NCBI GenBank assembly: GCA_019057865.1
Contig: JAHLWP010000001.1
Coordinates: 160,001 to 224,000 of the forward strand
Direction of reading: 5' to 3'
Origin: Promethearchaeota archaeon
GTDB lineage: Archaea > Asgardarchaeota > Lokiarchaeia > Sigyniarchaeales > SOKP01
Length of the DNA stretch: 64,000 nt
Below the pieces are notes generated by a model. That model was not told where the DNA came from. It ran no database searches and saw only the letters and a list, made by a program, of their open reading frames with translations. Both the position numbers and the translations under genes were made by a program. The first letter of the stretch is position 1, and every line of letters starts with the position of its first letter. Shown here in pieces: positions 1 through 64,000 of this stretch.

Positions 1-1
1 A

Positions 2-223
2 TTAGATAATCCGGGTGAAGACTTAATAAAAAAGTTATACGAATTTGATGAAATAGCTAAAATCATAGAAGAAAGAAAAAATGAGAGATTTAAAATATTT
101 TTAAAAGATCAGCCTGATCAAATGTTAATTCGATTAATAGATTTATTTAGTCAAAATCTTTTCAGTTTTAAAAGATATAAAGCATCTTTAGAAGATTATT
201 CAGAATTTTTTGAAAGTACTTAA
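2..223 (+). CDS. 3' end of a hypothetical protein (runs off the left edge)
   Basis: Open frame LDNPGEDLIKKLYEF...SEFFEST ending TAA at 221-223; read by eye, not in the ORF track. Confidence 0.6.
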   Translation, partial: LDNPGEDLIKKLYEFDEIAKIIEERKNERFKIFLKDQPDQMLIRLIDLFSQNLFSFKRYKASLEDYSEFFEST

Positions 224-253
224 AAATATAATATTAAGAATTGTCAAAAAAAG

Positions 254-1066
254 TTGTATTATATGATAAAAAGTATATATTTCTTGGACGAGAATGGATT
301 TTTGTTATATTCCAAAAATTTTATGAAAGAAAAATATGATGAAAATATCTTAATAGGATTTTTTTCATCAATCGCTAACTTTAGTAGAGAAGCTTTAGGA
401 GGTTTAGTTAAAAATGTTGATCTCGGGGAAAATAATAAGCTTATTTTACTACCGAATTCAGAAGAAAGAATTCTCGTAGCTACTGTTGTAAGTACTAATG
501 ACAATAACGATTTAGTTACATTAATTGTTAAAAATATAATGCAAGATTTCATTGATTCTTATTCACCTGATTATGATCTTGAAACAATTTACCCTGATGA
601 TATGGAAAGAATAATTAACAATAATTTAAGAGGGAAAATTATGCCTTCTCCAAGGATAAAATTATTATTGTCATGGCTAATCGTAGGATTTTTATGCTAT
701 TTTCTAATTCTCCTGAGCATAAACGTAACTTCTTTTATGTATACATCTTTTAATTTGAACCGATTCTTTACTCCAGAACAATTATTTACAAGATTTATGC
801 CTATTTTAATATTATTGTCTACAATAAATATAATTATTTTATTTTTGCTCCCTAATTTAATTCTAGGGTTTTTGTCTCTAAATTGGAAAATTGCTACTTT
901 AAACTCTTTCATATATCTAGGGATAACTATTACACTATATTTCTATTCAACAGAACCTAATTTCGCCTATATTATTGTAGGGCATTTACCATTGTCTTTA
1001 ATCTTCTCTCTGTTTTTCCTCTTTATTGGTGCAAGATATTCATCAAAAATGTTTTTAAAAAGATAA
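254..1066 (+). CDS. Longin-like N-terminal domain protein with about 4 C-terminal transmembrane helices
   Basis: IYFLDENGFLLYSKNF...LIGFFSSIANFSRE pattern typical of longin/roadblock-like folds; hydrophobic C-terminal half; ATG at 263 is the likelier start. Confidence 0.6.
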   Translation: MYYMIKSIYFLDENGFLLYSKNFMKEKYDENILIGFFSSIANFSREALGGLVKNVDLGENNKLILLPNSEERILVATVVSTNDNNDLVTLIVKNIMQDFIDSYSPDYDLETIYPDDMERIINNNLRGKIMPSPRIKLLLSWLIVGFLCYFLILLSINVTSFMYTSFNLNRFFTPEQLFTRFMPILILLSTINIIILFLLPNLILGFLSLNWKIATLNSFIYLGITITLYFYSTEPNFAYIIVGHLPLSLIFSLFFLFIGARYSSKMFLKR

Positions 1067-1196
1067 TTTTTAATATTTCTTTTTATGTAAAAGCTAACTG
1101 GTTTGCCAATTTTTTATTTAGTAATTTATAAGAATAGAGGAGGTTTAAATATAAGATTATAGATATGGTATTAATAGCAAGATTTTGTTTTAGAAT

Positions 1197-1784
1197 GTGA
1201 GAGTCCTTATGATTATCCCTAAAGTAACGAAGAAGATCCAAGTAATATGTCCAATCTGTAAATCTAAGGATATAGTTGGCATACCAGAATCAAAGATGAA
1301 AACAAAATCTCAATTAATAACAGTTTCAATTCATAAGGGGTTAATCTGCCCTCATCATTTTCAAATTTTTATTGATAAAGATTTTCATGTTCGCGGGTAT
1401 CAGAAAGTAGATCTTGAATTGGAACAAAATAATGTTAAGAACTTAAGAAATGGGGTAAAAGCGTTTATTCCGCATGAAGAGGACGACGAAGAATTGTTTG
1501 AAAATATTATTATGGAGGGCAATTCTTTAAAATACCGCCCTTTAAATTATGCCGATAATGAAAAAACAACCTGCAGAAAGAATGAAAATGTCCCAAGAAA
1601 AAAAGACATGACTTTAAAAGAAATTTATGAGGAATTTTGGGAATTTATTGATGAAGAAAATGAAGAATTTCGAGATTTCATTATTAATGATAAAAGAAGG
1701 AAAAAATTTCCCATGGATTGTGAATATATTGAAGTTTTTAACCATTTGAATTTAGAATCAAAAAATTCAATAGAGAATTTCTAA
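1197..1784 (+). CDS. Hypothetical protein with N-terminal Zn-binding motif
   Basis: CPIC...CPHHF motif; intact 195-aa ORF. Confidence 0.6.
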   Translation: MRVLMIIPKVTKKIQVICPICKSKDIVGIPESKMKTKSQLITVSIHKGLICPHHFQIFIDKDFHVRGYQKVDLELEQNNVKNLRNGVKAFIPHEEDDEELFENIIMEGNSLKYRPLNYADNEKTTCRKNENVPRKKDMTLKEIYEEFWEFIDEENEEFRDFIINDKRRKKFPMDCEYIEVFNHLNLESKNSIENF

Positions 1785-1982
1785 CTAATTTCTGCTTTTT
1801 CTCTTCATTTACAATAATTTACAATAATGTAATGTTATGATTCGGAATTCTACAAAACTTCCATAAGAAAAAGTTATCTTTTGCTTGAAAAAGATATAAG
1901 AAAATTTAAAATTTAGTAGTTAATTTTCCAAGATATTATATTATATTAATAAAAAAATCAAAAAATATGAAGAAAGATTAAA

Positions 1983-3502
1983 ATGTCATATAAATTACCA
2001 GACGAGAAAGATTTAGAAGCTATGATAGGCATTGTGGGAAAAGAATATGCTACAAATAATAAAGCTATTACTGCGTCTTACCTGTCGAAATCAGTAATGG
2101 GTTTAGAAATCTATTATCCAAAATCGGATAATGACTAAAGAGCCAAATCCCTGATATCGTCGTTCGACCGAAATTTGTTGAAGAAATCCGTAAAATCTTA
2201 ATATATTGCTCTGCAGAAAAAATTGCAGTGAGTCCCGTTTCAGCAGGATTATCTGGTGGCTTTGCTTGCCCAACAATTAAGCCCGGTGGAGTACTTCTCG
2301 ATTTAGGAAGAATGAACAGGATTATTGAAATTGATACAGAGAATCGGTATGTCGTTGTCGAACCGGGGGTAACAATTGGTGAACTTTGGGCTTATATGCA
2401 TAAGAATACTCCAGATTGGGCGCCCCCTATACCAGATGGTGCTCCACCAGCCTCAACTGTTATGGGCGACGCTATTGATAGAGGTTTTTCTCTCTATACT
2501 TCAAGCGTTGGACCACAAGGAGATAATTTTATGTGCGGAGAAGTTGTATTTCCAAATGGTGATATTGTACGAACTGGCTCTTGGGCTCTTCCTTTTGCTA
2601 AACCTTTTTATAAATATGGGTTAGGACCTGATATTTGGTCAACTATTATGGGTAGTCAAGGAGCTTTAGGAGTGGTTACGAAAGTCGCAGTTAAGATTTT
2701 TCCACATCCTGAATTTAAGACAGTAGTTGTATGGGGTATGTCCAACCCTCATGATATGCAAGATTTAACGTTAGAAATTGGGAAACAAGAATTTGGAATT
2801 GCCCATAACACTGTTATGGTTCAAGGCGGAAATTATCATTTAGTCATGGCTCGATGGCCTAAAGATAAAGTACCCCATGATTATGAATTCTATAAAGAAC
2901 TAGGAATTAGTAAATGGTGGATGAATTGGGAGTGCTGGGCACAAACTCAAGAAGAGTTGGACTATGTAACTAATAGAATTAATAAAATGGCCGAAGATTT
3001 CAAGAAGAATAGAGCTAAAGATCCTGATGCATTAAAACCTCAGGAACTTCATCCGAAACAAATTGCAAGCAGGTTAAAAAAACCTAATAAAATTGCTATA
3101 CCCTATAGTTTCTGGGAAGCGGGATTTTTATTTATTACTTGGTACACTCCATGGAATGAATGTGCCCATTTTGCTGAAATGTATACAAAGGCAATGGAGA
3201 AATATGGATTCCCACCAGTTATGTGGATCGCGAGTATCGAACGCTGCCGACAAGCAATTTGTATGCCCATTATTTGTTTCGATTCGACTAACACCTCAGA
3301 ATTTGAAAGAGTTCAAGATATGAATAGAGAAACAACTGAATACGGGCTTAAACAAGGATGGTTGAATTATAGACCAGACCCATACATTCACGCTCCTCTT
3401 ACATATAGTCAAGCTGGAATGTACTGGAAATACTTAAGAAAGATAAAGAAGATGTTTGATCCTAATATGATAATGCATCCTGGGAGGCTTGCCCTTCCAT
3501 AA
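1983..3502 (+). CDS. FAD-binding oxidoreductase (GlcD/D-lactate dehydrogenase, VAO family); join(1983..2108,2141..3502), 495 aa after removal of a 32-nt intron
   Basis: Exon 1 MSYKLPDE...SVMGLE plus exon 2 SQIPDIVVRPKFVEEIRKIL...; motifs LDLGRMNRI, VEPGV, GSQGALGVVT, C-terminal FDPNMIMHPG. The ORF track start at 2228 omits the conserved PD.VVRP segment. Confidence 0.85.
2109..2140 (+). other. Putative BHB-type mRNA intron (32 nt)
   Basis: Outer helix GGU/GCC, 4-bp central helix UUAG/CUAA, 3-nt bulges AA^A and AG^A, inner hairpin AUUAUCC/GGAUAAU; contains in-frame TAA at 2136-2138; excision restores the frame. Confidence 0.8.
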
Positions 3503-3523
3503 CTAAGTAAGGAGGTAAAAAAA

Positions 3524-4927
3524 ATGACAAAAACAGGTATGGAAAGACTCCAAGAGCTAAAAAAAGAAATTTTTAAATGTATTCATTGTAAGGCATGTAA
3601 GTTCGCTTATTCTGGTGAACCTGATAGGGAAGGAATAGGAGAGTATGCTGGAAAGCAAGGTACAGTACTTTATGAAGGAATGGTCGATGCTTGCCCCGCT
3701 GGTATAGAGTATGGTTGGGAAGCGTTCTGGAATGCAGGTAAGATTTGGATTGCTAGGTCAATATTAACGGGTGATTTAGAATTTACTGAAGAAGTCAGGG
3801 ATGTAATTTTGCCATGCATAACATGTGGTCAATGTTCAGCCCAGTGTGATAATAAGATTCCAACAGTTGATATTATAGAATCTTTACGGGCTGCGTGTAT
3901 AGAATCAGGAGTGCCTATGATCGAAAAACATGAATTAGTTGACAGATTGGTTAAAGAATTGAACAATCCATATGGAGGTAAAGCAGAAGAACGATTTAAA
4001 TGGGCAAAAGATGCTGGTTTAGAAAAATATATAGATAATAAAGAGGCCAAAATTGCATATTATGTAGGATGTACTGCAAGTTATCGACAAATAGAGGTTG
4101 CTGTTACAACTGCAAAACTATTTGAACAATTAGGAATGAATTTCACTATAATCGGAGATGAAGTTTGCTGTGGAAGTCCTTTCTTTAGGATTGGAGCTGT
4201 TGATACTGCCCAAGAATTAATGAATAAAAATTTAGAAGCTTTTAAGAATCTAGAAATGTTATATTTCAGTTGCGCGGGTTGTTATAGAACTTTTACCATT
4301 GATTATCCAAAATGGATGCCTGAAGGTGAAGAACTTCCTTTTAAAACACAGCACGCCTTTGAACTGGTGGCGAGATTAATTCAAAAAGAGAAAATCAAAT
4401 TCAAACCAAACAAAGAATTAAAGGGAAAAGTTGTCACTTATCATGATCCCTGCCATACAGGAAGACATTTCGCAGTAGATTTTGAACAAGAAATGATCAG
4501 AGAATCTAAGAATCTTATGTTCGATTCGCGAAAGATTAAGAAAAAAATCGAGGAATGGTATGAAATTCCACGTATAATTCTTAGAAAACTTGCAGAGGAT
4601 GTCGGTATTGTCTTTAAAGAGATGTATCGTATTAAACTTGATAGTATGTGTTGTGGTGCTGGTGGAGGGGTGAGGGCTGGATATCCCGATTTTTCGCTCA
4701 GAACCGCCAGTTTGCGATGTGATGAAGCGAATGCTGTTAGTGCAGATATCTTAACAACTGAATGCCCCTTTTGTTGGAGGAATTTATCCGATGCCAATGA
4801 TATGTACAATCACGGCATGAAAGTTATGGGAATTCTTCAGATGATAACTGAATATAATCTTTTAGACATGGCAGAAAAACCTAAAGAAGAAGATTTCTTA
4901 ACGCCATCTATTAGAGAGATTGAGTGA
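3524..4927 (+). CDS. Fe-S oxidoreductase, HdrD/GlpC-like (two [4Fe-4S] motifs plus CCG domains)
   Basis: CIHCKAC...CP, CITCGQC...C, CCGSP, YHDPCH, CCGAGGG, ECPFC; GGAGG ribosome-binding site upstream; 21 bp after the FAD oxidoreductase. Confidence 0.9.
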   Translation: MTKTGMERLQELKKEIFKCIHCKACKFAYSGEPDREGIGEYAGKQGTVLYEGMVDACPAGIEYGWEAFWNAGKIWIARSILTGDLEFTEEVRDVILPCITCGQCSAQCDNKIPTVDIIESLRAACIESGVPMIEKHELVDRLVKELNNPYGGKAEERFKWAKDAGLEKYIDNKEAKIAYYVGCTASYRQIEVAVTTAKLFEQLGMNFTIIGDEVCCGSPFFRIGAVDTAQELMNKNLEAFKNLEMLYFSCAGCYRTFTIDYPKWMPEGEELPFKTQHAFELVARLIQKEKIKFKPNKELKGKVVTYHDPCHTGRHFAVDFEQEMIRESKNLMFDSRKIKKKIEEWYEIPRIILRKLAEDVGIVFKEMYRIKLDSMCCGAGGGVRAGYPDFSLRTASLRCDEANAVSADILTTECPFCWRNLSDANDMYNHGMKVMGILQMITEYNLLDMAEKPKEEDFLTPSIREIE

Positions 4928-4942
4928 AGAGGAACTAAAAGT

Positions 4943-5005
4943 ATGAGCGAATAGCTCATTTAAACTTATTTCTTTTTTTATGTTTTTTTTTAATTTTTTT
5001 TCATT
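4943..5005 (+). terminator. Hairpin plus T-tracts after the oxidoreductase operon
   Basis: ATGAGC-gaata-GCTCAT followed by several T runs. Confidence 0.4.
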
Positions 5006-5141
5006 TAAGATTATATTAAGCGATTCATATTTCATTTCATTGAAATATTAAAAAAATAATTTTGATGTAGAGGATAAATTTAAAAATTCGATGAAACAAT
5101 AGTTTTAATAAAGAATATATTTTTCAATTTAGTGAAATCTT

Positions 5142-6638
5142 ATGAGTAAGAAAAAATTAATCCCGACTATTGTAATTGTTATTACTTTAGTATTGATTGT
5201 AGGTTTAGTTACATTATTAATTCCTCTCGAAGAAAAACCAACTGAAGAAGGAACGAGAAAAGCGATAATAGTTTGTAGCGCCAATGATTTTTATTGGAAG
5301 GAAGGTGAACCTGATTTTACAGAAGGAGAATTTGATGAAGAAACTACTAACTGGATAGGAAGTTCCAATCCTAATGGGCAAGCTGTAATAGATAATACCC
5401 TACCAGGTCATAATACTCCTGGAGTTGTTCAATTAATTGCTAAATCAAATTTTAGCAATGCCTATGTTAATATGGAGTTTGTATACAATTGGACTAAATT
5501 TTATCCATTATTAAAATTTGGAGCTTATAATCTTTCTGCATGGGTTAATATCACAACCAATGCATGGACACCTGCAGTGATAATCCCCCTCACAGGAGCA
5601 GGGGCAAGAGTGGGATTACGATGGTTAAATTCTAGCAATGATGTAGTAAGAACAGATTGGTCAAAAGGTATATTTGAAACCTTTGCAGGGTGGACATTTC
5701 TAAATGCAACAGGTATTGCTGATAATTCTACTCTAAACGAAATAACCCAATTACATTTGGTTTTAGCGGTTGATGGTAATATGAATGGTACTGACATGGT
5801 GCTTTTTGATGGTGTTAAAGTAGAATATTGGTTCCCACCTCCAATCCCTAGCCCTCCTCCAAGTAATAGAGATGCAGATGGTTTTCCTGCTCAAGCTCTT
5901 CAAGTTTACTGGATATTAAAGAATCATGGATACACCGATGATAATATTTTTTTAATGCTCTATCACACGAATGACGATATAATAGATATATATTCAAACG
6001 ATGGAATCCCGAATGATTTAAATAGAACTGGAATTGTAGCCAAAATTGATGTAGAAAATGATGATGTGAATTAAAGTAGATTTAAACAGGAACTAAACAT
6101 TTCAATCTCAGGAAGCTTTGCTTCTAATATTACACAAAGTGATCAATTAATCATTTACATTGTAGACCATGGTTCAAATAATATACTTAGCGACGGTAAT
6201 GCAACTTTTCATTTTGAAGCAGATGATAGTTATATCACAGAATTGGAATTTTTCAATTTAGTCAAGCAAATTAATTGTAAACGTATATTGATTAATATTG
6301 ATATATGTTTTAGTGGAAATTTTTTGAATGAAAATTCAAACATTGGGCAAAGTTGGTATGATATTTCCAATTCCATATTAATCACTTCAACAACTAATGT
6401 TTTTTCATGGTATTGGCGAGATAACTCAAATGCAAATGGTTTTGCTGGATCATGGTTCTTTCATTCATTTTGGGAAGAATTAAACCAAAATGAGACAATA
6501 GGAACCGCCTTCAATTCTGCTAAAAATTTAACACTTTCAGGACAAACACAATCAATAGATGATATTCAAGCGCCTTTAATCCAAGATAATTTAGGTATAA
6601 AAGATGTTTGGAGTTTTAACAACGATCCAAGTTTATAA
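5142..6638 (+). pseudogene. Membrane-anchored C13/legumain-like (caspase-fold) cysteine peptidase with an inserted beta-rich domain, broken by one in-frame TAA at 6072-6074
   Basis: ORFs 5142-6074 and 6243-6638 share a frame; read-through gives DVN*SRFKQEL...YIVDHG...DICFSG (His-Gly and Cys catalytic motifs); N-terminal TM helix. Confidence 0.7.
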
Positions 6639-6775
6639 ATGAATTTTTTTTATCTTTATTTATATTCTCCTAAAATCTTAAATTTTTCAATTTCCAGAAA
6701 TGGCTCTTTTCTTTTACTCAAAATTTATATTAAAATTAGAATTATTTCTAAATTAAATATTTCAATCAAGTTTCT

Positions 6776-7381
6776 GTGACAAGGATGCAAAAAAGGAATA
6801 ATAAAGTCAAATTTCCATTCATTATGGTATGTTTGATCTTTTCTACAGTAATATTTATGGCACTAAATTCAAATATAGATTTTATTTTGAACAATAACAT
6901 TGAAAATAGAGAGGTATATCAGGATGAGTTCTCAATATATCTCAATCAGCTTGATTTAACTGGTCCAAATATCACTTTTATTCAACCTAATTTAAATTAT
7001 ACTATAATAGAAACGAAATCTTATGAGATAATTGTAAATATAACAGATGAACATCCTCTTTTATCTGGAAATGTTCGAGTCCAAATTTCGAATTTTACAA
7101 ATTTATTAATAAATGCTTCAATGACCTCATCTGAAGGTGATTCATGGACTTATAAATGGGAGAATTTAAGTACTTATGTAAATAGGATTTTTTACACTAT
7201 ACGGGTTTGGGCAAAAGATTCTTCGCCAAATGGGACTTCAAGTTTATCCGAAGCTTGGTATGTTTATTTAAATCTCCCTAGAAGAATAAATCTATTTGTA
7301 TTAAGGAATATATTATATATTATTGCAGTTTCATTCATTTTTGCTGCAATTTGTCTCTATATTAACAAAAAAACTAGGTAA
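6776..7381 (+). CDS. Membrane-anchored Ig-like domain surface protein
   Basis: N- and C-terminal hydrophobic helices; D..GP.I motif, YTIRVWAKD, many N-x-S/T sequons. Confidence 0.6.
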   Translation: MTRMQKRNNKVKFPFIMVCLIFSTVIFMALNSNIDFILNNNIENREVYQDEFSIYLNQLDLTGPNITFIQPNLNYTIIETKSYEIIVNITDEHPLLSGNVRVQISNFTNLLINASMTSSEGDSWTYKWENLSTYVNRIFYTIRVWAKDSSPNGTSSLSEAWYVYLNLPRRINLFVLRNILYIIAVSFIFAAICLYINKKTR

Positions 7382-7641
7382 AAAATTATCTAGCAAACAA
7401 AAATAGGGATTAGAAGGGTTTTTTGAAATGAATAAGTTGTATCCCATCTCTTTTTAACTTTAACAAGTTATTAATATTTAGTGATATTTTACAAAAGAGG
7501 TTAAGTTTTATGTCTTTTTAGTGGATTGAAAAATCAAATATAAAAATATTCCCAAAAAAATAAAAGCTCATATTATTATATTTGATCCTAAAAGAAAATA
7601 TTAATATTTTAGAATTATTATTTTAGGGGTTTTATTTATAT

Positions 7642-10600
7642 TTGACAGTAATTGAACAAAAAACAGCTTATCCTTATATTACGGAATTTAAAAAGGAACC
7701 ATTTAAATCATTTGTGCTCAAAAAAGGAAGAGAAATAGGGACTTATTATCTTAGTGGTTATGATAAAGTTGTAGAATTCTATCAAAACTTTAATAAAACT
7801 TTACTTGCTAATGAGTCATTAAACATTAAAATGATTTATTGGTTTCTCTTATTAAGGAAATATCTTAAAGAAGATAAGTATGAATTTAGAAATGAAATAT
7901 TTGAATATATTAAAAAATGTGAAATTCATAAAAATAATCAAATAGGTTTTAAATTTAAACCTGATTCCCCAAATATACCTGATATTTGGTCAACTTATTT
8001 TGCTCTTTCCAGTTTGAAACTCTTAGGACTTTTGGATGAATACTTTGCCATATCAGATCAGAACCAATTTAGAGAAGAAATTATAAATTTTATTTTAACT
8101 CACAGGAAAGGAAATGGATTTTTACATTGTCTGGAAAAAAGTTGTGAAATTGATAAAAAGCCTTTAGCAGTAAAGACATTATATTACGTAATAGAAATAT
8201 ATACTATTCTAGGAATTGATATACGTCTAAAAAAGGATAAATTTAGTTCATATATTGGTGATAGAAAAAGAAATCCTTCTTTAATTTTTAAGTTATTATG
8301 TTTGAAATTTTTAGATCTAAATTCTGAAGTTAGTGAAAAGGATATTCAATACTTCCACCAATTTCAAAGGGAAAATGGTGGATTTAGTTTTAGACAAATT
8401 GGAGAAATTGATACTACCTTTTGGATAGTATATGGCCTTGAGAATTTTTCATGGTTATTAGATTATAATCCTGCTGGTATATTTTCTTTTATTAATATTA
8501 AAATTGTTGAAATATTAAACGATCAGGCAGGTTGGAATTTAAATAAATTAATTGATATTTCAAAATTAATCATTCTTCTGTCATTGATATGGAAAAAATT
8601 TATCAATGAAATTGAAAGGTTAATATTTAGACAATTAGAAAAAGAGAAATACATTGATTTAAATCAAATTAAAAGCAGATTTGGTTTATCAAATGTGATT
8701 GAAGAGATAATCTCTTATATAAATCTGAGCTATAATTTCAATTTAAAAATCTTGATTAATAAGATTGAATTTAAAAATTTTATTCGTAACCTAAGTCAAG
8801 GGAAAAGAATTGTTGCTCAAGAGATATATAATCAACTTTCAAATAAGAGTATAATATCCCTTAAAAAAATATTTAAGGATTGTAAATCCAAATACTCTTT
8901 TAAATCCTTAAAATTAAAAGATGATATCATTCCCTTAGTAGATCAATTAATTCAACGTAATTTTTTTAAGGGTAAAATAGTGAAAAAGAGGTTCTATATG
9001 GATTTCTTTCTTGAAAGAATAATAGTTTGCGATACAGAGATAAATTTAGAGCAATTATTACATGAAAAAGAGAAATTGAAGGATATAAAGAACGACATTT
9101 ATAATATGACTTTAAAATTAAAAAATATTACATCACAAATAAAGGATGAAATTGAATCTTATTTAATCTTAGATGAGATTGATTATGCAAAAGAGAGATT
9201 AAAATTTATTGTAAGAAATGCATTAATGGATGCTGATTTTCTTAATGAAAATATTGAAAATTCATTTAATGAAGAACTATATTATCTCAACATTCAGACA
9301 TTATTAAAGTCTGATATTACTCAATGGAATAAATTGTATTCTGTAATACAAAAAAGATTAAGCGAAATTGATTCATATTTAAAAGAGAAAATTTCAGAAA
9401 AAGAAAATTTAAGGGATATAAGTAACCTACTAGAAAAATTAAAAGAAAAAATTGGTAGTATTACTGAGGAAACTACTAAAAAAATTGATGATTTTAGAAA
9501 TTTGTTTAGGGAAACTCTTGAACAAGGTTATAGTAAAGAAAAATTCGATCTTATTGTTCAAGAATTTGATAAAATTTCACAGAGTGTCAGTAAATATGAT
9601 AATATAATTTACAATGTCTCTCAACAGGTTACTACAAAAGAAAAAAAGGTTCTAAATAAACATAAAAAAGTTATTGGTGATTGGTTAAGTTTTAAAGAAA
9701 ATTTTGAATCTATTTTTAGCTATTATACCTCAGGTTTTCAATTCTTTAATACTAATATGAAAAAGATTGATGATATTAAAGAAAGAGTTAAAATTGAGAT
9801 ATTGGAAATAAGTGAAAAAGCTAAGAATATAACTGATAATAATCTATTTCAAGAAGCATTTAATGTTATTAAACAAGAATCTGATGTACTTCTTGATAAT
9901 AAAACAAAAGAAATTAAAGAAATCCAATCAAAAGTCAAAAAAGATATTAAATCCAAACAAAAACTTTATCTTCTCTATGGGTATTTATTGGAAGCATTAG
10001 ATAATTTGGAAGTGAATATCATTGAACTAATAGCAGAAAGGGTCCAATCTTTAAAGAATAAAGTGGTTATTGAGAGGAATCGTACTCAAATTGAAGATTT
10101 TGATAATTTTGTATCACAAGAAGTTGGTAAATTTAAAACAGAATTAAATAACTTTAAAAGTCAATTAGATCAAATGAATAATCTCAAAATCAATTACGTT
10201 ATTAAAGGTTTTGATGATATTATAGCCATATTTGAAGCTGCTAATAATATATATTTAAAAAAATTAACTAAATGTAAAAAAACTATTGATGATTTCGAAG
10301 AAAAATCGAAAGTAACCATAATACAATGGGAAAAATTTAAGGAATTTCTAAGTAATGAGATACCAGCCTTAAAAGATAAATATATAAATGATATTATTTC
10401 AAAAAGAATCAATTTATTTGCTTATGAGAAAAAATCAAATTATATTAAATTAAGCGATTTAAAAAATGATTTAAACCTAAGTTGTAAAGTTTTAATTAAT
10501 AAGATCAAAGATATGATTGATATCTCTAAAATAAATGCAGAACTTAATGAAGATGATAAATATCTACTTGTTTATACAAATAATTATTATTTGAATAAAG

Positions 10601-12024
10601 AACTTAGAAACTACATTGACAATCAACTATTAAAATTAAATCGAGAAAGAATTGGAAAAATTTTGGCGCTTTATGATTCTAGTATAAGAAAAAGAACTTT
10701 AAATGTAAATATGCTTGAACTTCAAAATCGAATTAATGATTTGAAAATTTTTGAAAATGTTATCCCAAACCAATTCTATAATAAAGTAAATGAGCTTCAG
10801 ATTGATCAAGAAAGAGAAGAATTTGTTGAAACCAAGGGTTATTTCGAATCTGTTATAGAAAATGATAAATTAGCAATTAGAAAAATAAAGGCTGGTCTAA
10901 TTCTCTTTAATGAAATGATAAGTGTCATCGATAAACAATATAACAATTTAAAAATTGAATTTATGCAACATTTTACAACTATACTCAAAAAAACCGAACA
11001 AATTCATTCTCATGAAGAGATCCAAGAAGATTTTGAATCTAAAAAGAAAATAAATGAAGAAAAGTTAAACCAAACTCAACATAAAATTGAAGAAAAATTA
11101 AAAAATCTTTGGAATAAAACTGAGGATTCAAATAAATTAGTTCCTGAAATTAGGGAATTATTTGTTAAGAAAAAAAACAATTTGTTAAATGAATATGAGG
11201 AGAAAATTAAAGAAGTCAATGATCAGATAACCATGATGAAACACGAATCATTCCGAGAAAAATTAATGAGCTTTATTAATGATGACAAAATTTTTTTAAG
11301 CCAATTACTCGGTAATTTAGAAAGAAAAGTTGAAGATAATATTGAAATTAAAGAATTTAAAAGAATAAATTTAATAGTTCAAAAGAGAGCAAAGAATATT
11401 GAAATGAAGATTAAAGAAATCAATAAAAATGTTAATCATAAAATAAGAGAATTTAATAGGCAATCAAAGAATTTCGGTCAAATATCAAAATACATTTTAG
11501 AAGATTATAATAAATTCATTAATGAATATAACGAAATCCTAAGTGAAAAAGTTAAATCATTAGAACGATTAGTACTGAAATCTTATATAGATATGACAAT
11601 TAAGGCTGTAGCAAATGAATATTTGACAATTGGTTTTTTAAATAATGAATTGAAAATAAAAAAACAAAATCTACAAGATTATTTGTTATTTCTTATAAGC
11701 GCAGGAGAATTAGGAGGAAAATATGATCCTAGGTTTGGAGTTTACTACGAAAACCCAGAAATTATGAATGACTTAGATGAAAATGAACTTGAGGTAATAA
11801 AAAATACAAATTTTCGCGTTTATATGTTCCTTAATCATTTAAAGAACTTTACAAGTCAGTATGGAAGTGTTATAGCTTTCTTTGCTTCGATCCTCACGAT
11901 TTCATACTATTTATTCATGTTCACCGGTGGCAATCTAGCAACTATTATTGTTCCAGTTATATTAACTACATTTGTAATAAGTTATATATTCATGAGAAGG
12001 AAAAAAGATCAAAAAATCAAATAA
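7642..12024 (+). CDS. Large protein: prenyltransferase-like alpha/alpha repeats, long coiled coil, winged-helix/PCI-like segment, 2 C-terminal TM helices
   Basis: PDIWSTYFALSSLKLLG and QRENGGFS..IDTTFW repeats; K/E-rich heptads; LISAGELGGKYD; hydrophobic C-terminus. Confidence 0.6.
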   Translation: MTVIEQKTAYPYITEFKKEPFKSFVLKKGREIGTYYLSGYDKVVEFYQNFNKTLLANESLNIKMIYWFLLLRKYLKEDKYEFRNEIFEYIKKCEIHKNNQIGFKFKPDSPNIPDIWSTYFALSSLKLLGLLDEYFAISDQNQFREEIINFILTHRKGNGFLHCLEKSCEIDKKPLAVKTLYYVIEIYTILGIDIRLKKDKFSSYIGDRKRNPSLIFKLLCLKFLDLNSEVSEKDIQYFHQFQRENGGFSFRQIGEIDTTFWIVYGLENFSWLLDYNPAGIFSFINIKIVEILNDQAGWNLNKLIDISKLIILLSLIWKKFINEIERLIFRQLEKEKYIDLNQIKSRFGLSNVIEEIISYINLSYNFNLKILINKIEFKNFIRNLSQGKRIVAQEIYNQLSNKSIISLKKIFKDCKSKYSFKSLKLKDDIIPLVDQLIQRNFFKGKIVKKRFYMDFFLERIIVCDTEINLEQLLHEKEKLKDIKNDIYNMTLKLKNITSQIKDEIESYLILDEIDYAKERLKFIVRNALMDADFLNENIENSFNEELYYLNIQTLLKSDITQWNKLYSVIQKRLSEIDSYLKEKISEKENLRDISNLLEKLKEKIGSITEETTKKIDDFRNLFRETLEQGYSKEKFDLIVQEFDKISQSVSKYDNIIYNVSQQVTTKEKKVLNKHKKVIGDWLSFKENFESIFSYYTSGFQFFNTNMKKIDDIKERVKIEILEISEKAKNITDNNLFQEAFNVIKQESDVLLDNKTKEIKEIQSKVKKDIKSKQKLYLLYGYLLEALDNLEVNIIELIAERVQSLKNKVVIERNRTQIEDFDNFVSQEVGKFKTELNNFKSQLDQMNNLKINYVIKGFDDIIAIFEAANNIYLKKLTKCKKTIDDFEEKSKVTIIQWEKFKEFLSNEIPALKDKYINDIISKRINLFAYEKKSNYIKLSDLKNDLNLSCKVLINKIKDMIDISKINAELNEDDKYLLVYTNNYYLNKELRNYIDNQLLKLNRERIGKILALYDSSIRKRTLNVNMLELQNRINDLKIFENVIPNQFYNKVNELQIDQEREEFVETKGYFESVIENDKLAIRKIKAGLILFNEMISVIDKQYNNLKIEFMQHFTTILKKTEQIHSHEEIQEDFESKKKINEEKLNQTQHKIEEKLKNLWNKTEDSNKLVPEIRELFVKKKNNLLNEYEEKIKEVNDQITMMKHESFREKLMSFINDDKIFLSQLLGNLERKVEDNIEIKEFKRINLIVQKRAKNIEMKIKEINKNVNHKIREFNRQSKNFGQISKYILEDYNKFINEYNEILSEKVKSLERLVLKSYIDMTIKAVANEYLTIGFLNNELKIKKQNLQDYLLFLISAGELGGKYDPRFGVYYENPEIMNDLDENELEVIKNTNFRVYMFLNHLKNFTSQYGSVIAFFASILTISYYLFMFTGGNLATIIVPVILTTFVISYIFMRRKKDQKIK

Positions 12025-12060
12025 CATCTTTTTTATTTAGCTACCATTATTTCCATAATT

Positions 12061-14214
12061 TTAATCATAATCCATAACAAAATGTACAAAATCATTTTGC
12101 TTTTTTAAGTATCCTAGATAACAAGCTTGATTAAAATGAATATAAAATTTCTTATTTTCAATATCTTCATTTCGAGCGAGTTCTTCAAACTTTTTAAAAT
12201 TTATTTTTCCACTTTTACTATAAGTTTTAGCTAAATTAATCAAACATTTTACATTCTTATTTAAATAAGCTTTATGCTCTTTTTGCATTTTGGGGGTCTT
12301 CCTTTTTATTTTTAAAATTTTATTTTTTAAATTAATATTATCCATTTTTATTAAATCAGAAAAAAAGGTTATACCACATTCTTTGAATGATTTATACTCT
12401 GCACTTCTATAGTATTTGTCTAATTGAGAAATGATATCTTCTATTGAACGGTTCGCTAAAAGTTCTATTTCTCTTTCTTTCCTTTCTCTAAAATTATAGA
12501 TTAAATCCATTTCTGAAAATTCTTTTTTAGGAGAAAGGAATGTAATTTTTTTTCTTTTTAAATTCTTCTGTAATTTTAACTGTTTTTTATTTAATAATAC
12601 TAAATTCATTGATTTTTCTTTTCTTCGGGCAACAATATGGAAAGGAATATCAACAGTTCCTTCAGTTAACATAATATAACATCTACCAGGATTATTTCTT
12701 CCTGTTCTACCGCGCCTTTGAATTAATCTGATTTCTGAAGGAACAGATTCATAAAAAATTATAGCATCAACATTTGGAATATCCAGACCTTCTTCAGCTA
12801 CACTTGTTGCGATTAATACATTGATTTCATTATTTCGAAATTTTTCAAGTATTTCTATTTGGATTCTTTGTGAATAACCAATATCATCGTGTTTAGTTGT
12901 CTGTCCAATGAATTTCTCTATAGTAAGTTCATTCCTGAATTCATTTTTTAACTTTTTCTTCAAATATTCCGCTAATTCTCTATATTGTGTGAAAAGGATG
13001 ATTTTTCTATTTTGAAATTCTTCAATTTCTTCTTTAATAATTTCAATTGCTTTATTTATCTTTGGATGAGATAATTTAGATAAACCTTCTTTTTCAATAA
13101 TAGAATATGTAAGTTTAAATTGTTCAGAATTAACAATTCTTTTAGCAGATAATACATCTCGTTCTACTTTAGATATTATTTTATCTAAAAATGATTTAAA
13201 AAGAGAAATTTCTTGAGTTTCTAATAGATCTTTCGCATGAAGTATAGAAATACAGGTTGAACAATATGAGAAAATTGAATGGATATCAAAATGGTTTTCT
13301 TTAACAATATCAATAAGTTTAGGATCTTGAAAAAATAAATGATTTAGAAATTCCTCATCAAATATTTCAGATTCAACACAATCTAGATATTTCAAGGATA
13401 AAGTTAAATCATGAGAAATTCTTAAAAAATCTAATTTTGAATAATATCGTTTATTTGGATTTATTAGTTTTCTCTCTATAAAGAATTTTAGAAATTTTTT
13501 AAATAAATTATCCCAAATTTGGCTTATTTCAAAAAGCTCTAGTGGTAAATCTACCAAATTAATATATGTGTCAATGTCATGAATATAATCTTTAACATCC
13601 TTGTCCTCATAATTTTTAAACACAATATTTTCAATGCACAAATTATCACAAATTTCTTGGATATGTTCAAAATCCTTTCCTGGGGAAGCTGTTAATCCTA
13701 AAATTAAAGGATCATTACAAGTGTTAATATATTCTTTTGATATAAAATTGTATGAATAATTTCCTTTTGTTTTATGTGCTTCATCAAAAATTACCAGTGA
13801 AACTTGAGTGAGATCATATCTTCCCCTTATTAAATCATTTTTAATTACTTGGGGAGTAGAAATAATTATTCTAGAATAGTTAAATAATAAAGTTCGTTTC
13901 TCTGGAGGTATTTTTCCGGTAAGCAATACAATTTTTTCGGCATTTATGTCTAGAAATTTTTGACAGGATGACCTATGTTGTGAAACTAAAGGTCGTGTTG
14001 GAGCAAGTATAATAATTTTTGACTTGGAATATTTAATTAGGGTATTTGCTATTATTAAAATGCCAATAATTGTCTTTCCTAACCCAGTTGGCAATATAAC
14101 TAAGGAATTTTTATTTTTACAACGATTAACTATATTGCTTTGATAATGTCGATAAAGAACTTCATCCTTTTTCAAATAAAGTCCGTTATAATACTCCTGA
14201 GAACCTAATTTCAT
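12061..14214 (-). CDS. Hef/FANCM-like SF2 helicase
   Basis: LPTGLGKT, DEAH, GLTASPG, ATSVAEEGLDIP, QRRGRTGR; no ERKxxxD nuclease motif seen. Confidence 0.9.
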   Translation of the reverse strand: MKLGSQEYYNGLYLKKDEVLYRHYQSNIVNRCKNKNSLVILPTGLGKTIIGILIIANTLIKYSKSKIIILAPTRPLVSQHRSSCQKFLDINAEKIVLLTGKIPPEKRTLLFNYSRIIISTPQVIKNDLIRGRYDLTQVSLVIFDEAHKTKGNYSYNFISKEYINTCNDPLILGLTASPGKDFEHIQEICDNLCIENIVFKNYEDKDVKDYIHDIDTYINLVDLPLELFEISQIWDNLFKKFLKFFIERKLINPNKRYYSKLDFLRISHDLTLSLKYLDCVESEIFDEEFLNHLFFQDPKLIDIVKENHFDIHSIFSYCSTCISILHAKDLLETQEISLFKSFLDKIISKVERDVLSAKRIVNSEQFKLTYSIIEKEGLSKLSHPKINKAIEIIKEEIEEFQNRKIILFTQYRELAEYLKKKLKNEFRNELTIEKFIGQTTKHDDIGYSQRIQIEILEKFRNNEINVLIATSVAEEGLDIPNVDAIIFYESVPSEIRLIQRRGRTGRNNPGRCYIMLTEGTVDIPFHIVARRKEKSMNLVLLNKKQLKLQKNLKRKKITFLSPKKEFSEMDLIYNFRERKEREIELLANRSIEDIISQLDKYYRSAEYKSFKECGITFFSDLIKMDNINLKNKILKIKRKTPKMQKEHKAYLNKNVKCLINLAKTYSKSGKINFKKFEELARNEDIENKKFYIHFNQACYLGYLKKQNDFVHFVMDYD

Positions 14215-14302
14215 ATATTTTTTATTAGTTTAATTAATATAATTAAAATAAGAGACAGTAGTGATTTACTATAATTATTCTTATTAATTTTTTAAAAAAA
14301 TT

Positions 14303-14352
14303 CCATAACTGTGATGTTATGATTAACGCATAACTATAATCACAGTTATAGG
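14303..14352. repeat. Inverted repeat / long stem-loop
   Basis: ATAACTGTGAT-GTTATG [attaacg] CATAAC-(tata)-ATCACAGTTAT. Confidence 0.7.
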
Positions 14353-14542
14353 TAAAAATATGAAAAAAAAATGCATCCATTACAATATTAATGACTTCTT
14401 ATTATAAATCTTAAGATTAAAATTCTTAAGAGATTAGAGAGTAAAGGTTATAAAAAATAATAATAATAAAAAAAAGAAATTAAGTGATTTGGTTAGTATT
14501 TAACTAAAATCTTCTTATTTTTGCTTTAGAGAAGCCTATTAT

Positions 14543-14758
14543 TTAGCCTTTAAAGTATTTAATGGCTAAAAGAATGTCGTCCTTTGTTACTTTCTTTCTT
14601 TTGGAGTGTTTGGTCAAGTTTAAGGCTACTTTTGTAATTTTTTCAGCGCTTTGACCCATCCAATCAACTAATTCATTAACAGCATCACGAGCTACGATAA
14701 CTGCCCCATTGTGCTTCATTAATCTTCTAATAGGACTCCAACTAATGTATTCACTCAT
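14543..14758 (-). CDS. Archaeal histone
   Basis: Histone fold SPIRRLMK...A...RKKVTKDDI; GGAGG ribosome-binding site upstream. Confidence 0.92.
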   Translation of the reverse strand: MSEYISWSPIRRLMKHNGAVIVARDAVNELVDWMGQSAEKITKVALNLTKHSKRKKVTKDDILLAIKYFKG

Positions 14759-15377
14759 TTTTATTCCTCCACTTTTTAATTAATTATATAATAAATTTTA
14801 TGAATTTTAGTTATTTTTTAATAGTTAGTTAAATAGTTATACATCTTTTAGATATTTAAAGATTTTGATTCATACTTAATTTTATGAAGAAAAAAATGAA
14901 AAAAATTAAACGACAAAATTCAAATTAATGAAAGTGATCAATCTCGTGAAAGTTAGAGTTTTTTTATGGAAACATAATTTCTGTTAATGATTAGTATTCT
15001 AGTATCATATATATTCTTCAATATCTACATATTAGAATAATGGATAACTTTTTTAAAAGAAATGAAAAATCCGATCAAATTCTGAGATGCTAAATCAAGC
15101 ATTTTTGTGTTTCATATAAGTTAAAAAAATTAAGTTTATTTTAAAGAATTTACGAGGATTAACCAAATGAAATAAAATTTCCAATATCTTTAGGAATTTG
15201 ATTGATTTAGAGAAAGATTTAATTGATTAGGAATTATTCAAGGGAAGATTTTAAAAGAAATTCATTATGTAAACTTTTTCCTCCTAATTTAGTAATAGAA
15301 AAGCCACAGATAACCGTAATTATTAAATATTTGAATGGAAATTATTATTATAAAAATAAATTTTTAAATCCAATATT

Positions 15378-16112
15378 ATGAAAGCAAAAAAAATATTTTT
15401 AGCACTATTGGTAATGTTTAGTTTAATAATCCCGTTTACACTAACCTCTTTTGCCTTAGGGGATTTGCAACTTGGGGATCCTGATATTGAATGGGGAGTT
15501 AAAGAAGGAAAAACATACACATGGGTTGTTAAGGAATCTAATGAAAGTCTTGGTTTTCTGCCAGTTAAATCTAAATATGAAATAACAATAACATCCATTA
15601 GATCGATGTTAGGGGGGGATGCTACTGAATTAAATGCTACAATTACAGCATATAATAGCCAGACTGAATCTACAACTACTCTTTTGGATAATCAAACGTT
15701 TATCTACTTTGATTCAGGGACGAATATAACAACACTTTATACTATACTCACTGAACACGGTTTTTTCATCCCTCCAGATTATGTTGATGGTTTTGCTGTA
15801 GGTTTGTTTGGTTTCTACGGATCCTTCTTTAATCATAAGGGTACTATGACTGAATATGGAGTATTTGCTTTTTATGGATATAGGAGTTCAACTGATTTAG
15901 TATATATGTGGATGTTTAATAAAAATTTGATATGTGATAATTTAGTTATCGCTTTTTCAGGCGATGATTCTGAAAATTATCAGTATTGGTTGGTATTAAA
16001 GACTGATTCTGGTCCAACTATATCTTTCGGAAATTACTTTTTGATTATTAGTGGATTTGCAATTCTTTCATTGATTTATATTTATATGAAGAAATTAGAA
16101 AAGAAATTCTAA
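15378..16112 (+). CDS. Secreted, C-terminally anchored surface protein
   Basis: Signal peptide, WGVKEGKTYTW, C-terminal ISFG-TM-basic tail. Confidence 0.65.
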   Translation: MKAKKIFLALLVMFSLIIPFTLTSFALGDLQLGDPDIEWGVKEGKTYTWVVKESNESLGFLPVKSKYEITITSIRSMLGGDATELNATITAYNSQTESTTTLLDNQTFIYFDSGTNITTLYTILTEHGFFIPPDYVDGFAVGLFGFYGSFFNHKGTMTEYGVFAFYGYRSSTDLVYMWMFNKNLICDNLVIAFSGDDSENYQYWLVLKTDSGPTISFGNYFLIISGFAILSLIYIYMKKLEKKF

Positions 16113-16171
16113 TCTTTTTTTTTATTTTTTGCAAGGATAGTTAGTTTTTATCCTAGTTGGTAATATTCTTC

Positions 16172-17155
16172 TTACCATACTATATGTTCATATTTACATT
16201 TTTCACATTCTATACTTTCTCCTTTTTTAGGAAAGTAAGGCAGAACAGCGCCGCAATATTTACATTCTAGTTCATAGATATGATCTATGGAACTTACAAT
16301 TCCTCTTCTTAAAATACGTTCTTTAAAATCATTTGAAATTTGGGTTAAAATTGAGATGATAATTTGGTGATTTTGAGAAACAGCAATAACTTCTACTTTA
16401 TTTGATACTATCTGACTAATTATTAATATATCTTCTTCTGACTCCAAATCAGTTCCTAAATACCAAATTATCTTGTTATCGAGATCCTTAGCAATTAATT
16501 GAAAATTATGAGCTCTAAGGATTTGTTCAACAATATTGAAAAATATATCTAAATCAATATTTATTCCTACTCCGAAACTTTTAATTGCTTTTTTAATACC
16601 AGGTATTTGTAGAATCTTTTTTAGTTGAAAACTTGGTATTATCTTAGGTGTTATATTTAATTTATCAATTCTGATTTCTACTGGTTCTGAATTAAGAACC
16701 CTTACGAAATCTTTATTATTGACATAGGTAATAATTGTTCTTAACTCCCCTACATTTTTTAGTGATAAAGCTTTGAAGTGTAAATTAATTTGTTTTCTAC
16801 TATTTTCATTAAATTCATCAAATTCTAAATTTAGTTGTTTTGAACCTCTTTGCTCAACAGAAGGAGGTATGATTATTGTTGGAGGTGTACACCTAGTAAG
16901 AGATAAAAATTCAGGATATTTAATTTTAATCTTAACGTCGGTTATAGGGGCTAAACTCTGGTTACTTAATAGAATTGCATAAAGATAATGACCACTAAAA
17001 GGTCTAAAATCATATTCTAATTTAATTTTATCTTCTTGGTCAATTGTTTCAAATAGATATTTGTCTTTTTCCTCTCTTTTATATTCAATCTTAGTTTTAA
17101 AAATAACAAGATCTTGCACTTGGTCTGGGCTTGCTTCTTTCTCTTTATTATTCAT
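16172..17155 (-). CDS. Hypothetical protein: Ig-like sandwich, alpha/beta platform-like domain, C-terminal Zn ribbon
   Basis: LSNQSLAPITDVKIKI beta-rich segment; CKYCG...CEKC. Confidence 0.55.
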   Translation of the reverse strand: MNNKEKEASPDQVQDLVIFKTKIEYKREEKDKYLFETIDQEDKIKLEYDFRPFSGHYLYAILLSNQSLAPITDVKIKIKYPEFLSLTRCTPPTIIIPPSVEQRGSKQLNLEFDEFNENSRKQINLHFKALSLKNVGELRTIITYVNNKDFVRVLNSEPVEIRIDKLNITPKIIPSFQLKKILQIPGIKKAIKSFGVGINIDLDIFFNIVEQILRAHNFQLIAKDLDNKIIWYLGTDLESEEDILIISQIVSNKVEVIAVSQNHQIIISILTQISNDFKERILRRGIVSSIDHIYELECKYCGAVLPYFPKKGESIECEKCKYEHIVW

Positions 17156-17248
17156 GTCTTATAATACTAATTTGTAATTGTGGAATTCTGAACTGATTTT
17201 TAATTTACTAGATAATTAATGTAATTATATTTTAAATTTTATTTTTTT

Positions 17249-19060
17249 CATTGTAATTAAACTATACTCACCCGACAAAAAAAGTCTTTAGGTCTGTATT
17301 CTTTATTTTTATTAAATCGAAACCTTTATCTTCGTGGCTACTTTCGTTAATATATGACCGTAAAACCACCTGAAATAGAAAAAGATACAGTATATACCTA
17401 TTGGGAATCGGATGAGGGAATGACTTGTCCGTTATGTGGCAATTCTCTTACTCATGAATTTAATGATGGAGGACGGGAAGTTATAACATTAAAAGGCTCA
17501 CTTTGGGTTGTTACCAATTATTATAGATGTGTAAATTTAGATTGTGAACTTCACAATGCATTTCCCGTGACGTATAACTCTTGTATCAAACGAAAAAGAC
17601 ATTCCGTGGAAGTATGGGCGAAAGTAATTCAACACCATTTTAAATACCATCTCAATTATCGTCAAGTCGCCGAACTCATATGGGACGATTGGGAGATCTC
17701 AATTTCCGAAAGCACAGTAAGAAATGTTTGTCAATATTTCGAGATGGCAGGTTTGCAATATAAGAACACAGAAGTTAGGAGAGAAATTGCTGAATCAGGA
17801 AGAATCTACCTCTCATTAGATGGTGCTCAACCAATCGAAGGTGAGCCTGCTTTATGGATTTTCACGGATCGCCTAACCGATAATGTGTTGCTTGCACGAC
17901 TCCTGGAAAGCGCTCCTGCTGAGGTATTGCACGACATATATCAAGAAATAGAAGAAAAATTTGGTGTGTCCATAGCAGCTGTAATTTCCGATAAACAAAA
18001 GAATATCTTGAACTCAGTGAAAATGCTTAATCCGGACATCCCTCACGTGTATTGCCAATATCATTTTTTAAATCACGTTATTGCACCAATCGCCGCCAAG
18101 GATTCTCATCTCCAAACTACTCTTCAAAAGAAAATACGTTCACTTTCTCTCGTTCAAAAAGAGCCCGTAGGAGAAAATACTGAGAAAATTACTAAAAAAT
18201 CGCCAGTTGCCGAGATTTTTTCACCTATTACCAAGGAGCTTAAATGTGCGATTGCTGCAAGAGGAAACCGTTTTGATACGTTTCCAGGAAAAGAAATATA
18301 TTTAAACTTGGAGTTCGTGCGATCTCGCTTAAAGATCTTCCAAAAAAAAGGACTCCCTCAGAAAGTCGTGCGATCTCTTCAGTCATTAATTAATTCCTTA
18401 GAAAAGATATTAGATTCCACTGGCCACTTATATTCTGAGCTTTGTTCTTTATTACATGATTTCCAATGGTTAAGAGCAATTTTAAGCCATCGGGAGTGGT
18501 CAGGAAAGCGAATTAAAAAATGGGTGTATAGGTGGCTTTTCGAGCTTCAGAAAAGGCTTGAGCAACGATCCATGGAGCATAACGCTAATAATTTAAAATG
18601 GCAATATCCTTCCCGCGCTATAACGCAAGAAGAAGCGTGGCAACAATGGATTCGCTTAGAACATTCCTATAGCGACGGATTATACTGTGCTTACGATGAT
18701 CCCGACTTGGATTTTACCAATAACGCCAAAGAACTGTTATTTCACCGTTCGAAAGCCCATTTTAAAGCTCTTTTAGGACGCCAGAATATTGCCCGCGCCT
18801 ACCAATCTAAAGGCGGGATTTACGCCCAATTAATAGATTTTGATTACTCTGATGAGAATATTTCGAGCGTGCTCTTAGCAAGCGAAACTCCGCTACTTGA
18901 AGCAAATCGTCAAGAACATAACGCTCAATATATGGTGACTCGGCGCAGATGGCGAATCCGAGAAGAGGAAACGGGAAACTTTAAACAATTTGAATATAAT
19001 TTGCAAGCATTAAAAAACCAAGAGTGATTTTTGTCGAGTGAGTATAGTTTAATTATAATG
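17249..19060 (+). mobile_element. Insertion sequence (about 1.8 kb) with 33-bp terminal inverted repeats
   Basis: Left CATTGTAATTAAACTATACTCACCCGACAAAAA (17249-17281); right 19028-19060 is the reverse complement with 2 mismatches; T runs on both flanks; visibly higher GC than surroundings. Confidence 0.88.
17354..19027 (+). CDS. DDE transposase with CxxH motif and N-terminal Zn finger/HTH
   Basis: CPLC...C...C, ISESTVR, SLDG, ISDKQ, CQYH, TNNAKE. Confidence 0.88.
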   Translation: MTVKPPEIEKDTVYTYWESDEGMTCPLCGNSLTHEFNDGGREVITLKGSLWVVTNYYRCVNLDCELHNAFPVTYNSCIKRKRHSVEVWAKVIQHHFKYHLNYRQVAELIWDDWEISISESTVRNVCQYFEMAGLQYKNTEVRREIAESGRIYLSLDGAQPIEGEPALWIFTDRLTDNVLLARLLESAPAEVLHDIYQEIEEKFGVSIAAVISDKQKNILNSVKMLNPDIPHVYCQYHFLNHVIAPIAAKDSHLQTTLQKKIRSLSLVQKEPVGENTEKITKKSPVAEIFSPITKELKCAIAARGNRFDTFPGKEIYLNLEFVRSRLKIFQKKGLPQKVVRSLQSLINSLEKILDSTGHLYSELCSLLHDFQWLRAILSHREWSGKRIKKWVYRWLFELQKRLEQRSMEHNANNLKWQYPSRAITQEEAWQQWIRLEHSYSDGLYCAYDDPDLDFTNNAKELLFHRSKAHFKALLGRQNIARAYQSKGGIYAQLIDFDYSDENISSVLLASETPLLEANRQEHNAQYMVTRRRWRIREEETGNFKQFEYNLQALKNQE

Positions 19061-19106
19061 TTTTTTTTAAACATCATTTTTTTTTATCTTTATTAATTAA
19101 TTATAC

Positions 19107-19820
19107 TTGAATGTAATAATGTTTCAAGAATTAAACGAGTTATTCGAAAGCACAACAATAAAACCAACATTTGAGAAAGTTCATATTATTCTAGCTTTAT
19201 TTATTTTTGGAGAAAATATGGAAGGAATTGGAAGATATCGATTACAAAAAGAATTACTAATTGGCTCGGGGACATCAAGATCTCTAATTAAGAAATTAAA
19301 ACAAAGGGGGGGTTTTATAACAGTTGCAAATGGAGATATTAAAAGTAAATCTGAAAGCCAAAGGAAAGGTCATATTCTCACGGAAAAAGGATTAGACTAT
19401 TTAAATAAAATTAAAATACATATTCCAATTCTAATAGAAGGCAATTTAGAAATATTAAAGGATATAATCATTGAAACTTATGAAGCAAATCCGTATATTT
19501 GTCAAGTGAAAAATAGAGGTGATAGGATCACTAATGGAGTTGCTCAAAGAGATGCTGCAATTAAAGTTGATGGTATTGGTGCCACATGTTTAATTTATAA
19601 TGGTGATAGATTAGTATTTCCTTTAGGATCTTTATCAGATGATGATAAAAACCAGGCCCAAATAAAAGAGACTGTTCAAAATTATTTTAAAGAAATGAGA
19701 AATAAAATTACTGCTGAAAAGTTAATTTTAGAAAAAAATGATGTTATAATTATTGGATTAGGTGATAATCCTGAAAAAGCAAGGTTAGTAGCGTTGAATG
19801 CTGCTTTAACCTTAATCTGA
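19107..19820 (+). CDS. Winged-HTH domain protein (DUF4443-like putative regulator)
   Basis: IGRYRLQKELLIGSGTSRSLIKKL, GHILTEKG, NGVAQRDAAIKV. Confidence 0.7.
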   Translation: MNVIMFQELNELFESTTIKPTFEKVHIILALFIFGENMEGIGRYRLQKELLIGSGTSRSLIKKLKQRGGFITVANGDIKSKSESQRKGHILTEKGLDYLNKIKIHIPILIEGNLEILKDIIIETYEANPYICQVKNRGDRITNGVAQRDAAIKVDGIGATCLIYNGDRLVFPLGSLSDDDKNQAQIKETVQNYFKEMRNKITAEKLILEKNDVIIIGLGDNPEKARLVALNAALTLI

Positions 19821-19871
19821 AAATAAGAGTGAAAAGAGATGTAGACCATAAAATTCGAAAAAGATATAAAA

Positions 19872-20333
19872 TTGATTTTGAATCATATACTTTTTAATCA
19901 ACTGATTGAATGTGTGAAAAGTGCTAGTCCTAATGAAGCATGTGGATTACTTTTCGGAGATGTTAAAGAAATAGATTATAAAGGGGAATACCAATACCAA
20001 TATGTTGGAAAAAAGTTTAATTGTATAGAATCCAATCAAAAAAGTCCGGTTGCTTTTCTCATGAGCAATCTTGAGGAATTAAACCGAATTTTTCACGATG
20101 CATTCCAAAAAGATAAATTACGTTTAATTAGTATTTTTCATTCTCATCCTGGTGGTACATATCCTAGCGAAATTGATTTTTCTAATATGAGATTTTTAGA
20201 TAATTGCGGTAATAAAGCATTTAAAAATCAAATCTGGGCAATAATGAATGCAAGAAATATGAAATTAAATGGATATATTCTTTATAATAATGAATTCATG
20301 CAAATAAAAATTCAAAAACTTAAGCATTATTGA
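19872..20333 (+). CDS. JAMM/MPN+ metalloprotease
   Basis: EACGLL and HSHP...PS..D motif. Confidence 0.88.
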   Translation: MILNHILFNQLIECVKSASPNEACGLLFGDVKEIDYKGEYQYQYVGKKFNCIESNQKSPVAFLMSNLEELNRIFHDAFQKDKLRLISIFHSHPGGTYPSEIDFSNMRFLDNCGNKAFKNQIWAIMNARNMKLNGYILYNNEFMQIKIQKLKHY

Positions 20334-20968
20334 ATTTGCTTAAAACCTTCTTTATCTATAGTACATAATTGAATTTTAAATCCAGATGCGGCATCCCTTT
20401 CTCGAGAACTTGAGATTGCTGTTTTTACAAGCTCTGTACCATCTTCTTTTGTCATATTGAGTTTCCAATCAGCTTCTAAAACACCTAGAGAAAATGGAGA
20501 TCCAGACCCAAATGATATAAATTTATCTTCTTCATAAAGAGTACCTAAGAGATCGATACCATAAAGTTTTCCAGCATTTTCTTTTAGAGAATATCCCCCT
20601 ACAATCATCATAGAAACAAAAAATGATCTGCCTGAAAAGAGAATATTTCTTGTAATGCTTGCTATATATTTTGGTTCGGGGACTTTCTCTTCTTCAACTT
20701 CTTTTAATCGGGATAAAGCATAAAGTTGATTAATGACATATTGGCAATCAGCAACACCACCAGATATAGTCGCTGCGGTATATTTATTTATTTCAAATAA
20801 TTTCTTTGCCTGTTTAGTAGCTACTGTGAAACCGGCAGTTGCTTGAGATTCAGTACCCATAATAACTCCATCACTAACAATAATGCCAACTGTAGTAGTC
20901 CCGGATTGCAATGCTTTATTTATCGACTCTTGATCTAAATTGTGGGGATTTAAATTGTTTTCAGTCAT
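20327..20968 (-). CDS. psmB: Proteasome subunit beta
   Basis: Propeptide then G|TTTVG; GSGS; RDAASG. Confidence 0.95.
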   Translation of the reverse strand: MTENNLNPHNLDQESINKALQSGTTTVGIIVSDGVIMGTESQATAGFTVATKQAKKLFEINKYTAATISGGVADCQYVINQLYALSRLKEVEEEKVPEPKYIASITRNILFSGRSFFVSMMIVGGYSLKENAGKLYGIDLLGTLYEEDKFISFGSGSPFSLGVLEADWKLNMTKEDGTELVKTAISSSRERDAASGFKIQLCTIDKEGFKQIQ

Positions 20969-21148
20969 TTTAAAGTAAGATTATTCTATTATTATCAATA
21001 ATAAATTAAGTGGTTTAATTTAAATAAAAATTGTTTCTATATTTATTTTACTTTAATAAATCATAATTAATGTAGATTTTTAAAAAAATTTTAAAGATAT
21101 CCTTTCTTATCAAAAATAATAAATTGGACTAATTTTGGTTAACCTTTC

Positions 21149-21526
21149 ATGGCAAGAAGCCAAGCTCGAAGTAAAAGGAAATTTACTGGAAAAAAATACA
21201 AGCATTTCAAGAAAAAAAGGAAAAGAGAACTCGAACGCCCAAGAATTGATACTACAATAGGTGAGAAGAAGAATAAGAAACAACGGGTTATGGGGGGAAA
21301 TACAAAATTAAAACTATTCTCCTCTCAGTATATAAATGTAACAGACCCTAATACAAATAAAACATCTAGGGTGAGAATTTTAGACTTTGAGAGTAATGAT
21401 GCTTCAAAAGACTTGAATCGTAGGCATATCTTAACCAAAGGAGCTGTTGTTGAAACAGAATTAGGAAATGCAAAAATTTCTTCACGCCCCGGTCAGGATG
21501 GAATTTTAAATGGAGTTTTAGTTTAA
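21149..21526 (+). CDS. rps8e: 30S ribosomal protein S8e
   Basis: RVMGGNTK, LTKGAVVETELG, SRPGQDG. Confidence 0.97.
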   Translation: MARSQARSKRKFTGKKYKHFKKKRKRELERPRIDTTIGEKKNKKQRVMGGNTKLKLFSSQYINVTDPNTNKTSRVRILDFESNDASKDLNRRHILTKGAVVETELGNAKISSRPGQDGILNGVLV

Positions 21527-21534
21527 AATTTAGC

Positions 21535-21906
21535 TTATTCTTGAATTTTAATGTTCTTAACGTTTGCTTTTTTACCTTCGATAATCTCAGTATTATTACT
21601 TCCACAATGTTTACATCTAAAAAGTTGAAGTCCAGTTAACTGAGCCTCTCTTGTTAGTGATACTTCCGAATTTTTATTACATTCTCGACATTTAACTTTT
21701 CCCGGAAGAATTTTAATATTTAGTGTTGCTCCTTCTGCTATTGAACCTTTAGTAGCCATTTCAAATGATCGTCGAAGAAGGTCAGGAACAATTAAAGTCA
21801 ATTCTCCAATTTCAAGAAGAACTTCCGAGATCTTTTTTGCATTGTATTTCAATGCTGTAGCTTCAGCTACTTTAAAAATATTATAGGCAAAAGCAAATTC
21901 GTGCAT
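21535..21906 (-). CDS. hypA: Hydrogenase maturation nickel metallochaperone
   Basis: MHE start, IGELT, CREC...CKHCGS. Confidence 0.93.
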   Translation of the reverse strand: MHEFAFAYNIFKVAEATALKYNAKKISEVLLEIGELTLIVPDLLRRSFEMATKGSIAEGATLNIKILPGKVKCRECNKNSEVSLTREAQLTGLQLFRCKHCGSNNTEIIEGKKANVKNIKIQE

Positions 21907-21915
21907 TTATGGAAT

Positions 21916-22212
21916 TTAATTTTTTGTTTGCATTTTTCTAATTTCTTTTGCTATTTCTAGCATCACTTTTGATTTTTTCTTTCCCTTAATATCTATTAAA
22001 ACTCTCCCTGGATCCTCCCACCATGTTCTTGGATAGTTATAACCTTCCTCAAGTTGAGCATTGTATCCCAATCGTTTTGCAGCTTTAAGTAGAGACTCGG
22101 TGCTCATTCTTTCAATTGCGAATGTTTTAGAAATACGCCTTCCTTCGGCTCTGCTTTTTTTTGCATCGAAATAAGCAGGCCAAAAAATTATAAATGGTTT
22201 ACGTGAACGCAT
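21916..22212 (-). CDS. srp19: Signal recognition particle 19 kDa protein
   Basis: WPAYFD..KSRAEGRRI, YPR.WW..GRV. Confidence 0.95.
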   Translation of the reverse strand: MRSRKPFIIFWPAYFDAKKSRAEGRRISKTFAIERMSTESLLKAAKRLGYNAQLEEGYNYPRTWWEDPGRVLIDIKGKKKSKVMLEIAKEIRKMQTKN

Positions 22213-22370
22213 TTAAATCATTAAGTGAAAAATTTTGAAAAAATATAAGATAAAAAACTCTCTAAGAAATATAAAAATTATTGGTTTAAAATATAAAAAT
22301 TCTCAAAAATAAATTTTATTTAAGAGCATTTACTATTCTTATCATAACTTTTAAAACCCTTTTTTACCCG

Positions 22371-22503
22371 GGGAGGGTAGTCTAGATTGGTATGATACTC
22401 GGCTGGGGTAATCTCTGCATTTGCTGAGTTTTCAGAAGCCGAGTGGTCGGGGGTTCAACGAATTTCCCGTTTCGGGCATCCCGAACAAATCCCCCCTCTC
22501 CCA
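22371..22503 (+). tRNA. tRNA-Pro(GGG) with two introns: 22409-22437 (37/38) and 22459-22488 (58/59)
   Basis: Acceptor GGGAGGG/CTCTCCC, anticodon stem CTCGG/CCGAG, T arm GGGGG-TTCAA^AT-CCCCC; BHB helices CTGG/TCAG and GTTC/GAAC. Confidence 0.9.
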
Positions 22504-22629
22504 TTTTACTAACTTTTTATATTATTAATAAAAAATAGAAATTGTATTCTTAAAAATTGTTAAATTTGGTATAGATTTTTAAGTAGGTAAAAGCTATTTC
22601 TTTATAAAATTAAATCATTTTGTGATCAT

Positions 22630-22935
22630 ATGTTTAGTGCAATTCAAGAAGCAGATAAAACCATGCGTGGTTTAGCTATTTTTGGGGGAATAGTGGGAGT
22701 GATTGAAGCGTTTATAGATTTAGCTGGCTTTGGATTATTTAAATGGGGACTGTTGGGTATAGCTGGAACAATAATTGCTCTCATAATTGCTATAATAGCT
22801 ATTTTTTTAGGATTTAGACCGATTCATTATATTCCTGCTATTTTAGGAGTAATAGGACTTTTTTTAATAATTTTTGGAATATTAATTGGAGGAATAATTG
22901 TACTCCTTGCGGCTTTTTTAGGAGCCCTTAGTTAA
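22630..22935 (+). CDS. Small membrane protein
   Basis: Gly/Ile-rich, 3-4 TM helices. Confidence 0.7.
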   Translation: MFSAIQEADKTMRGLAIFGGIVGVIEAFIDLAGFGLFKWGLLGIAGTIIALIIAIIAIFLGFRPIHYIPAILGVIGLFLIIFGILIGGIIVLLAAFLGALS

Positions 22936-22972
22936 TTTTTAAACATTTTTTTTTCTTTTTCTTTTGAAAGTA

Positions 22973-22992
22973 CGTGAAACCTAAATTTCACG
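22973..22992. promoter_or_regulatory. Candidate operator palindrome upstream of the GH3 gene
   Basis: CGTGAAA-N6-TTTCACG about 95 bp before the ATG. Confidence 0.4.
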
Positions 22993-23087
22993 AACAATAA
23001 TTCTATTTATTAATTTTTAAAGTAAAGTCATATTTACTAATATTAATGGAATTTAGGGAATTAATTATACATTAATGTTGAAACGAT

Positions 23088-25550
23088 ATGAATTTAGATA
23101 AGAAAAATGATAGAACGCTCTATTTAGATTCTTCTCAACCTATTAAAAAAAGAGTTGAGGATCTCCTCTCAAGAATGACTATCGAAGAAAAAGTAGCTCA
23201 ACTTGGTTCTCAGTACCCAAAGGCTGTATTAGAGGCCAAGGAGTTATCAGTTGAAAAAATGGAAAAACATTTTAGGTATGGTATTGGTCAAATTTCTCGA
23301 ATTGGAGGACTTATGAATATAGCCCCTGAAAAATCTGCAAAAATTGCTAATAAAATACAGAAATTTTTAAAGGAAAAAACAAGGTTAGGAATACCAGCAA
23401 TAATTCATGAAGAATGTTTATGTGGCTTTACGTCAAGAGAAGGAACAGTTTTTCCACAAATCATTGGAGTCGCTTCTACATGGGATCCAGAGATTGTTGA
23501 AGCTATGACAAGTATAATTGGAAAACAGATGCGTATTGTTGGTGCTCATCAAGCTCTTTCTCCCGTTCTTGATATAGCTCGTGATCCAAGATGGGGTAGA
23601 ACGGAAGAAACATTTGGTGAGGACCCGTATCTAGTATCTCGTATGGGTGTTGCATATGTAAAGGGGTTACAAGGTGATTCACTTAAGACTGGAATTATTG
23701 CAACAGGGAAACATTTTTTGGGGTATGGGTTACCACAGGGAGGGAGAAATTGGGGACCCGCATTTATCCCTAAAAGAGAGTTATTGGAAGTATATGCAAA
23801 ACCATTTGAAGCAGCAATAGTGGAATCTAATATCGGTTCAATTATGAATGCTTATCATGAAATTGATGGAATTCCTTGTGGTATATCACATGAATTATTG
23901 ACAGATTTGTTAAGGGATAAATTAGGTTTTACTGGTATGGTTGTTTCAGATTATGTTACACTTGAACTTGCATGTTTATTACACCGAATAGCTAAGGATC
24001 CGACTGAAGCGGCAATTCTAGCAATAAAAGCGGGTCTTGATGTAGAACTTCCCAGAACCACAGGCTATGGGAGGGGTTTTATTAGAGCTGTTAAAAATGG
24101 AGAAGTAGATGAAAAATTTGTAAATAGATCTGTTGCTCGAGTTTTGAAGAAGAAATTTGAACTCGGTTTATTCGAAAATCCATATATTGATGATAACCCA
24201 GAAAAAATTGCGGAAACAGTTTTAAATCCAGACTCTAAGGCTCTGGCTAAAAAAATAGCTCTTAAATCTATGATCTTACTAAAAAATGAGAATGAACTTT
24301 TGCCTCTAAAGAAAAATGTAAAATCTATTGCTATTATTGGTCCAAATGCAGATAGTATACGAAATCTTTTTGGTGATTACACTTTTGTAAGTCAATTTGA
24401 AGCTTCTTTTGCTGATGTAAGTACTATAGGTGATCTTGATGAAGATACAGTATCTCTTTATAGAGATTTACTAGAAAATGATGATAAAGATGCATTTACT
24501 CGCAGTATTTATAATATTAAGAGCATCTTAGAAGCTATAAAACAGAAGGTTTCTAAAAATACTAAAGTATATTATACTATAGGGTCTGAAATTCTTGATT
24601 ATGATAAGAAAGGGTTTAGTAAAGCAATTGAAATTGCCAAAAAAGCTGAGGTTGCAATTCTAGTTATGGGAGGAAAATCAGGAATGATAAAAGATTGCAC
24701 AAGTGGTGAGTTTCGTGATCGTACTAGACTTACATTACCAGGTGTGCAAGAGGATTTAGTCCGAGAAATCTATGCTACAGGTACTCCAATTGTATTACTA
24801 TTAATCAATGGTCGTCCATTATCAATTCCGTGGGAAAAGGAACATATTCCTGCTATTTTGGAAGCTTGGGTACCTGGTGAAAAAGGAGCTGATGCTGTTG
24901 CCGATGTGTTATTTGGTGATTATAATCCAGGAGGAAAATTACCAATATCTATTCCTCGTAATGTAGGACAGATTCCAGTTTTTCATAATCACAAACCTAC
25001 TGGAAATTTATCAGTTACAACGTGGAATTACGTTGAAGAGAATACAGAACCTCTATTTCCTTTTGGATATGGTTTAAGTTATACTCAATTTGAATATAGT
25101 GATTTAAGGATCAATAAAGCTCAAGTTGATATTAATGAAGAAGTTGAAATTTCATTGAAAGTTAAAAATATTGGCAAGCTTCGTGGCGATGAGATAATTC
25201 AGCTGTATTTTCATGATCGAGAGGCAACTATTACTCGCCCCATTGAAGAATTAATTGGATTTAAACGGATAACTTTAGAGCCTAGAGAAATTGCAACAAT
25301 AAGATTTGTTATTTCAATGAAGCAACTGGGATTTTATAATGAAAATATGGAATATGTTGTAGAACCGGGTAATATTGATGTCTATGTCGGTAGCATCCAT
25401 TCACTCCATAGTTCAAAACAGTTAGATCTTATGAATGACTTACTTTCGCATAGAGATGTGAAATTAAAAAGTCAATTCAAAATTATTGGTGAAGCAATAA
25501 AATTAGATAAGAATAAAGTGTTTTTCTCAAAAGTTTTAGTTAAAAAATAA
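23088..25550 (+). CDS. Glycoside hydrolase family 3 (beta-glucosidase/xylosidase)
   Basis: RDPRWGRTEETFGEDP, KHF, VVSDY nucleophile, FPFGYGLSYT, Fn3-like C-terminus. Confidence 0.95.
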   Translation: MNLDKKNDRTLYLDSSQPIKKRVEDLLSRMTIEEKVAQLGSQYPKAVLEAKELSVEKMEKHFRYGIGQISRIGGLMNIAPEKSAKIANKIQKFLKEKTRLGIPAIIHEECLCGFTSREGTVFPQIIGVASTWDPEIVEAMTSIIGKQMRIVGAHQALSPVLDIARDPRWGRTEETFGEDPYLVSRMGVAYVKGLQGDSLKTGIIATGKHFLGYGLPQGGRNWGPAFIPKRELLEVYAKPFEAAIVESNIGSIMNAYHEIDGIPCGISHELLTDLLRDKLGFTGMVVSDYVTLELACLLHRIAKDPTEAAILAIKAGLDVELPRTTGYGRGFIRAVKNGEVDEKFVNRSVARVLKKKFELGLFENPYIDDNPEKIAETVLNPDSKALAKKIALKSMILLKNENELLPLKKNVKSIAIIGPNADSIRNLFGDYTFVSQFEASFADVSTIGDLDEDTVSLYRDLLENDDKDAFTRSIYNIKSILEAIKQKVSKNTKVYYTIGSEILDYDKKGFSKAIEIAKKAEVAILVMGGKSGMIKDCTSGEFRDRTRLTLPGVQEDLVREIYATGTPIVLLLINGRPLSIPWEKEHIPAILEAWVPGEKGADAVADVLFGDYNPGGKLPISIPRNVGQIPVFHNHKPTGNLSVTTWNYVEENTEPLFPFGYGLSYTQFEYSDLRINKAQVDINEEVEISLKVKNIGKLRGDEIIQLYFHDREATITRPIEELIGFKRITLEPREIATIRFVISMKQLGFYNENMEYVVEPGNIDVYVGSIHSLHSSKQLDLMNDLLSHRDVKLKSQFKIIGEAIKLDKNKVFFSKVLVKK

Positions 25551-25564
25551 TACAATTGACAAGT

Positions 25565-26425
25565 CTATTTTGATAATGCTAACGCTAAGATTAATGCCCC
25601 TTGAATTTCAGAAATGTTTCCCACTCTTGAAGTATCTATTATAGTATTATTTAATCCCATATAAATTGCTCCATGCGCTTTTCCTCCGCCCAGGTGAACT
25701 AGCGTCCGATAGATCAAGTTACCGGAGATCCCGTTTGGTGCAATAATTAAATTCGATCTTTTCTCAATAGCTTTTTCTATTAGAATTTCATCGTGAGCAA
25801 TTTTTATATCTGGATACTCTTCTTGTATAAATTTAACTACATCATTAGCAATATCAATTGTTTTATCTACACTTTCATCTCTGCCAAAATCGCTTTTTCT
25901 TCCACCACTTAAAATACTAATTTTTGGTTCAATTTTTAAGTAAATAAACTCATTTATAGCTTTTCTTATATAACTAATTTTCTTTTCTAAGGTATTGCAC
26001 TCATCTATACCAACTGGTCCAAAAAAAAATTGAATTCCATTAGATGTCTCTAATAATGCTAACCGATTTAATTCCTTTATGTTTAAATAATTTTTAACTA
26101 TATTAAGAAATTTGTGAGAATCTAGAGAACCACGAATAATTCCATTTATTTTTTTGTTAATAAGACACTCCATCATTTCTTTCTCTGGTTCATTTGTTTT
26201 GATTAACGAAATCCTAGATTTGTATTCATTATATAATTCTGTATTTCTAATTTGCTCAATTGAGTCTTTTATTCCAAAATAATAAATTTTTGAATTATTC
26301 TCATTAAGAAATTTAATCGTAGCATTGAATACTTTATTGTTATGAAACTGTGAGGTTCCTAAGCCTATTCCTATTTTAGCCGTCTTTCCTTTTGCTTTTG
26401 ATTTGAATTTATTTAAGATGCTCAT
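25565..26425 (-). CDS. mtxX: MtxX / methanogenesis marker 4 family protein
   Basis: PVGIDE, LSGGRKSDFGR...VD.TI, APNGISGNLIYRTL..LGGG, DTSR. Confidence 0.8.
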   Translation of the reverse strand: MSILNKFKSKAKGKTAKIGIGLGTSQFHNNKVFNATIKFLNENNSKIYYFGIKDSIEQIRNTELYNEYKSRISLIKTNEPEKEMMECLINKKINGIIRGSLDSHKFLNIVKNYLNIKELNRLALLETSNGIQFFFGPVGIDECNTLEKKISYIRKAINEFIYLKIEPKISILSGGRKSDFGRDESVDKTIDIANDVVKFIQEEYPDIKIAHDEILIEKAIEKRSNLIIAPNGISGNLIYRTLVHLGGGKAHGAIYMGLNNTIIDTSRVGNISEIQGALILALALSK

Positions 26426-26445
26426 CTTTCAAGTTGGTTAAAATT

Positions 26446-27576
26446 TTAAACCATTCCATAAACTATAAACGCTAAAGTTATTGTTATAGCATCATATACT
26501 CCATGAGTTATAACCACTGTAATTAAATTTTCATTTCTCCAGTAATAAAGCCATCCTATCATTAAGGAAATGGAGAAATAAGGAATAAATGACAATAAAA
26601 ATGAAACTACAAAAGCTAATGGAGATTCTGAGGCAATAAAAAAAAATCCAATTAAATGAAACAATGAAAATATTAATGCTGAAATTATAATGCCCCAAAT
26701 ATTTCCTAAATTCCGCACTAGTCCTTTTTGCATAAATCCTCTAAATATTATTTCCTCAGATGTCCCTATGATTAAAATCATTACGATGGCGAAGATAATT
26801 AAACTGAAAATATCTAATGATGAGACTATTATTTCGACATCAGTTGTAGTACCACTAGTATCACGTATAATATCAACTCCAAAAATTATTTCTAAAATAA
26901 TTTCTATAAATATTGAAGATACAACTACTACTATTATTCCAATTGCTGCAAAAGCTAAGCCAATTAACACTTCTTTATAAATTCCTTTTCTCTCATATCC
27001 TCGGGAAGTAAATCCTAACAAAATTAATCGATTTTCAAAAGAAGGTGTTTGGAGATACTTTCCAACATATAGTACAGGTACAAGAATAAAGACTAGTTCA
27101 AAAAAAGATGAAAAAATTATAAAGTATGGATTGTACATTAAATCAGTTAAACTTTCCAAATCAGTAGTAAAAAACGCTAACATCGCAAGAAATCCTGCTA
27201 CTAAGAAACTCATGAGTATATATGCTCCTATTGGTAAACCAAGAGAAGTCATTATCCCCCATAATTTTAAATCTTTTGTATTAGTGATACTGTCATCAGA
27301 AATCTTTTCAATTCCATAATAAATTTTAGAAGGGTAGTATTGGGGATACGATATGGTTCTAATATGCTGACTAGGTGGAAATTTTTTATGTTCCTTAATA
27401 TATGTAATATTTGTCCGACATTTTATACAAAATTTAAGATTTTTGATTTTTGGAAGTTTATTTCCACATATTGGACAATATAACCAATCTAATTTGCTTT
27501 CATTACTATCTACATTCTCTTGAGACTTAATAAGATCTTCTTCTTTATATTGATCTTTTAGTTCTTTATCACTCAT
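26446..27576 (-). CDS. CPBP (CAAX/Abi) intramembrane metalloprotease with N-terminal Zn ribbon
   Basis: EEIIFRG, FSLFH, HGVYD; CPICG...CIKC. Confidence 0.88.
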   Translation of the reverse strand: MSDKELKDQYKEEDLIKSQENVDSNESKLDWLYCPICGNKLPKIKNLKFCIKCRTNITYIKEHKKFPPSQHIRTISYPQYYPSKIYYGIEKISDDSITNTKDLKLWGIMTSLGLPIGAYILMSFLVAGFLAMLAFFTTDLESLTDLMYNPYFIIFSSFFELVFILVPVLYVGKYLQTPSFENRLILLGFTSRGYERKGIYKEVLIGLAFAAIGIIVVVVSSIFIEIILEIIFGVDIIRDTSGTTTDVEIIVSSLDIFSLIIFAIVMILIIGTSEEIIFRGFMQKGLVRNLGNIWGIIISALIFSLFHLIGFFFIASESPLAFVVSFLLSFIPYFSISLMIGWLYYWRNENLITVVITHGVYDAITITLAFIVYGMV

Positions 27577-27667
27577 TGTTAAGTTATAAGAATAAATTCA
27601 TTTACAAAAAATTTTATATTTCAAATTATAAAAAGTTCAGTTAAAAAGTTAGTTTAAAATAATAGAA

Positions 27668-29635
27668 TTAATATAAACTTCTCATTAATCTAAATAATTG
27701 CATAACTTCATCTGTCTTAAGAAAATCATGATAGAGATCTTTACCTAGCAATTTAGGATTCTCAATTTTTATAATTTCTTCTACTTCTAATTTAAGTTTA
27801 ATTGATGGCATCCAAAAAGTCTTATTTGAATGTTGATATTCAATCATTACCATAAAAGGAAAAATTCCTTTTTCCTTAGGGACAATTTTTATTTTTAATT
27901 TTCTCCTTTCATTTGCTTTTAACTTATTTAAACTTAAAAATTTTAATTTTGATTGAAAAGAGTTAGGCATAAAGAAATATATCTTTATATTTTTTATATC
28001 AGTTAGATTAGGATTTTCGATTATGAGGGTTATAATATCGGGATTATTTACCTTAAAACTATGATTTTGAATATCAATATCTATAAAAAGGGGATATGGT
28101 ACATATTCTTCATTTAAAGTAAAGCTCATATCAACAAGTTTTTGAAGATTAGGCTTTAATTTTGAGCTAAACTGATTTCTCTGTTCTTCAATTGAAAGGA
28201 TATTCTTACTTCTAAAATCTTCAAAATCTTTTAATAAACGGTTGATGTATTTCGAGATATAATTATCAAATTCTGTATGTTTACCTGAAATAAATGACAT
28301 CAATTTTTTATAATATCCAGATTCAAGGTTTCTAAGAAGAGGTTTCTTAAACAGATTATCAATAAAATTCTTTAATAATTCATCTAATTTCATTAGATCT
28401 TCACGTTCAATTTCAAATTTCTGGATAATTTTATCGTTATAAATATCAATCCGTATAAAATCGCTTAGTGTATCTAAAACTTCAATTGCTTCTAAGTTAT
28501 AATTTTCAAACGCTTTACTTATCATATCATCTAATAAATCATCAAATTTTTGAATATTCTTATTTTTGTAATCGATAAATTCAGTACGATATGATTCTAA
28601 ATAATCAATTAATTGCCCAGAATGTAATTTTAAGAGCTTCCTTTGATATTTCTGGTATTTTTTTGAAACATCATTAATTAAATTTTTAAAATCATGTAGC
28701 TTATTAAGATTTTTTTCTGTATTAAAGATTAAATTCTCTTTAAAAGGTTCAATCGAAACAATTGGATCGATGACTTTTACCTTTTCTAAAACAAGGCAAG
28801 TATCTCTTTCTAATTGATATATTTGTTCAATTTGTGAATATAAATTAAATATCTGAATATTCTTTTCTTCAATTTGATTTAATTCTTTTAGGAGATCTTT
28901 AAGTTTTTCTGAGAAGTATCGAGGATTTTCAGTTAAAACATTTCTTAAAATAATAACAAAATTAACAAGTACAGAGTATAATTTTTCCTCCTTAGCTAAA
29001 TTAAAGTTATGGTCCTCAAATTGCGTAATTTTACAATAATCAACAATATTCTGATAACTTCTCTCAGTAAGTTGATAGTGCTTATGACAGTCTTTTAATC
29101 TTATTGATTTTTTAGCTAAATAGCTATAATATAAGCCCAATAATGATTTATTTATTATATATGTAAGATCTCTTATTCTTTGAAATTTACTTCTAGTATT
29201 TTCCTCTTTAATATAGATTAATAAGTAATTTTCTATTATTATTTCTAAATTACCAGCAGCGCGTATCAATTTAAATAGTTTTGCTGGATTAATATCAAGA
29301 TCATTTAACTTTGTTATGATTAAATGTCTATATTCATTAAAATTAAAATTTAACTTCCGAAAATAAGACTCAATTAAGGATTTTCTTCTTTCTATTTCAT
29401 TAGTATTAATTTTTCTCTTATTTTTAATTGATGTGATATTTAAAATTTCTGTTATATAATTCTTGTGCACGTAGACCGATTCCATATATAAATTATTTGT
29501 TTTACAATAAAAACACTGGACAATGGAACCTTTTACAACCGCCAGACCATTTCCACATCGCTTACACGGAAGAAATAACACTTTAAATATCACAATTAAA
29601 ATTGAGTTACTATTCTTAAAATATACATTTGACAA
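27668..29635 (-). CDS. Hypothetical protein: Zn finger, helical region, C-terminal Ig-like domain
   Basis: CKRCG...CFYC; IENPNLTDIKNIKIYF beta-rich end; true start probably the GTG just before LFLPC. Confidence 0.6.
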   Translation of the reverse strand: MSNVYFKNSNSILIVIFKVLFLPCKRCGNGLAVVKGSIVQCFYCKTNNLYMESVYVHKNYITEILNITSIKNKRKINTNEIERRKSLIESYFRKLNFNFNEYRHLIITKLNDLDINPAKLFKLIRAAGNLEIIIENYLLIYIKEENTRSKFQRIRDLTYIINKSLLGLYYSYLAKKSIRLKDCHKHYQLTERSYQNIVDYCKITQFEDHNFNLAKEEKLYSVLVNFVIILRNVLTENPRYFSEKLKDLLKELNQIEEKNIQIFNLYSQIEQIYQLERDTCLVLEKVKVIDPIVSIEPFKENLIFNTEKNLNKLHDFKNLINDVSKKYQKYQRKLLKLHSGQLIDYLESYRTEFIDYKNKNIQKFDDLLDDMISKAFENYNLEAIEVLDTLSDFIRIDIYNDKIIQKFEIEREDLMKLDELLKNFIDNLFKKPLLRNLESGYYKKLMSFISGKHTEFDNYISKYINRLLKDFEDFRSKNILSIEEQRNQFSSKLKPNLQKLVDMSFTLNEEYVPYPLFIDIDIQNHSFKVNNPDIITLIIENPNLTDIKNIKIYFFMPNSFQSKLKFLSLNKLKANERRKLKIKIVPKEKGIFPFMVMIEYQHSNKTFWMPSIKLKLEVEEIIKIENPKLLGKDLYHDFLKTDEVMQLFRLMRSLY

Positions 29636-29719
29636 TCAAATATTAAAATATTTGTATTGAATTTATCATATCAAGATATTTTGAAGTATTCCTAAAAAGT
29701 AACTTAATATTTTTTAGCT

Positions 29720-31486
29720 CTAATGAGTAAAATAACAAAATAAAGTGTCATTCTCTATTTTTATGGGATTTACAAAAGCATATCTTTCGAACTGGATGGG
29801 TATATTCATAGGAATTTTTAAGAGATTTATTTCTCCATAACCATGAGATAGAGAACCATCAGGATTAATTATAGAAACATTTATATTATCTTCTTTAGGA
29901 ACCCATTGTATTATAGGAAAGCCCTGTTCTCTGTCCAATTGAGTGCTATAATATTTCGCATTTATAATCCTATTATTTAAATCAATTGAATTAATATGTA
30001 CATTAATTAAATTTTTTAGACGTATTGTATCACCAATTTTGATTTTATCTGCATCTGATTGTGAAATATATAATCCTATTTTATTATTTTTGGAAATAAC
30101 TTTAATTTTTCTTTTACCTTTATCAGGCTTTGTTGGTAGAAGAAGTGGTTCTGCAGTATATTCTGAGAAAGGAACGTCGTCAATAAGAATTGAAATAGGA
30201 TCCTCAACAAAGAAATATCTATTTGAAATCTCATCAATAATATCTTTATTTTTAGCATATAACCAATTTACTGAAAAAGTTATCCCTGTTGTAGACATTC
30301 CAAGATCCAATAATGTGTCTCTCAATGCTTCCGGTTTAATACCACGCTTTTTTAAAGATTGTAAGCTCCAAGTTCTTGGATCTTCCCATCCTTGATAAAT
30401 TCCTTTCTGAATGTTATTTCGTGCTTCGGTTTTACTTAATTTTAAACTAGGGAATTTCATTCTGCCATAATAAAGTAATTTGGCTTTTTTCCAACCAAAA
30501 TGATCCCATATAAACTCTTCAATAATACCTTCTTTTACTAAATCTATCCCTCTAAGAATGTGTGTAGCACCGATAAGATAGTCATCGATAGACCAACTAA
30601 ACTCTAACATTGGCCATACTATGTATTTTGTCCCTACTTTAGGATGTTCTGCTTCAGAGATTCTCATAATTATTTGATCTCTTAACGCAGGATCTTTTTG
30701 ATCCATTCCAGTTTTCAATCTTACAACTGCTTCAGTTTCTCTATACTTACCATTTAACATGTTTTGCCATTCTTGCATGTTTCGTTCTACTGATTGATTT
30801 CTATGGGGGCAACTCTTTTTCAACTTTTTATATTTTTCTCTAAATTCACTAGCATCACAGAAACAAACATATGCTATCTTATCCTTAATTAATTTTTCAC
30901 AATATTCATAAAAAACCTCAAGCCTATCGCTTTTATAATAAATCTTATGTATCTTAACTCCTAACCATTCAAGTCCTTCTTTTATTAAGTCATAAGCTTC
31001 TGGCAATACATATTTTGCCTTAGGGCTATCTCTTAATGATTTAGGACTCCCGATAGTATCATCGTAAAATAAGATAAGTTCTCCCTTATATTTTTTTACA
31101 TATTCATCATTTAAAACAACCATTCTAGCATTTCCAATATGCAATGCTCCGCTCGGATATGGTGCTAAGCGCATTACAACTTTAGAATATTTATCAATTT
31201 CAGGTAAATCTGGCAATTCTTTCCTTTCTTCCCTTGATTCTTCTTTATCTAAGGCATGGGGATCCAATTTCAATAATTTTCTTTTCTGTTCCTCAAAACT
31301 TAGGTTTGAAATTTTCGCTATGATCTCATCTAATATAGGATTAACTTTTTTCACGTGGGATCTAAGTTCAGTCATTTGAGCCATAAGTTTTCCCATTATA
31401 GCTCTTTTATTTGGAATTCCATTAAATTTTAGTGCATTTTTCAAACCTGCAATCCAAAGGATTTTTTTTATTTCTTCCTCATCCAT
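29720..31486 (-). CDS. gltX: Glutamate--tRNA ligase
   Basis: RLAPYPSGALHIGN, LSKT, GWEDPR, QFERY. Confidence 0.96.
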   Translation of the reverse strand: MDEEEIKKILWIAGLKNALKFNGIPNKRAIMGKLMAQMTELRSHVKKVNPILDEIIAKISNLSFEEQKRKLLKLDPHALDKEESREERKELPDLPEIDKYSKVVMRLAPYPSGALHIGNARMVVLNDEYVKKYKGELILFYDDTIGSPKSLRDSPKAKYVLPEAYDLIKEGLEWLGVKIHKIYYKSDRLEVFYEYCEKLIKDKIAYVCFCDASEFREKYKKLKKSCPHRNQSVERNMQEWQNMLNGKYRETEAVVRLKTGMDQKDPALRDQIIMRISEAEHPKVGTKYIVWPMLEFSWSIDDYLIGATHILRGIDLVKEGIIEEFIWDHFGWKKAKLLYYGRMKFPSLKLSKTEARNNIQKGIYQGWEDPRTWSLQSLKKRGIKPEALRDTLLDLGMSTTGITFSVNWLYAKNKDIIDEISNRYFFVEDPISILIDDVPFSEYTAEPLLLPTKPDKGKRKIKVISKNNKIGLYISQSDADKIKIGDTIRLKNLINVHINSIDLNNRIINAKYYSTQLDREQGFPIIQWVPKEDNINVSIINPDGSLSHGYGEINLLKIPMNIPIQFERYAFVNPIKIENDTLFCYFTH

Positions 31487-31544
31487 AATAAAGAATCATC
31501 ATATTTCACTTCATGTACGATTTAACTTTTTACAATTTAACTAT

Positions 31545-32828
31545 TTAAACCTTTCTCTTGCTTAAATTTTCAAGAATATCTTTAATTTCATTTGCTCCAT
31601 TATTAAAAATATTGAATGAAATGAAAGAAGTTTCTTGATGAGCTTTCTTTTTTAGAATTTTTAACTTTAATTTATATACATTTATAAGATTATCAGAATA
31701 ATCTGAATCGCTTCCTTTAATTATAACCTCAAGAATATGTAAAGCTAATTGCAATTTCCCTTCTTCATAGAGTTTCATTGCATGTTCAAGATATTGTCCT
31801 TCAGAATTAATTTTTAGAAATTCTTGTGCTATTTCAGTTGATTTTGCAGGGAATAGATCTGTTGGATTTCCAGTATTATACCAACCATGGTAAAGTCTAT
31901 ATACCGCATGGATAGCATATTGATAAGAACCATACACAGGTCTTAAAATGTAATGTTTTTTAAATTTCTCAGGGTAGATTTCTAACATTTCATGATAAAT
32001 CTGTTCAAACCATTTTCCTTCATTTAACCTTTTCACTACTTCATCGTGGACAAAATGCATAACCTCTGCTGTTATGGATAACACGTCTTTGATTCTCTCT
32101 TTTCCCTCTATTAAAGGTCCATGACCTGGAACCAAATATTCCGCATCCTTTTCTAACATTTTTTCCATTGCTAGAGCCCAGTGTTTCGGATATCGCTGAA
32201 TCTTATAAGGATTCCCCACATTAGGAAAGCTGGATATCATAAGATCTCCTGTGAAAAGTACCTTTTTCTCAGGGACAAACATCCATATTGAGTCATCAGT
32301 CTCTCCCATATCATGGTAAATTTCAAAAGTTAGATTTCCTAATGTAAAGGTGTAATTTTCATTTCCTTTTATTATTATAGTTGGCTCAAGAAATTCACGA
32401 GTGGATGTAAACCTTCTTTCACGATCATATATAGAGGCAAATTGCATTGAATTTATCCAATTTTGATATTCTTCTAATTCCTTATATCTTTTAAAGCGTT
32501 CAATTAATTTTTCATGAGCAATAATTTGAGGTAATTCCCAATTTTTTTCTTTAATTTCCTCTAGAAATGGAGGGAAACCAAAGCAGTGATCAAAATGACC
32601 ATGACTATATACCAAATATTTAATTTGCTTATTTGTTATTGCTCTAAATGCTCTAAATAATCGCTTCCGAAATTGTCTGGTAGTAATATCAAAAACTACT
32701 AAACCCTCATCAGTTTCTACAATACCTACATTACCAAAGGAACCAATCATATGGCAATCTCCATTGGCAAATGTAACAGGTGGAAACATACCAATGAATT
32801 TTTCTATTTCTTTAGAAGTGCTACTCAT
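31545..32828 (-). CDS. Alkyl sulfatase-like metallo-beta-lactamase fold hydrolase
   Basis: SHGHFDH, GETDD, PNVGNP.K.QRY, PGHG, YHGWY..NPTDL. Confidence 0.85.
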   Translation of the reverse strand: MSSTSKEIEKFIGMFPPVTFANGDCHMIGSFGNVGIVETDEGLVVFDITTRQFRKRLFRAFRAITNKQIKYLVYSHGHFDHCFGFPPFLEEIKEKNWELPQIIAHEKLIERFKRYKELEEYQNWINSMQFASIYDRERRFTSTREFLEPTIIIKGNENYTFTLGNLTFEIYHDMGETDDSIWMFVPEKKVLFTGDLMISSFPNVGNPYKIQRYPKHWALAMEKMLEKDAEYLVPGHGPLIEGKERIKDVLSITAEVMHFVHDEVVKRLNEGKWFEQIYHEMLEIYPEKFKKHYILRPVYGSYQYAIHAVYRLYHGWYNTGNPTDLFPAKSTEIAQEFLKINSEGQYLEHAMKLYEEGKLQLALHILEVIIKGSDSDYSDNLINVYKLKLKILKKKAHQETSFISFNIFNNGANEIKDILENLSKRKV

Positions 32829-32929
32829 TATATTATCAATTTCTTAATTTTCTTATGATATTTACTTAAATTTTAAATAATGAATGATATGCTAAATTTA
32901 ATTTATTAAAAAAATCTTTTTAAAACATA

Positions 32930-34045
32930 ATGAAAGAAATCTTGATGGCTGAGTACTATAATAAAGTATTCGGATCGTGGATAGGTCGTGTTGTAGGAGA
33001 TTATGTTGGCGCACCAGTAGAACTAAAAAGTGTTAAATATATAAGGCGTAAATATGGAAATATAGCAAATTATCCGGAACCAATAGATTTGAATTTTGTA
33101 AATGATGATGAAATGTATGAAATTGTAGCACTTATTTCATTAGAAAAATATGGAGTTGATCTTAACGCAAAAAATATTGCTCAAGAATGGGTTAACCTTC
33201 TTAGTAATGAAGACTATATTTTTACAGCAGAAAAGATAACATTTAATAATCTTAAGGAAAATATTTTTCCTCCTAAATAGGGGATTCTTAATAATTTTTA
33301 TTATGATTTTATCGGAGCACAAATGAGGGCTGATATTTGGGGTCAAATCACTCCAGGATGTCCTAAACTTGCAAAGCATTATGCAGAATTAGATGGTTCA
33401 ATTTCTCACGCAGGTATAGGAATTGAGGGTGAGGTATTTATCGCATCTTTAATCTCACAAGCTTTCTTTGAAAATGATATTAGAAAAAATATTGAAACCG
33501 CTCTTGAATTTATGCCTCCTGAAAATAAGAGCTTATATACTCAAATGATAATAAAAGCGCTTAAATTATATGAGCAATATCCAAAAAACTTTAAAAAAGC
33601 TAGGAATATCTTAATTAGGAAATATTGGAGGGGAGAAACTACAGATAAATTAATTTCATCTTCTAAAAATTTCCCAATAGAAAGAAGGATAATGTTGAAT
33701 AGTTTGATGGCAGGAGTACATGTTCTACCTAACATAGGGATCATTATTTTATCTCTGTTATATGGCGCTTATGATGATGATCCTTTTGGACGATCTATTT
33801 GTATTGCAGCTATGATGGGACTTGATACAGATTGTAATTGTGGTAATATTGGTGCTATTCTCGGAACTCAATTTGGTACAGACATCATTCCTTCAAAATG
33901 GAAAGCCCCTCTACAAGATACTTTTTCTACATATGTAAAGGGCTATGAAAAATGGAAAATTTCTGATTTAGCATTAAGAATAGCTAATATCGGGAAGTTA
34001 GTAATAAAAGAAAAGTGTCAAAATTACGTTAAAATTATTGAATGA
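32930..34045 (+). pseudogene. ADP-ribosylglycohydrolase family protein broken by one in-frame TAG at 33278-33280
   Basis: Two ORFs in one frame; read-through PPK*GILNN...IGAQMRADIWG; NDD, SH, DTDCN motifs. Confidence 0.8.
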
Positions 34046-34083
34046 TTTAGAAATAATATAAAATCATTATTAAAGATTTACTC

Positions 34084-34746
34084 TTAATTAATATTCAATA
34101 ATCTAATAATATCATCTATATTTACAGATCTTAAATCATTCACTATCAAATTCGCATCAAGAAGATCAACATTGCAGTGTGTAGTTCTTAAAGCAATTAC
34201 AGGCATATCAGCGCGTTTAGCCGCCTCAATACCCACTGGTGCATCTTCGATTACAATACAATTTTTAGGATCTAATTTAAGTTGGTGAGCTGCAATTAAA
34301 AAAACGTCAGGTTCAGGCTTACCTTTTTCCACCTCAACAGCAGTTATGATAACCTCGAAATTTTGGGTTAAATTTAAGGTTGTTAACACTAATTCAACAT
34401 TTTCAGGAGGACCACTTGAACCAATTGCCAATTTAAAGTTTTTATCTTTAAGATCTTTGATCAAATTTAATACTCCTGGTAATGGTTCTAATTTATCTTT
34501 TACCATTTCTCGATAATATTGTTCTTTTAAGCTTGCCCAGTTTTCAACAAAATGTTGTTCAACTTTAGAACCTACTAACTTTCGAGTAATTGAAACACTT
34601 TGTTGACCAAATGTTAAATCAAAGAATTTTTTTGTAAATTTTTTTCTTATTTCATTAGCCATTTTAACCCAACTTTTGAAATGAATAGGTCCGGTATCTA
34701 CTAAAACGCCATCCACATCAAAAATTACGCCATATTCTTGAAACAT
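34084..34746 (-). CDS. HAD family phosphatase (beta-PGM/CbbY-like)
   Basis: FDVDGVLVDT, KPEPD, IEDAPVG. Confidence 0.9.
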   Translation of the reverse strand: MFQEYGVIFDVDGVLVDTGPIHFKSWVKMANEIRKKFTKKFFDLTFGQQSVSITRKLVGSKVEQHFVENWASLKEQYYREMVKDKLEPLPGVLNLIKDLKDKNFKLAIGSSGPPENVELVLTTLNLTQNFEVIITAVEVEKGKPEPDVFLIAAHQLKLDPKNCIVIEDAPVGIEAAKRADMPVIALRTTHCNVDLLDANLIVNDLRSVNIDDIIRLLNIN

Positions 34747-34835
34747 AATTTTGACTTTAAAAGATAATTAAGTAAGTATTATAGAGAAACAAAATATTTT
34801 AACTATTATTCACGTTAAATTATTAAATATCAAAT

Positions 34836-34959
34836 AGCCCAGTGGTCTAGTTGGATAGGACGCTGGCTTGCGGACTTGATTTATTGGCAAAAAGCCAGTG
34901 ATCAGGGGTTCAATCTTCTAAAAAAATACTTTTAGATGGAACAAATCCCCTCTGGGCTA
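34836..34959 (+). tRNA. tRNA-Arg(GCG) with two introns: 34874-34892 (37/38) and 34914-34944 (58/59)
   Basis: Acceptor AGCCCAG/CTGGGCT, anticodon stem CTGGC/GCCAG, T arm AGGGG-TTCAA^AT-CCCCT; BHB helices TTGC/GCAA and GTTC/GAAC. Confidence 0.9.
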
Positions 34960-35086
34960 TATTTTCTCATTGTTTCTTAATATTTATATAAATCAATCAA
35001 AGATGTATTTTTTAATTTCAATTTGGTTTTTATTTTTTTTATTTAAATAGATCTATTTTAAATAGTTATTAATACTCATAACTAAT

Positions 35087-36856
35087 TTGAAAATAATAAA
35101 TATGATAAAAATTAATGGTAATTTAAGAAAAGGAATCGCATTTCTAATACTTTTCTTCGGGGCTTTAACTATATTTATTTATACTAAAGTAGATTTAGTA
35201 AATAAATTCCTAATTTACATATTTTCTCTAATTTCAATACTTTTCTTAATAAGCGAACTAATAATTAAGAAAATTAATATTAATTCAGAAGAGAGTGAAG
35301 ATATAATAAGAAATGGAAAATATAAACACATAGAAATAGGTGGAAATAATAATTTAGAAACTTATATGATAAAAATAATAAAAAGGTATCAATTGATAAA
35401 AGAAATTGGTTATTATAAAAAAGAAGTAGCGACGAAAAGTCCGCTAGATAATACTAAAACATTAATGGAAAACTTTAGAAATTCTAAAATTCAAAATGTT
35501 AATAGTACCAAAATTAATAATCATTTGACAGGATTAAGTTGGAAGAAAGTTCTCCTTTTAACTGAGTTGATTGGAATAATTTTAGGTGACGGTCATATCT
35601 CTTTTGATGAAAAAAAGAGAAATTATCTCTGCGAAATTTCTTTTAATTCTACTGAACCTGATTATGTATATTATGTTAAAGACCTAATAAAATCATTTTT
35701 TGATATAGAACCTACAATTAGAGAAAGAGATGAGGATAATACTACATTAATTAGAATTTATAAAAAAGAGATAATTCGTTTTTTAATTAATTTGGGATTA
35801 AAACCAGGAAATAAAGTTTTAAATCAAGTAGATATTCCTTATTGGATTAAAAGAGATTTAAATTGGATTAAAAATAATCGAAATGAATGGGAAACCATAT
35901 ATAAACATCTTACTGTAGCTTGCATAAGAGGACTTGTTGATACAGATGGCTCTATTTATTTAAATTGGAATAAGAAGAAGAATTATTTAGCTATAGGGAT
36001 TAAATTTACCAATGCTTCGAAACCTCTTGTTCTTGATTTTAAGAATTTATGTAAATGTTTAGATATCAGTTTCTCGAAAATTAGTACTTATATTGGTAAA
36101 ACCAAAAATGGTTCTGATTATACTGGTTATTCTACGAATACTGAAGCGAAAAATAATGTTTATAATTTTATTTTTAAGAGTATAAAACCTTTTAAATGGA
36201 CAATTAAAAAATCATTAATTCAAGAAAGACTCGCCGAAATCGGAATGGATATTAAGGATGTTCTTAGGTATGAAAGACCTCGTAGGGATTATAAGAAGGG
36301 ACGTGCAATATACTTAAAGACGTTATTTGAAAGTTTAGGAACTCTTAATGGAGTCCGAGAATATTTAATAAAGAAAGGTGAATCTCCGATGAAGAAAGAA
36401 ACTATATCCAAATATATCCAAAAGTTAATTCAAGATCGAGGTAAAAACTATGAAAATTGGATAAGCCTTAATTCTGCTATAAAAATCGATGATAGAGTTG
36501 TAGGAGGGATAAGGATACCTTTAAATGTTAAGAAAATTGTCTGCCATTTCATCTTTAATGTTTTATTAGAGAATTGTATTGATATAAGTATGAATAAAAT
36601 TATTGATCATCTACGTTATTTTGTTAAAGTTTCAAATTTAGATAGAATAAGCTATTTATTAGAATATACTCATACAAAAAATTTAATTCTGAATTTTTTT
36701 AAAACCTCTACTTATTTTATAATTTATATAATCGATCATAAGATTGACAGACATTCTCCAACAAAAATAAGAAGAAACATAAAAAAATTAGATAATGTTG
36801 ACATACCATATCACGATTCTCAAATTAAAGAGATAATAAAGAATTTATTTGATTGA
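35087..36856 (+). CDS. Free-standing double-motif LAGLIDADG endonuclease-like protein with C-terminal extension
   Basis: ELIGIILGDG and IRGLVDTDGS; no intein splicing motifs seen; start codon uncertain. Confidence 0.8.
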   Translation: MKIINMIKINGNLRKGIAFLILFFGALTIFIYTKVDLVNKFLIYIFSLISILFLISELIIKKININSEESEDIIRNGKYKHIEIGGNNNLETYMIKIIKRYQLIKEIGYYKKEVATKSPLDNTKTLMENFRNSKIQNVNSTKINNHLTGLSWKKVLLLTELIGIILGDGHISFDEKKRNYLCEISFNSTEPDYVYYVKDLIKSFFDIEPTIRERDEDNTTLIRIYKKEIIRFLINLGLKPGNKVLNQVDIPYWIKRDLNWIKNNRNEWETIYKHLTVACIRGLVDTDGSIYLNWNKKKNYLAIGIKFTNASKPLVLDFKNLCKCLDISFSKISTYIGKTKNGSDYTGYSTNTEAKNNVYNFIFKSIKPFKWTIKKSLIQERLAEIGMDIKDVLRYERPRRDYKKGRAIYLKTLFESLGTLNGVREYLIKKGESPMKKETISKYIQKLIQDRGKNYENWISLNSAIKIDDRVVGGIRIPLNVKKIVCHFIFNVLLENCIDISMNKIIDHLRYFVKVSNLDRISYLLEYTHTKNLILNFFKTSTYFIIYIIDHKIDRHSPTKIRRNIKKLDNVDIPYHDSQIKEIIKNLFD

Positions 36857-36909
36857 GAGTAAACTTTTTAATTTTTTATTTAACTCTTCAAATATATTTG
36901 CTTTTTGTT

Positions 36910-37680
36910 TTAGTCAATTAAATTTAATATATCTGATACATCCTTCACTTTTATATAATTAGGAACGTCAATGTCCTTTTCAAACGGGAATTTATAAATC
37001 CTATCTAATAAAATAGCTTTTAAATTTGCTCTATAAGCTCCTATAATATCAACATATTCATCTCCACACATTATAACAGAATTTGCATGAGATTCTAAAC
37101 CCATTTTTTTAAGTGTATAAAAAAAAATATTAGGATCAGGTTTTCTTTTCCCAAATTTAGCAGAGGTAACAACAACATCAAAAAGTTGTAATAATTCATG
37201 TTTCTTTAACATATTTTCAATTGTTTTATGATTTGGATGATTAGAGATTAATGCGATTTTTAAATTTTTTAAGACTAATTTCTCTAATGTATCTCTTGTG
37301 TTTTCGAAAGGAATCCATTCATCTTCTTCGCATGAATGATATATATTTGCTAACTCCATATAGAATTCATCATTTAATTCTACCAAATCATTTATGGTAT
37401 TTTTATCTACCATTATATCTAATACATTTTGAAAGATTTGAGATGTAGGAATTTCTAATTTTGTTTTGATACTTTTCTTAAAAGAGGAAGCTCTTTTTCT
37501 ATTAAAAATTTTAATAAAATCTTCAATTGCTATTTTTTCTTTCAATACTTTATGTTTTTTTAATAAGTCAATAGAGCTTAATAACCCTGTCTTAAAACAT
37601 TCAAAGTATTTATCAATAGAAGGTTCATCAAAATAAAATAATGTGAAGCCAAAATCAAAAATTACTCCTTTAACCTTCAT
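36910..37680 (-). CDS. HAD family hydrolase
   Basis: FDFGFTL, SN, KPDP, GDEYVD. Confidence 0.85.
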   Translation of the reverse strand: MKVKGVIFDFGFTLFYFDEPSIDKYFECFKTGLLSSIDLLKKHKVLKEKIAIEDFIKIFNRKRASSFKKSIKTKLEIPTSQIFQNVLDIMVDKNTINDLVELNDEFYMELANIYHSCEEDEWIPFENTRDTLEKLVLKNLKIALISNHPNHKTIENMLKKHELLQLFDVVVTSAKFGKRKPDPNIFFYTLKKMGLESHANSVIMCGDEYVDIIGAYRANLKAILLDRIYKFPFEKDIDVPNYIKVKDVSDILNLID

Positions 37681-37817
37681 AATATAAATTATAATAATGT
37701 AAATCGAATTTTAATTTATCTCTAAATATGAATTATTAGAATTTTTAACAGTCTATATTAATTTATTAATAAATAATAAATTTTTATCGAAAGAACTTAC
37801 TATTTTATTGAAGTAAT

Positions 37818-38342
37818 ATGTCAATCGATAAATGGCTTTCTGATAAAGATTCAAAAGAAGAAGAACTCAGAAGGGAAAAATTATTTAAAACACTTCCTCA
37901 AGAAAAAGTTCAAGAATTAAAGAAAAGAAAAATTAGAGATTTAACTGAAAAGGAGAAGCTAAAGGCTGATCTAAATACAAAAAAAGAAGACTTTTTAAGT
38001 AATATTCTTGAATTTAAGGATTGGTTAAATCAGAGGAATTATCTAAAAGGAGATTTGGATAAAATTGAAACTTGGGTAATAAATTTGTATAAAACAGTCG
38101 AATTTGAACAAGAATCAAGATTATCTCTAATAAGTGATAGAAAGCAATTGATCGATAAATATAAGAGAATCCCTCCTAAATTTTTAGATGAAAAAACCAG
38201 AGTTGCTATAAATAAGAAATTATACAATTCTAAAAAAACTAGTTCAGATTATTATATCTTAAGAAAACTAAAAGAAACAGTAAATGAAAAGTTGAAAGAA
38301 GCTGAATATTATCATATCCTCAGAATAATTTTGGAAATATGA
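37818..38342 (+). CDS. Hypothetical protein
   Basis: Intact 174-aa charged helical ORF. Confidence 0.65.
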   Translation: MSIDKWLSDKDSKEEELRREKLFKTLPQEKVQELKKRKIRDLTEKEKLKADLNTKKEDFLSNILEFKDWLNQRNYLKGDLDKIETWVINLYKTVEFEQESRLSLISDRKQLIDKYKRIPPKFLDEKTRVAINKKLYNSKKTSSDYYILRKLKETVNEKLKEAEYYHILRIILEI

Positions 38343-38431
38343 AAACATTCAGGAAATAATTCAAAATACTTTTTATTTCATAGATATTTATATTTTGTAT
38401 AGTAAAAATTAGATATCTATTGAATTAGCAA

Positions 38432-39520
38432 ATGTGGGTTATAGCTCCACTAGCGGGCATAGGAAAAAGATTACAACCGTTCACATATTCGAAGCCTAAA
38501 GCATTTATAAAGATAGCAGGAAAGAGGTTAATTGACCATATTCTAATAAAGCTAAAAAAAACTTTTCCGAAAAATACTAATCTGTGTTTTGTAGTAGGTT
38601 ATAAGAAAAGGCAAATATCTGAATATTTAACTAAAAATTATTCAGATTATTTTAATTTACAATTAATCGTGCAGAAACCAATTGGTTATGAAGCTGATAC
38701 TCCATTTTTCAGTGGACTTGGTGATGCAATATTATTAACTAAAAAATTTGCTGAAAATGATGATTGTTTCATTTTACTAAGTGATAGACTCCCTTTAGAA
38801 GATTATTCGCAGATTCTCTTGAAGTTCCATCAGAATATTTGCGATGGTGTAATGAATGTTAAGCAAGTTGAAAATCCTCAATTTTATGGAGTAATTGAAC
38901 TAAATGATGAAGGTTATATCACTACTATTGTTGAGAAGCCTAAAGAGCCTAAAACTAACTATGCTGTCTCTGGAGCCTATTTATTTGGAATGAGTATAAC
39001 ACCCCGTTTATTTGAATTATTGGAGGAGCAAAGTAAAATTAAATTAGAAAATGGACAGGAGCATCATTTGACTCCTGTCATTCAAAAACTCATAGATGAG
39101 GGCTTTAAACTAAAAATTAATGAGATGAAGGAAGAAATTTTAGATTTTGGAAGACCTGAAAGCTTAATTGAAGGCAATAGATATTTGTTAGCAGAAATAA
39201 AATTAGAGGATCCTTCTTATGAAAATTTGTTCCAATCAGGCAATATAATCGATTCCAAAATCGTTCCTCCAGTATTTATAGGAAAAAACACACATATTTC
39301 AGATTCTGTTATTGGTCCAAATGTATCCATTGGAGATGATGTAGTTATTGAAAAGTGCATTATCTCTGAGTCTGTTATTGGAGACGGCGTAAATTTAAAA
39401 AAAATTATCACTTCACGATCAATAATCGGGGATTATTCGATACTAGAAGATTTAATTAAAAAAAGTATTATTATAGGAGATTCCTCATATATAGCTACAT
39501 CTAATATGAAATCATTTTAG
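38432..39520 (+). CDS. Sugar-phosphate nucleotidyltransferase (glucose-1-phosphate thymidylyltransferase-like)
   Basis: LAGIGKRLQP.T..KPK, VEKP, C-terminal hexapeptide repeats. Confidence 0.88.
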   Translation: MWVIAPLAGIGKRLQPFTYSKPKAFIKIAGKRLIDHILIKLKKTFPKNTNLCFVVGYKKRQISEYLTKNYSDYFNLQLIVQKPIGYEADTPFFSGLGDAILLTKKFAENDDCFILLSDRLPLEDYSQILLKFHQNICDGVMNVKQVENPQFYGVIELNDEGYITTIVEKPKEPKTNYAVSGAYLFGMSITPRLFELLEEQSKIKLENGQEHHLTPVIQKLIDEGFKLKINEMKEEILDFGRPESLIEGNRYLLAEIKLEDPSYENLFQSGNIIDSKIVPPVFIGKNTHISDSVIGPNVSIGDDVVIEKCIISESVIGDGVNLKKIITSRSIIGDYSILEDLIKKSIIIGDSSYIATSNMKSF

Positions 39521-39553
39521 TTTTTGAAATTATTAAAAAAAAAATTTGAATAT

Positions 39554-40981
39554 TTAATCGAATTCTGGTCTTTTATCTTGCCAAGGAGCAATTTCTTCAA
39601 AGGCTTTGGATACCTGAAGAACAGCAAGATCATCAAATTTACTTCCGACAATCTGCATTCCGATGGGTAGTCCATCACTAGACCACCCACATGGAATAGA
39701 AGCAGCGGGATTTCCAGTCATATTAAATACTGATACAAGAGGAGCCCATGCTGTGGGTGATACCATTTTTCCATTAATTTGAGTGGGAAAAAGAATTCCT
39801 AATTCAAATGCTGGCAAACCAGTTGTAGGTGTTAATAAAATATCATATTTTTTAAAATACTGATAAAATTTGTCATATATGATTTTACGACGAGCCATTG
39901 ATCTTGTAAAATCCATTACAGTAGCACTTACTCCTGCTTCAACAGCTTTAACAAGGCCTGGATGCATTTTTTCTCTCGAATCTCTCAATTTAGCCATTAA
40001 ATCATAACCAAATAAGATAGAATGATATGTTAAAAGAATTCTTTCAGGGTTTCTAATCTTAAATTTTGCGGGTTCAATTGTCCATCCAAATTCCTCAAAT
40101 TTTTGAACAGAATTCAGGAAATTTTCTTTAACATCTGAATCAATTACTTTTGCAAATCCTAAATCAAGTGAAAAACCTATCTTTAAGTTCTTAGGTTTTT
40201 CATCAAGTTTTTCCAAATAATTAATATTTTGTTCTGGCAAGGAATACATGTCACCGTAATGTGGTCCTTTTATGGCATCCAACATTAATGCAGCATCCTT
40301 TACATATCTTACAATCGGACCATAATGAATTAATGATTCAAAGTGCATTCCTGATGTTGGATATACTGGAACTCTTCCGAAACTCGGTTTAATACCATAA
40401 ATTCCGCACAAACTAGCAGGAACTCGAATTGAACCTCCACCGTCAGCTCCCAAAGCTAAATATCCTAAACCAGAAGCTATGGCTGCTCCCGCACCACCGC
40501 TTGATCCTCCTGAAGTTCTTTCTAAATTCCATGGATTACGAGTTTCTCCAAAGATTAAATTATCAGTAATATGTAAAAATCCAAATGGGCTCATGTTTGT
40601 TTTTCCTAAAAGGACAATTCCTGCATCTTTTAATCTTTCTACAGATGCATCATCTTCATCGGGTATGTTGTTTTCATATAATTTTGATCCGAAAGTTGTT
40701 CTTATTCCTTTAATTGGCATTTCATCTTTTATGCTAGTTGGGATTCCATGTAATAATCCTAATTTCTCATCTTTTTTAACAGCATCATCTGCTTTCTTTG
40801 CCATTTCTCTAGCTAGATCAAAAGTAGGGGTGCAGTAAGCGTTAATTATAGGATTTATCTTTTCAATTCTTTCAATTATAACTTCAGTAATCTCTTGAGA
40901 AGTAAGTTCTTGAGTTTTTATTTTCTCTCTCATTTCATAAGCAGGCAAAAAACATATTTCTTCCTTATTCATTTTTACCAT
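39554..40981 (-). CDS. Amidase signature family protein
   Basis: SIKD, GGSSGG, GADGGGSIRVPA. Confidence 0.92.
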   Translation of the reverse strand: MVKMNKEEICFLPAYEMREKIKTQELTSQEITEVIIERIEKINPIINAYCTPTFDLAREMAKKADDAVKKDEKLGLLHGIPTSIKDEMPIKGIRTTFGSKLYENNIPDEDDASVERLKDAGIVLLGKTNMSPFGFLHITDNLIFGETRNPWNLERTSGGSSGGAGAAIASGLGYLALGADGGGSIRVPASLCGIYGIKPSFGRVPVYPTSGMHFESLIHYGPIVRYVKDAALMLDAIKGPHYGDMYSLPEQNINYLEKLDEKPKNLKIGFSLDLGFAKVIDSDVKENFLNSVQKFEEFGWTIEPAKFKIRNPERILLTYHSILFGYDLMAKLRDSREKMHPGLVKAVEAGVSATVMDFTRSMARRKIIYDKFYQYFKKYDILLTPTTGLPAFELGILFPTQINGKMVSPTAWAPLVSVFNMTGNPAASIPCGWSSDGLPIGMQIVGSKFDDLAVLQVSKAFEEIAPWQDKRPEFD

Positions 40982-41066
40982 TGATTTTCATTTGTTTTAA
41001 TAAATTAAAATTTGATAATATTTAATATAAACGATTTTATATTTGGATAGAAATACAAACTCGATA

Positions 41067-42497
41067 TTAATTGAAGACTGGTTTTTTCCCTTGCCATGGG
41101 GTAATTTCTTCAAATGCTTTGGATACTTGTAGAATTAATAATTCTTCAAATCTTTTACCAACAATTTGTAAGCCAATTGGAAGATTGTCTTTTGTCCATC
41201 CGCAGGGAATAGAAGCCGCAGGGTGTCCCGTAAAATTAAAGGGAAATGTAAATGGTTGCCAACCTGTGGGACCTACATCTATTCCGTTTATTTTTGAAGG
41301 AGCAGCAATCCCTAATTCGAAAGCAGGAACTGCTGTTGTTGGAGTAATTAGTATATCATAATTTCTAAATGATTCAAATATAGCGTGATAAAATTCATTA
41401 CGAGTTTTCATAGCGTGTGGTAAACTTGAAGCTGGGAATCCTAATCCCGCTTCAACCCACGTAACTAAAGTAGGATCTAGTTTTTCTCTCCATTCCTTTA
41501 AATAGGGTTCTAATTCATATCCAAAAGTTACAAGCCAGAATGTGCTAAAAGCTACTGATGGATCTACCCCTTTAAATTTTACTTCTTCTACTTTCCACCC
41601 AAAAGATTCAAAATTATAAACTGACTTAATTACTACTTTTTCAACTTCACTGTCAATGACTTTTGCGTACCCTAAATCTAAACTATAGCCAATTTTTAAA
41701 TTTTCTGGCTTTTCATTTATGTGATCAAGATACTTAAGATTATCCTCTGGTAAAGAAAATCTATCACCCTCAAATGGTCCCTTCATAACATCTAACATTA
41801 ATGCTGCATCTGAAACATATCTTACAATAGGGCCAATAACAGCCAGAGTTTGAGCTGTAATGAATTCTCTTGGATGAATAGGAACCCTACCAAAGCTAGG
41901 TTTAAGCCCATAAGCTCCACAAAAACAAGCAGGATGTCGAATAGATCCTCCTCCATCTGAGCCTTGAGCTAGAGGACCCATTCCACATACAACTGATGCT
42001 GCTGCTCCTCCACTAGAACCTCCAGATGTCTTCTCAAGATTCCATGGGTTTGGAGTAGCTCCAAATATTAAATTATCAGTAGCTCCTTTAAATCCGAATT
42101 CGGGAGTATTAGTTTTTCCTAAGATTACACAACCAGCATCTTTTAAGCGTTTTACAACAATAGCATCTTCATGTGGAACATAGTTTTCAAAGATTTTTGA
42201 ACCAAAGGTGGTTCTCACTCCTTTAACTGGTACTAAATCTTTTATGGAAGTTGGAATACCATTTAAAAGGGGATTTTCTTTTTCTTCCTTTTTTACTCTT
42301 TTATCAGCTTTTTTTGCCATTTCTCTTGCTAATTCGAAAGTTGGCGTGCAATAAGCATTAATTATAGGATTAATTTTTTCAATTCTTTCAATAATAATTT
42401 CAGTAATCTCTTGAGAAGTAAGTTCTTGAGTTCTTATTTTTTCTCTCATTTCCGATGCGGACATAAAGCAAATATCTTCTTTATTCATTTTCATCAT
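41067..42497 (-). CDS. Amidase signature family protein (tandem paralogue)
   Basis: SIKD, GGSSGG, GSDGGGSIRHPA; N-terminus nearly identical to neighbour. Confidence 0.92.
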   Translation of the reverse strand: MMKMNKEDICFMSASEMREKIRTQELTSQEITEIIIERIEKINPIINAYCTPTFELAREMAKKADKRVKKEEKENPLLNGIPTSIKDLVPVKGVRTTFGSKIFENYVPHEDAIVVKRLKDAGCVILGKTNTPEFGFKGATDNLIFGATPNPWNLEKTSGGSSGGAAASVVCGMGPLAQGSDGGGSIRHPACFCGAYGLKPSFGRVPIHPREFITAQTLAVIGPIVRYVSDAALMLDVMKGPFEGDRFSLPEDNLKYLDHINEKPENLKIGYSLDLGYAKVIDSEVEKVVIKSVYNFESFGWKVEEVKFKGVDPSVAFSTFWLVTFGYELEPYLKEWREKLDPTLVTWVEAGLGFPASSLPHAMKTRNEFYHAIFESFRNYDILITPTTAVPAFELGIAAPSKINGIDVGPTGWQPFTFPFNFTGHPAASIPCGWTKDNLPIGLQIVGKRFEELLILQVSKAFEEITPWQGKKPVFN

Positions 42498-42628
42498 CAG
42501 TTTAAAATACTATTATTAAATAATTTTTGATGTAAAATAATATAAAATTACTCATTTTAGTTTTAAATATGATTTAAAATTCTAAAAACTTCTCAGAATA
42601 AGAACCTATAATTTTTCTTTTTCTTATC

Positions 42629-43036
42629 TTAAAATTTAAAATCTTTTTGCCATTTCTTATATCCCAGCTTAAAAAGTTTTAATCTGGGTTTATTTACTTT
42701 ATTATCCAACTGTGTTTTAGAACGTGGATTGTACATTATTTCGCGATAGCGAGTATAATATTCATCTGCGCTTGGATTTCCATAAATCAATTTTAAAATT
42801 GCTTTTTCAGTAAAATAAAGAATTAAATCAGGTTTAATACCGGGATTTTCTTTGGTTATCTCTAAAATATTCTCTTTTTTTTTATATAAGAAGTAATGCA
42901 GTTTGAAAAATTCTTCATCTGTAGAATTTTCAGTAATATAATATTCCCAACAAGCGTTTATATTTAAATATCTCATTAAATCCAAATTATTTGGAAAATA
43001 AGTTTTTAATTTCTTATATAATTCTTCTGCATCCAT
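42629..43036 (-). CDS. Hypothetical protein, possibly SCP2-like fold
   Basis: PDLILYFTEKAILKLI resembles the matching segment of 44611-45081. Confidence 0.5.
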   Translation of the reverse strand: MDAEELYKKLKTYFPNNLDLMRYLNINACWEYYITENSTDEEFFKLHYFLYKKKENILEITKENPGIKPDLILYFTEKAILKLIYGNPSADEYYTRYREIMYNPRSKTQLDNKVNKPRLKLFKLGYKKWQKDFKF

Positions 43037-43048
43037 CGCGCAATCTAA

Positions 43049-44542
43049 TTATTTTATTTTCTCTAAATTCAACGGAGTACCATCATAAATATATTTCCCA
43101 TAAACCAATTCCTGGGGATAATATTTGCAACCTGCTGGATAAGCAGAATCTTTAATTCCACCAAGTGAAACCGTAATATCAACAAGCATGGGTCTAGCAT
43201 TTATATAAATATTCGCAGCTTCTAATTCGTTCTTAAAAATCTCAATGTTATTCAGATTAGATGTATAAACAACTGCCCTCATACCATAATTACTAGCATT
43301 TGCTAACCTTATTGCATCTCTCATATCGTCAGCTTTAGTAATAGAACGAACTGGTCCAAAAGCCTCTTCTTTCCATAAGAATGGAGCTTTAGTTAGATCC
43401 TCACATAATTCGGGTTTTATTTCTACTAAAGTAGGCTTGTAAAATAACCCATAATCTTCACCAGTGTCGATCTTTTCTGCACCCGTGAAAATTTTAGCAC
43501 CAAATTTCTTTGCATCTGCTACCATCACCTCCATCATCATCAGGATTCTCCTACTTCCCAGTGGACCAATATCTGTATCCGGATCAGTGGGATCTCCGTA
43601 CTTTAAGTTTTCAATTTCTTTCACAAGACATTCTATATATTGGTCGTATATATCTTTGTGGACTATAATTCGCTTCATCGAGAAGCATTGTTGTCCAGAA
43701 TTAGTATAACTTGCCATTACATTCCATTTAGCCACTCGTTCTAAATTTACGTCATCCATGACTATTCCTGCATCATTTCCAGCACATTCGAAAAAGAATT
43801 GTTTAAATGGCTGAGTATACATAGGAAATCCCATTGATTTATCAACAGTTTTTTTCAGGAATCTACCATAACGTACTAAGATATCCTTTGCTGTATGAGA
43901 CGCTGTAATCGTCATCAAAGTCTTGACCAATGGAGATTTAAGAAATTCATCTACTGCCCATTCTCCAGGAGCTATAACTATATCTAAGGCTCCAAGACCA
44001 GGTAAATCCATTTCTTCCATTATTGAATAAGCTTCTAACATAGTTAATGGACAGGCTGTAGACGGTTTAACGATGGCTCCATTACCAACTAAATAATTCG
44101 CACCCAATTGATAAAGAGGTAGACTTATAGGAGTATTACGAGGAGAAATGCATACTGCTAAACCATGAGGGAGATATCTTATTTTAACTAATTGTTCTCC
44201 TTCTATGCTTGTTAAAGATTTTTCTTCTACGAATTGATAATACCAATCACAAAATTTGAAACCATTCATTACAATATTCAATTCCCATTCAGAATATTTG
44301 ATTGGCAATCCACCTTCTGCAACTACCAAATCCTTCAATTTGGATTTTTTAAAACGCAATTTAGTAGCAAATTTAGAAAGAAGTTGAGCTCGTTCAAAAA
44401 AATCCATTTCTTTTAATAAATGTTGATTTTTATGTACTTTCTTAATTTTTGCATTAATTGTTTCTGGTGTGTCAGCAGGAATAGTTCCTATAAGTTCACC
44501 AGTGTATTTATTTTTTATTTCCAATTCTTGAACTTTTATCAT
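43049..44542 (-). CDS. Aldehyde dehydrogenase family protein
   Basis: PRN, KPS, ECAGND, GQQC catalytic Cys, EEAFGP. Confidence 0.9.
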   Translation of the reverse strand: MIKVQELEIKNKYTGELIGTIPADTPETINAKIKKVHKNQHLLKEMDFFERAQLLSKFATKLRFKKSKLKDLVVAEGGLPIKYSEWELNIVMNGFKFCDWYYQFVEEKSLTSIEGEQLVKIRYLPHGLAVCISPRNTPISLPLYQLGANYLVGNGAIVKPSTACPLTMLEAYSIMEEMDLPGLGALDIVIAPGEWAVDEFLKSPLVKTLMTITASHTAKDILVRYGRFLKKTVDKSMGFPMYTQPFKQFFFECAGNDAGIVMDDVNLERVAKWNVMASYTNSGQQCFSMKRIIVHKDIYDQYIECLVKEIENLKYGDPTDPDTDIGPLGSRRILMMMEVMVADAKKFGAKIFTGAEKIDTGEDYGLFYKPTLVEIKPELCEDLTKAPFLWKEEAFGPVRSITKADDMRDAIRLANASNYGMRAVVYTSNLNNIEIFKNELEAANIYINARPMLVDITVSLGGIKDSAYPAGCKYYPQELVYGKYIYDGTPLNLEKIK

Positions 44543-44610
44543 AAATTTAATTACCCTTATATATTTTAAAGTTATTTCTAATATTTATTTAAAAAAAAAA
44601 TTTAAATACT

Positions 44611-45081
44611 CTAAATATCGTCATCATCTTTGAGGATACCAGCAGTCTGGGCAAATTTTCCATAGCCCATATTAATTAAAGTTTGTGTTCTTTTATGCAA
44701 TACAAAATCAATCCAGCCTTTTTCTTCATCTGGATTATCATAAAATAATCCCAAAAGTTGTGCATAATCTACTTTCGTTTTTGTTTGGATTAATTTTTTA
44801 ACTGCATCCACCGAGAGTGCTAGTTCCAAATCCGAATCGACTGCTCTTCCTGGTTTTATTTCAATTCCATTTCCATTTCTATACACATTAAAGATATCAA
44901 CTGGAGATTCTTTATCATATGTTTCAATTGAATCATAAAGCGCAAAATCAAAGTTTGAACCGTTTATTAAATCCGAGAAAATCTCAGGATATTGTGCCAG
45001 AAATTTGGTGTATTTTCTGGCTATTTCTGTCTTATATACTTTTTTATCTATAATTTGACTTGTTAATTCTTCTTGTGTCAT
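44611..45081 (-). CDS. Hypothetical protein, possibly SCP2-like fold
   Basis: GIEIKPGRAVDSDLELALSVDAVKKLI. Confidence 0.5.
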   Translation of the reverse strand: MTQEELTSQIIDKKVYKTEIARKYTKFLAQYPEIFSDLINGSNFDFALYDSIETYDKESPVDIFNVYRNGNGIEIKPGRAVDSDLELALSVDAVKKLIQTKTKVDYAQLLGLFYDNPDEEKGWIDFVLHKRTQTLINMGYGKFAQTAGILKDDDDI

Positions 45082-45082
45082 T

Positions 45083-46114
45083 TTAACACATCCGTATTCC
45101 TATTTTTTTTTTATTTTTACCATTAAGTTTAATAAAATTCTTATACCATTCAACAGTTTTCATCAAACCCTCTCTAATAGGTGTGATTTCATATCCTAAT
45201 TTTTCAATAGCACTTTTAGAAGAAAACGCCCAATTATATTTCATTCCTATAATCATAGCAGGAGTGATATAAGGAATTCTTTTTTTTGAGAGTCTTGCTT
45301 TAAATTTACATAACCGCCCATACAGAACACCCGCCCACATTGGAAGTTTTCTAGGTTTTTTAACTTCACCTAATTCAGCTATTAAATTAAGATAATCTCT
45401 AATTTTAATATCTTCACCACCTAAAACAAAACCCTGACCGAATAAATCCTCTCTATCAATTACACTAACCATTCCATCAATAACATCATCTAAATAAGAC
45501 ATACAAAAAACTGATTCTCCTTTTCCAGGAAGACCTATAAATTGCCCTGCTAAGATATCGAATATCATCTCACCATAAATATTGAAATCTCCTGGACCAT
45601 ACACAAATCCAGGATAAAATATTATTGTTTTAAGACCTTTTTCTATATATTCTTTTATTTTTTCACGTCCTAGATATTTAGTCCTTTCATATTCATTAAT
45701 AAAGAAATCCACATGAGGAAAGGATTCATCAGTAGGTTCTGTACTTTCTTTTGGATTTGGTCCAAGAGCTACAAAAGAACTCATATAAAAAAGCGTTATA
45801 TTGTTCTCTAGAGCAATTTTAGCGATATTTTCAGCGCCCTGAACATTTATGTCGTAAAAACTGTTTTTATCTTTTGCCCAAATTATGACTTGCCCCGCTA
45901 GATGGTAAATTAAATCGACTCCTACAATATTAGATAAACTCTGAATATCTCTAACATCACCGACGGAATATTCAATATTAGCTAAATCATTAAATGGAGT
46001 TATGTCACTTGTTTCCCTTATCAGTAACTTTAAATTATGACCTAGCTCATTCAATTTCTTTACTAATGGGACACCAATAAATCCAGTACCGCCGGTAACT
46101 AAAATGTTAGCCAT
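45083..46114 (-). CDS. NAD-dependent epimerase/dehydratase (extended SDR)
   Basis: TGGTGFIG, HLAG, YERTK, YGPGD. Confidence 0.9.
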   Translation of the reverse strand: MANILVTGGTGFIGVPLVKKLNELGHNLKLLIRETSDITPFNDLANIEYSVGDVRDIQSLSNIVGVDLIYHLAGQVIIWAKDKNSFYDINVQGAENIAKIALENNITLFYMSSFVALGPNPKESTEPTDESFPHVDFFINEYERTKYLGREKIKEYIEKGLKTIIFYPGFVYGPGDFNIYGEMIFDILAGQFIGLPGKGESVFCMSYLDDVIDGMVSVIDREDLFGQGFVLGGEDIKIRDYLNLIAELGEVKKPRKLPMWAGVLYGRLCKFKARLSKKRIPYITPAMIIGMKYNWAFSSKSAIEKLGYEITPIREGLMKTVEWYKNFIKLNGKNKKKIGIRMC

Positions 46115-46323
46115 TACTAAAATTCCTAAATATCAAAAATTAGTGTTTAAATATTTGATAGGTATCTACCGGTCTTTTTTAAATATTTCATACTAATAAC
46201 ATTTGTAATGGTTAAAAGTTTGAAAAATAGGAAATTAAAATAATCTCAGTTGTAATGATTTATTTCTTTTTAAACATATTAGTATTATACTTAGATTTTA
46301 ATTTTAAGGGTGCATAATAATCA

Positions 46324-46917
46324 ATGAATGATATTGGTAAAAGTATAAAAAAGTTTAGTGCATCCACTATGCCTAAGAAAGATTCTTCATATATTACCTC
46401 TCAATTGGAATTACCCTTCTTAGAGACTTCACCAGATCTTTTAGAAGAAATATTTCATACCCTTAGGGATAAATTTGGTTTATATAAGAACTCGAATCAA
46501 AAGCTAATTGATTTAGGAGCTGGGAATGGCACTGTCATTATATATTCTGCCTTAAATTATAATATAGAATCTTTTGGAATTGAAATCAATCCAAATTTAA
46601 TAGAAGAAACGAAAAAAAGGATTAGAATATTAAAAACAAAACATAATCATAAAAGAAGTATAATAAAAAACATTAAAATAGAATTAGGAGATTTTTATCA
46701 AAAAAACCTAAAAAAATTTGACTTTATATATATATATTCCTTTCCTACAATGCAAAAATTCTTAAAACATGTGTTTTTTACAGCAAAAAAGGGCGCAATT
46801 ATTATTTCACACAAATATCCTTTGAATGGTTTAAATTCATATTTAAAGCTTGATTATGAATTAAAACAAAAGAAGGGAAATAAAGAATGTTCCACCTATT
46901 TTTATTCTAAACTTTAA
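46324..46917 (+). CDS. Class I SAM-dependent methyltransferase
   Basis: PFLET, DLGAGNG, GIEINP. Confidence 0.8.
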   Translation: MNDIGKSIKKFSASTMPKKDSSYITSQLELPFLETSPDLLEEIFHTLRDKFGLYKNSNQKLIDLGAGNGTVIIYSALNYNIESFGIEINPNLIEETKKRIRILKTKHNHKRSIIKNIKIELGDFYQKNLKKFDFIYIYSFPTMQKFLKHVFFTAKKGAIIISHKYPLNGLNSYLKLDYELKQKKGNKECSTYFYSKL

Positions 46918-47031
46918 ATATTTTTTCCATTGTCGCTAAAAAATATAATTATAAATAAAGTGATAATAAATAATTATATACTTCTATTATTGAATAATTA
47001 ATTAATTATAAAAAATGGTGTAAATTTAGAA

Positions 47032-47745
47032 ATGGCTATTTCTGCAGAGGGATTGCTAGATGGGATGACTTCTGCTGGTATTGTCCTATCAGCAACTATT
47101 TTCGGGTTATTTTCTTTATATAAAGCCATAAAACTAAAAGCGAAGCTTCTTGGAGTTGCTGCTCTTACTATGTTTTTTGTGGGTCTTTTATGGTTAGGAC
47201 CTTTCACTGACATGATATCTTTGCTTATAAGAGAAAAGAATATAGGACATCCTCCTCATTATGAAATTTATGCAATCTTAAGCTATATATGGGTTGCTCC
47301 GACTCTTGTCTTCGCAATGTTTTTAGGAGGCGAGTTAATTTGGCCAAAAGGCAAATGGATACTTGTAGGCATTTACATAGCTTTAAGTGTTGTCTTTGAG
47401 ATGTTCCTTTGGTTTAATACAAATCATTCATTTGAAGAACTTGCTCCTGAAATTCCAGGTGAAACTATAATAGCTGCGAGTTTTGATCGTACCCATCCAA
47501 CATTTATGTTAGTTGCTATATTTTTAGTTTCAGCACTAGTATTCTTAGGAATTGGATTTTTAATTAAAGCAAAACAAGCAACTGGAGATTTGAGAAGGAA
47601 ATTCCTGTATCTATCAATTGGTTTTATTATTTTTGTGTTGGCAGGAGCTTCAGATTCTTTAATCGAACCTGGTGCCCTTTTATGGATTATTAGAGGTGTT
47701 ATGATGACTTTCGCCATATGGTTGTATCTGGGGTTAAAGACTTAA
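47032..47745 (+). CDS. Multi-pass (about 7 TM) membrane protein
   Basis: About seven hydrophobic segments. Confidence 0.75.
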   Translation: MAISAEGLLDGMTSAGIVLSATIFGLFSLYKAIKLKAKLLGVAALTMFFVGLLWLGPFTDMISLLIREKNIGHPPHYEIYAILSYIWVAPTLVFAMFLGGELIWPKGKWILVGIYIALSVVFEMFLWFNTNHSFEELAPEIPGETIIAASFDRTHPTFMLVAIFLVSALVFLGIGFLIKAKQATGDLRRKFLYLSIGFIIFVLAGASDSLIEPGALLWIIRGVMMTFAIWLYLGLKT

Positions 47746-47825
47746 TTTTTTTTTTTTTTCTTTAGTTTTCCTCTCTGGTAACTTTAAATCTGTTAAGCAA
47801 ATTAAATAGAAATTTGCATCTTGTG

Positions 47826-48302
47826 CTATTTTTCATTAATTTTAATCAGCATATCTTTTAAAAATAATTTCATAAAGTATCTCTGACTATTACAAAACTC
47901 TAATTTTTGATTGTTAGTTAAATTAGAGCAATTAGATAAGATAGAATGAATATCATGTGAAATAATAAGATATTCATCTTTAGGATCATGAGATTTGCGT
48001 TCTAAACTATTACTCTCTTGGGAGTAATTTTTATTGGAAAAAGTTTCATTAAAATTATGATTAATTTCTATTGGATATTTGTTTTCGTAAGCAATTAAAG
48101 ATGAAATTATTAAATCCGAAATTGCATAAAAATTGTCATTTGAATCCTTTTGCTTCAATAACTCCGAGACCAGTCCAGAAATTAGGTTAAAAGTAGGATT
48201 TTGAAATTTTGGTTTATCTAAACTATTTGATTCTTCAAAACTTATTTTACTTCCGAAGATTTGGTTAGATAATTCTTTGCTAGCAAATCCTTTAGAAATT
48301 AT
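47826..48302 (-). CDS. Hypothetical protein (frame open upstream of the tracked TTG at 48158)
   Basis: No stop until 48333-48335; GGTGGA followed by ATA/ATT near 48302. Confidence 0.4.
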   Translation of the reverse strand: MISKGFASKELSNQIFGSKISFEESNSLDKPKFQNPTFNLISGLVSELLKQKDSNDNFYAISDLIISSLIAYENKYPIEINHNFNETFSNKNYSQESNSLERKSHDPKDEYLIISHDIHSILSNCSNLTNNQKLEFCNSQRYFMKLFLKDMLIKINEK

Positions 48303-48602
48303 GTATCCACCCGGAGAAATTTCAATTTGATTTTAGTAAGATTTACTAACTATTTAAAAAAAAAGCCTCTGCGAATTTATTAGAAATATTAGTTGTTCCA
48401 CATTTAAGGAAAAATTGCACAAAAAACTTCAGATAATCATTTTATTGGGAATAAGGAAAAAAGTTTCAGCTAGTTAATTTCAAATGAGAATTTAGAGTTT
48501 AATTTTAAAAATTTAATTTTTTTTATTCTTTTTAAATATGTTTAATAGAACTAAGTTTCGTAGCGAATAATAAAAAAAAATTTATTAAAATTAATAAAAA
48601 AT

Positions 48603-49178
48603 TTATAGGTTTGAACCGCAATTTGGGCAAAAATTTGCTTTTACTTCTAACTTATGACCACAATAAACACAGTAGTTCTTACCTTCTGTTTGTAAGGGAG
48701 CTTCTAATTTCTTTTCTGGGGGAGAATATTCTTTTGATTGGGTATATGAAATTCCTTTTCCTAAAATTATTTCTCCCGTATCAGGACTAAAACTGTATTG
48801 GACTACACCACGATTTCGTAAATCTAATAAAACCCTAAGCAAATCTTTTGGTCTCATTCCTATCTCTAGTGCAATGTGTTCAAGTTTATGAGTTCCTTGA
48901 AAATTTCTTTGGATTAAAGCATTTTTAACTACTTGCTTATATTTATAGTTAGTATAAAGTTGGTTAAATCCACCAATGAAAATAAAGAAGCTAGGGATAA
49001 ATAACCAGAATCCCCACGCAGAAAGCCCTATAAATTCAATTTCAAAAGCTCTAAGAAATAATGATAAGACAGCAACAAAGAGAAACACTATTGCAACAGC
49101 AAAGGTCCCAATAGCAGCCTCGTATTTTTCCTTATAGTAATAACGATGTTTATATTTATCACTTGACACTTTTGTCAA
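48603..49178 (-). CDS. Membrane protein with winged-helix-like segment and C-terminal Zn ribbon
   Basis: 2 TM helices; CVYCG...CPNCG. Confidence 0.7.
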   Translation of the reverse strand: MTKVSSDKYKHRYYYKEKYEAAIGTFAVAIVFLFVAVLSLFLRAFEIEFIGLSAWGFWLFIPSFFIFIGGFNQLYTNYKYKQVVKNALIQRNFQGTHKLEHIALEIGMRPKDLLRVLLDLRNRGVVQYSFSPDTGEIILGKGISYTQSKEYSPPEKKLEAPLQTEGKNYCVYCGHKLEVKANFCPNCGSNL

Positions 49179-49513
49179 CTCAATTTTTTAAAACTCAATT
49201 TTTTAAAAGTTTATAGAGATTATTATTAATATTTGTATATATTTTTTGATTAGTCCATTTTTTATTAACTTTGATTTTATAAAAAAAAACTATGGATACT
49301 CATTCACTAAGTAACTCTTATAAGCGAGAGAATATTTGAGAAGCATTTTTTATCGAAGGGAAAAAATTTAGCGAACATTTAAATTGCTTTTTGCAACTCT
49401 TCTTATTATTCTCTCTATAAAGAGGGTTTTAGATCAATAAAACAAATTTGGATTAATTTTATATTTTTGATATTAATTTTAGTTAAATAAAAAAAAAAAT
49501 TTAAAAAGATCAA

Positions 49514-49596
49514 ATGTTAAGTTTTATTAACGCTTTTAAATTCAGATTTTTCAAAGATCAAAACATTTAAATATTTATGTTAAGTTTATTTAACAT
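49514..49596. promoter_or_regulatory. Two related palindromic operator candidates around a TATA-like box
   Basis: ATGTTAAgttttaTTAACG (49514-49532) and ATGTTAAgtttatTTAACAT (49577-49596); TTTAAATA at 49566-49573. Confidence 0.6.
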
Positions 49597-49636
49597 AGAA
49601 TGAATTAATATTTTTTTAAAAAAAAGGAGGAAAAAA

Positions 49637-50485
49637 ATGAATAAAGAAAATTTTTCATATGAAGGGACGATTTCGAACAGTTATAGAAATAAAGAAGTAT
49701 TAAAGGGGGGATTAATTTTTCTTTTGATACTTAGTGCAGTTACAACGTTAGCAACATTCCTTTCTTGGGTTGCAGTTACTGATGATGGAATTAATCCTGA
49801 AAATTTCACAAATCTTGTTATATTATTAGTGATTTTATTTGTATTTATAATTCCATTTACAATAATAATGGTAATACAAATTTGGTATTACACTGCTTAT
49901 GTACATAAATTCTCTTACAAAATATCAGAAGATCACATAGTTATTAATCATGGTGTTTTTACACAAGTGAGAGCAACTATTCCTCATAGTCGAATTCAAA
50001 ATATTAACATAGTAAATGGCGTTTTTGACAGAATGTTTAAAACATTTACAGTTAAAATTGAAACTGCTGGATCAGCTGCTGCTGCCGCTAGTGCTCAAAA
50101 GGGCATATTACGACCAGAGGGATATATCCCTGGTCTCAAAGATCCCTATATCATCGAAAATAAAATAAAAGAAATGATGACAAAGTATTCTGCTGTACCC
50201 TCTGGATTAGAAGATAAAATATTCAAACCAGAAGAGCTCGCATTTGATAACTTCATTAGTTATATTCTCTCAAAAATGAGAGAAGGGGAAAAACTAAAGA
50301 CATCAATAAAAGAATTGAGAGAGAAGAATAATATGTCAACTGCTCAATTGGCTGAAAAAGTAGGAGTCCCCATTCAAACAATAAATTATTTGGAAGAAGG
50401 TAGATATAATCCTAGCTTAACATTAGCATATAACATTGCTGAAGTATTGAATTGTAGAATCGAAGATCTTTTTAAAATGGTTTAA
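49637..50485 (+). CDS. Membrane protein with bacterial PH (bPH_2) domain fused to an XRE HTH
   Basis: 2 TM helices, GVF....IPHSRIQNI, ETAG; QLAEKVGVPIQTINYLEEGRYNPSL. Confidence 0.85.
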   Translation: MNKENFSYEGTISNSYRNKEVLKGGLIFLLILSAVTTLATFLSWVAVTDDGINPENFTNLVILLVILFVFIIPFTIIMVIQIWYYTAYVHKFSYKISEDHIVINHGVFTQVRATIPHSRIQNINIVNGVFDRMFKTFTVKIETAGSAAAAASAQKGILRPEGYIPGLKDPYIIENKIKEMMTKYSAVPSGLEDKIFKPEELAFDNFISYILSKMREGEKLKTSIKELREKNNMSTAQLAEKVGVPIQTINYLEEGRYNPSLTLAYNIAEVLNCRIEDLFKMV

Positions 50486-50568
50486 TTTTAAGTTTTTATT
50501 TCCTTTTTTTATTTTTAATTTAAATATAATATTAAATAGGTTAGTAAACACTGAAATTTAGGAAGAAA

Positions 50569-50967
50569 TTGGTCACAAGGATAAAAGAACTGAGAGATGA
50601 GAGAAATCTTAAACAGCTAGAATTAGCTGGCTTAGTAGGTGTTTCTCGCCAAACTATTTATTTTTTAGAAAAAGGATCATATAATCCTTCCTTAACATTA
50701 TCTCTAAAAATTGCAGAAATTTTTAATAAAACGATAGAAGAAGTTTTCTATTTTGAACCTATAATTAAAGATGTATTGGGAAGTAAAACATTAGATGAAT
50801 TAGAAGATATATCTGAAAAATCGGGAGTTAATACAGAGAGATTAATAAAGTTAAAGGATTTAAATGACGAGCAATTATTAAATAATTTCAACGAAAAAGA
50901 ATTGTTCAAGATTGCTCGAGCTATTGGAGAGAGTTTTGATGCTATTTTTACAAAGAATTTGATTTGA
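50569..50967 (+). CDS. XRE family HTH transcriptional regulator
   Basis: ELAGLVGVSRQTIYFLEKGSYNPSL. Confidence 0.88.
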   Translation: MVTRIKELRDERNLKQLELAGLVGVSRQTIYFLEKGSYNPSLTLSLKIAEIFNKTIEEVFYFEPIIKDVLGSKTLDELEDISEKSGVNTERLIKLKDLNDEQLLNNFNEKELFKIARAIGESFDAIFTKNLI

Positions 50968-51125
50968 ATCATTATATAATAATATTACTACATAACAAAA
51001 TTATGTTACTCTGGTATTACAGATGTATTATAACTCTTTTTTTTTCTCTATTATATAGATTTTAATGATTCGATGAGAATATTCTCCAAACTTTTTAAAT
51101 TTTTACAATTAACTGCTTTCAGATT

Positions 51126-51890
51126 ATGATTTGCGATATTGTGATTATTCGGGATGGCTTACCGTTATTATCTAAGAGCTTTAATGATCCTTCTAGTTCA
51201 CAAACTCTTTTTACTCAAGGAGATAACCTTATTATGGCATCAGGCTTTTTTTCAGCATTAAATTCATTTTCAGATTCCTTTGAGGATTTAGGAAATATCA
51301 GTGAAATAAAATTAGCAAATAATAACCTAAAAGTATCTTTTCTGAGAGATTCAAGCATTCCAAATTTAATATTTTTAGCGACATATGATGAAAATTCCAA
51401 GGAATTAACAGTTCAAAGTGTTTTAAAAAAAATTTCTAACTCATTTTTACAAAAATATAATCATAATCAAATATTAGAGTGGAGTGGGAGTAAATATACT
51501 TTTAAATCATTTGAACAGGAAATTACGCGATACATAAATGAAGAGCAAGATAAAATTAAAACAAAGTCTAATCATAACATTAATGATGTTCTTAATAGTT
51601 TAGGAATTAAGATCGAAGATACTGCAAATTCAATAATTGCTAGGGTTGATGAAATAGAAGAAAAGAATCTTTCATTACCAGAATATTATAAACATATACC
51701 ACATTTCACAATATCCAAAAAAATTAACCCTAAATTTTACTTAACTGGTGAAACTTCTCATAAAGTTTTCTATCAGATTGATGGGAAAAAATCAATTGAA
51801 TCAATAGCAAAAGAGTTGAGTATCGAACCAGAAAAAGTCTATAATATTTCTAAAAATTTAATAAAATTAGGTTTTATATCAATATTTTAA
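51126..51890 (+). CDS. Longin-like domain plus C-terminal winged-helix protein
   Basis: DGLPLL...MASGFFSALNSFS; IDGKKSIESIAKEL...LIKLGFI. Confidence 0.65.
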   Translation: MICDIVIIRDGLPLLSKSFNDPSSSQTLFTQGDNLIMASGFFSALNSFSDSFEDLGNISEIKLANNNLKVSFLRDSSIPNLIFLATYDENSKELTVQSVLKKISNSFLQKYNHNQILEWSGSKYTFKSFEQEITRYINEEQDKIKTKSNHNINDVLNSLGIKIEDTANSIIARVDEIEEKNLSLPEYYKHIPHFTISKKINPKFYLTGETSHKVFYQIDGKKSIESIAKELSIEPEKVYNISKNLIKLGFISIF

Positions 51891-51919
51891 AGAGTTTAAT
51901 CCATTAATTTGTATTTTAA

Positions 51920-52228
51920 TTATTGCTTATGTTTTCTTCTCTCTTGTTGCTTTTTTCTTCTCTTTTCTGCTTCTTGGATATCCTCTTCTAATTGTTCTAA
52001 TCTTGCTGAATCTTTACCAGTAAATTTAAATTCACCATAAATCTTACTTTCTTCTTTTTGACCAGATTTAGAAATTTTTTCAAAAGAAATTGTAATAGGT
52101 TTATCTTGTTTAAGAGCTAAATTAATAAAATTAATAAAACCAATATGTTTACTGGGTGCTATGTTAAATTTCAAGCAAATTTCTTTATTTTTCTTAGTTC
52201 TTGTTTTTAGGGTTAAACGTAATTTCAA
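51920..52228 (-). CDS. Hypothetical protein
   Basis: 102-aa ORF with GTGGGA ribosome-binding-like site upstream. Confidence 0.6.
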   Translation of the reverse strand: MKLRLTLKTRTKKNKEICLKFNIAPSKHIGFINFINLALKQDKPITISFEKISKSGQKEESKIYGEFKFTGKDSARLEQLEEDIQEAEKRRKKQQERRKHKQ

Positions 52229-52421
52229 GAATTCCCACTTTTTATTAAAAATTTAAATTAATTATATATTTTAAAAGTACCAAAATAAAAAAATTATATT
52301 ATAATCATAATTTCGTATATAATAATATTTTAAATCAAAAAATCAATATTAAGATATTTAAATGCGAATTTCAAATATTTAGTATATTAAAAACTTCAAA
52401 AAATCAAGAAAATTTGATAAA

Positions 52422-53045
52422 ATGCCTTCGAAATTTAGGATACGATATATTTTTCACCCTTTAGTTGAGATTCTCGCTAAATGCTGCATTAAAATTGGTA
52501 TCACACCAAATTTAGCGACAATTTTTATGTTCTTTTTTGCTATACTTAGTGCAATTTCTCTTATTTTATTCTCTAGTCTTTTGTTTTCTGCAATTTTTAT
52601 ATTTATTACCGGGATTATGGATGGAATTGACGGTGCTATTGCTAGATTAACAGGAAAAAGCTCATCATTTGGTAGTTTTTTCGATTCTATTATGGACAGA
52701 TTTTCAGAATTTATAATTTTTTTTGGGCTTATGGTTTTTTGTTGGGATAAGATGCTCTGGAATCTTTTTGATATGAATTTAATAGTAACTATAGCTTTTT
52801 TAGGTTCAATTATGATTAGTTATATTAGAGCAAGAGCTTACGTATTTTTTAAGGGAGATTTTGATATTGGGTTAATGGCCAGATCAGAAAGACTATTTTA
52901 TATTTTTATAACAATGCTAATCGCTTTTTTTTTTGGATTTATGAACGAGCTTCTTTTTGTTTTTATGTGGCTTGTAATTGGAACAGCAATATTTAGATTT
53001 GTAAAAATTAATAAACAAATAAAAAAAGAAGTAAATGAACAATAA
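52422..53045 (+). CDS. CDP-alcohol phosphatidyltransferase (archaetidylinositol phosphate synthase-like)
   Basis: TPN; DGIDGAIAR...G..FDS..DR; SYIRARA; RSER. Confidence 0.9.
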   Translation: MPSKFRIRYIFHPLVEILAKCCIKIGITPNLATIFMFFFAILSAISLILFSSLLFSAIFIFITGIMDGIDGAIARLTGKSSSFGSFFDSIMDRFSEFIIFFGLMVFCWDKMLWNLFDMNLIVTIAFLGSIMISYIRARAYVFFKGDFDIGLMARSERLFYIFITMLIAFFFGFMNELLFVFMWLVIGTAIFRFVKINKQIKKEVNEQ

Positions 53046-53054
53046 GTAATTATA

Positions 53055-53765
53055 TTATTCTTTTATTAATTCAATTCTTACTCTATCACCATCATGTAAA
53101 TTCAATATATCTCTTAAATAAGGTTCTGCCAAGATCTCAACAATATTTTTCTTATGGTGTGTTCTTTTAATTTTTAATATTGCTGCATTTACCTTTTTTT
53201 CTTGATTATCTAAACGAGAGACAAAACAATAATGACAATCAACTGAACCGAAAGTCCGTCCCTCCTCGACATCTTTAAATCCATCGATTTTAACAGGGAT
53301 TCGATTTTTTAAATTTTCCATTAATAATTCATAATTAAGATCGCTTAGTTGGAGATTTAATGTTCCAAAAAAAGGAATAAATCTTAATTTTTCCTGAAAC
53401 TGCTTAAGATAGTTTTTAATTTTGACATAATAATGACCCTCTCCTATCCCAGTAGTAACCTCCCCTACAATTAAAATACTTTCTAGAATTTGTTTCAAAC
53501 TTTTATACATTGCAAGTATTGCATCAGCGCCTTTTTTAGTTATTCTTATTATTTGCTCTTTTGCTTCAATCTTCCTCTCAATCCATCCAATTTCTTCTAA
53601 GGTATTAATCCTTCTTGATGCTGTTTGTTGAGATAAGTTTAAAACCTTTCCAAACTCAACACTACTAATATGAATTGCTTTCTGGCTCCCAATGTTATGA
53701 GATAGGTGATAAAGAGCAAACCAATTTGCATAGTTTTCTGGTGTAATTTCCTTTTCTTTTGACAT
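53055..53765 (-). CDS. ribK: CTP-dependent riboflavin kinase with N-terminal HTH
   Basis: SQQTASR; GEVTTGIGEG, PFFGTLN, RTHH...EIL..YLR. Confidence 0.9.
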   Translation of the reverse strand: MSKEKEITPENYANWFALYHLSHNIGSQKAIHISSVEFGKVLNLSQQTASRRINTLEEIGWIERKIEAKEQIIRITKKGADAILAMYKSLKQILESILIVGEVTTGIGEGHYYVKIKNYLKQFQEKLRFIPFFGTLNLQLSDLNYELLMENLKNRIPVKIDGFKDVEEGRTFGSVDCHYCFVSRLDNQEKKVNAAILKIKRTHHKKNIVEILAEPYLRDILNLHDGDRVRIELIKE

Positions 53766-53774
53766 ATTACCTTT

Positions 53775-54221
53775 TTATGATTGGTTCTTCTTATATTTTT
53801 CAATTATTTTCTTTTTAATAAGACTAGAGCTATGTAATTTGAATTTATTATAATAATTTTCTAATCTTCTTACCTCTATATGCTTCAATCCTTTCATTTT
53901 AAGAGCATTTTGAAGTTTTTGAGCGCTAAATTTTTGATCAGGTCCTAAAAGTATAATATCTGGATTTATCTCTTCAACTGTTCTAAGTGTATCATTATCA
54001 TGCCTTCCTAATTTTACATCTTTAACATTTTTTATACTTTTCATTACTTCATATCTTTGTTGTTCAGGCACAATTGGAGCTTCTCCAGAATATAATTCCC
54101 TATTTTTGTCAGTAGCTATTACAATATATACATCACCTAATTTTGCCGCTTCATTTATCAGAAAAATATGTCCCGGATGCAAAATATCGAACGTTCCAGC
54201 CACTAAGATTTTTTTTTTCAT
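53775..54221 (-). CDS. ribL: FAD synthase
   Basis: GTFDILHPGH, LGPDQ, SSS; adjacent to ribK. Confidence 0.85.
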   Translation of the reverse strand: MKKKILVAGTFDILHPGHIFLINEAAKLGDVYIVIATDKNRELYSGEAPIVPEQQRYEVMKSIKNVKDVKLGRHDNDTLRTVEEINPDIILLGPDQKFSAQKLQNALKMKGLKHIEVRRLENYYNKFKLHSSSLIKKKIIEKYKKNQS

Positions 54222-54255
54222 CTAATTTCACTTAATTATTTATTTTATTAATCTA

Positions 54256-55815
54256 TTATTCTTTAACTTTAAATGAAAGACCAATAAAAACCGGTCCTCT
54301 TATATCAATCTTTTTTTGTTTTGAATGAATGAACTCTAGAATAATTTCATCAATTTCAATATTGATTTCTGAAGCTCTATAACACATCTTTACTCTATGT
54401 TCATAATTATATTTGTTTTGATCAAAAAGGATTTCAATATTATAAGCCATTTCTGAAGCAATTCCTTCTAGATAAGTCATTCCAGTATCAATACCTTCAG
54501 CGGGACTCTCTTCTTGAGGTAACCCTAAAATGTTCCCCTTTTTTACCCAGATTTTATTTAAACATGCTGGACCAAGAAGTTTAACTCCTTTATCTTTTTC
54601 CCAAATAGTTACTTCAATAGTTCGATCCCTAATAATACCCTCCCAAGCTTTAATTTCAACCGGCGCAGAATCATCTTTATGATTAATTGCGGCATTGATT
54701 ATAGCATTTTTAATTTCAATTCCTTTTTCGGTAAATGGAATCTTTTTATATTTGATTCCTTTACTAATTTGATCATCGGAAAAGGAAATATCTTCAAAAA
54801 AATAGGGATAAACTATTTTTCTAATATCTTCAATTTCAGTTTTTATCATGCAAATTCTTTCTACTCCAAAACCAATATTAAAAACAGGATATTCAATCAT
54901 ATATTGAGCAAGGCTAACAGGGCTATAAAAACCTCCATCTCCAATTTCTATCCATTCTTTTGTTTTTGGATGTTCAACAAAAATTTCAAATTCTGTTTGT
55001 GGAGCATAATATTTTGAAGTAGCTTTTTTAATTTCAGTTCTACTATTTTTAAAGCCAATTTCTTCACAAATTTCGGAAGTAATCCTTTGACAATCTTCTA
55101 GAGAAATCTCTTCAGCCATAATTACAATTGATAGAGTATTAGAACAATACAAATGAGTTGCATCAATTTTCTGTTCTCTTCTAAATTTTGGAGCTATTGT
55201 AAAATATTGTAAGGGTAATCTTTTTTTTCTAATTAAATTACCCAATACTTTAAACCATAATGCTGTTGTATGACTTCTTAAAGTTGTTTTTGTAGGTATA
55301 GGTTTTAACTGTTTTAATTCAGGAAATATTTTGTTAATTATTTCAGAAGCTTCACTTTCTTTAAAATTTAATTTATTGATAAAAATTTCAATGAAATCAT
55401 CAGCTTCTATCTTGCCTTTTTTGTAATCTCTAAATATTTGTTTTAAAGAATCAATATCCTTAAAATTAGGTACTACATCTCGAATTTTATTGATTTTTTC
55501 TTTAGAAATACCTATATCAGGACGTGGAAGCCCAGCTAAATAAAATAACCTATCAAGAATTAAAGCTGCTTCTGGACCATACTGTTTATAGATTTCCTCT
55601 TCTTCAACAAACATAGGAAGGATTAATTCTTCAAATCCTAGAGATATCATCTTTACTCTTGCATCAGAGATAAAATCATTTACAATATGAGATTTCCCCT
55701 TCTTTTCTAAATTGAAATACTTTCCTTTCAGTTTTAAGAGGTTTTTTGTATCTAGCCATACTTTTTCATAATTAATCATACTTTCTCGTTTGATCTTTTC
55801 AAAATCAAAAGGCAT
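54256..55815 (-). CDS. sepS: O-phosphoseryl-tRNA(Cys) ligase (SepRS)
   Basis: KQYGPEAALILDRLFYLAGLPRPDIG, TLRSHTT, FRREQ, KLLGPA, IDIRGPVF. Confidence 0.93.
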   Translation of the reverse strand: MPFDFEKIKRESMINYEKVWLDTKNLLKLKGKYFNLEKKGKSHIVNDFISDARVKMISLGFEELILPMFVEEEEIYKQYGPEAALILDRLFYLAGLPRPDIGISKEKINKIRDVVPNFKDIDSLKQIFRDYKKGKIEADDFIEIFINKLNFKESEASEIINKIFPELKQLKPIPTKTTLRSHTTALWFKVLGNLIRKKRLPLQYFTIAPKFRREQKIDATHLYCSNTLSIVIMAEEISLEDCQRITSEICEEIGFKNSRTEIKKATSKYYAPQTEFEIFVEHPKTKEWIEIGDGGFYSPVSLAQYMIEYPVFNIGFGVERICMIKTEIEDIRKIVYPYFFEDISFSDDQISKGIKYKKIPFTEKGIEIKNAIINAAINHKDDSAPVEIKAWEGIIRDRTIEVTIWEKDKGVKLLGPACLNKIWVKKGNILGLPQEESPAEGIDTGMTYLEGIASEMAYNIEILFDQNKYNYEHRVKMCYRASEINIEIDEIILEFIHSKQKKIDIRGPVFIGLSFKVKE

Positions 55816-55847
55816 TTTTAATCTTCATTAAATTAATTATGAAAGGA

Positions 55848-56468
55848 TTAATCCTCCTTTACATTATCTTCAATACATCTTTTAAGATCATTCATCTGAA
55901 GAGATATTGATATATCTCCTCTAGTTTTTTGAATAATCATTCTTGCTCGATCAGTTTTTTGCCTTAGATCTTGTATTAATCCCGAAGGGTAATCGAGTGA
56001 AAACAAATTAGAATAAATATCATCCATATTTTCTAATATTTCATTGAGATCTTTCACTTGAGAATTTCTTATATTATCTAGTGCATATCTCCGTAGTTCT
56101 CCTATAACATCAGCTAACCCTAAAGCAAAATTTAATGGATCGATTTTCATTTCATGGGGACTAGGGAGATTTTTTTTTAAGGTAATTGAATAAAATGAAA
56201 CTGCTTCTGCGTATTCTTGTTCAGGTGTTTTCAAATATTTATAAAAAATACCAGGGTTTTTATTAACCAGTGATACTAGTTTCTCATGATTATTTTTTAT
56301 TAATTGTATTTTTATTTCATATTGATCAAATTCTTTCCTATGGATAGATTTTATCGCAATACTACAGTCTCGAATTATTATTCGAGATATTTTTAAAATC
56401 TCTTCTCTATCGAGATCTAATTTGTCTAATGATTCAGTTAATTCTGAAAAAATATTTTTAAGAGTCAT
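55848..56468 (-). CDS. Translin/C3PO-like protein
   Basis: REEILKISR, QEYAEA, GLADVIGELRR, LRQKTD. Confidence 0.85.
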   Translation of the reverse strand: MTLKNIFSELTESLDKLDLDREEILKISRIIIRDCSIAIKSIHRKEFDQYEIKIQLIKNNHEKLVSLVNKNPGIFYKYLKTPEQEYAEAVSFYSITLKKNLPSPHEMKIDPLNFALGLADVIGELRRYALDNIRNSQVKDLNEILENMDDIYSNLFSLDYPSGLIQDLRQKTDRARMIIQKTRGDISISLQMNDLKRCIEDNVKED

Positions 56469-56594
56469 CCTTATAGATAATTATTTTAGTAATAATTCAT
56501 TTGAATTTTAAATGTAATTATATATCTGAAGTAAGTAAAATATTTAGGATTTTTCATTAAAGATTTAGTAGGAAAAAAAATAAGGGAGATTACT

Positions 56595-58655
56595 ATGAAA
56601 ATTTTAATAATTCATTCTGAAGGCGTTGAAGTTATTAAAAATAAGGAAGCTACAAGCAATCCTCAAGATTTTTCTGAAAATTTCATAAAAATGGATGGAT
56701 TAGTTTTAGTAGCTTATGTTTCTGTAGAAGATCAAGATACTTATGATACTGATTTAATTGCTAGCCAAGGAGCAGAGGAAATTGAAGCAGCAATACTACA
56801 AATTACGGGATTTCCAGAAAAGCTTCGTCAAAAAAATGAGGAGATAAGAGGATACAATAAAAAGATTGAGATAGGCGAGATTAAAGGAAAACCAAGAAAA
56901 TTATTAGAACTTATTAAAGATCGTGATATGTATCGTGTTGATAAAGTCTTAGTTTATCCATGGGCACATTTAAGCAAATTTCTTAGCAATGACCAAAATG
57001 CTATGGAAGTTTGTCCTAAAATAGCTAAATTTTTAGAAGAAAGAGGTATTGAAGCAAAATTTTCTCCATTTGGATGGTACAAATCATTCAAAGTTAACTG
57101 TTTGGGTCATGAAATGGCAGAAATGTATAGAGATGTGAAATTGGCTATTAAACCTGAAGAACAAGTTAAAAATTCAGTATTTAAAATTATTACAACTTCA
57201 GGTAATGAAATAGAGTTAGAATTTGATGAAAATAATGAAGTGATACCACCTAAAGAAATAAAAGATCAAGATTTTTATTCATTCCTAAAATCAGAATTAG
57301 GCTCTAGGAAAATGGATAAATCATTTGAACCAGCTCATATAAAAGTGATGAAAAATTTTGAATTGGTAGATTTTGATCCTAATACAGATGCAGGAAATTT
57401 CAGATGGTATACTAAAGGAGTTATTATGAAGAATTTAATCAAAAATTTCATAGAAGATAGATTAATAGATTATGGGGCAATACTTATTGAGACACCAATC
57501 ATGTATACAGTAAAAAATAAAAAATTAACAGCTCAAACAGCTCGATTTCCAGCGAGAAGTTATTGGCTTGAATCTGGAAAAAATAGATACATTTTAAGAT
57601 ATGCGAGTGATTTCCTTCTATTCGATTTATTCTCTCAAATGAATTTGAAACCTCATTACTTTCCATTACGAGTATATGAATTTGAACAATATGATTTTCG
57701 AAGAGAACAAGAAGGTGAGTTATCGGGATTGAGAAGACTACGTGGTTTTATCATGCCTGATCTTCACACTCTGTGTAAAGATTTGGAATCTTCAATTGAA
57801 GAGTTTATAAAGCAATATGATTTAATTAAGAATCTGGAAAACGAATTAGGCATAAAAAGTTATGTTATATTTAGAGTGACACAAGATTTTTATGAGAAAA
57901 ATAATGATTGGATTATTAACTTAATTAAAACAGAACAACACCCCACCTTATTAGAATTATGGGAAGATAGATATTATTATTATATATTAAAATTAGAGAG
58001 AAATGTACTTTCAGCTCAAAATAGAAGTGCTACATTAGCCACAAACCAGATTGATGTAGAGAGTTCATTGGAGTATATGATTGATAATGAAGGCAAGAAA
58101 AGAGAAAAATATAATATTTCCTTTACTGATACTGATGGTAGACTTAAACATCCAATCATATTACACAATTCTCCCACAGGTGGATTAGAAAGAGTTTTAT
58201 GGGGTTTGATTGAAAGTGCTATTCGAAATAAAGATAAGATAGTACCTGGATTTAAAACATGGTTATCTCCAATTCAAGTACGAATTATTACTGTTAGTGA
58301 AAATCAAAATATTTATGCTGAAAAAATTCTAGAAATGGTAAATAAGGAATCTTATAGAGCTGATTTTGATGACAGAAATGAAACCTTAAATAAAAAGATC
58401 AGACAAGCAGAAGTTGAATGGATTCCATATATAGTTATAATTGGGAAGAATGAACAAGATAATCAAACAATCTCGGTAAGAAAAAGACTAATTGGTCAGC
58501 CCTTTGGACCAAAAAAAAGTACTTCTAAACAATTCAATAATATCAAATTAGGAGAATTATATAAAATGCTTGAAGAAGATACAAGAGGTTTTCCTAAGTA
58601 TAAACTTCCAATCCCATTTCGAAAATTCTCTAGTAAAGTGTACTTCAGACACTAG
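56595..58655 (+). CDS. thrS: Threonine--tRNA ligase (archaeal type with N-terminal editing domain)
   Basis: VYPWAHLS, PFGWYK, FRREQEGEL.GLRRLRGF.MPDLH, LER. Confidence 0.95.
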   Translation: MKILIIHSEGVEVIKNKEATSNPQDFSENFIKMDGLVLVAYVSVEDQDTYDTDLIASQGAEEIEAAILQITGFPEKLRQKNEEIRGYNKKIEIGEIKGKPRKLLELIKDRDMYRVDKVLVYPWAHLSKFLSNDQNAMEVCPKIAKFLEERGIEAKFSPFGWYKSFKVNCLGHEMAEMYRDVKLAIKPEEQVKNSVFKIITTSGNEIELEFDENNEVIPPKEIKDQDFYSFLKSELGSRKMDKSFEPAHIKVMKNFELVDFDPNTDAGNFRWYTKGVIMKNLIKNFIEDRLIDYGAILIETPIMYTVKNKKLTAQTARFPARSYWLESGKNRYILRYASDFLLFDLFSQMNLKPHYFPLRVYEFEQYDFRREQEGELSGLRRLRGFIMPDLHTLCKDLESSIEEFIKQYDLIKNLENELGIKSYVIFRVTQDFYEKNNDWIINLIKTEQHPTLLELWEDRYYYYILKLERNVLSAQNRSATLATNQIDVESSLEYMIDNEGKKREKYNISFTDTDGRLKHPIILHNSPTGGLERVLWGLIESAIRNKDKIVPGFKTWLSPIQVRIITVSENQNIYAEKILEMVNKESYRADFDDRNETLNKKIRQAEVEWIPYIVIIGKNEQDNQTISVRKRLIGQPFGPKKSTSKQFNNIKLGELYKMLEEDTRGFPKYKLPIPFRKFSSKVYFRH

Positions 58656-58708
58656 CTATCATTAATTTATGTTTTTATTAATAAAATCAAATATAATGTT
58701 ATAAAAAA

Positions 58709-59332
58709 ATGACAATAAAAGCTATTATTTTTGATCTGGGAGGAGTAGTAGTAGAGCTCGACTTTAGTAGATTTTTCAAAGATATAATCGAAATTTCTCC
58801 TCTAAATACACCAAATTCTTCTTTACTTCTTGAATTTTGGCGACAATCAGATATATACCATCAAGGTAAAATGACTAATAAAGAATTTTATTCTCAAGCA
58901 TGTGAATTATTACAAACTTGCGTTTTAAATCAAGAACAATTTTTTGATTCATTCAACTCAGTAATTTCTCATGTCAAGGAAGATTTTCTGGCATTAATAA
59001 AAAATCTAAAAGAACAAAATAAAATCAAGCTATTATGTTTATCAAATGTAAATTCAAGCCATTGGCATTATTTATTAGAACAAAATAAGGAAATTGTGGA
59101 ATTATTTGATGAACTTATTTTGTCATTCGAAGTACACATGACAAAACCAGATCCAAGATTGTTTAAATTAGCAATCCAAAAAGCAGAATGTAAACCTGAA
59201 GAAATCGTTTTTATTGATGATGGTTTAAATAATATACGTTCAGCAAGGGAATTAGGCATAAAGTTTTCAATAAAGTTTACAAACCTTGAAAATCTTATTA
59301 ATGAACTAAAGAGCTTAAAAATAAATTTATAA
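58709..59332 (+). CDS. HAD family phosphatase
   Basis: FDLGGV, LSN, KPDP, FIDD. Confidence 0.88.
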   Translation: MTIKAIIFDLGGVVVELDFSRFFKDIIEISPLNTPNSSLLLEFWRQSDIYHQGKMTNKEFYSQACELLQTCVLNQEQFFDSFNSVISHVKEDFLALIKNLKEQNKIKLLCLSNVNSSHWHYLLEQNKEIVELFDELILSFEVHMTKPDPRLFKLAIQKAECKPEEIVFIDDGLNNIRSARELGIKFSIKFTNLENLINELKSLKINL

Positions 59333-59357
59333 AGACTTCTCAAAAATTATATCTTTT

Positions 59358-59879
59358 TTATTCAGAAAGAGCACTGCCTAAGCATGCTTTAGCAATTGAT
59401 TCAAAAGCTAACTCAACATTTTCTCCTGTTTTCGCGGAAGATTCTAAATACTCACAACTTAGTCTTTTAGCTAAATCCTCAGCTTCTGCTTTATCAACAT
59501 CTCTCTCTAGATCAAGTTTATTTCCTAATAAAATCATCGGGATTCTCCTTTTAACTGATTTATTTATAGAGCTTATCCAACCAGGAATTTTTAAAAGAGA
59601 TTGGTTTGATGATAAATCAAAAACACCTATTGCACCATTACTTCCTTTAAAATAAATTGTGCGAAGTTTATGAAATTGTGGCTGACCACCTATATCCCAT
59701 AGGAGAAGACGGACTTGTTTCCCTTCGATTTCAACATCTTTGATCAAAAAATTACTTCCAATGGTTTTTTTCAAATCATCGCTAAAGTAATCCTTAATAT
59801 AGCGGAGAAGTAACGACGTTTTTCCTACTCCTCCTGGTCCAAATAAAGTTATTTTAAATTTATATTGATTAGATTGCAT
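59358..59879 (-). CDS. Rab-like small GTPase
   Basis: GPGGVGKT, TIG, WDIGGQ, NKLD, SAK. Confidence 0.93.
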   Translation of the reverse strand: MQSNQYKFKITLFGPGGVGKTSLLLRYIKDYFSDDLKKTIGSNFLIKDVEIEGKQVRLLLWDIGGQPQFHKLRTIYFKGSNGAIGVFDLSSNQSLLKIPGWISSINKSVKRRIPMILLGNKLDLERDVDKAEAEDLAKRLSCEYLESSAKTGENVELAFESIAKACLGSALSE

Positions 59880-59973
59880 AATTTCACTGTTAAAAATTAT
59901 TGTTCATATTTTTATACTAATATATTTAATATTTAGTCTTTTCTTTATTTATTTTTTTGTTTATAGTTTAGTT

Positions 59974-61332
59974 TTATTCCTCTTTTTTTAATTTGTGAAT
60001 AGTTTCTTTTGCCTTTTCTGCAATCACATGAGTTTCTTTCTTAACAAATTCTTCTGTTTTTTGTCCTACTCTTCCAAGTTGAACCATAATCCATTCAGGA
60101 GAACCCACTCCATTAAAATACTCCATCCATATATACATCATTAAACCAAGAAATCCACAATAAACAATCCCCACAATAGGGAAAAATATTATCGAAAATT
60201 GTCCAATATACAAGGGAAGAAACAGAAATTGAATTAAAAATAGTGATAAACTAACTTTCCCATAATAGATAATCATTTTTATGAATTGATTAGATTTATT
60301 CTTTATATCAATGAAATAAAAACTCACTGCAATGATGAGAAGTGCAGCACCAAGATTATAAAACATATTTGACATTGTATTTCTTACCATGAAATCTGGC
60401 ATTCCAAGAAAGTGATAATAATCCTGTTGATTTGCAATTCTTAATAAATCTAAATGTAAATATTCTGATAATTCTAATGTTTCTGGAGTTTGTAATCTCC
60501 AACCAAGTATGAACCCTGTTATTACTAGAATAATCCCACAATATGAAAATATACGAAATAAATGATAATACGCTTCTTTTGTTCCTTTAATCATTGCATC
60601 ATATAAATATTCACCAAATACTGTAGAAATAAAACAAATTGCTAGCCAAGGAAGAAATGGTACTTGAGGAAGAGGTGAAGTTATTAAAAAATGTAAGATC
60701 CAAAAACCGACATTAGTATCTTTATTATCAAAGATAAATTGTCTAATGATAGGTGAAATAATTATAATTATAATACCAATCACTACACGAGGAATTTTCT
60801 TAATCTTTAGCACATAATAAGAAAAAATTTGTGAGAAGCCTATGAACACAAGAAAATTCCAGCCCCAAAAATTCATTGGAAAGGGAACAGATTCACCAGC
60901 AGTATATAAAGACATTGGATTAAAAAGCATACCTATTATAATGATAATAACTCCACGGGTTAAAATGCGATTACGTATAATTTTAGATGATAATTTGCCC
61001 TTCTTTCGTTTAATGCTGAAGATAACGCTAAGAGCAGAAAGGAAAACGAATAAGGAGGGACCCAATATATCTAAAAAAGTAAAAAGAAGACCATATAAAT
61101 ACCTCCAATCATCATCAAACCATGCAAGTGCAGAATGTGCTAAAATTATAAAACATATAGCAAAACCCTTAACGAAGTCAATTGAAGAAATTCTTCTTGG
61201 TGAAGAAACATCCCTAATATCTTCGATAGGAATCTCTTCTTTTAAATATTCCACTAGTGGTGGTGTTTCTACGCTTTGAACTTTTTCGTTTGTAGATGAC
61301 ATTATGATTATCCTATTATAATTAAAACTCAA
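59974..61332 (-). CDS. Membrane acyltransferase-like protein (DUF1624/HGSNAT-like)
   Basis: RISSIDFVKGFAI.FIILAH, LFVFLS; multi-TM. Confidence 0.75.
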   Translation of the reverse strand: MSFNYNRIIIMSSTNEKVQSVETPPLVEYLKEEIPIEDIRDVSSPRRISSIDFVKGFAICFIILAHSALAWFDDDWRYLYGLLFTFLDILGPSLFVFLSALSVIFSIKRKKGKLSSKIIRNRILTRGVIIIIIGMLFNPMSLYTAGESVPFPMNFWGWNFLVFIGFSQIFSYYVLKIKKIPRVVIGIIIIIISPIIRQFIFDNKDTNVGFWILHFLITSPLPQVPFLPWLAICFISTVFGEYLYDAMIKGTKEAYYHLFRIFSYCGIILVITGFILGWRLQTPETLELSEYLHLDLLRIANQQDYYHFLGMPDFMVRNTMSNMFYNLGAALLIIAVSFYFIDIKNKSNQFIKMIIYYGKVSLSLFLIQFLFLPLYIGQFSIIFFPIVGIVYCGFLGLMMYIWMEYFNGVGSPEWIMVQLGRVGQKTEEFVKKETHVIAEKAKETIHKLKKEE

Positions 61333-61380
61333 TTAAATAAAGATTAAAAAGAATTAAGAAGATATTATTTTAATTCTTTA

Positions 61381-62655
61381 TTATTGTTGCTTATAAAAAA
61401 TAATTAGCGAAAAATAAAGTAGAAGTAATAAAATTAAACCACATAAATTGAATGGAAAAAATTCATAGGTAAGGTAAAAGATACCCCATGATATTACAAC
61501 TAATATAGCCAAGAAATGATGAACAAATCTAATTATATTATAAAATTTAAAATTCTTATTAATTAAGGTAAAAATAACTAAGAATGGTGTTAATACAATT
61601 AGATGATGGGGCCATGAATCAAAATAAACAATTAATGTAATGCTTATTCCTATTAAATATCCATCAATTAATCTATTTGTCTGATTAGATGAAAGAATAA
61701 AATAATATAATATTGGAACCAAAAATAAAAAAATTATAATTATAAAAAGGAAAAAATTACTAATATTTAATTCCGTCAATTGAAAGAGAGTTATAAGATT
61801 TCTTGTAAGACTAAAAGATGCGTTGATATCTAATGTTCCTATAGTTGTGGCATATTTTCCGGTAAAATTAACATCCATAAAACCTTCTAACAATTTAGGA
61901 GAAATTAAAAAATAAATACTAGAGATAAACAGTAGAATGATTGTACCAAAAAGTCTAATAAAAGCAATTTTAAAATGAAAAACAAATTCCTTAGTATCTT
62001 TTGAGTAGTATAAAGGTATTAAAAAGGGAATTAGGAGAAGGAGTGTAGGTTTTATTAAGATTCCTAACCCTAGCATTAAGCCACCAAAAAAATTGTTTTT
62101 ATTTCCATTTTTTAAAAAACAGAAAACAGAATACAAGATAAAAAAAGAAACTAAAGTATTGATTTGCCCTAAAAAATAATTCATAAATTGAGGAAGCATT
62201 ATCAATAATACAGAAAAATGATAGAGAACAGATTCATTCTCAGGTTTATTAAACGCATCCCTAAACTCCCTTAAGTCATAAGGTAGTTTATTATCATTGT
62301 TTAATCTTGGATATGATTGGATGATTTTATAAATAAGATAAATGATAGCAATGTTTAAAATGAAACTGAATATTTGAAAAATGATGTATCCTAATTCTAA
62401 GCCTAACATAGAGAAAGGAGTAAAAATATAAGCAGAGAGAGGAAAATACCTGAATGGAAAAAGATATTGTGAAATATCGTATAAATTTGATATATCTGTT
62501 ATTATAATCCGACCAGCTTTATAATAAGTTAAGAAATCGTTATTGTTTTTATTCATCAACGGATTATCTAAGAAAAAAAAGAAAAACAAAGATGTAAATA
62601 GGTATAAAAGATTTACAAAGAATGCAAAAATAAAAAAGAGTTTGGTTTTTCTCAT
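61381..62655 (-). CDS. GT-C membrane glycosyltransferase (GT87/DUF2029-like)
   Basis: DFLTYY.AG, FRYFP, GQIN, LIKP, WPHH. Confidence 0.8.
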   Translation of the reverse strand: MRKTKLFFIFAFFVNLLYLFTSLFFFFFLDNPLMNKNNNDFLTYYKAGRIIITDISNLYDISQYLFPFRYFPLSAYIFTPFSMLGLELGYIIFQIFSFILNIAIIYLIYKIIQSYPRLNNDNKLPYDLREFRDAFNKPENESVLYHFSVLLIMLPQFMNYFLGQINTLVSFFILYSVFCFLKNGNKNNFFGGLMLGLGILIKPTLLLLIPFLIPLYYSKDTKEFVFHFKIAFIRLFGTIILLFISSIYFLISPKLLEGFMDVNFTGKYATTIGTLDINASFSLTRNLITLFQLTELNISNFFLFIIIIFLFLVPILYYFILSSNQTNRLIDGYLIGISITLIVYFDSWPHHLIVLTPFLVIFTLINKNFKFYNIIRFVHHFLAILVVISWGIFYLTYEFFPFNLCGLILLLLLYFSLIIFYKQQ

Positions 62656-62679
62656 TTAAAACGTCATTTTAATTTATTA

Positions 62680-64000
62680 TTAATTTTCTTTGTCTTTGCT
62701 TAACTTTTTCATAAAATCTTCCATCTTTTTGACTCTTTCGCGCTTTTTGATTCTAGCATATACTTTTTTAGTAGTTTTCTTAACTGCTTCTCCTGATTTC
62801 TGTCCAATTCTCCCAAGTTGCACCATAAGATATTCAGGTGAACCCACTCCATTGGCATATTCCATCCAAATATACATTAAAATTCCTAAAAATCCTACAT
62901 ATGAAAGACCAATAATAAGATATAGCGCTACTCCAAATCGATCAATAAAAAGGGGTATAAATAAAAAATGTAATAGAAATAGGCTTAAGGAGACTTTACC
63001 ATAATATATTAATACATTAGTGAAATCGTTTGATTTCTTCTTAATATCAAGAAAATAAAAAAATATAGCAATTATAGTCAATGCAGCACCTTGGTTATAA
63101 AACATATTAGCACTGGTTCCTCTTATCAGAAATAATGGCATTCCAAGAATTTCAAAAAAATCTTGGTTATTAGCGACTTCTAATAAATGTAAATGAGGAT
63201 ATTCAGCGATCCCTCCTACAATAGTATCAGCAGTCATTAATTCAAAACCAAAATTGGGAAGTGGTGCAAAAATTCCTATTATGATGAAGGCAATACCCCA
63301 AACTAAAAATATTCGGAATAGTCCTATATAAGCATCATCTGTTCCTTTATTCATTGCTTCAAAAATATATTCGCCAAAAATGGTAGAAATAAAACATATT
63401 GAAATCCATGGGACGAGTGTTAAATGAGGAGTGGGTGAAGTTATAATATAATGAAAGAAACTTATTAATATATTTCCCGCTTCTTTACCTTCATAAAGAA
63501 ATGCTCGAATATAAGGTGAACTAATAATAATTAATAAACCAATTACTATACGCCACTTCTTTTTAAGTTTTAATATATAGAAGGAAAATATTTGAGTGAA
63601 TCCTATAAATGTAATAATATTCCAACCAAATATAATTACCACAGCTTCTCCTGTTTCTGGATCAATACCTACTAAATTAGTAATCATTCCAATAATTATC
63701 ATTACTATTCCTCGTGTAAAAATACGATTTCGGATTATCTTATTCGGTAAGACACCTTCTTTTCTTTTAATACTAAATATTACACTAAGTGCAGAGAGAA
63801 ACACAAACAATGAGGGTCCAAGAATATCTAAAAAAGCAAATAAGAGTCCATAAATGTATCTAGATTCAGAATCAAGCCATCCTTGAGAAGTGTGTGCCAA
63901 AATTACAAAAATTATCGCAAATCCTTTAAGAAAATCTATAGAAGTTATACGTCTTGGAGAGGCATAATCTCTTATATCCTCAAGGGGAATCTCTTGCTGT
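62680..64000 (-). CDS. Membrane acyltransferase-like protein (DUF1624/HGSNAT-like), paralogue of 59974-61332; start lies beyond the window edge
   Basis: Frame stays open past 63900: EIPLEDIRDYASPRRITSIDFLKGFAIIFVILAH. Confidence 0.75.
   Translation of the reverse strand, partial: QQEIPLEDIRDYASPRRITSIDFLKGFAIIFVILAHTSQGWLDSESRYIYGLLFAFLDILGPSLFVFLSALSVIFSIKRKEGVLPNKIIRNRIFTRGIVMIIIGMITNLVGIDPETGEAVVIIFGWNIITFIGFTQIFSFYILKLKKKWRIVIGLLIIISSPYIRAFLYEGKEAGNILISFFHYIITSPTPHLTLVPWISICFISTIFGEYIFEAMNKGTDDAYIGLFRIFLVWGIAFIIIGIFAPLPNFGFELMTADTIVGGIAEYPHLHLLEVANNQDFFEILGMPLFLIRGTSANMFYNQGAALTIIAIFFYFLDIKKKSNDFTNVLIYYGKVSLSLFLLHFLFIPLFIDRFGVALYLIIGLSYVGFLGILMYIWMEYANGVGSPEYLMVQLGRIGQKSGEAVKKTTKKVYARIKKRERVKKMEDFMKKLSKDKEN

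What the first reader, a model, noticed from the sequence alone, without database searches (positions are those of the whole stretch)
1983..2150. Bulge-helix-bulge mRNA intron in a metabolic gene of a probable Asgard archaeon
Seen in sequence: the ORF from ATG 1983 encodes 42 codons (...SVMGLE) and then hits TAA at 2136. The rest of the FAD oxidoreductase (SQIPDIVVRP...) is in another frame, closed upstream by TGA at 2132. The junction folds as GGU-UUAG-AA^A-UC(U)AUUAUCC-aaaauc-GGAUAAU-GA-CUAA-AG^A-GCC. That gives an exon-exon helix (GGU/GCC), a 4-bp central helix (UUAG/CUAA), two 3-nt bulges and an inner hairpin. Established knowledge: the archaeal splicing endonuclease EndA cuts after the second nucleotide of each bulge. 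Applying that rule removes exactly 2109-2140 (32 nt), deletes the stop and gives ...GLE|SQIPD..., a full 495-aa protein. Structure and frame repair therefore agree independently. The established archaeal mRNA intron case is crenarchaeal cbf5, and I know of none in a catabolic gene or in Asgard archaea. Inference: this lineage splices protein-coding mRNAs with the tRNA machinery, and such genes would be annotated as truncated or frameshifted.
Basis: partly seen in the sequence, partly recalled or inferred. Interest (0 to 1): 0.95.

Follow-up and report, generated by a model that had tools for sequence, protein, structure and literature searches.

The report
tRNA-type intron in Asgard enzyme gene
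A 32-base insert that seems to break an FAD-oxidoreductase gene of a Loki-type Asgard archaeon is very probably a true intron, cut out of the messenger RNA by the tRNA-splicing enzymes; the papers I could search confirm this inside an archaeal coding sequence for only one gene (cbf5).

Summary
Window 2109-2140 (32 nt) interrupts a PCMH/VAO-type FAD oxidoreductase gene. Removing it gives a 495-aa protein with the junction ...SVMGLE|SQIPD..., the same junction as in 71 uninterrupted orthologues.

The junction folds as a canonical hBHBh' motif: a 3-bp outer helix, a 4-bp central helix, two 3-nt bulges and an inner hairpin. Fourteen independent assemblies carry an insert at exactly this site. The inserts are 29, 31, 32 or 36 nt long, in 10 distinct sequences. 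All keep the motif (80 of 80 pair cells), with compensatory changes between exon synonymous sites and the intron. All complete copies give 490-496 aa ORFs, with dN/dS 0.05-0.07 at dS above 1.3. So this is not a pseudogene, a repeat or an assembly artefact.

The genome encodes two EndA paralogues (alpha/beta type) and RtcB. It also has other BHB-split genes: acs (five inserts), cooS, elf1, leuS and a Zn-ADH.

New here: in this genome the intron and about 110 nt of flanking exon are mosaic. They match a distant intron-bearing lineage, which points to transfer by recombination.

Earlier notes of this scan report the same phenomenon on other Asgard DNA and elsewhere in this genome.

The parts
1983..2108 (+). 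Exon 1: 42 codons, MSYKLPDEKDLE...SVMGLE
   Evidence: It aligns residue for residue with the N-termini of uninterrupted 495-aa orthologues.
2109..2140 (+). 32-nt BHB intron. It carries TAA 2136-2138 in the exon-1 frame and shifts the frame.
   Evidence: It is unique in the genome. Inserts of 29, 31, 32 or 36 nt sit at the same site in 13 other assemblies.
2141..3502 (+). Exon 2: 453 codons plus the stop. It holds the FAD_binding_4 domain and the rest of the PCMH/VAO-type oxidoreductase.
   Evidence: Pfam PF01565 at 1.4e-22, starting at residue 6 of the frame read from 2135. PDB p-cresol methylhydroxylase flavoprotein at 7.8e-34.
2100..2102 (+). 5' strand of the outer exon-exon helix h (GGU). 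It pairs with 2142-2144 (GCC).
   Evidence: It is 3/3 paired in all 14 intron-bearing alleles, against 24 of 71 intronless ones.
2103..2106 (+). 5' strand of the 4-bp central helix H (UUAG, Leu codon plus the G of Glu). It pairs with 2135-2138 (CUAA).
   Evidence: no mismatch in 10 distinct sequences. Changes seen: U-A to C-G, A-U to G-U to G-C.
2107..2109 (+). 5' bulge AAA. Predicted cut after A2108.
   Evidence: Geometry. Cut rule from PMC2738675.
2110..2134 (+). Inner intron hairpin h' (UC-U-AUUAUCC / loop AAAAUC / GGAUAAU-GA)
   Evidence: The inner hairpin alone folds at -7.7 kcal/mol.
2135..2138 (+). 3' strand of the central helix H (CUAA)
2139..2141 (+). 3' bulge AGA. Predicted cut after G2140.
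   Evidence: The third bulge base is always the A of the Ser codon AGC.
2142..2144 (+). 3' strand of the outer helix h (GCC)
2090..2094 (+). Distal exon-exon helix, 5' strand (AUCAG). It pairs with 2151-2155 (CUGAU).
   Evidence: It is 5/5 Watson-Crick paired in all 14 intron-bearing alleles, with three different helix sequences (AUCAG/CUGAU, AUCGG/CCGAU, GUCUG/CAGAC). Only 23 of 71 intronless alleles pair 5/5.
2151..2155 (+). Distal exon-exon helix, 3' strand (CUGAU)
2029..2174 (+). Mosaic tract (CDS nt 47-160 plus the intron). It matches the intron-bearing L061 lineage, not this genome's nearest, intronless relatives.
   Evidence: Inside the tract 19 of 21 informative sites match L061. Outside it 206 of 242 match L015. 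Fisher p = 1e-12.
3524..4927 (+). Downstream partner gene (Fe-S, two CCG domains), 21 nt after the stop (context only)
   Evidence: Pfam PF02754 and PF13183. It is syntenic in intron-bearing and intronless loci.

Best explanation
Window 2109-2140 is a bulge-helix-bulge (hBHBh') intron in the pre-mRNA of an FAD-dependent (PCMH/VAO-type) oxidoreductase of a Promethearchaeota (Loki-type Asgard) archaeon. In the transcript, the end of exon 1 pairs with the 3' end of the intron (the 4-bp central helix) and with the start of exon 2 (the outer helix plus a distal 5-bp helix). The intron's own hairpin forms the inner helix. The heteromeric (alpha-beta)2 splicing endonuclease EndA cuts after the second base of each 3-nt bulge, after A2108 and after G2140. 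RtcB then joins the exons, probably releasing the 32-nt intron as a circle. The spliced mRNA encodes the full 495-aa enzyme. Unspliced mRNA gives only a 51-aa peptide. What is shown: the motif, its exact agreement with frame repair, its conservation and covariation at one site across 14 assemblies, purifying selection on the split genes, and the presence of the enzymes. What is inferred: the cleavage and ligation themselves, and any regulatory role.
For: (1) Geometry and frame repair agree. (2) Seventy-one uninterrupted orthologues read through the junction with six to ten conserved residues on either side (SVMGLE, then S/A/G-QIPD in most), with nothing gained or lost at it. (3) Fourteen assemblies carry an insert at the identical codon boundary, 29/31/32/36 nt long, in 10 distinct sequences. 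All have a 3-bp outer helix, a mismatch-free 4-bp central helix and an adjacent inner helix. (4) On the 8 alignable pairs, 80/80 cells are paired and 3 pairs change on both sides. Slid controls pair 5-48% of cells. (5) Exon synonymous sites are constrained only in intron-bearing alleles. The proximal helix is 14/14 against 24/71 and the distal helix 14/14 against 23/71 (Fisher 2.5e-6 and 1.6e-6). (6) All eight copies that reach the stop codon give 490-496 aa ORFs after rule-based removal (seven run from the start codon). dN/dS is 0.05-0.07 with dS 1.3-2.2, like intronless pairs at 0.04-0.05. (7) This genome has only one orthologue; the next paralogue is at most 31% identical. (8) The genome has two EndA paralogues, each with N- and C-terminal domains. 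One best matches chain B of the Aeropyrum EndA entries 3p1z and 3ajv. RtcB is present. PMC5829648 reports (alpha-beta)2 EndA with the L1 loop in Asgard. (9) Other genes of this genome are split the same way, with Pfam profile positions running on across the predicted junction: cooS 3-457 then 458-512, elf1 1-26 then 28-76, plus leuS, a Zn-ADH and acs. (10) The cut rule, between the 2nd and 3rd bulge residue, is the published one for cbf5 (PMC2738675).
Against: The proximal outer helix is only 3 bp and includes a G-U pair. The unconstrained MFE prefers a 5x5 internal loop, by 1.6 kcal/mol. The covariation rests on about 4 independent intron lineages, and related rows inflate the shuffle statistics. 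Recombination means the intron-bearing alleles are not fully independent samples.
Confidence: 0.88

Rival explanations
1. Split expression without splicing: the 51-aa ORF and an N-terminally truncated enzyme, started at an internal codon, are made separately.
For: A gene caller annotated the orthologue in L001 as a 448-aa protein from an internal GTG (P0013). In the window the ORF lister gives GTG 2228 as the first start in the exon-2 frame.
Against: The 29 codons 2141-2227 (SQIPDIVVRPKFVEEIRKILIYCSAEKIA) would go untranslated. Yet they are conserved at the protein level in all intron-bearing copies and form the start of the FAD_binding_4 domain. The GTG in L001 is the conserved Val codon of IVVRP, and the window has no start codon near 2141. 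This reading also does not explain the BHB covariation or the exon synonymous-site constraint.
Confidence: 0.04
2. Translational bypassing: the ribosome hops over the 32-nt hairpin, as in T4 gene 60 or the mitochondrial byp elements.
For: The gap is short, forms a hairpin and contains a stop codon.
Against: There are no matched take-off and landing codons. The take-off codon is GAA. The triplet before AGC is AAG, AAU, AUU, GUU or AAA in different alleles. No stop follows the take-off codon directly. Bypassing does not require two 3-nt bulges set 4 bp apart, nor pairing of exon 1 with exon 2, yet both are conserved. The take-off/landing rule is from my own knowledge of T4 gene 60.
Confidence: 0.03
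3. Inactivating insertion: the gene is a pseudogene, or the insert is a small mobile element or MITE.
For: The insert introduces a stop and a frameshift. The intron-bearing segment has moved between lineages.
Against: dN/dS is 0.05-0.07 over dS above 1.3, and 453 downstream codons stay open in an AT-rich genome in every copy that reaches the stop codon. There is no other copy of the 32 nt in the genome. The inserts differ in sequence and length but always sit at the same phase-0 boundary.
Confidence: 0.03
4. Assembly or sequencing artefact.
For: The genome is a MAG of 87 contigs with 5% estimated contamination.
Against: The same or a related insert is present in 13 other independent assemblies from different projects.
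Confidence: 0.01

Closest known systems
BHB intron in the cbf5 (pseudouridine synthase) pre-mRNA of Crenarchaeota (Watanabe 2002; Yoshinari 2006; Yokobori 2009, PMC2738675)
   Same: Both are short (16-44 nt there, 29-36 nt here) and lie inside a coding sequence. Both carry a BHB at the exon-intron borders, with cuts between the 2nd and 3rd bulge residues. Both are linked to a heteromeric EndA. Both show a patchy pattern of gain and loss among relatives.
   Different: The gene is different (a metabolic FAD oxidoreductase) and so is the phylum (Promethearchaeota, Asgard). The motif here is canonical hBHBh', whereas most cbf5 introns are 'unconventional' BHBs. Here it is one of many such introns in the genome and one of at least 7 positions in this gene family. 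There is evidence of transfer with flanking exon. Splicing here is not yet shown at the RNA level.
Archaeal pre-tRNA and pre-rRNA BHB introns (Marck and Grosjean 2003, as cited in PMC5829648)
   Same: The same motif, the same predicted enzymes (EndA, RtcB) and a similar size range.
   Different: The host RNA is an mRNA. The central and outer helices are built from codons, so pairing is kept through synonymous sites.
BHB intron in the 5' UTR of Haloferax volcanii HVO_1309 (PMC7714728)
   Same: An mRNA substrate of EndA, shown there by circRNA-seq and in-vitro cleavage.
   Different: It lies in the UTR, so it does not interrupt the reading frame.
HAC1/XBP1 unconventional mRNA splicing (Ire1 plus RtcB or Trl1) in eukaryotes (own knowledge)
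   Same: Endonuclease-plus-ligase splicing of an mRNA that changes the reading frame, independent of the spliceosome.
   Different: The endonuclease (Ire1) and the RNA motif (twin stem-loops) are different. It is a stress-regulated switch, which is not shown here.

Membership tests
Archaeal BHB (hBHBh') intron, substrate of splicing endonuclease EndA | Two 3-nt bulges on opposite strands, separated by a 4-bp helix | tested here: met
   Bulges 2107-2109 and 2139-2141; helix 2103-2106/2135-2138 with four Watson-Crick pairs. The same holds in all 10 distinct homologous sequences.
Archaeal BHB (hBHBh') intron, substrate of splicing endonuclease EndA | Flanking helices h (outer) and h' (inner) | tested here: met
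   The outer helix is 3 bp plus a distal 5-bp helix. The inner helix is 9 bp with one bulged U.
Archaeal BHB (hBHBh') intron, substrate of splicing endonuclease EndA | Cutting after the 2nd base of each bulge yields a functional RNA | tested here: met
   It gives a 495-aa ORF whose junction is identical to that of uninterrupted orthologues. The rule is from PMC2738675.
Archaeal BHB (hBHBh') intron, substrate of splicing endonuclease EndA | Structure conserved, with compensatory change, among homologues | tested here: met
   80/80 cells are paired and 3 pairs change on both sides. The distal helix occurs in three covarying versions. The sample is about 4 independent lineages.
Archaeal BHB (hBHBh') intron, substrate of splicing endonuclease EndA | Cognate endonuclease and ligase encoded by the host | tested here: met
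   Two EndA paralogues (PF01974 plus PF02778) and RtcB.
Archaeal BHB (hBHBh') intron, substrate of splicing endonuclease EndA | Spliced RNA or excised (circular) intron observed; cleavage by EndA | not testable with these tools
cbf5 pre-mRNA intron family (homology) | Located in cbf5 at the catalytic Asp codon, in Desulfurococcales or Sulfolobales | tested here: not met
   The host gene has the FAD_binding_4 domain and the organism is Promethearchaeota. It works like the cbf5 intron but is not a member of that intron lineage.
Translational bypass element (T4 gene 60 / byp) | Matching take-off and landing codons flanking the gap | tested here: not met
   GAA against AAG/AAU/AUU/GUU/AAA.
Self-splicing group I / group II intron | Ribozyme core of hundreds of nucleotides | tested here: not met
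   The inserts are 29-36 nt. There is no Rfam family in the window.
MITE or IS-type insertion | Repeated copies in the genome | tested here: not met
   blastn-short finds only the locus itself.

The most novel reading that the evidence does not exclude
BHB micro-introns are a genome-wide and mobile class in the protein-coding genes of Loki-type Asgard archaea. The host would depend on EndA and RtcB to express many mRNAs, from core metabolism (acs with five introns, cooS) to information processing (leuS, elf1). The introns would spread between diverged lineages at the DNA level by recombination that co-converts about 100 nt of flanking exon, without any intron-encoded nuclease. That would amount to an mRNA-splicing system of real scale in the closest archaeal relatives of eukaryotes.
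Probability: 0.55. Interest if true: 0.9.

Novelty: new member of a known kind. Interest (0 to 1): 0.8.

Why it matters
In the papers I could search, endonuclease-mediated splicing inside an archaeal coding sequence is confirmed only for cbf5 in Crenarchaeota. PMC7714728 (2020) says so explicitly. PMC2738675 notes that introns in other genes were only predicted.

This case is well supported by comparative evidence, lies in an ordinary metabolic gene of an Asgard archaeon, and sits in a genome where several other genes are split the same way. It has three consequences:

1. Gene callers mis-annotate such genes as truncated or frameshifted. P0013 is an example.
2. Gene content and pathway reconstructions for Asgard MAGs are biased.
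3. The closest archaeal relatives of eukaryotes routinely interrupt mRNAs and rely on RNA cutting and ligation to express them. This bears on ideas about how intron-tolerant gene expression arose.

The mosaic tract around the intron also makes an old question testable: how do enzyme-less BHB introns move?

Tried and rejected
- The first genome scan script timed out.
- A loose BHB plus ORF-fusion scan showed no excess over the mirror-geometry control (1674 against 1624), because gene boundaries dominate. Only after adding a folding-energy filter and short lengths did BHB geometry stand out: 2 against 0 at or below -8 kcal/mol, and 25 against 12 at or below -6 in the relaxed scan. The scan is therefore insensitive and is not a census.
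- Repeat or MITE idea: rejected.
There is no support at this locus.
- No intronless locus carries the exact spliced junction of the window-type allele, so there is no sign of a recent loss through cDNA among the fetched loci.
- ARAGORN and Rfam find no tRNA or known RNA family in the window.
- The careful maximum-likelihood tree did not finish, so only the quick tree was used.
- Literature searches for Asgard mRNA BHB introns found none. A 2026 preprint on Asgard tRNA introns does not treat mRNAs.

Full report
THE OBSERVATION. The sequence is as described. ATG 1983 opens 42 codons ending SVMGLE. The frame then runs into the insert and stops at TAA 2136. The rest of the enzyme (SQIPDIVVRP...) is in another frame from 2141, closed upstream by TGA 2132. 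Exon 2 carries Pfam FAD_binding_4 from its sixth residue and matches the p-cresol methylhydroxylase and vanillyl-alcohol oxidase flavoproteins in the PDB. Removing 2109-2140 gives a 495-aa ORF.

The junction has the stated hBHBh' layout:
- outer helix GGU/GCC;
- central helix UUAG/CUAA;
- bulges AAA and AGA;
- inner hairpin of 9 bp.

The order on each strand (helix, then bulge) is the canonical one. The unconstrained MFE merges the central helix and both bulges into a 5x5 internal loop. The BHB conformer in the same context is only 1.6 kcal/mol higher.

THE ORGANISM. The window is part of a 4.26-Mb, 29% G+C assembly of 87 contigs, estimated 99.7% complete. The closest orthologues come from MAGs titled Promethearchaeota or Promethearchaeia, the Loki-type Asgard archaea.

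IS IT A REAL INTRON? COMPARATIVE EVIDENCE.
- Junction. Seventy-one uninterrupted orthologues read straight through the junction, with SVMGLE before it and mostly S/A/G-QIPD after it, so the predicted splice gains and loses nothing.
- Other carriers. Three species-representative genomes (L001, L061, L067) and ten metagenome contigs (L086-L095) carry an insert at exactly the same codon boundary. The metagenome contigs were found with a degenerate pattern that can only match interrupted alleles. The inserts are 29, 31, 32 or 36 nt long, in ten distinct sequences. Some are unrelated in sequence to the window's.
- Motif. Every one has a 3-bp outer helix, a mismatch-free 4-bp central helix, two 3-nt bulges and an inner helix abutting the bulge.
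- Pair counts. On the eight alignable pairs, 80 of 80 cells are paired and three pairs change on both sides: U-A to C-G, A-U to G-C through G-U, and U-A to C-G. With the 3' partners slid by 1-3 columns, only 5-48% of cells pair.
- Codon constraint. Because the 5' strands are codons (Gly-Leu-Glu), these are synonymous changes in the exon matched by changes in the intron. A further 5-bp exon-exon helix (2090-2094 with 2151-2155) is fully Watson-Crick paired in all 14 intron-bearing alleles, in three covarying versions. Only 23 of 71 intronless alleles can form it. The proximal GGN/GCC helix shows 14/14 against 24/71 (Fisher about 2e-6 each). Intron-bearing alleles always use AGC for the first Ser of exon 2, while intronless ones also use AGT, TCN or Ala codons.
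- Caveat. These counts are not phylogenetically independent. There are roughly four intron lineages.

NOT A PSEUDOGENE, REPEAT OR ARTEFACT.
- All eight intron-bearing copies that reach the stop codon give 490-496 aa ORFs after rule-based removal; seven of them run from the start codon.
- Pairwise dN/dS among them is 0.05-0.07 with dS 1.3-2.2, the same as for intronless pairs.
- The genome has no second orthologue.
- The 32 nt occur nowhere else in the genome.
- The insert is present in 14 independent assemblies.

MACHINERY. The genome encodes two EndA paralogues of 200 and 207 aa, each with the N-terminal and catalytic-type domains. One is closest to chain B of the Aeropyrum EndA entries 3p1z and 3ajv and the other is more divergent. 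RtcB is also present. This fits the (alpha-beta)2 EndA with the L1 loop reported for Asgard archaea (PMC5829648). The cbf5 work linked that enzyme type to pre-mRNA splicing (PMC2738675).

THE REST OF THE GENOME. I scanned both strands for BHB geometry that fuses two open frames, and used a mirror-image geometry as control.
- Without an energy filter there is no excess.
- With one, the window's site and one in acetyl-CoA synthetase are the only hits at or below -10 kcal/mol.
- A relaxed scan gives 25 against 12 at or below -6.
- cooS: Pfam positions run on across the predicted junction, Prismane 3-457 then 458-512.
- elf1: profile positions 1-26 then 28-76.
- leuS and a Zn-ADH are split likewise.
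- acs (L085, minus strand) has five inserts of 30-33 nt. One shifts the frame, one carries a TAG and three are in frame. Alignment to solved ACS structures shows the in-frame ones as 10-11-residue insertions at the predicted sites.

THE GENE FAMILY ELSEWHERE. In other Promethearchaeota genomes the same oxidoreductase carries BHB-type inserts at six or more other positions (L044, L081, L063/L066, L066, L062/L065, and L072 twice). In each case the best-energy BHB of the right length restores the orthologous protein exactly.

HISTORY OF THIS INTRON. On a quick ML tree the intron-bearing rows are scattered. At least 4-6 changes of state are needed.

More telling is a mosaic in the window's gene:
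- Overall it is closest to intronless L015, L016 and L018 (91% nt identity).
- Across CDS nt 47-160, which spans the junction at nt 126, 19 of 21 informative sites instead match the intron-bearing L061. L061 is only 81% identical overall.
- Elsewhere 206 of 242 informative sites match L015 (Fisher 1e-12 for the best segment, before correction for about 35,000 segments).
- Thirteen of the 15 informative sites that lie outside the structurally constrained bases still match L061.
- The intron itself differs from L061's at 2 of 32 positions, although synonymous sites between the two genes are near saturation.
- L094 has the identical intron next to an upstream gene only 59% identical.

The simplest reading is that the intron, with about 110 nt of flanking exon, was exchanged between diverged lineages by recombination. 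The direction is unknown. No nuclease gene is associated with it. The upstream ORFs are syntenic in intronless loci too.

RIVALS.
- Separate expression from an internal GTG would leave 29 conserved codons of the FAD domain untranslated.
- Ribosomal bypassing lacks matched take-off and landing codons and does not explain the bulge geometry.
- The pseudogene and artefact readings are excluded as above.

WHAT IS MISSING. Cleavage, ligation, circularisation and any regulatory use of splicing are therefore inferred.

COMPARISON WITH WHAT IS KNOWN. The mechanism is that of the cbf5 pre-mRNA intron of Crenarchaeota. In the papers I could search, that is the only confirmed intron inside an archaeal coding sequence. 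Haloferax has one in a 5' UTR (PMC7714728). Five searches found nothing on Asgard mRNA introns.

Earlier notes of this scan report the same phenomenon on other Asgard DNA. That includes this very intron site in two other genomes, and acs, cooS, leuS and elf1 elsewhere in this genome. One note claims environmental RNA shows exact removal of a similar intron. I did not check that. I treat these notes as leads, and the scores rest on the tests above.

VERDICT. This is a canonical BHB intron in a new host gene and a new phylum: a new member of a known kind. It has unusually strong comparative support, sits in an intron-rich genome, and shows evidence of lateral movement.

Noticed in passing
L085 (G000:C82:1-1800), minus strand: 548-579, 413-445, 341-370, about 201-230, 95-124: The acetyl-CoA synthetase gene carries five BHB-type inserts of 30-33 nt. 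One shifts the frame, one has a TAG and three are in frame. Alignment to solved ACS structures shows the in-frame ones as 10-11-residue insertions. The fourth is a relaxed motif with a 3-bp central helix and a weak outer helix. The gene runs off the contig end.
   Followed up: yes
G000:C41:42255-42286 (+); C75:101436-101466 (+); C49:5689-5722 (+); C60:11315-11343 (-). Loci L096-L099.: cooS, elf1, leuS and a Zn-dependent alcohol dehydrogenase are each split by a 29-34 nt BHB insert. Pfam profile positions run on across the predicted junctions (cooS 457|458, elf1 26|28).
   Followed up: yes
L044 2622-2651; L081 2612-2645; L063 2707-2736; L066 2660-2689 and 2849-2878; L062 2777-2809; L065 2774-2806; L072 2695-2728 and 2804-2835: The same FAD-oxidoreductase family has BHB-type inserts at six or more other positions in other Promethearchaeota genomes. 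Several are in frame and have no stop, so gene callers read straight through them as 10-11 extra residues.
   Followed up: partly
window 2029-2174 (CDS nt 47-160 plus the intron): A mosaic tract. The intron and about 110 nt of flanking exon match a distant intron-bearing lineage (L061), while the rest of the gene matches intronless L015/L016/L018. L094 has the identical 32-nt intron beside an upstream gene only 59% identical.
   Followed up: yes
whole genome G000: ARAGORN finds only 18 tRNA genes in a genome estimated 99.7% complete, and flags 12 of them as intron-containing. This suggests most tRNA genes are too interrupted to be recognised.
   Followed up: no
L005 (DATKTW010000086.1): A contig titled 'Candidatus Nanopelagicaceae bacterium' carries a copy of this Asgard gene, 97% identical to the query orthologue P0003, and sits inside the Promethearchaeota clade of the tree. 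It is probably a mis-binned contig.
   Followed up: no
G000:C23:141068-141097 (-), outside the window: Another 30-nt BHB candidate (-10.4 kcal/mol) would fuse a 29-codon and a 392-codon frame (...AVMSC|MGCGDCGYAIRP...). The mirror-geometry control also scores at this spot, so it is uncertain.
   Followed up: no
window 254-1066 and 1197-1784 (+): Two conserved ORFs upstream of the oxidoreductase have no Pfam match. They are syntenic in many related loci, with or without the intron.
   Followed up: partly
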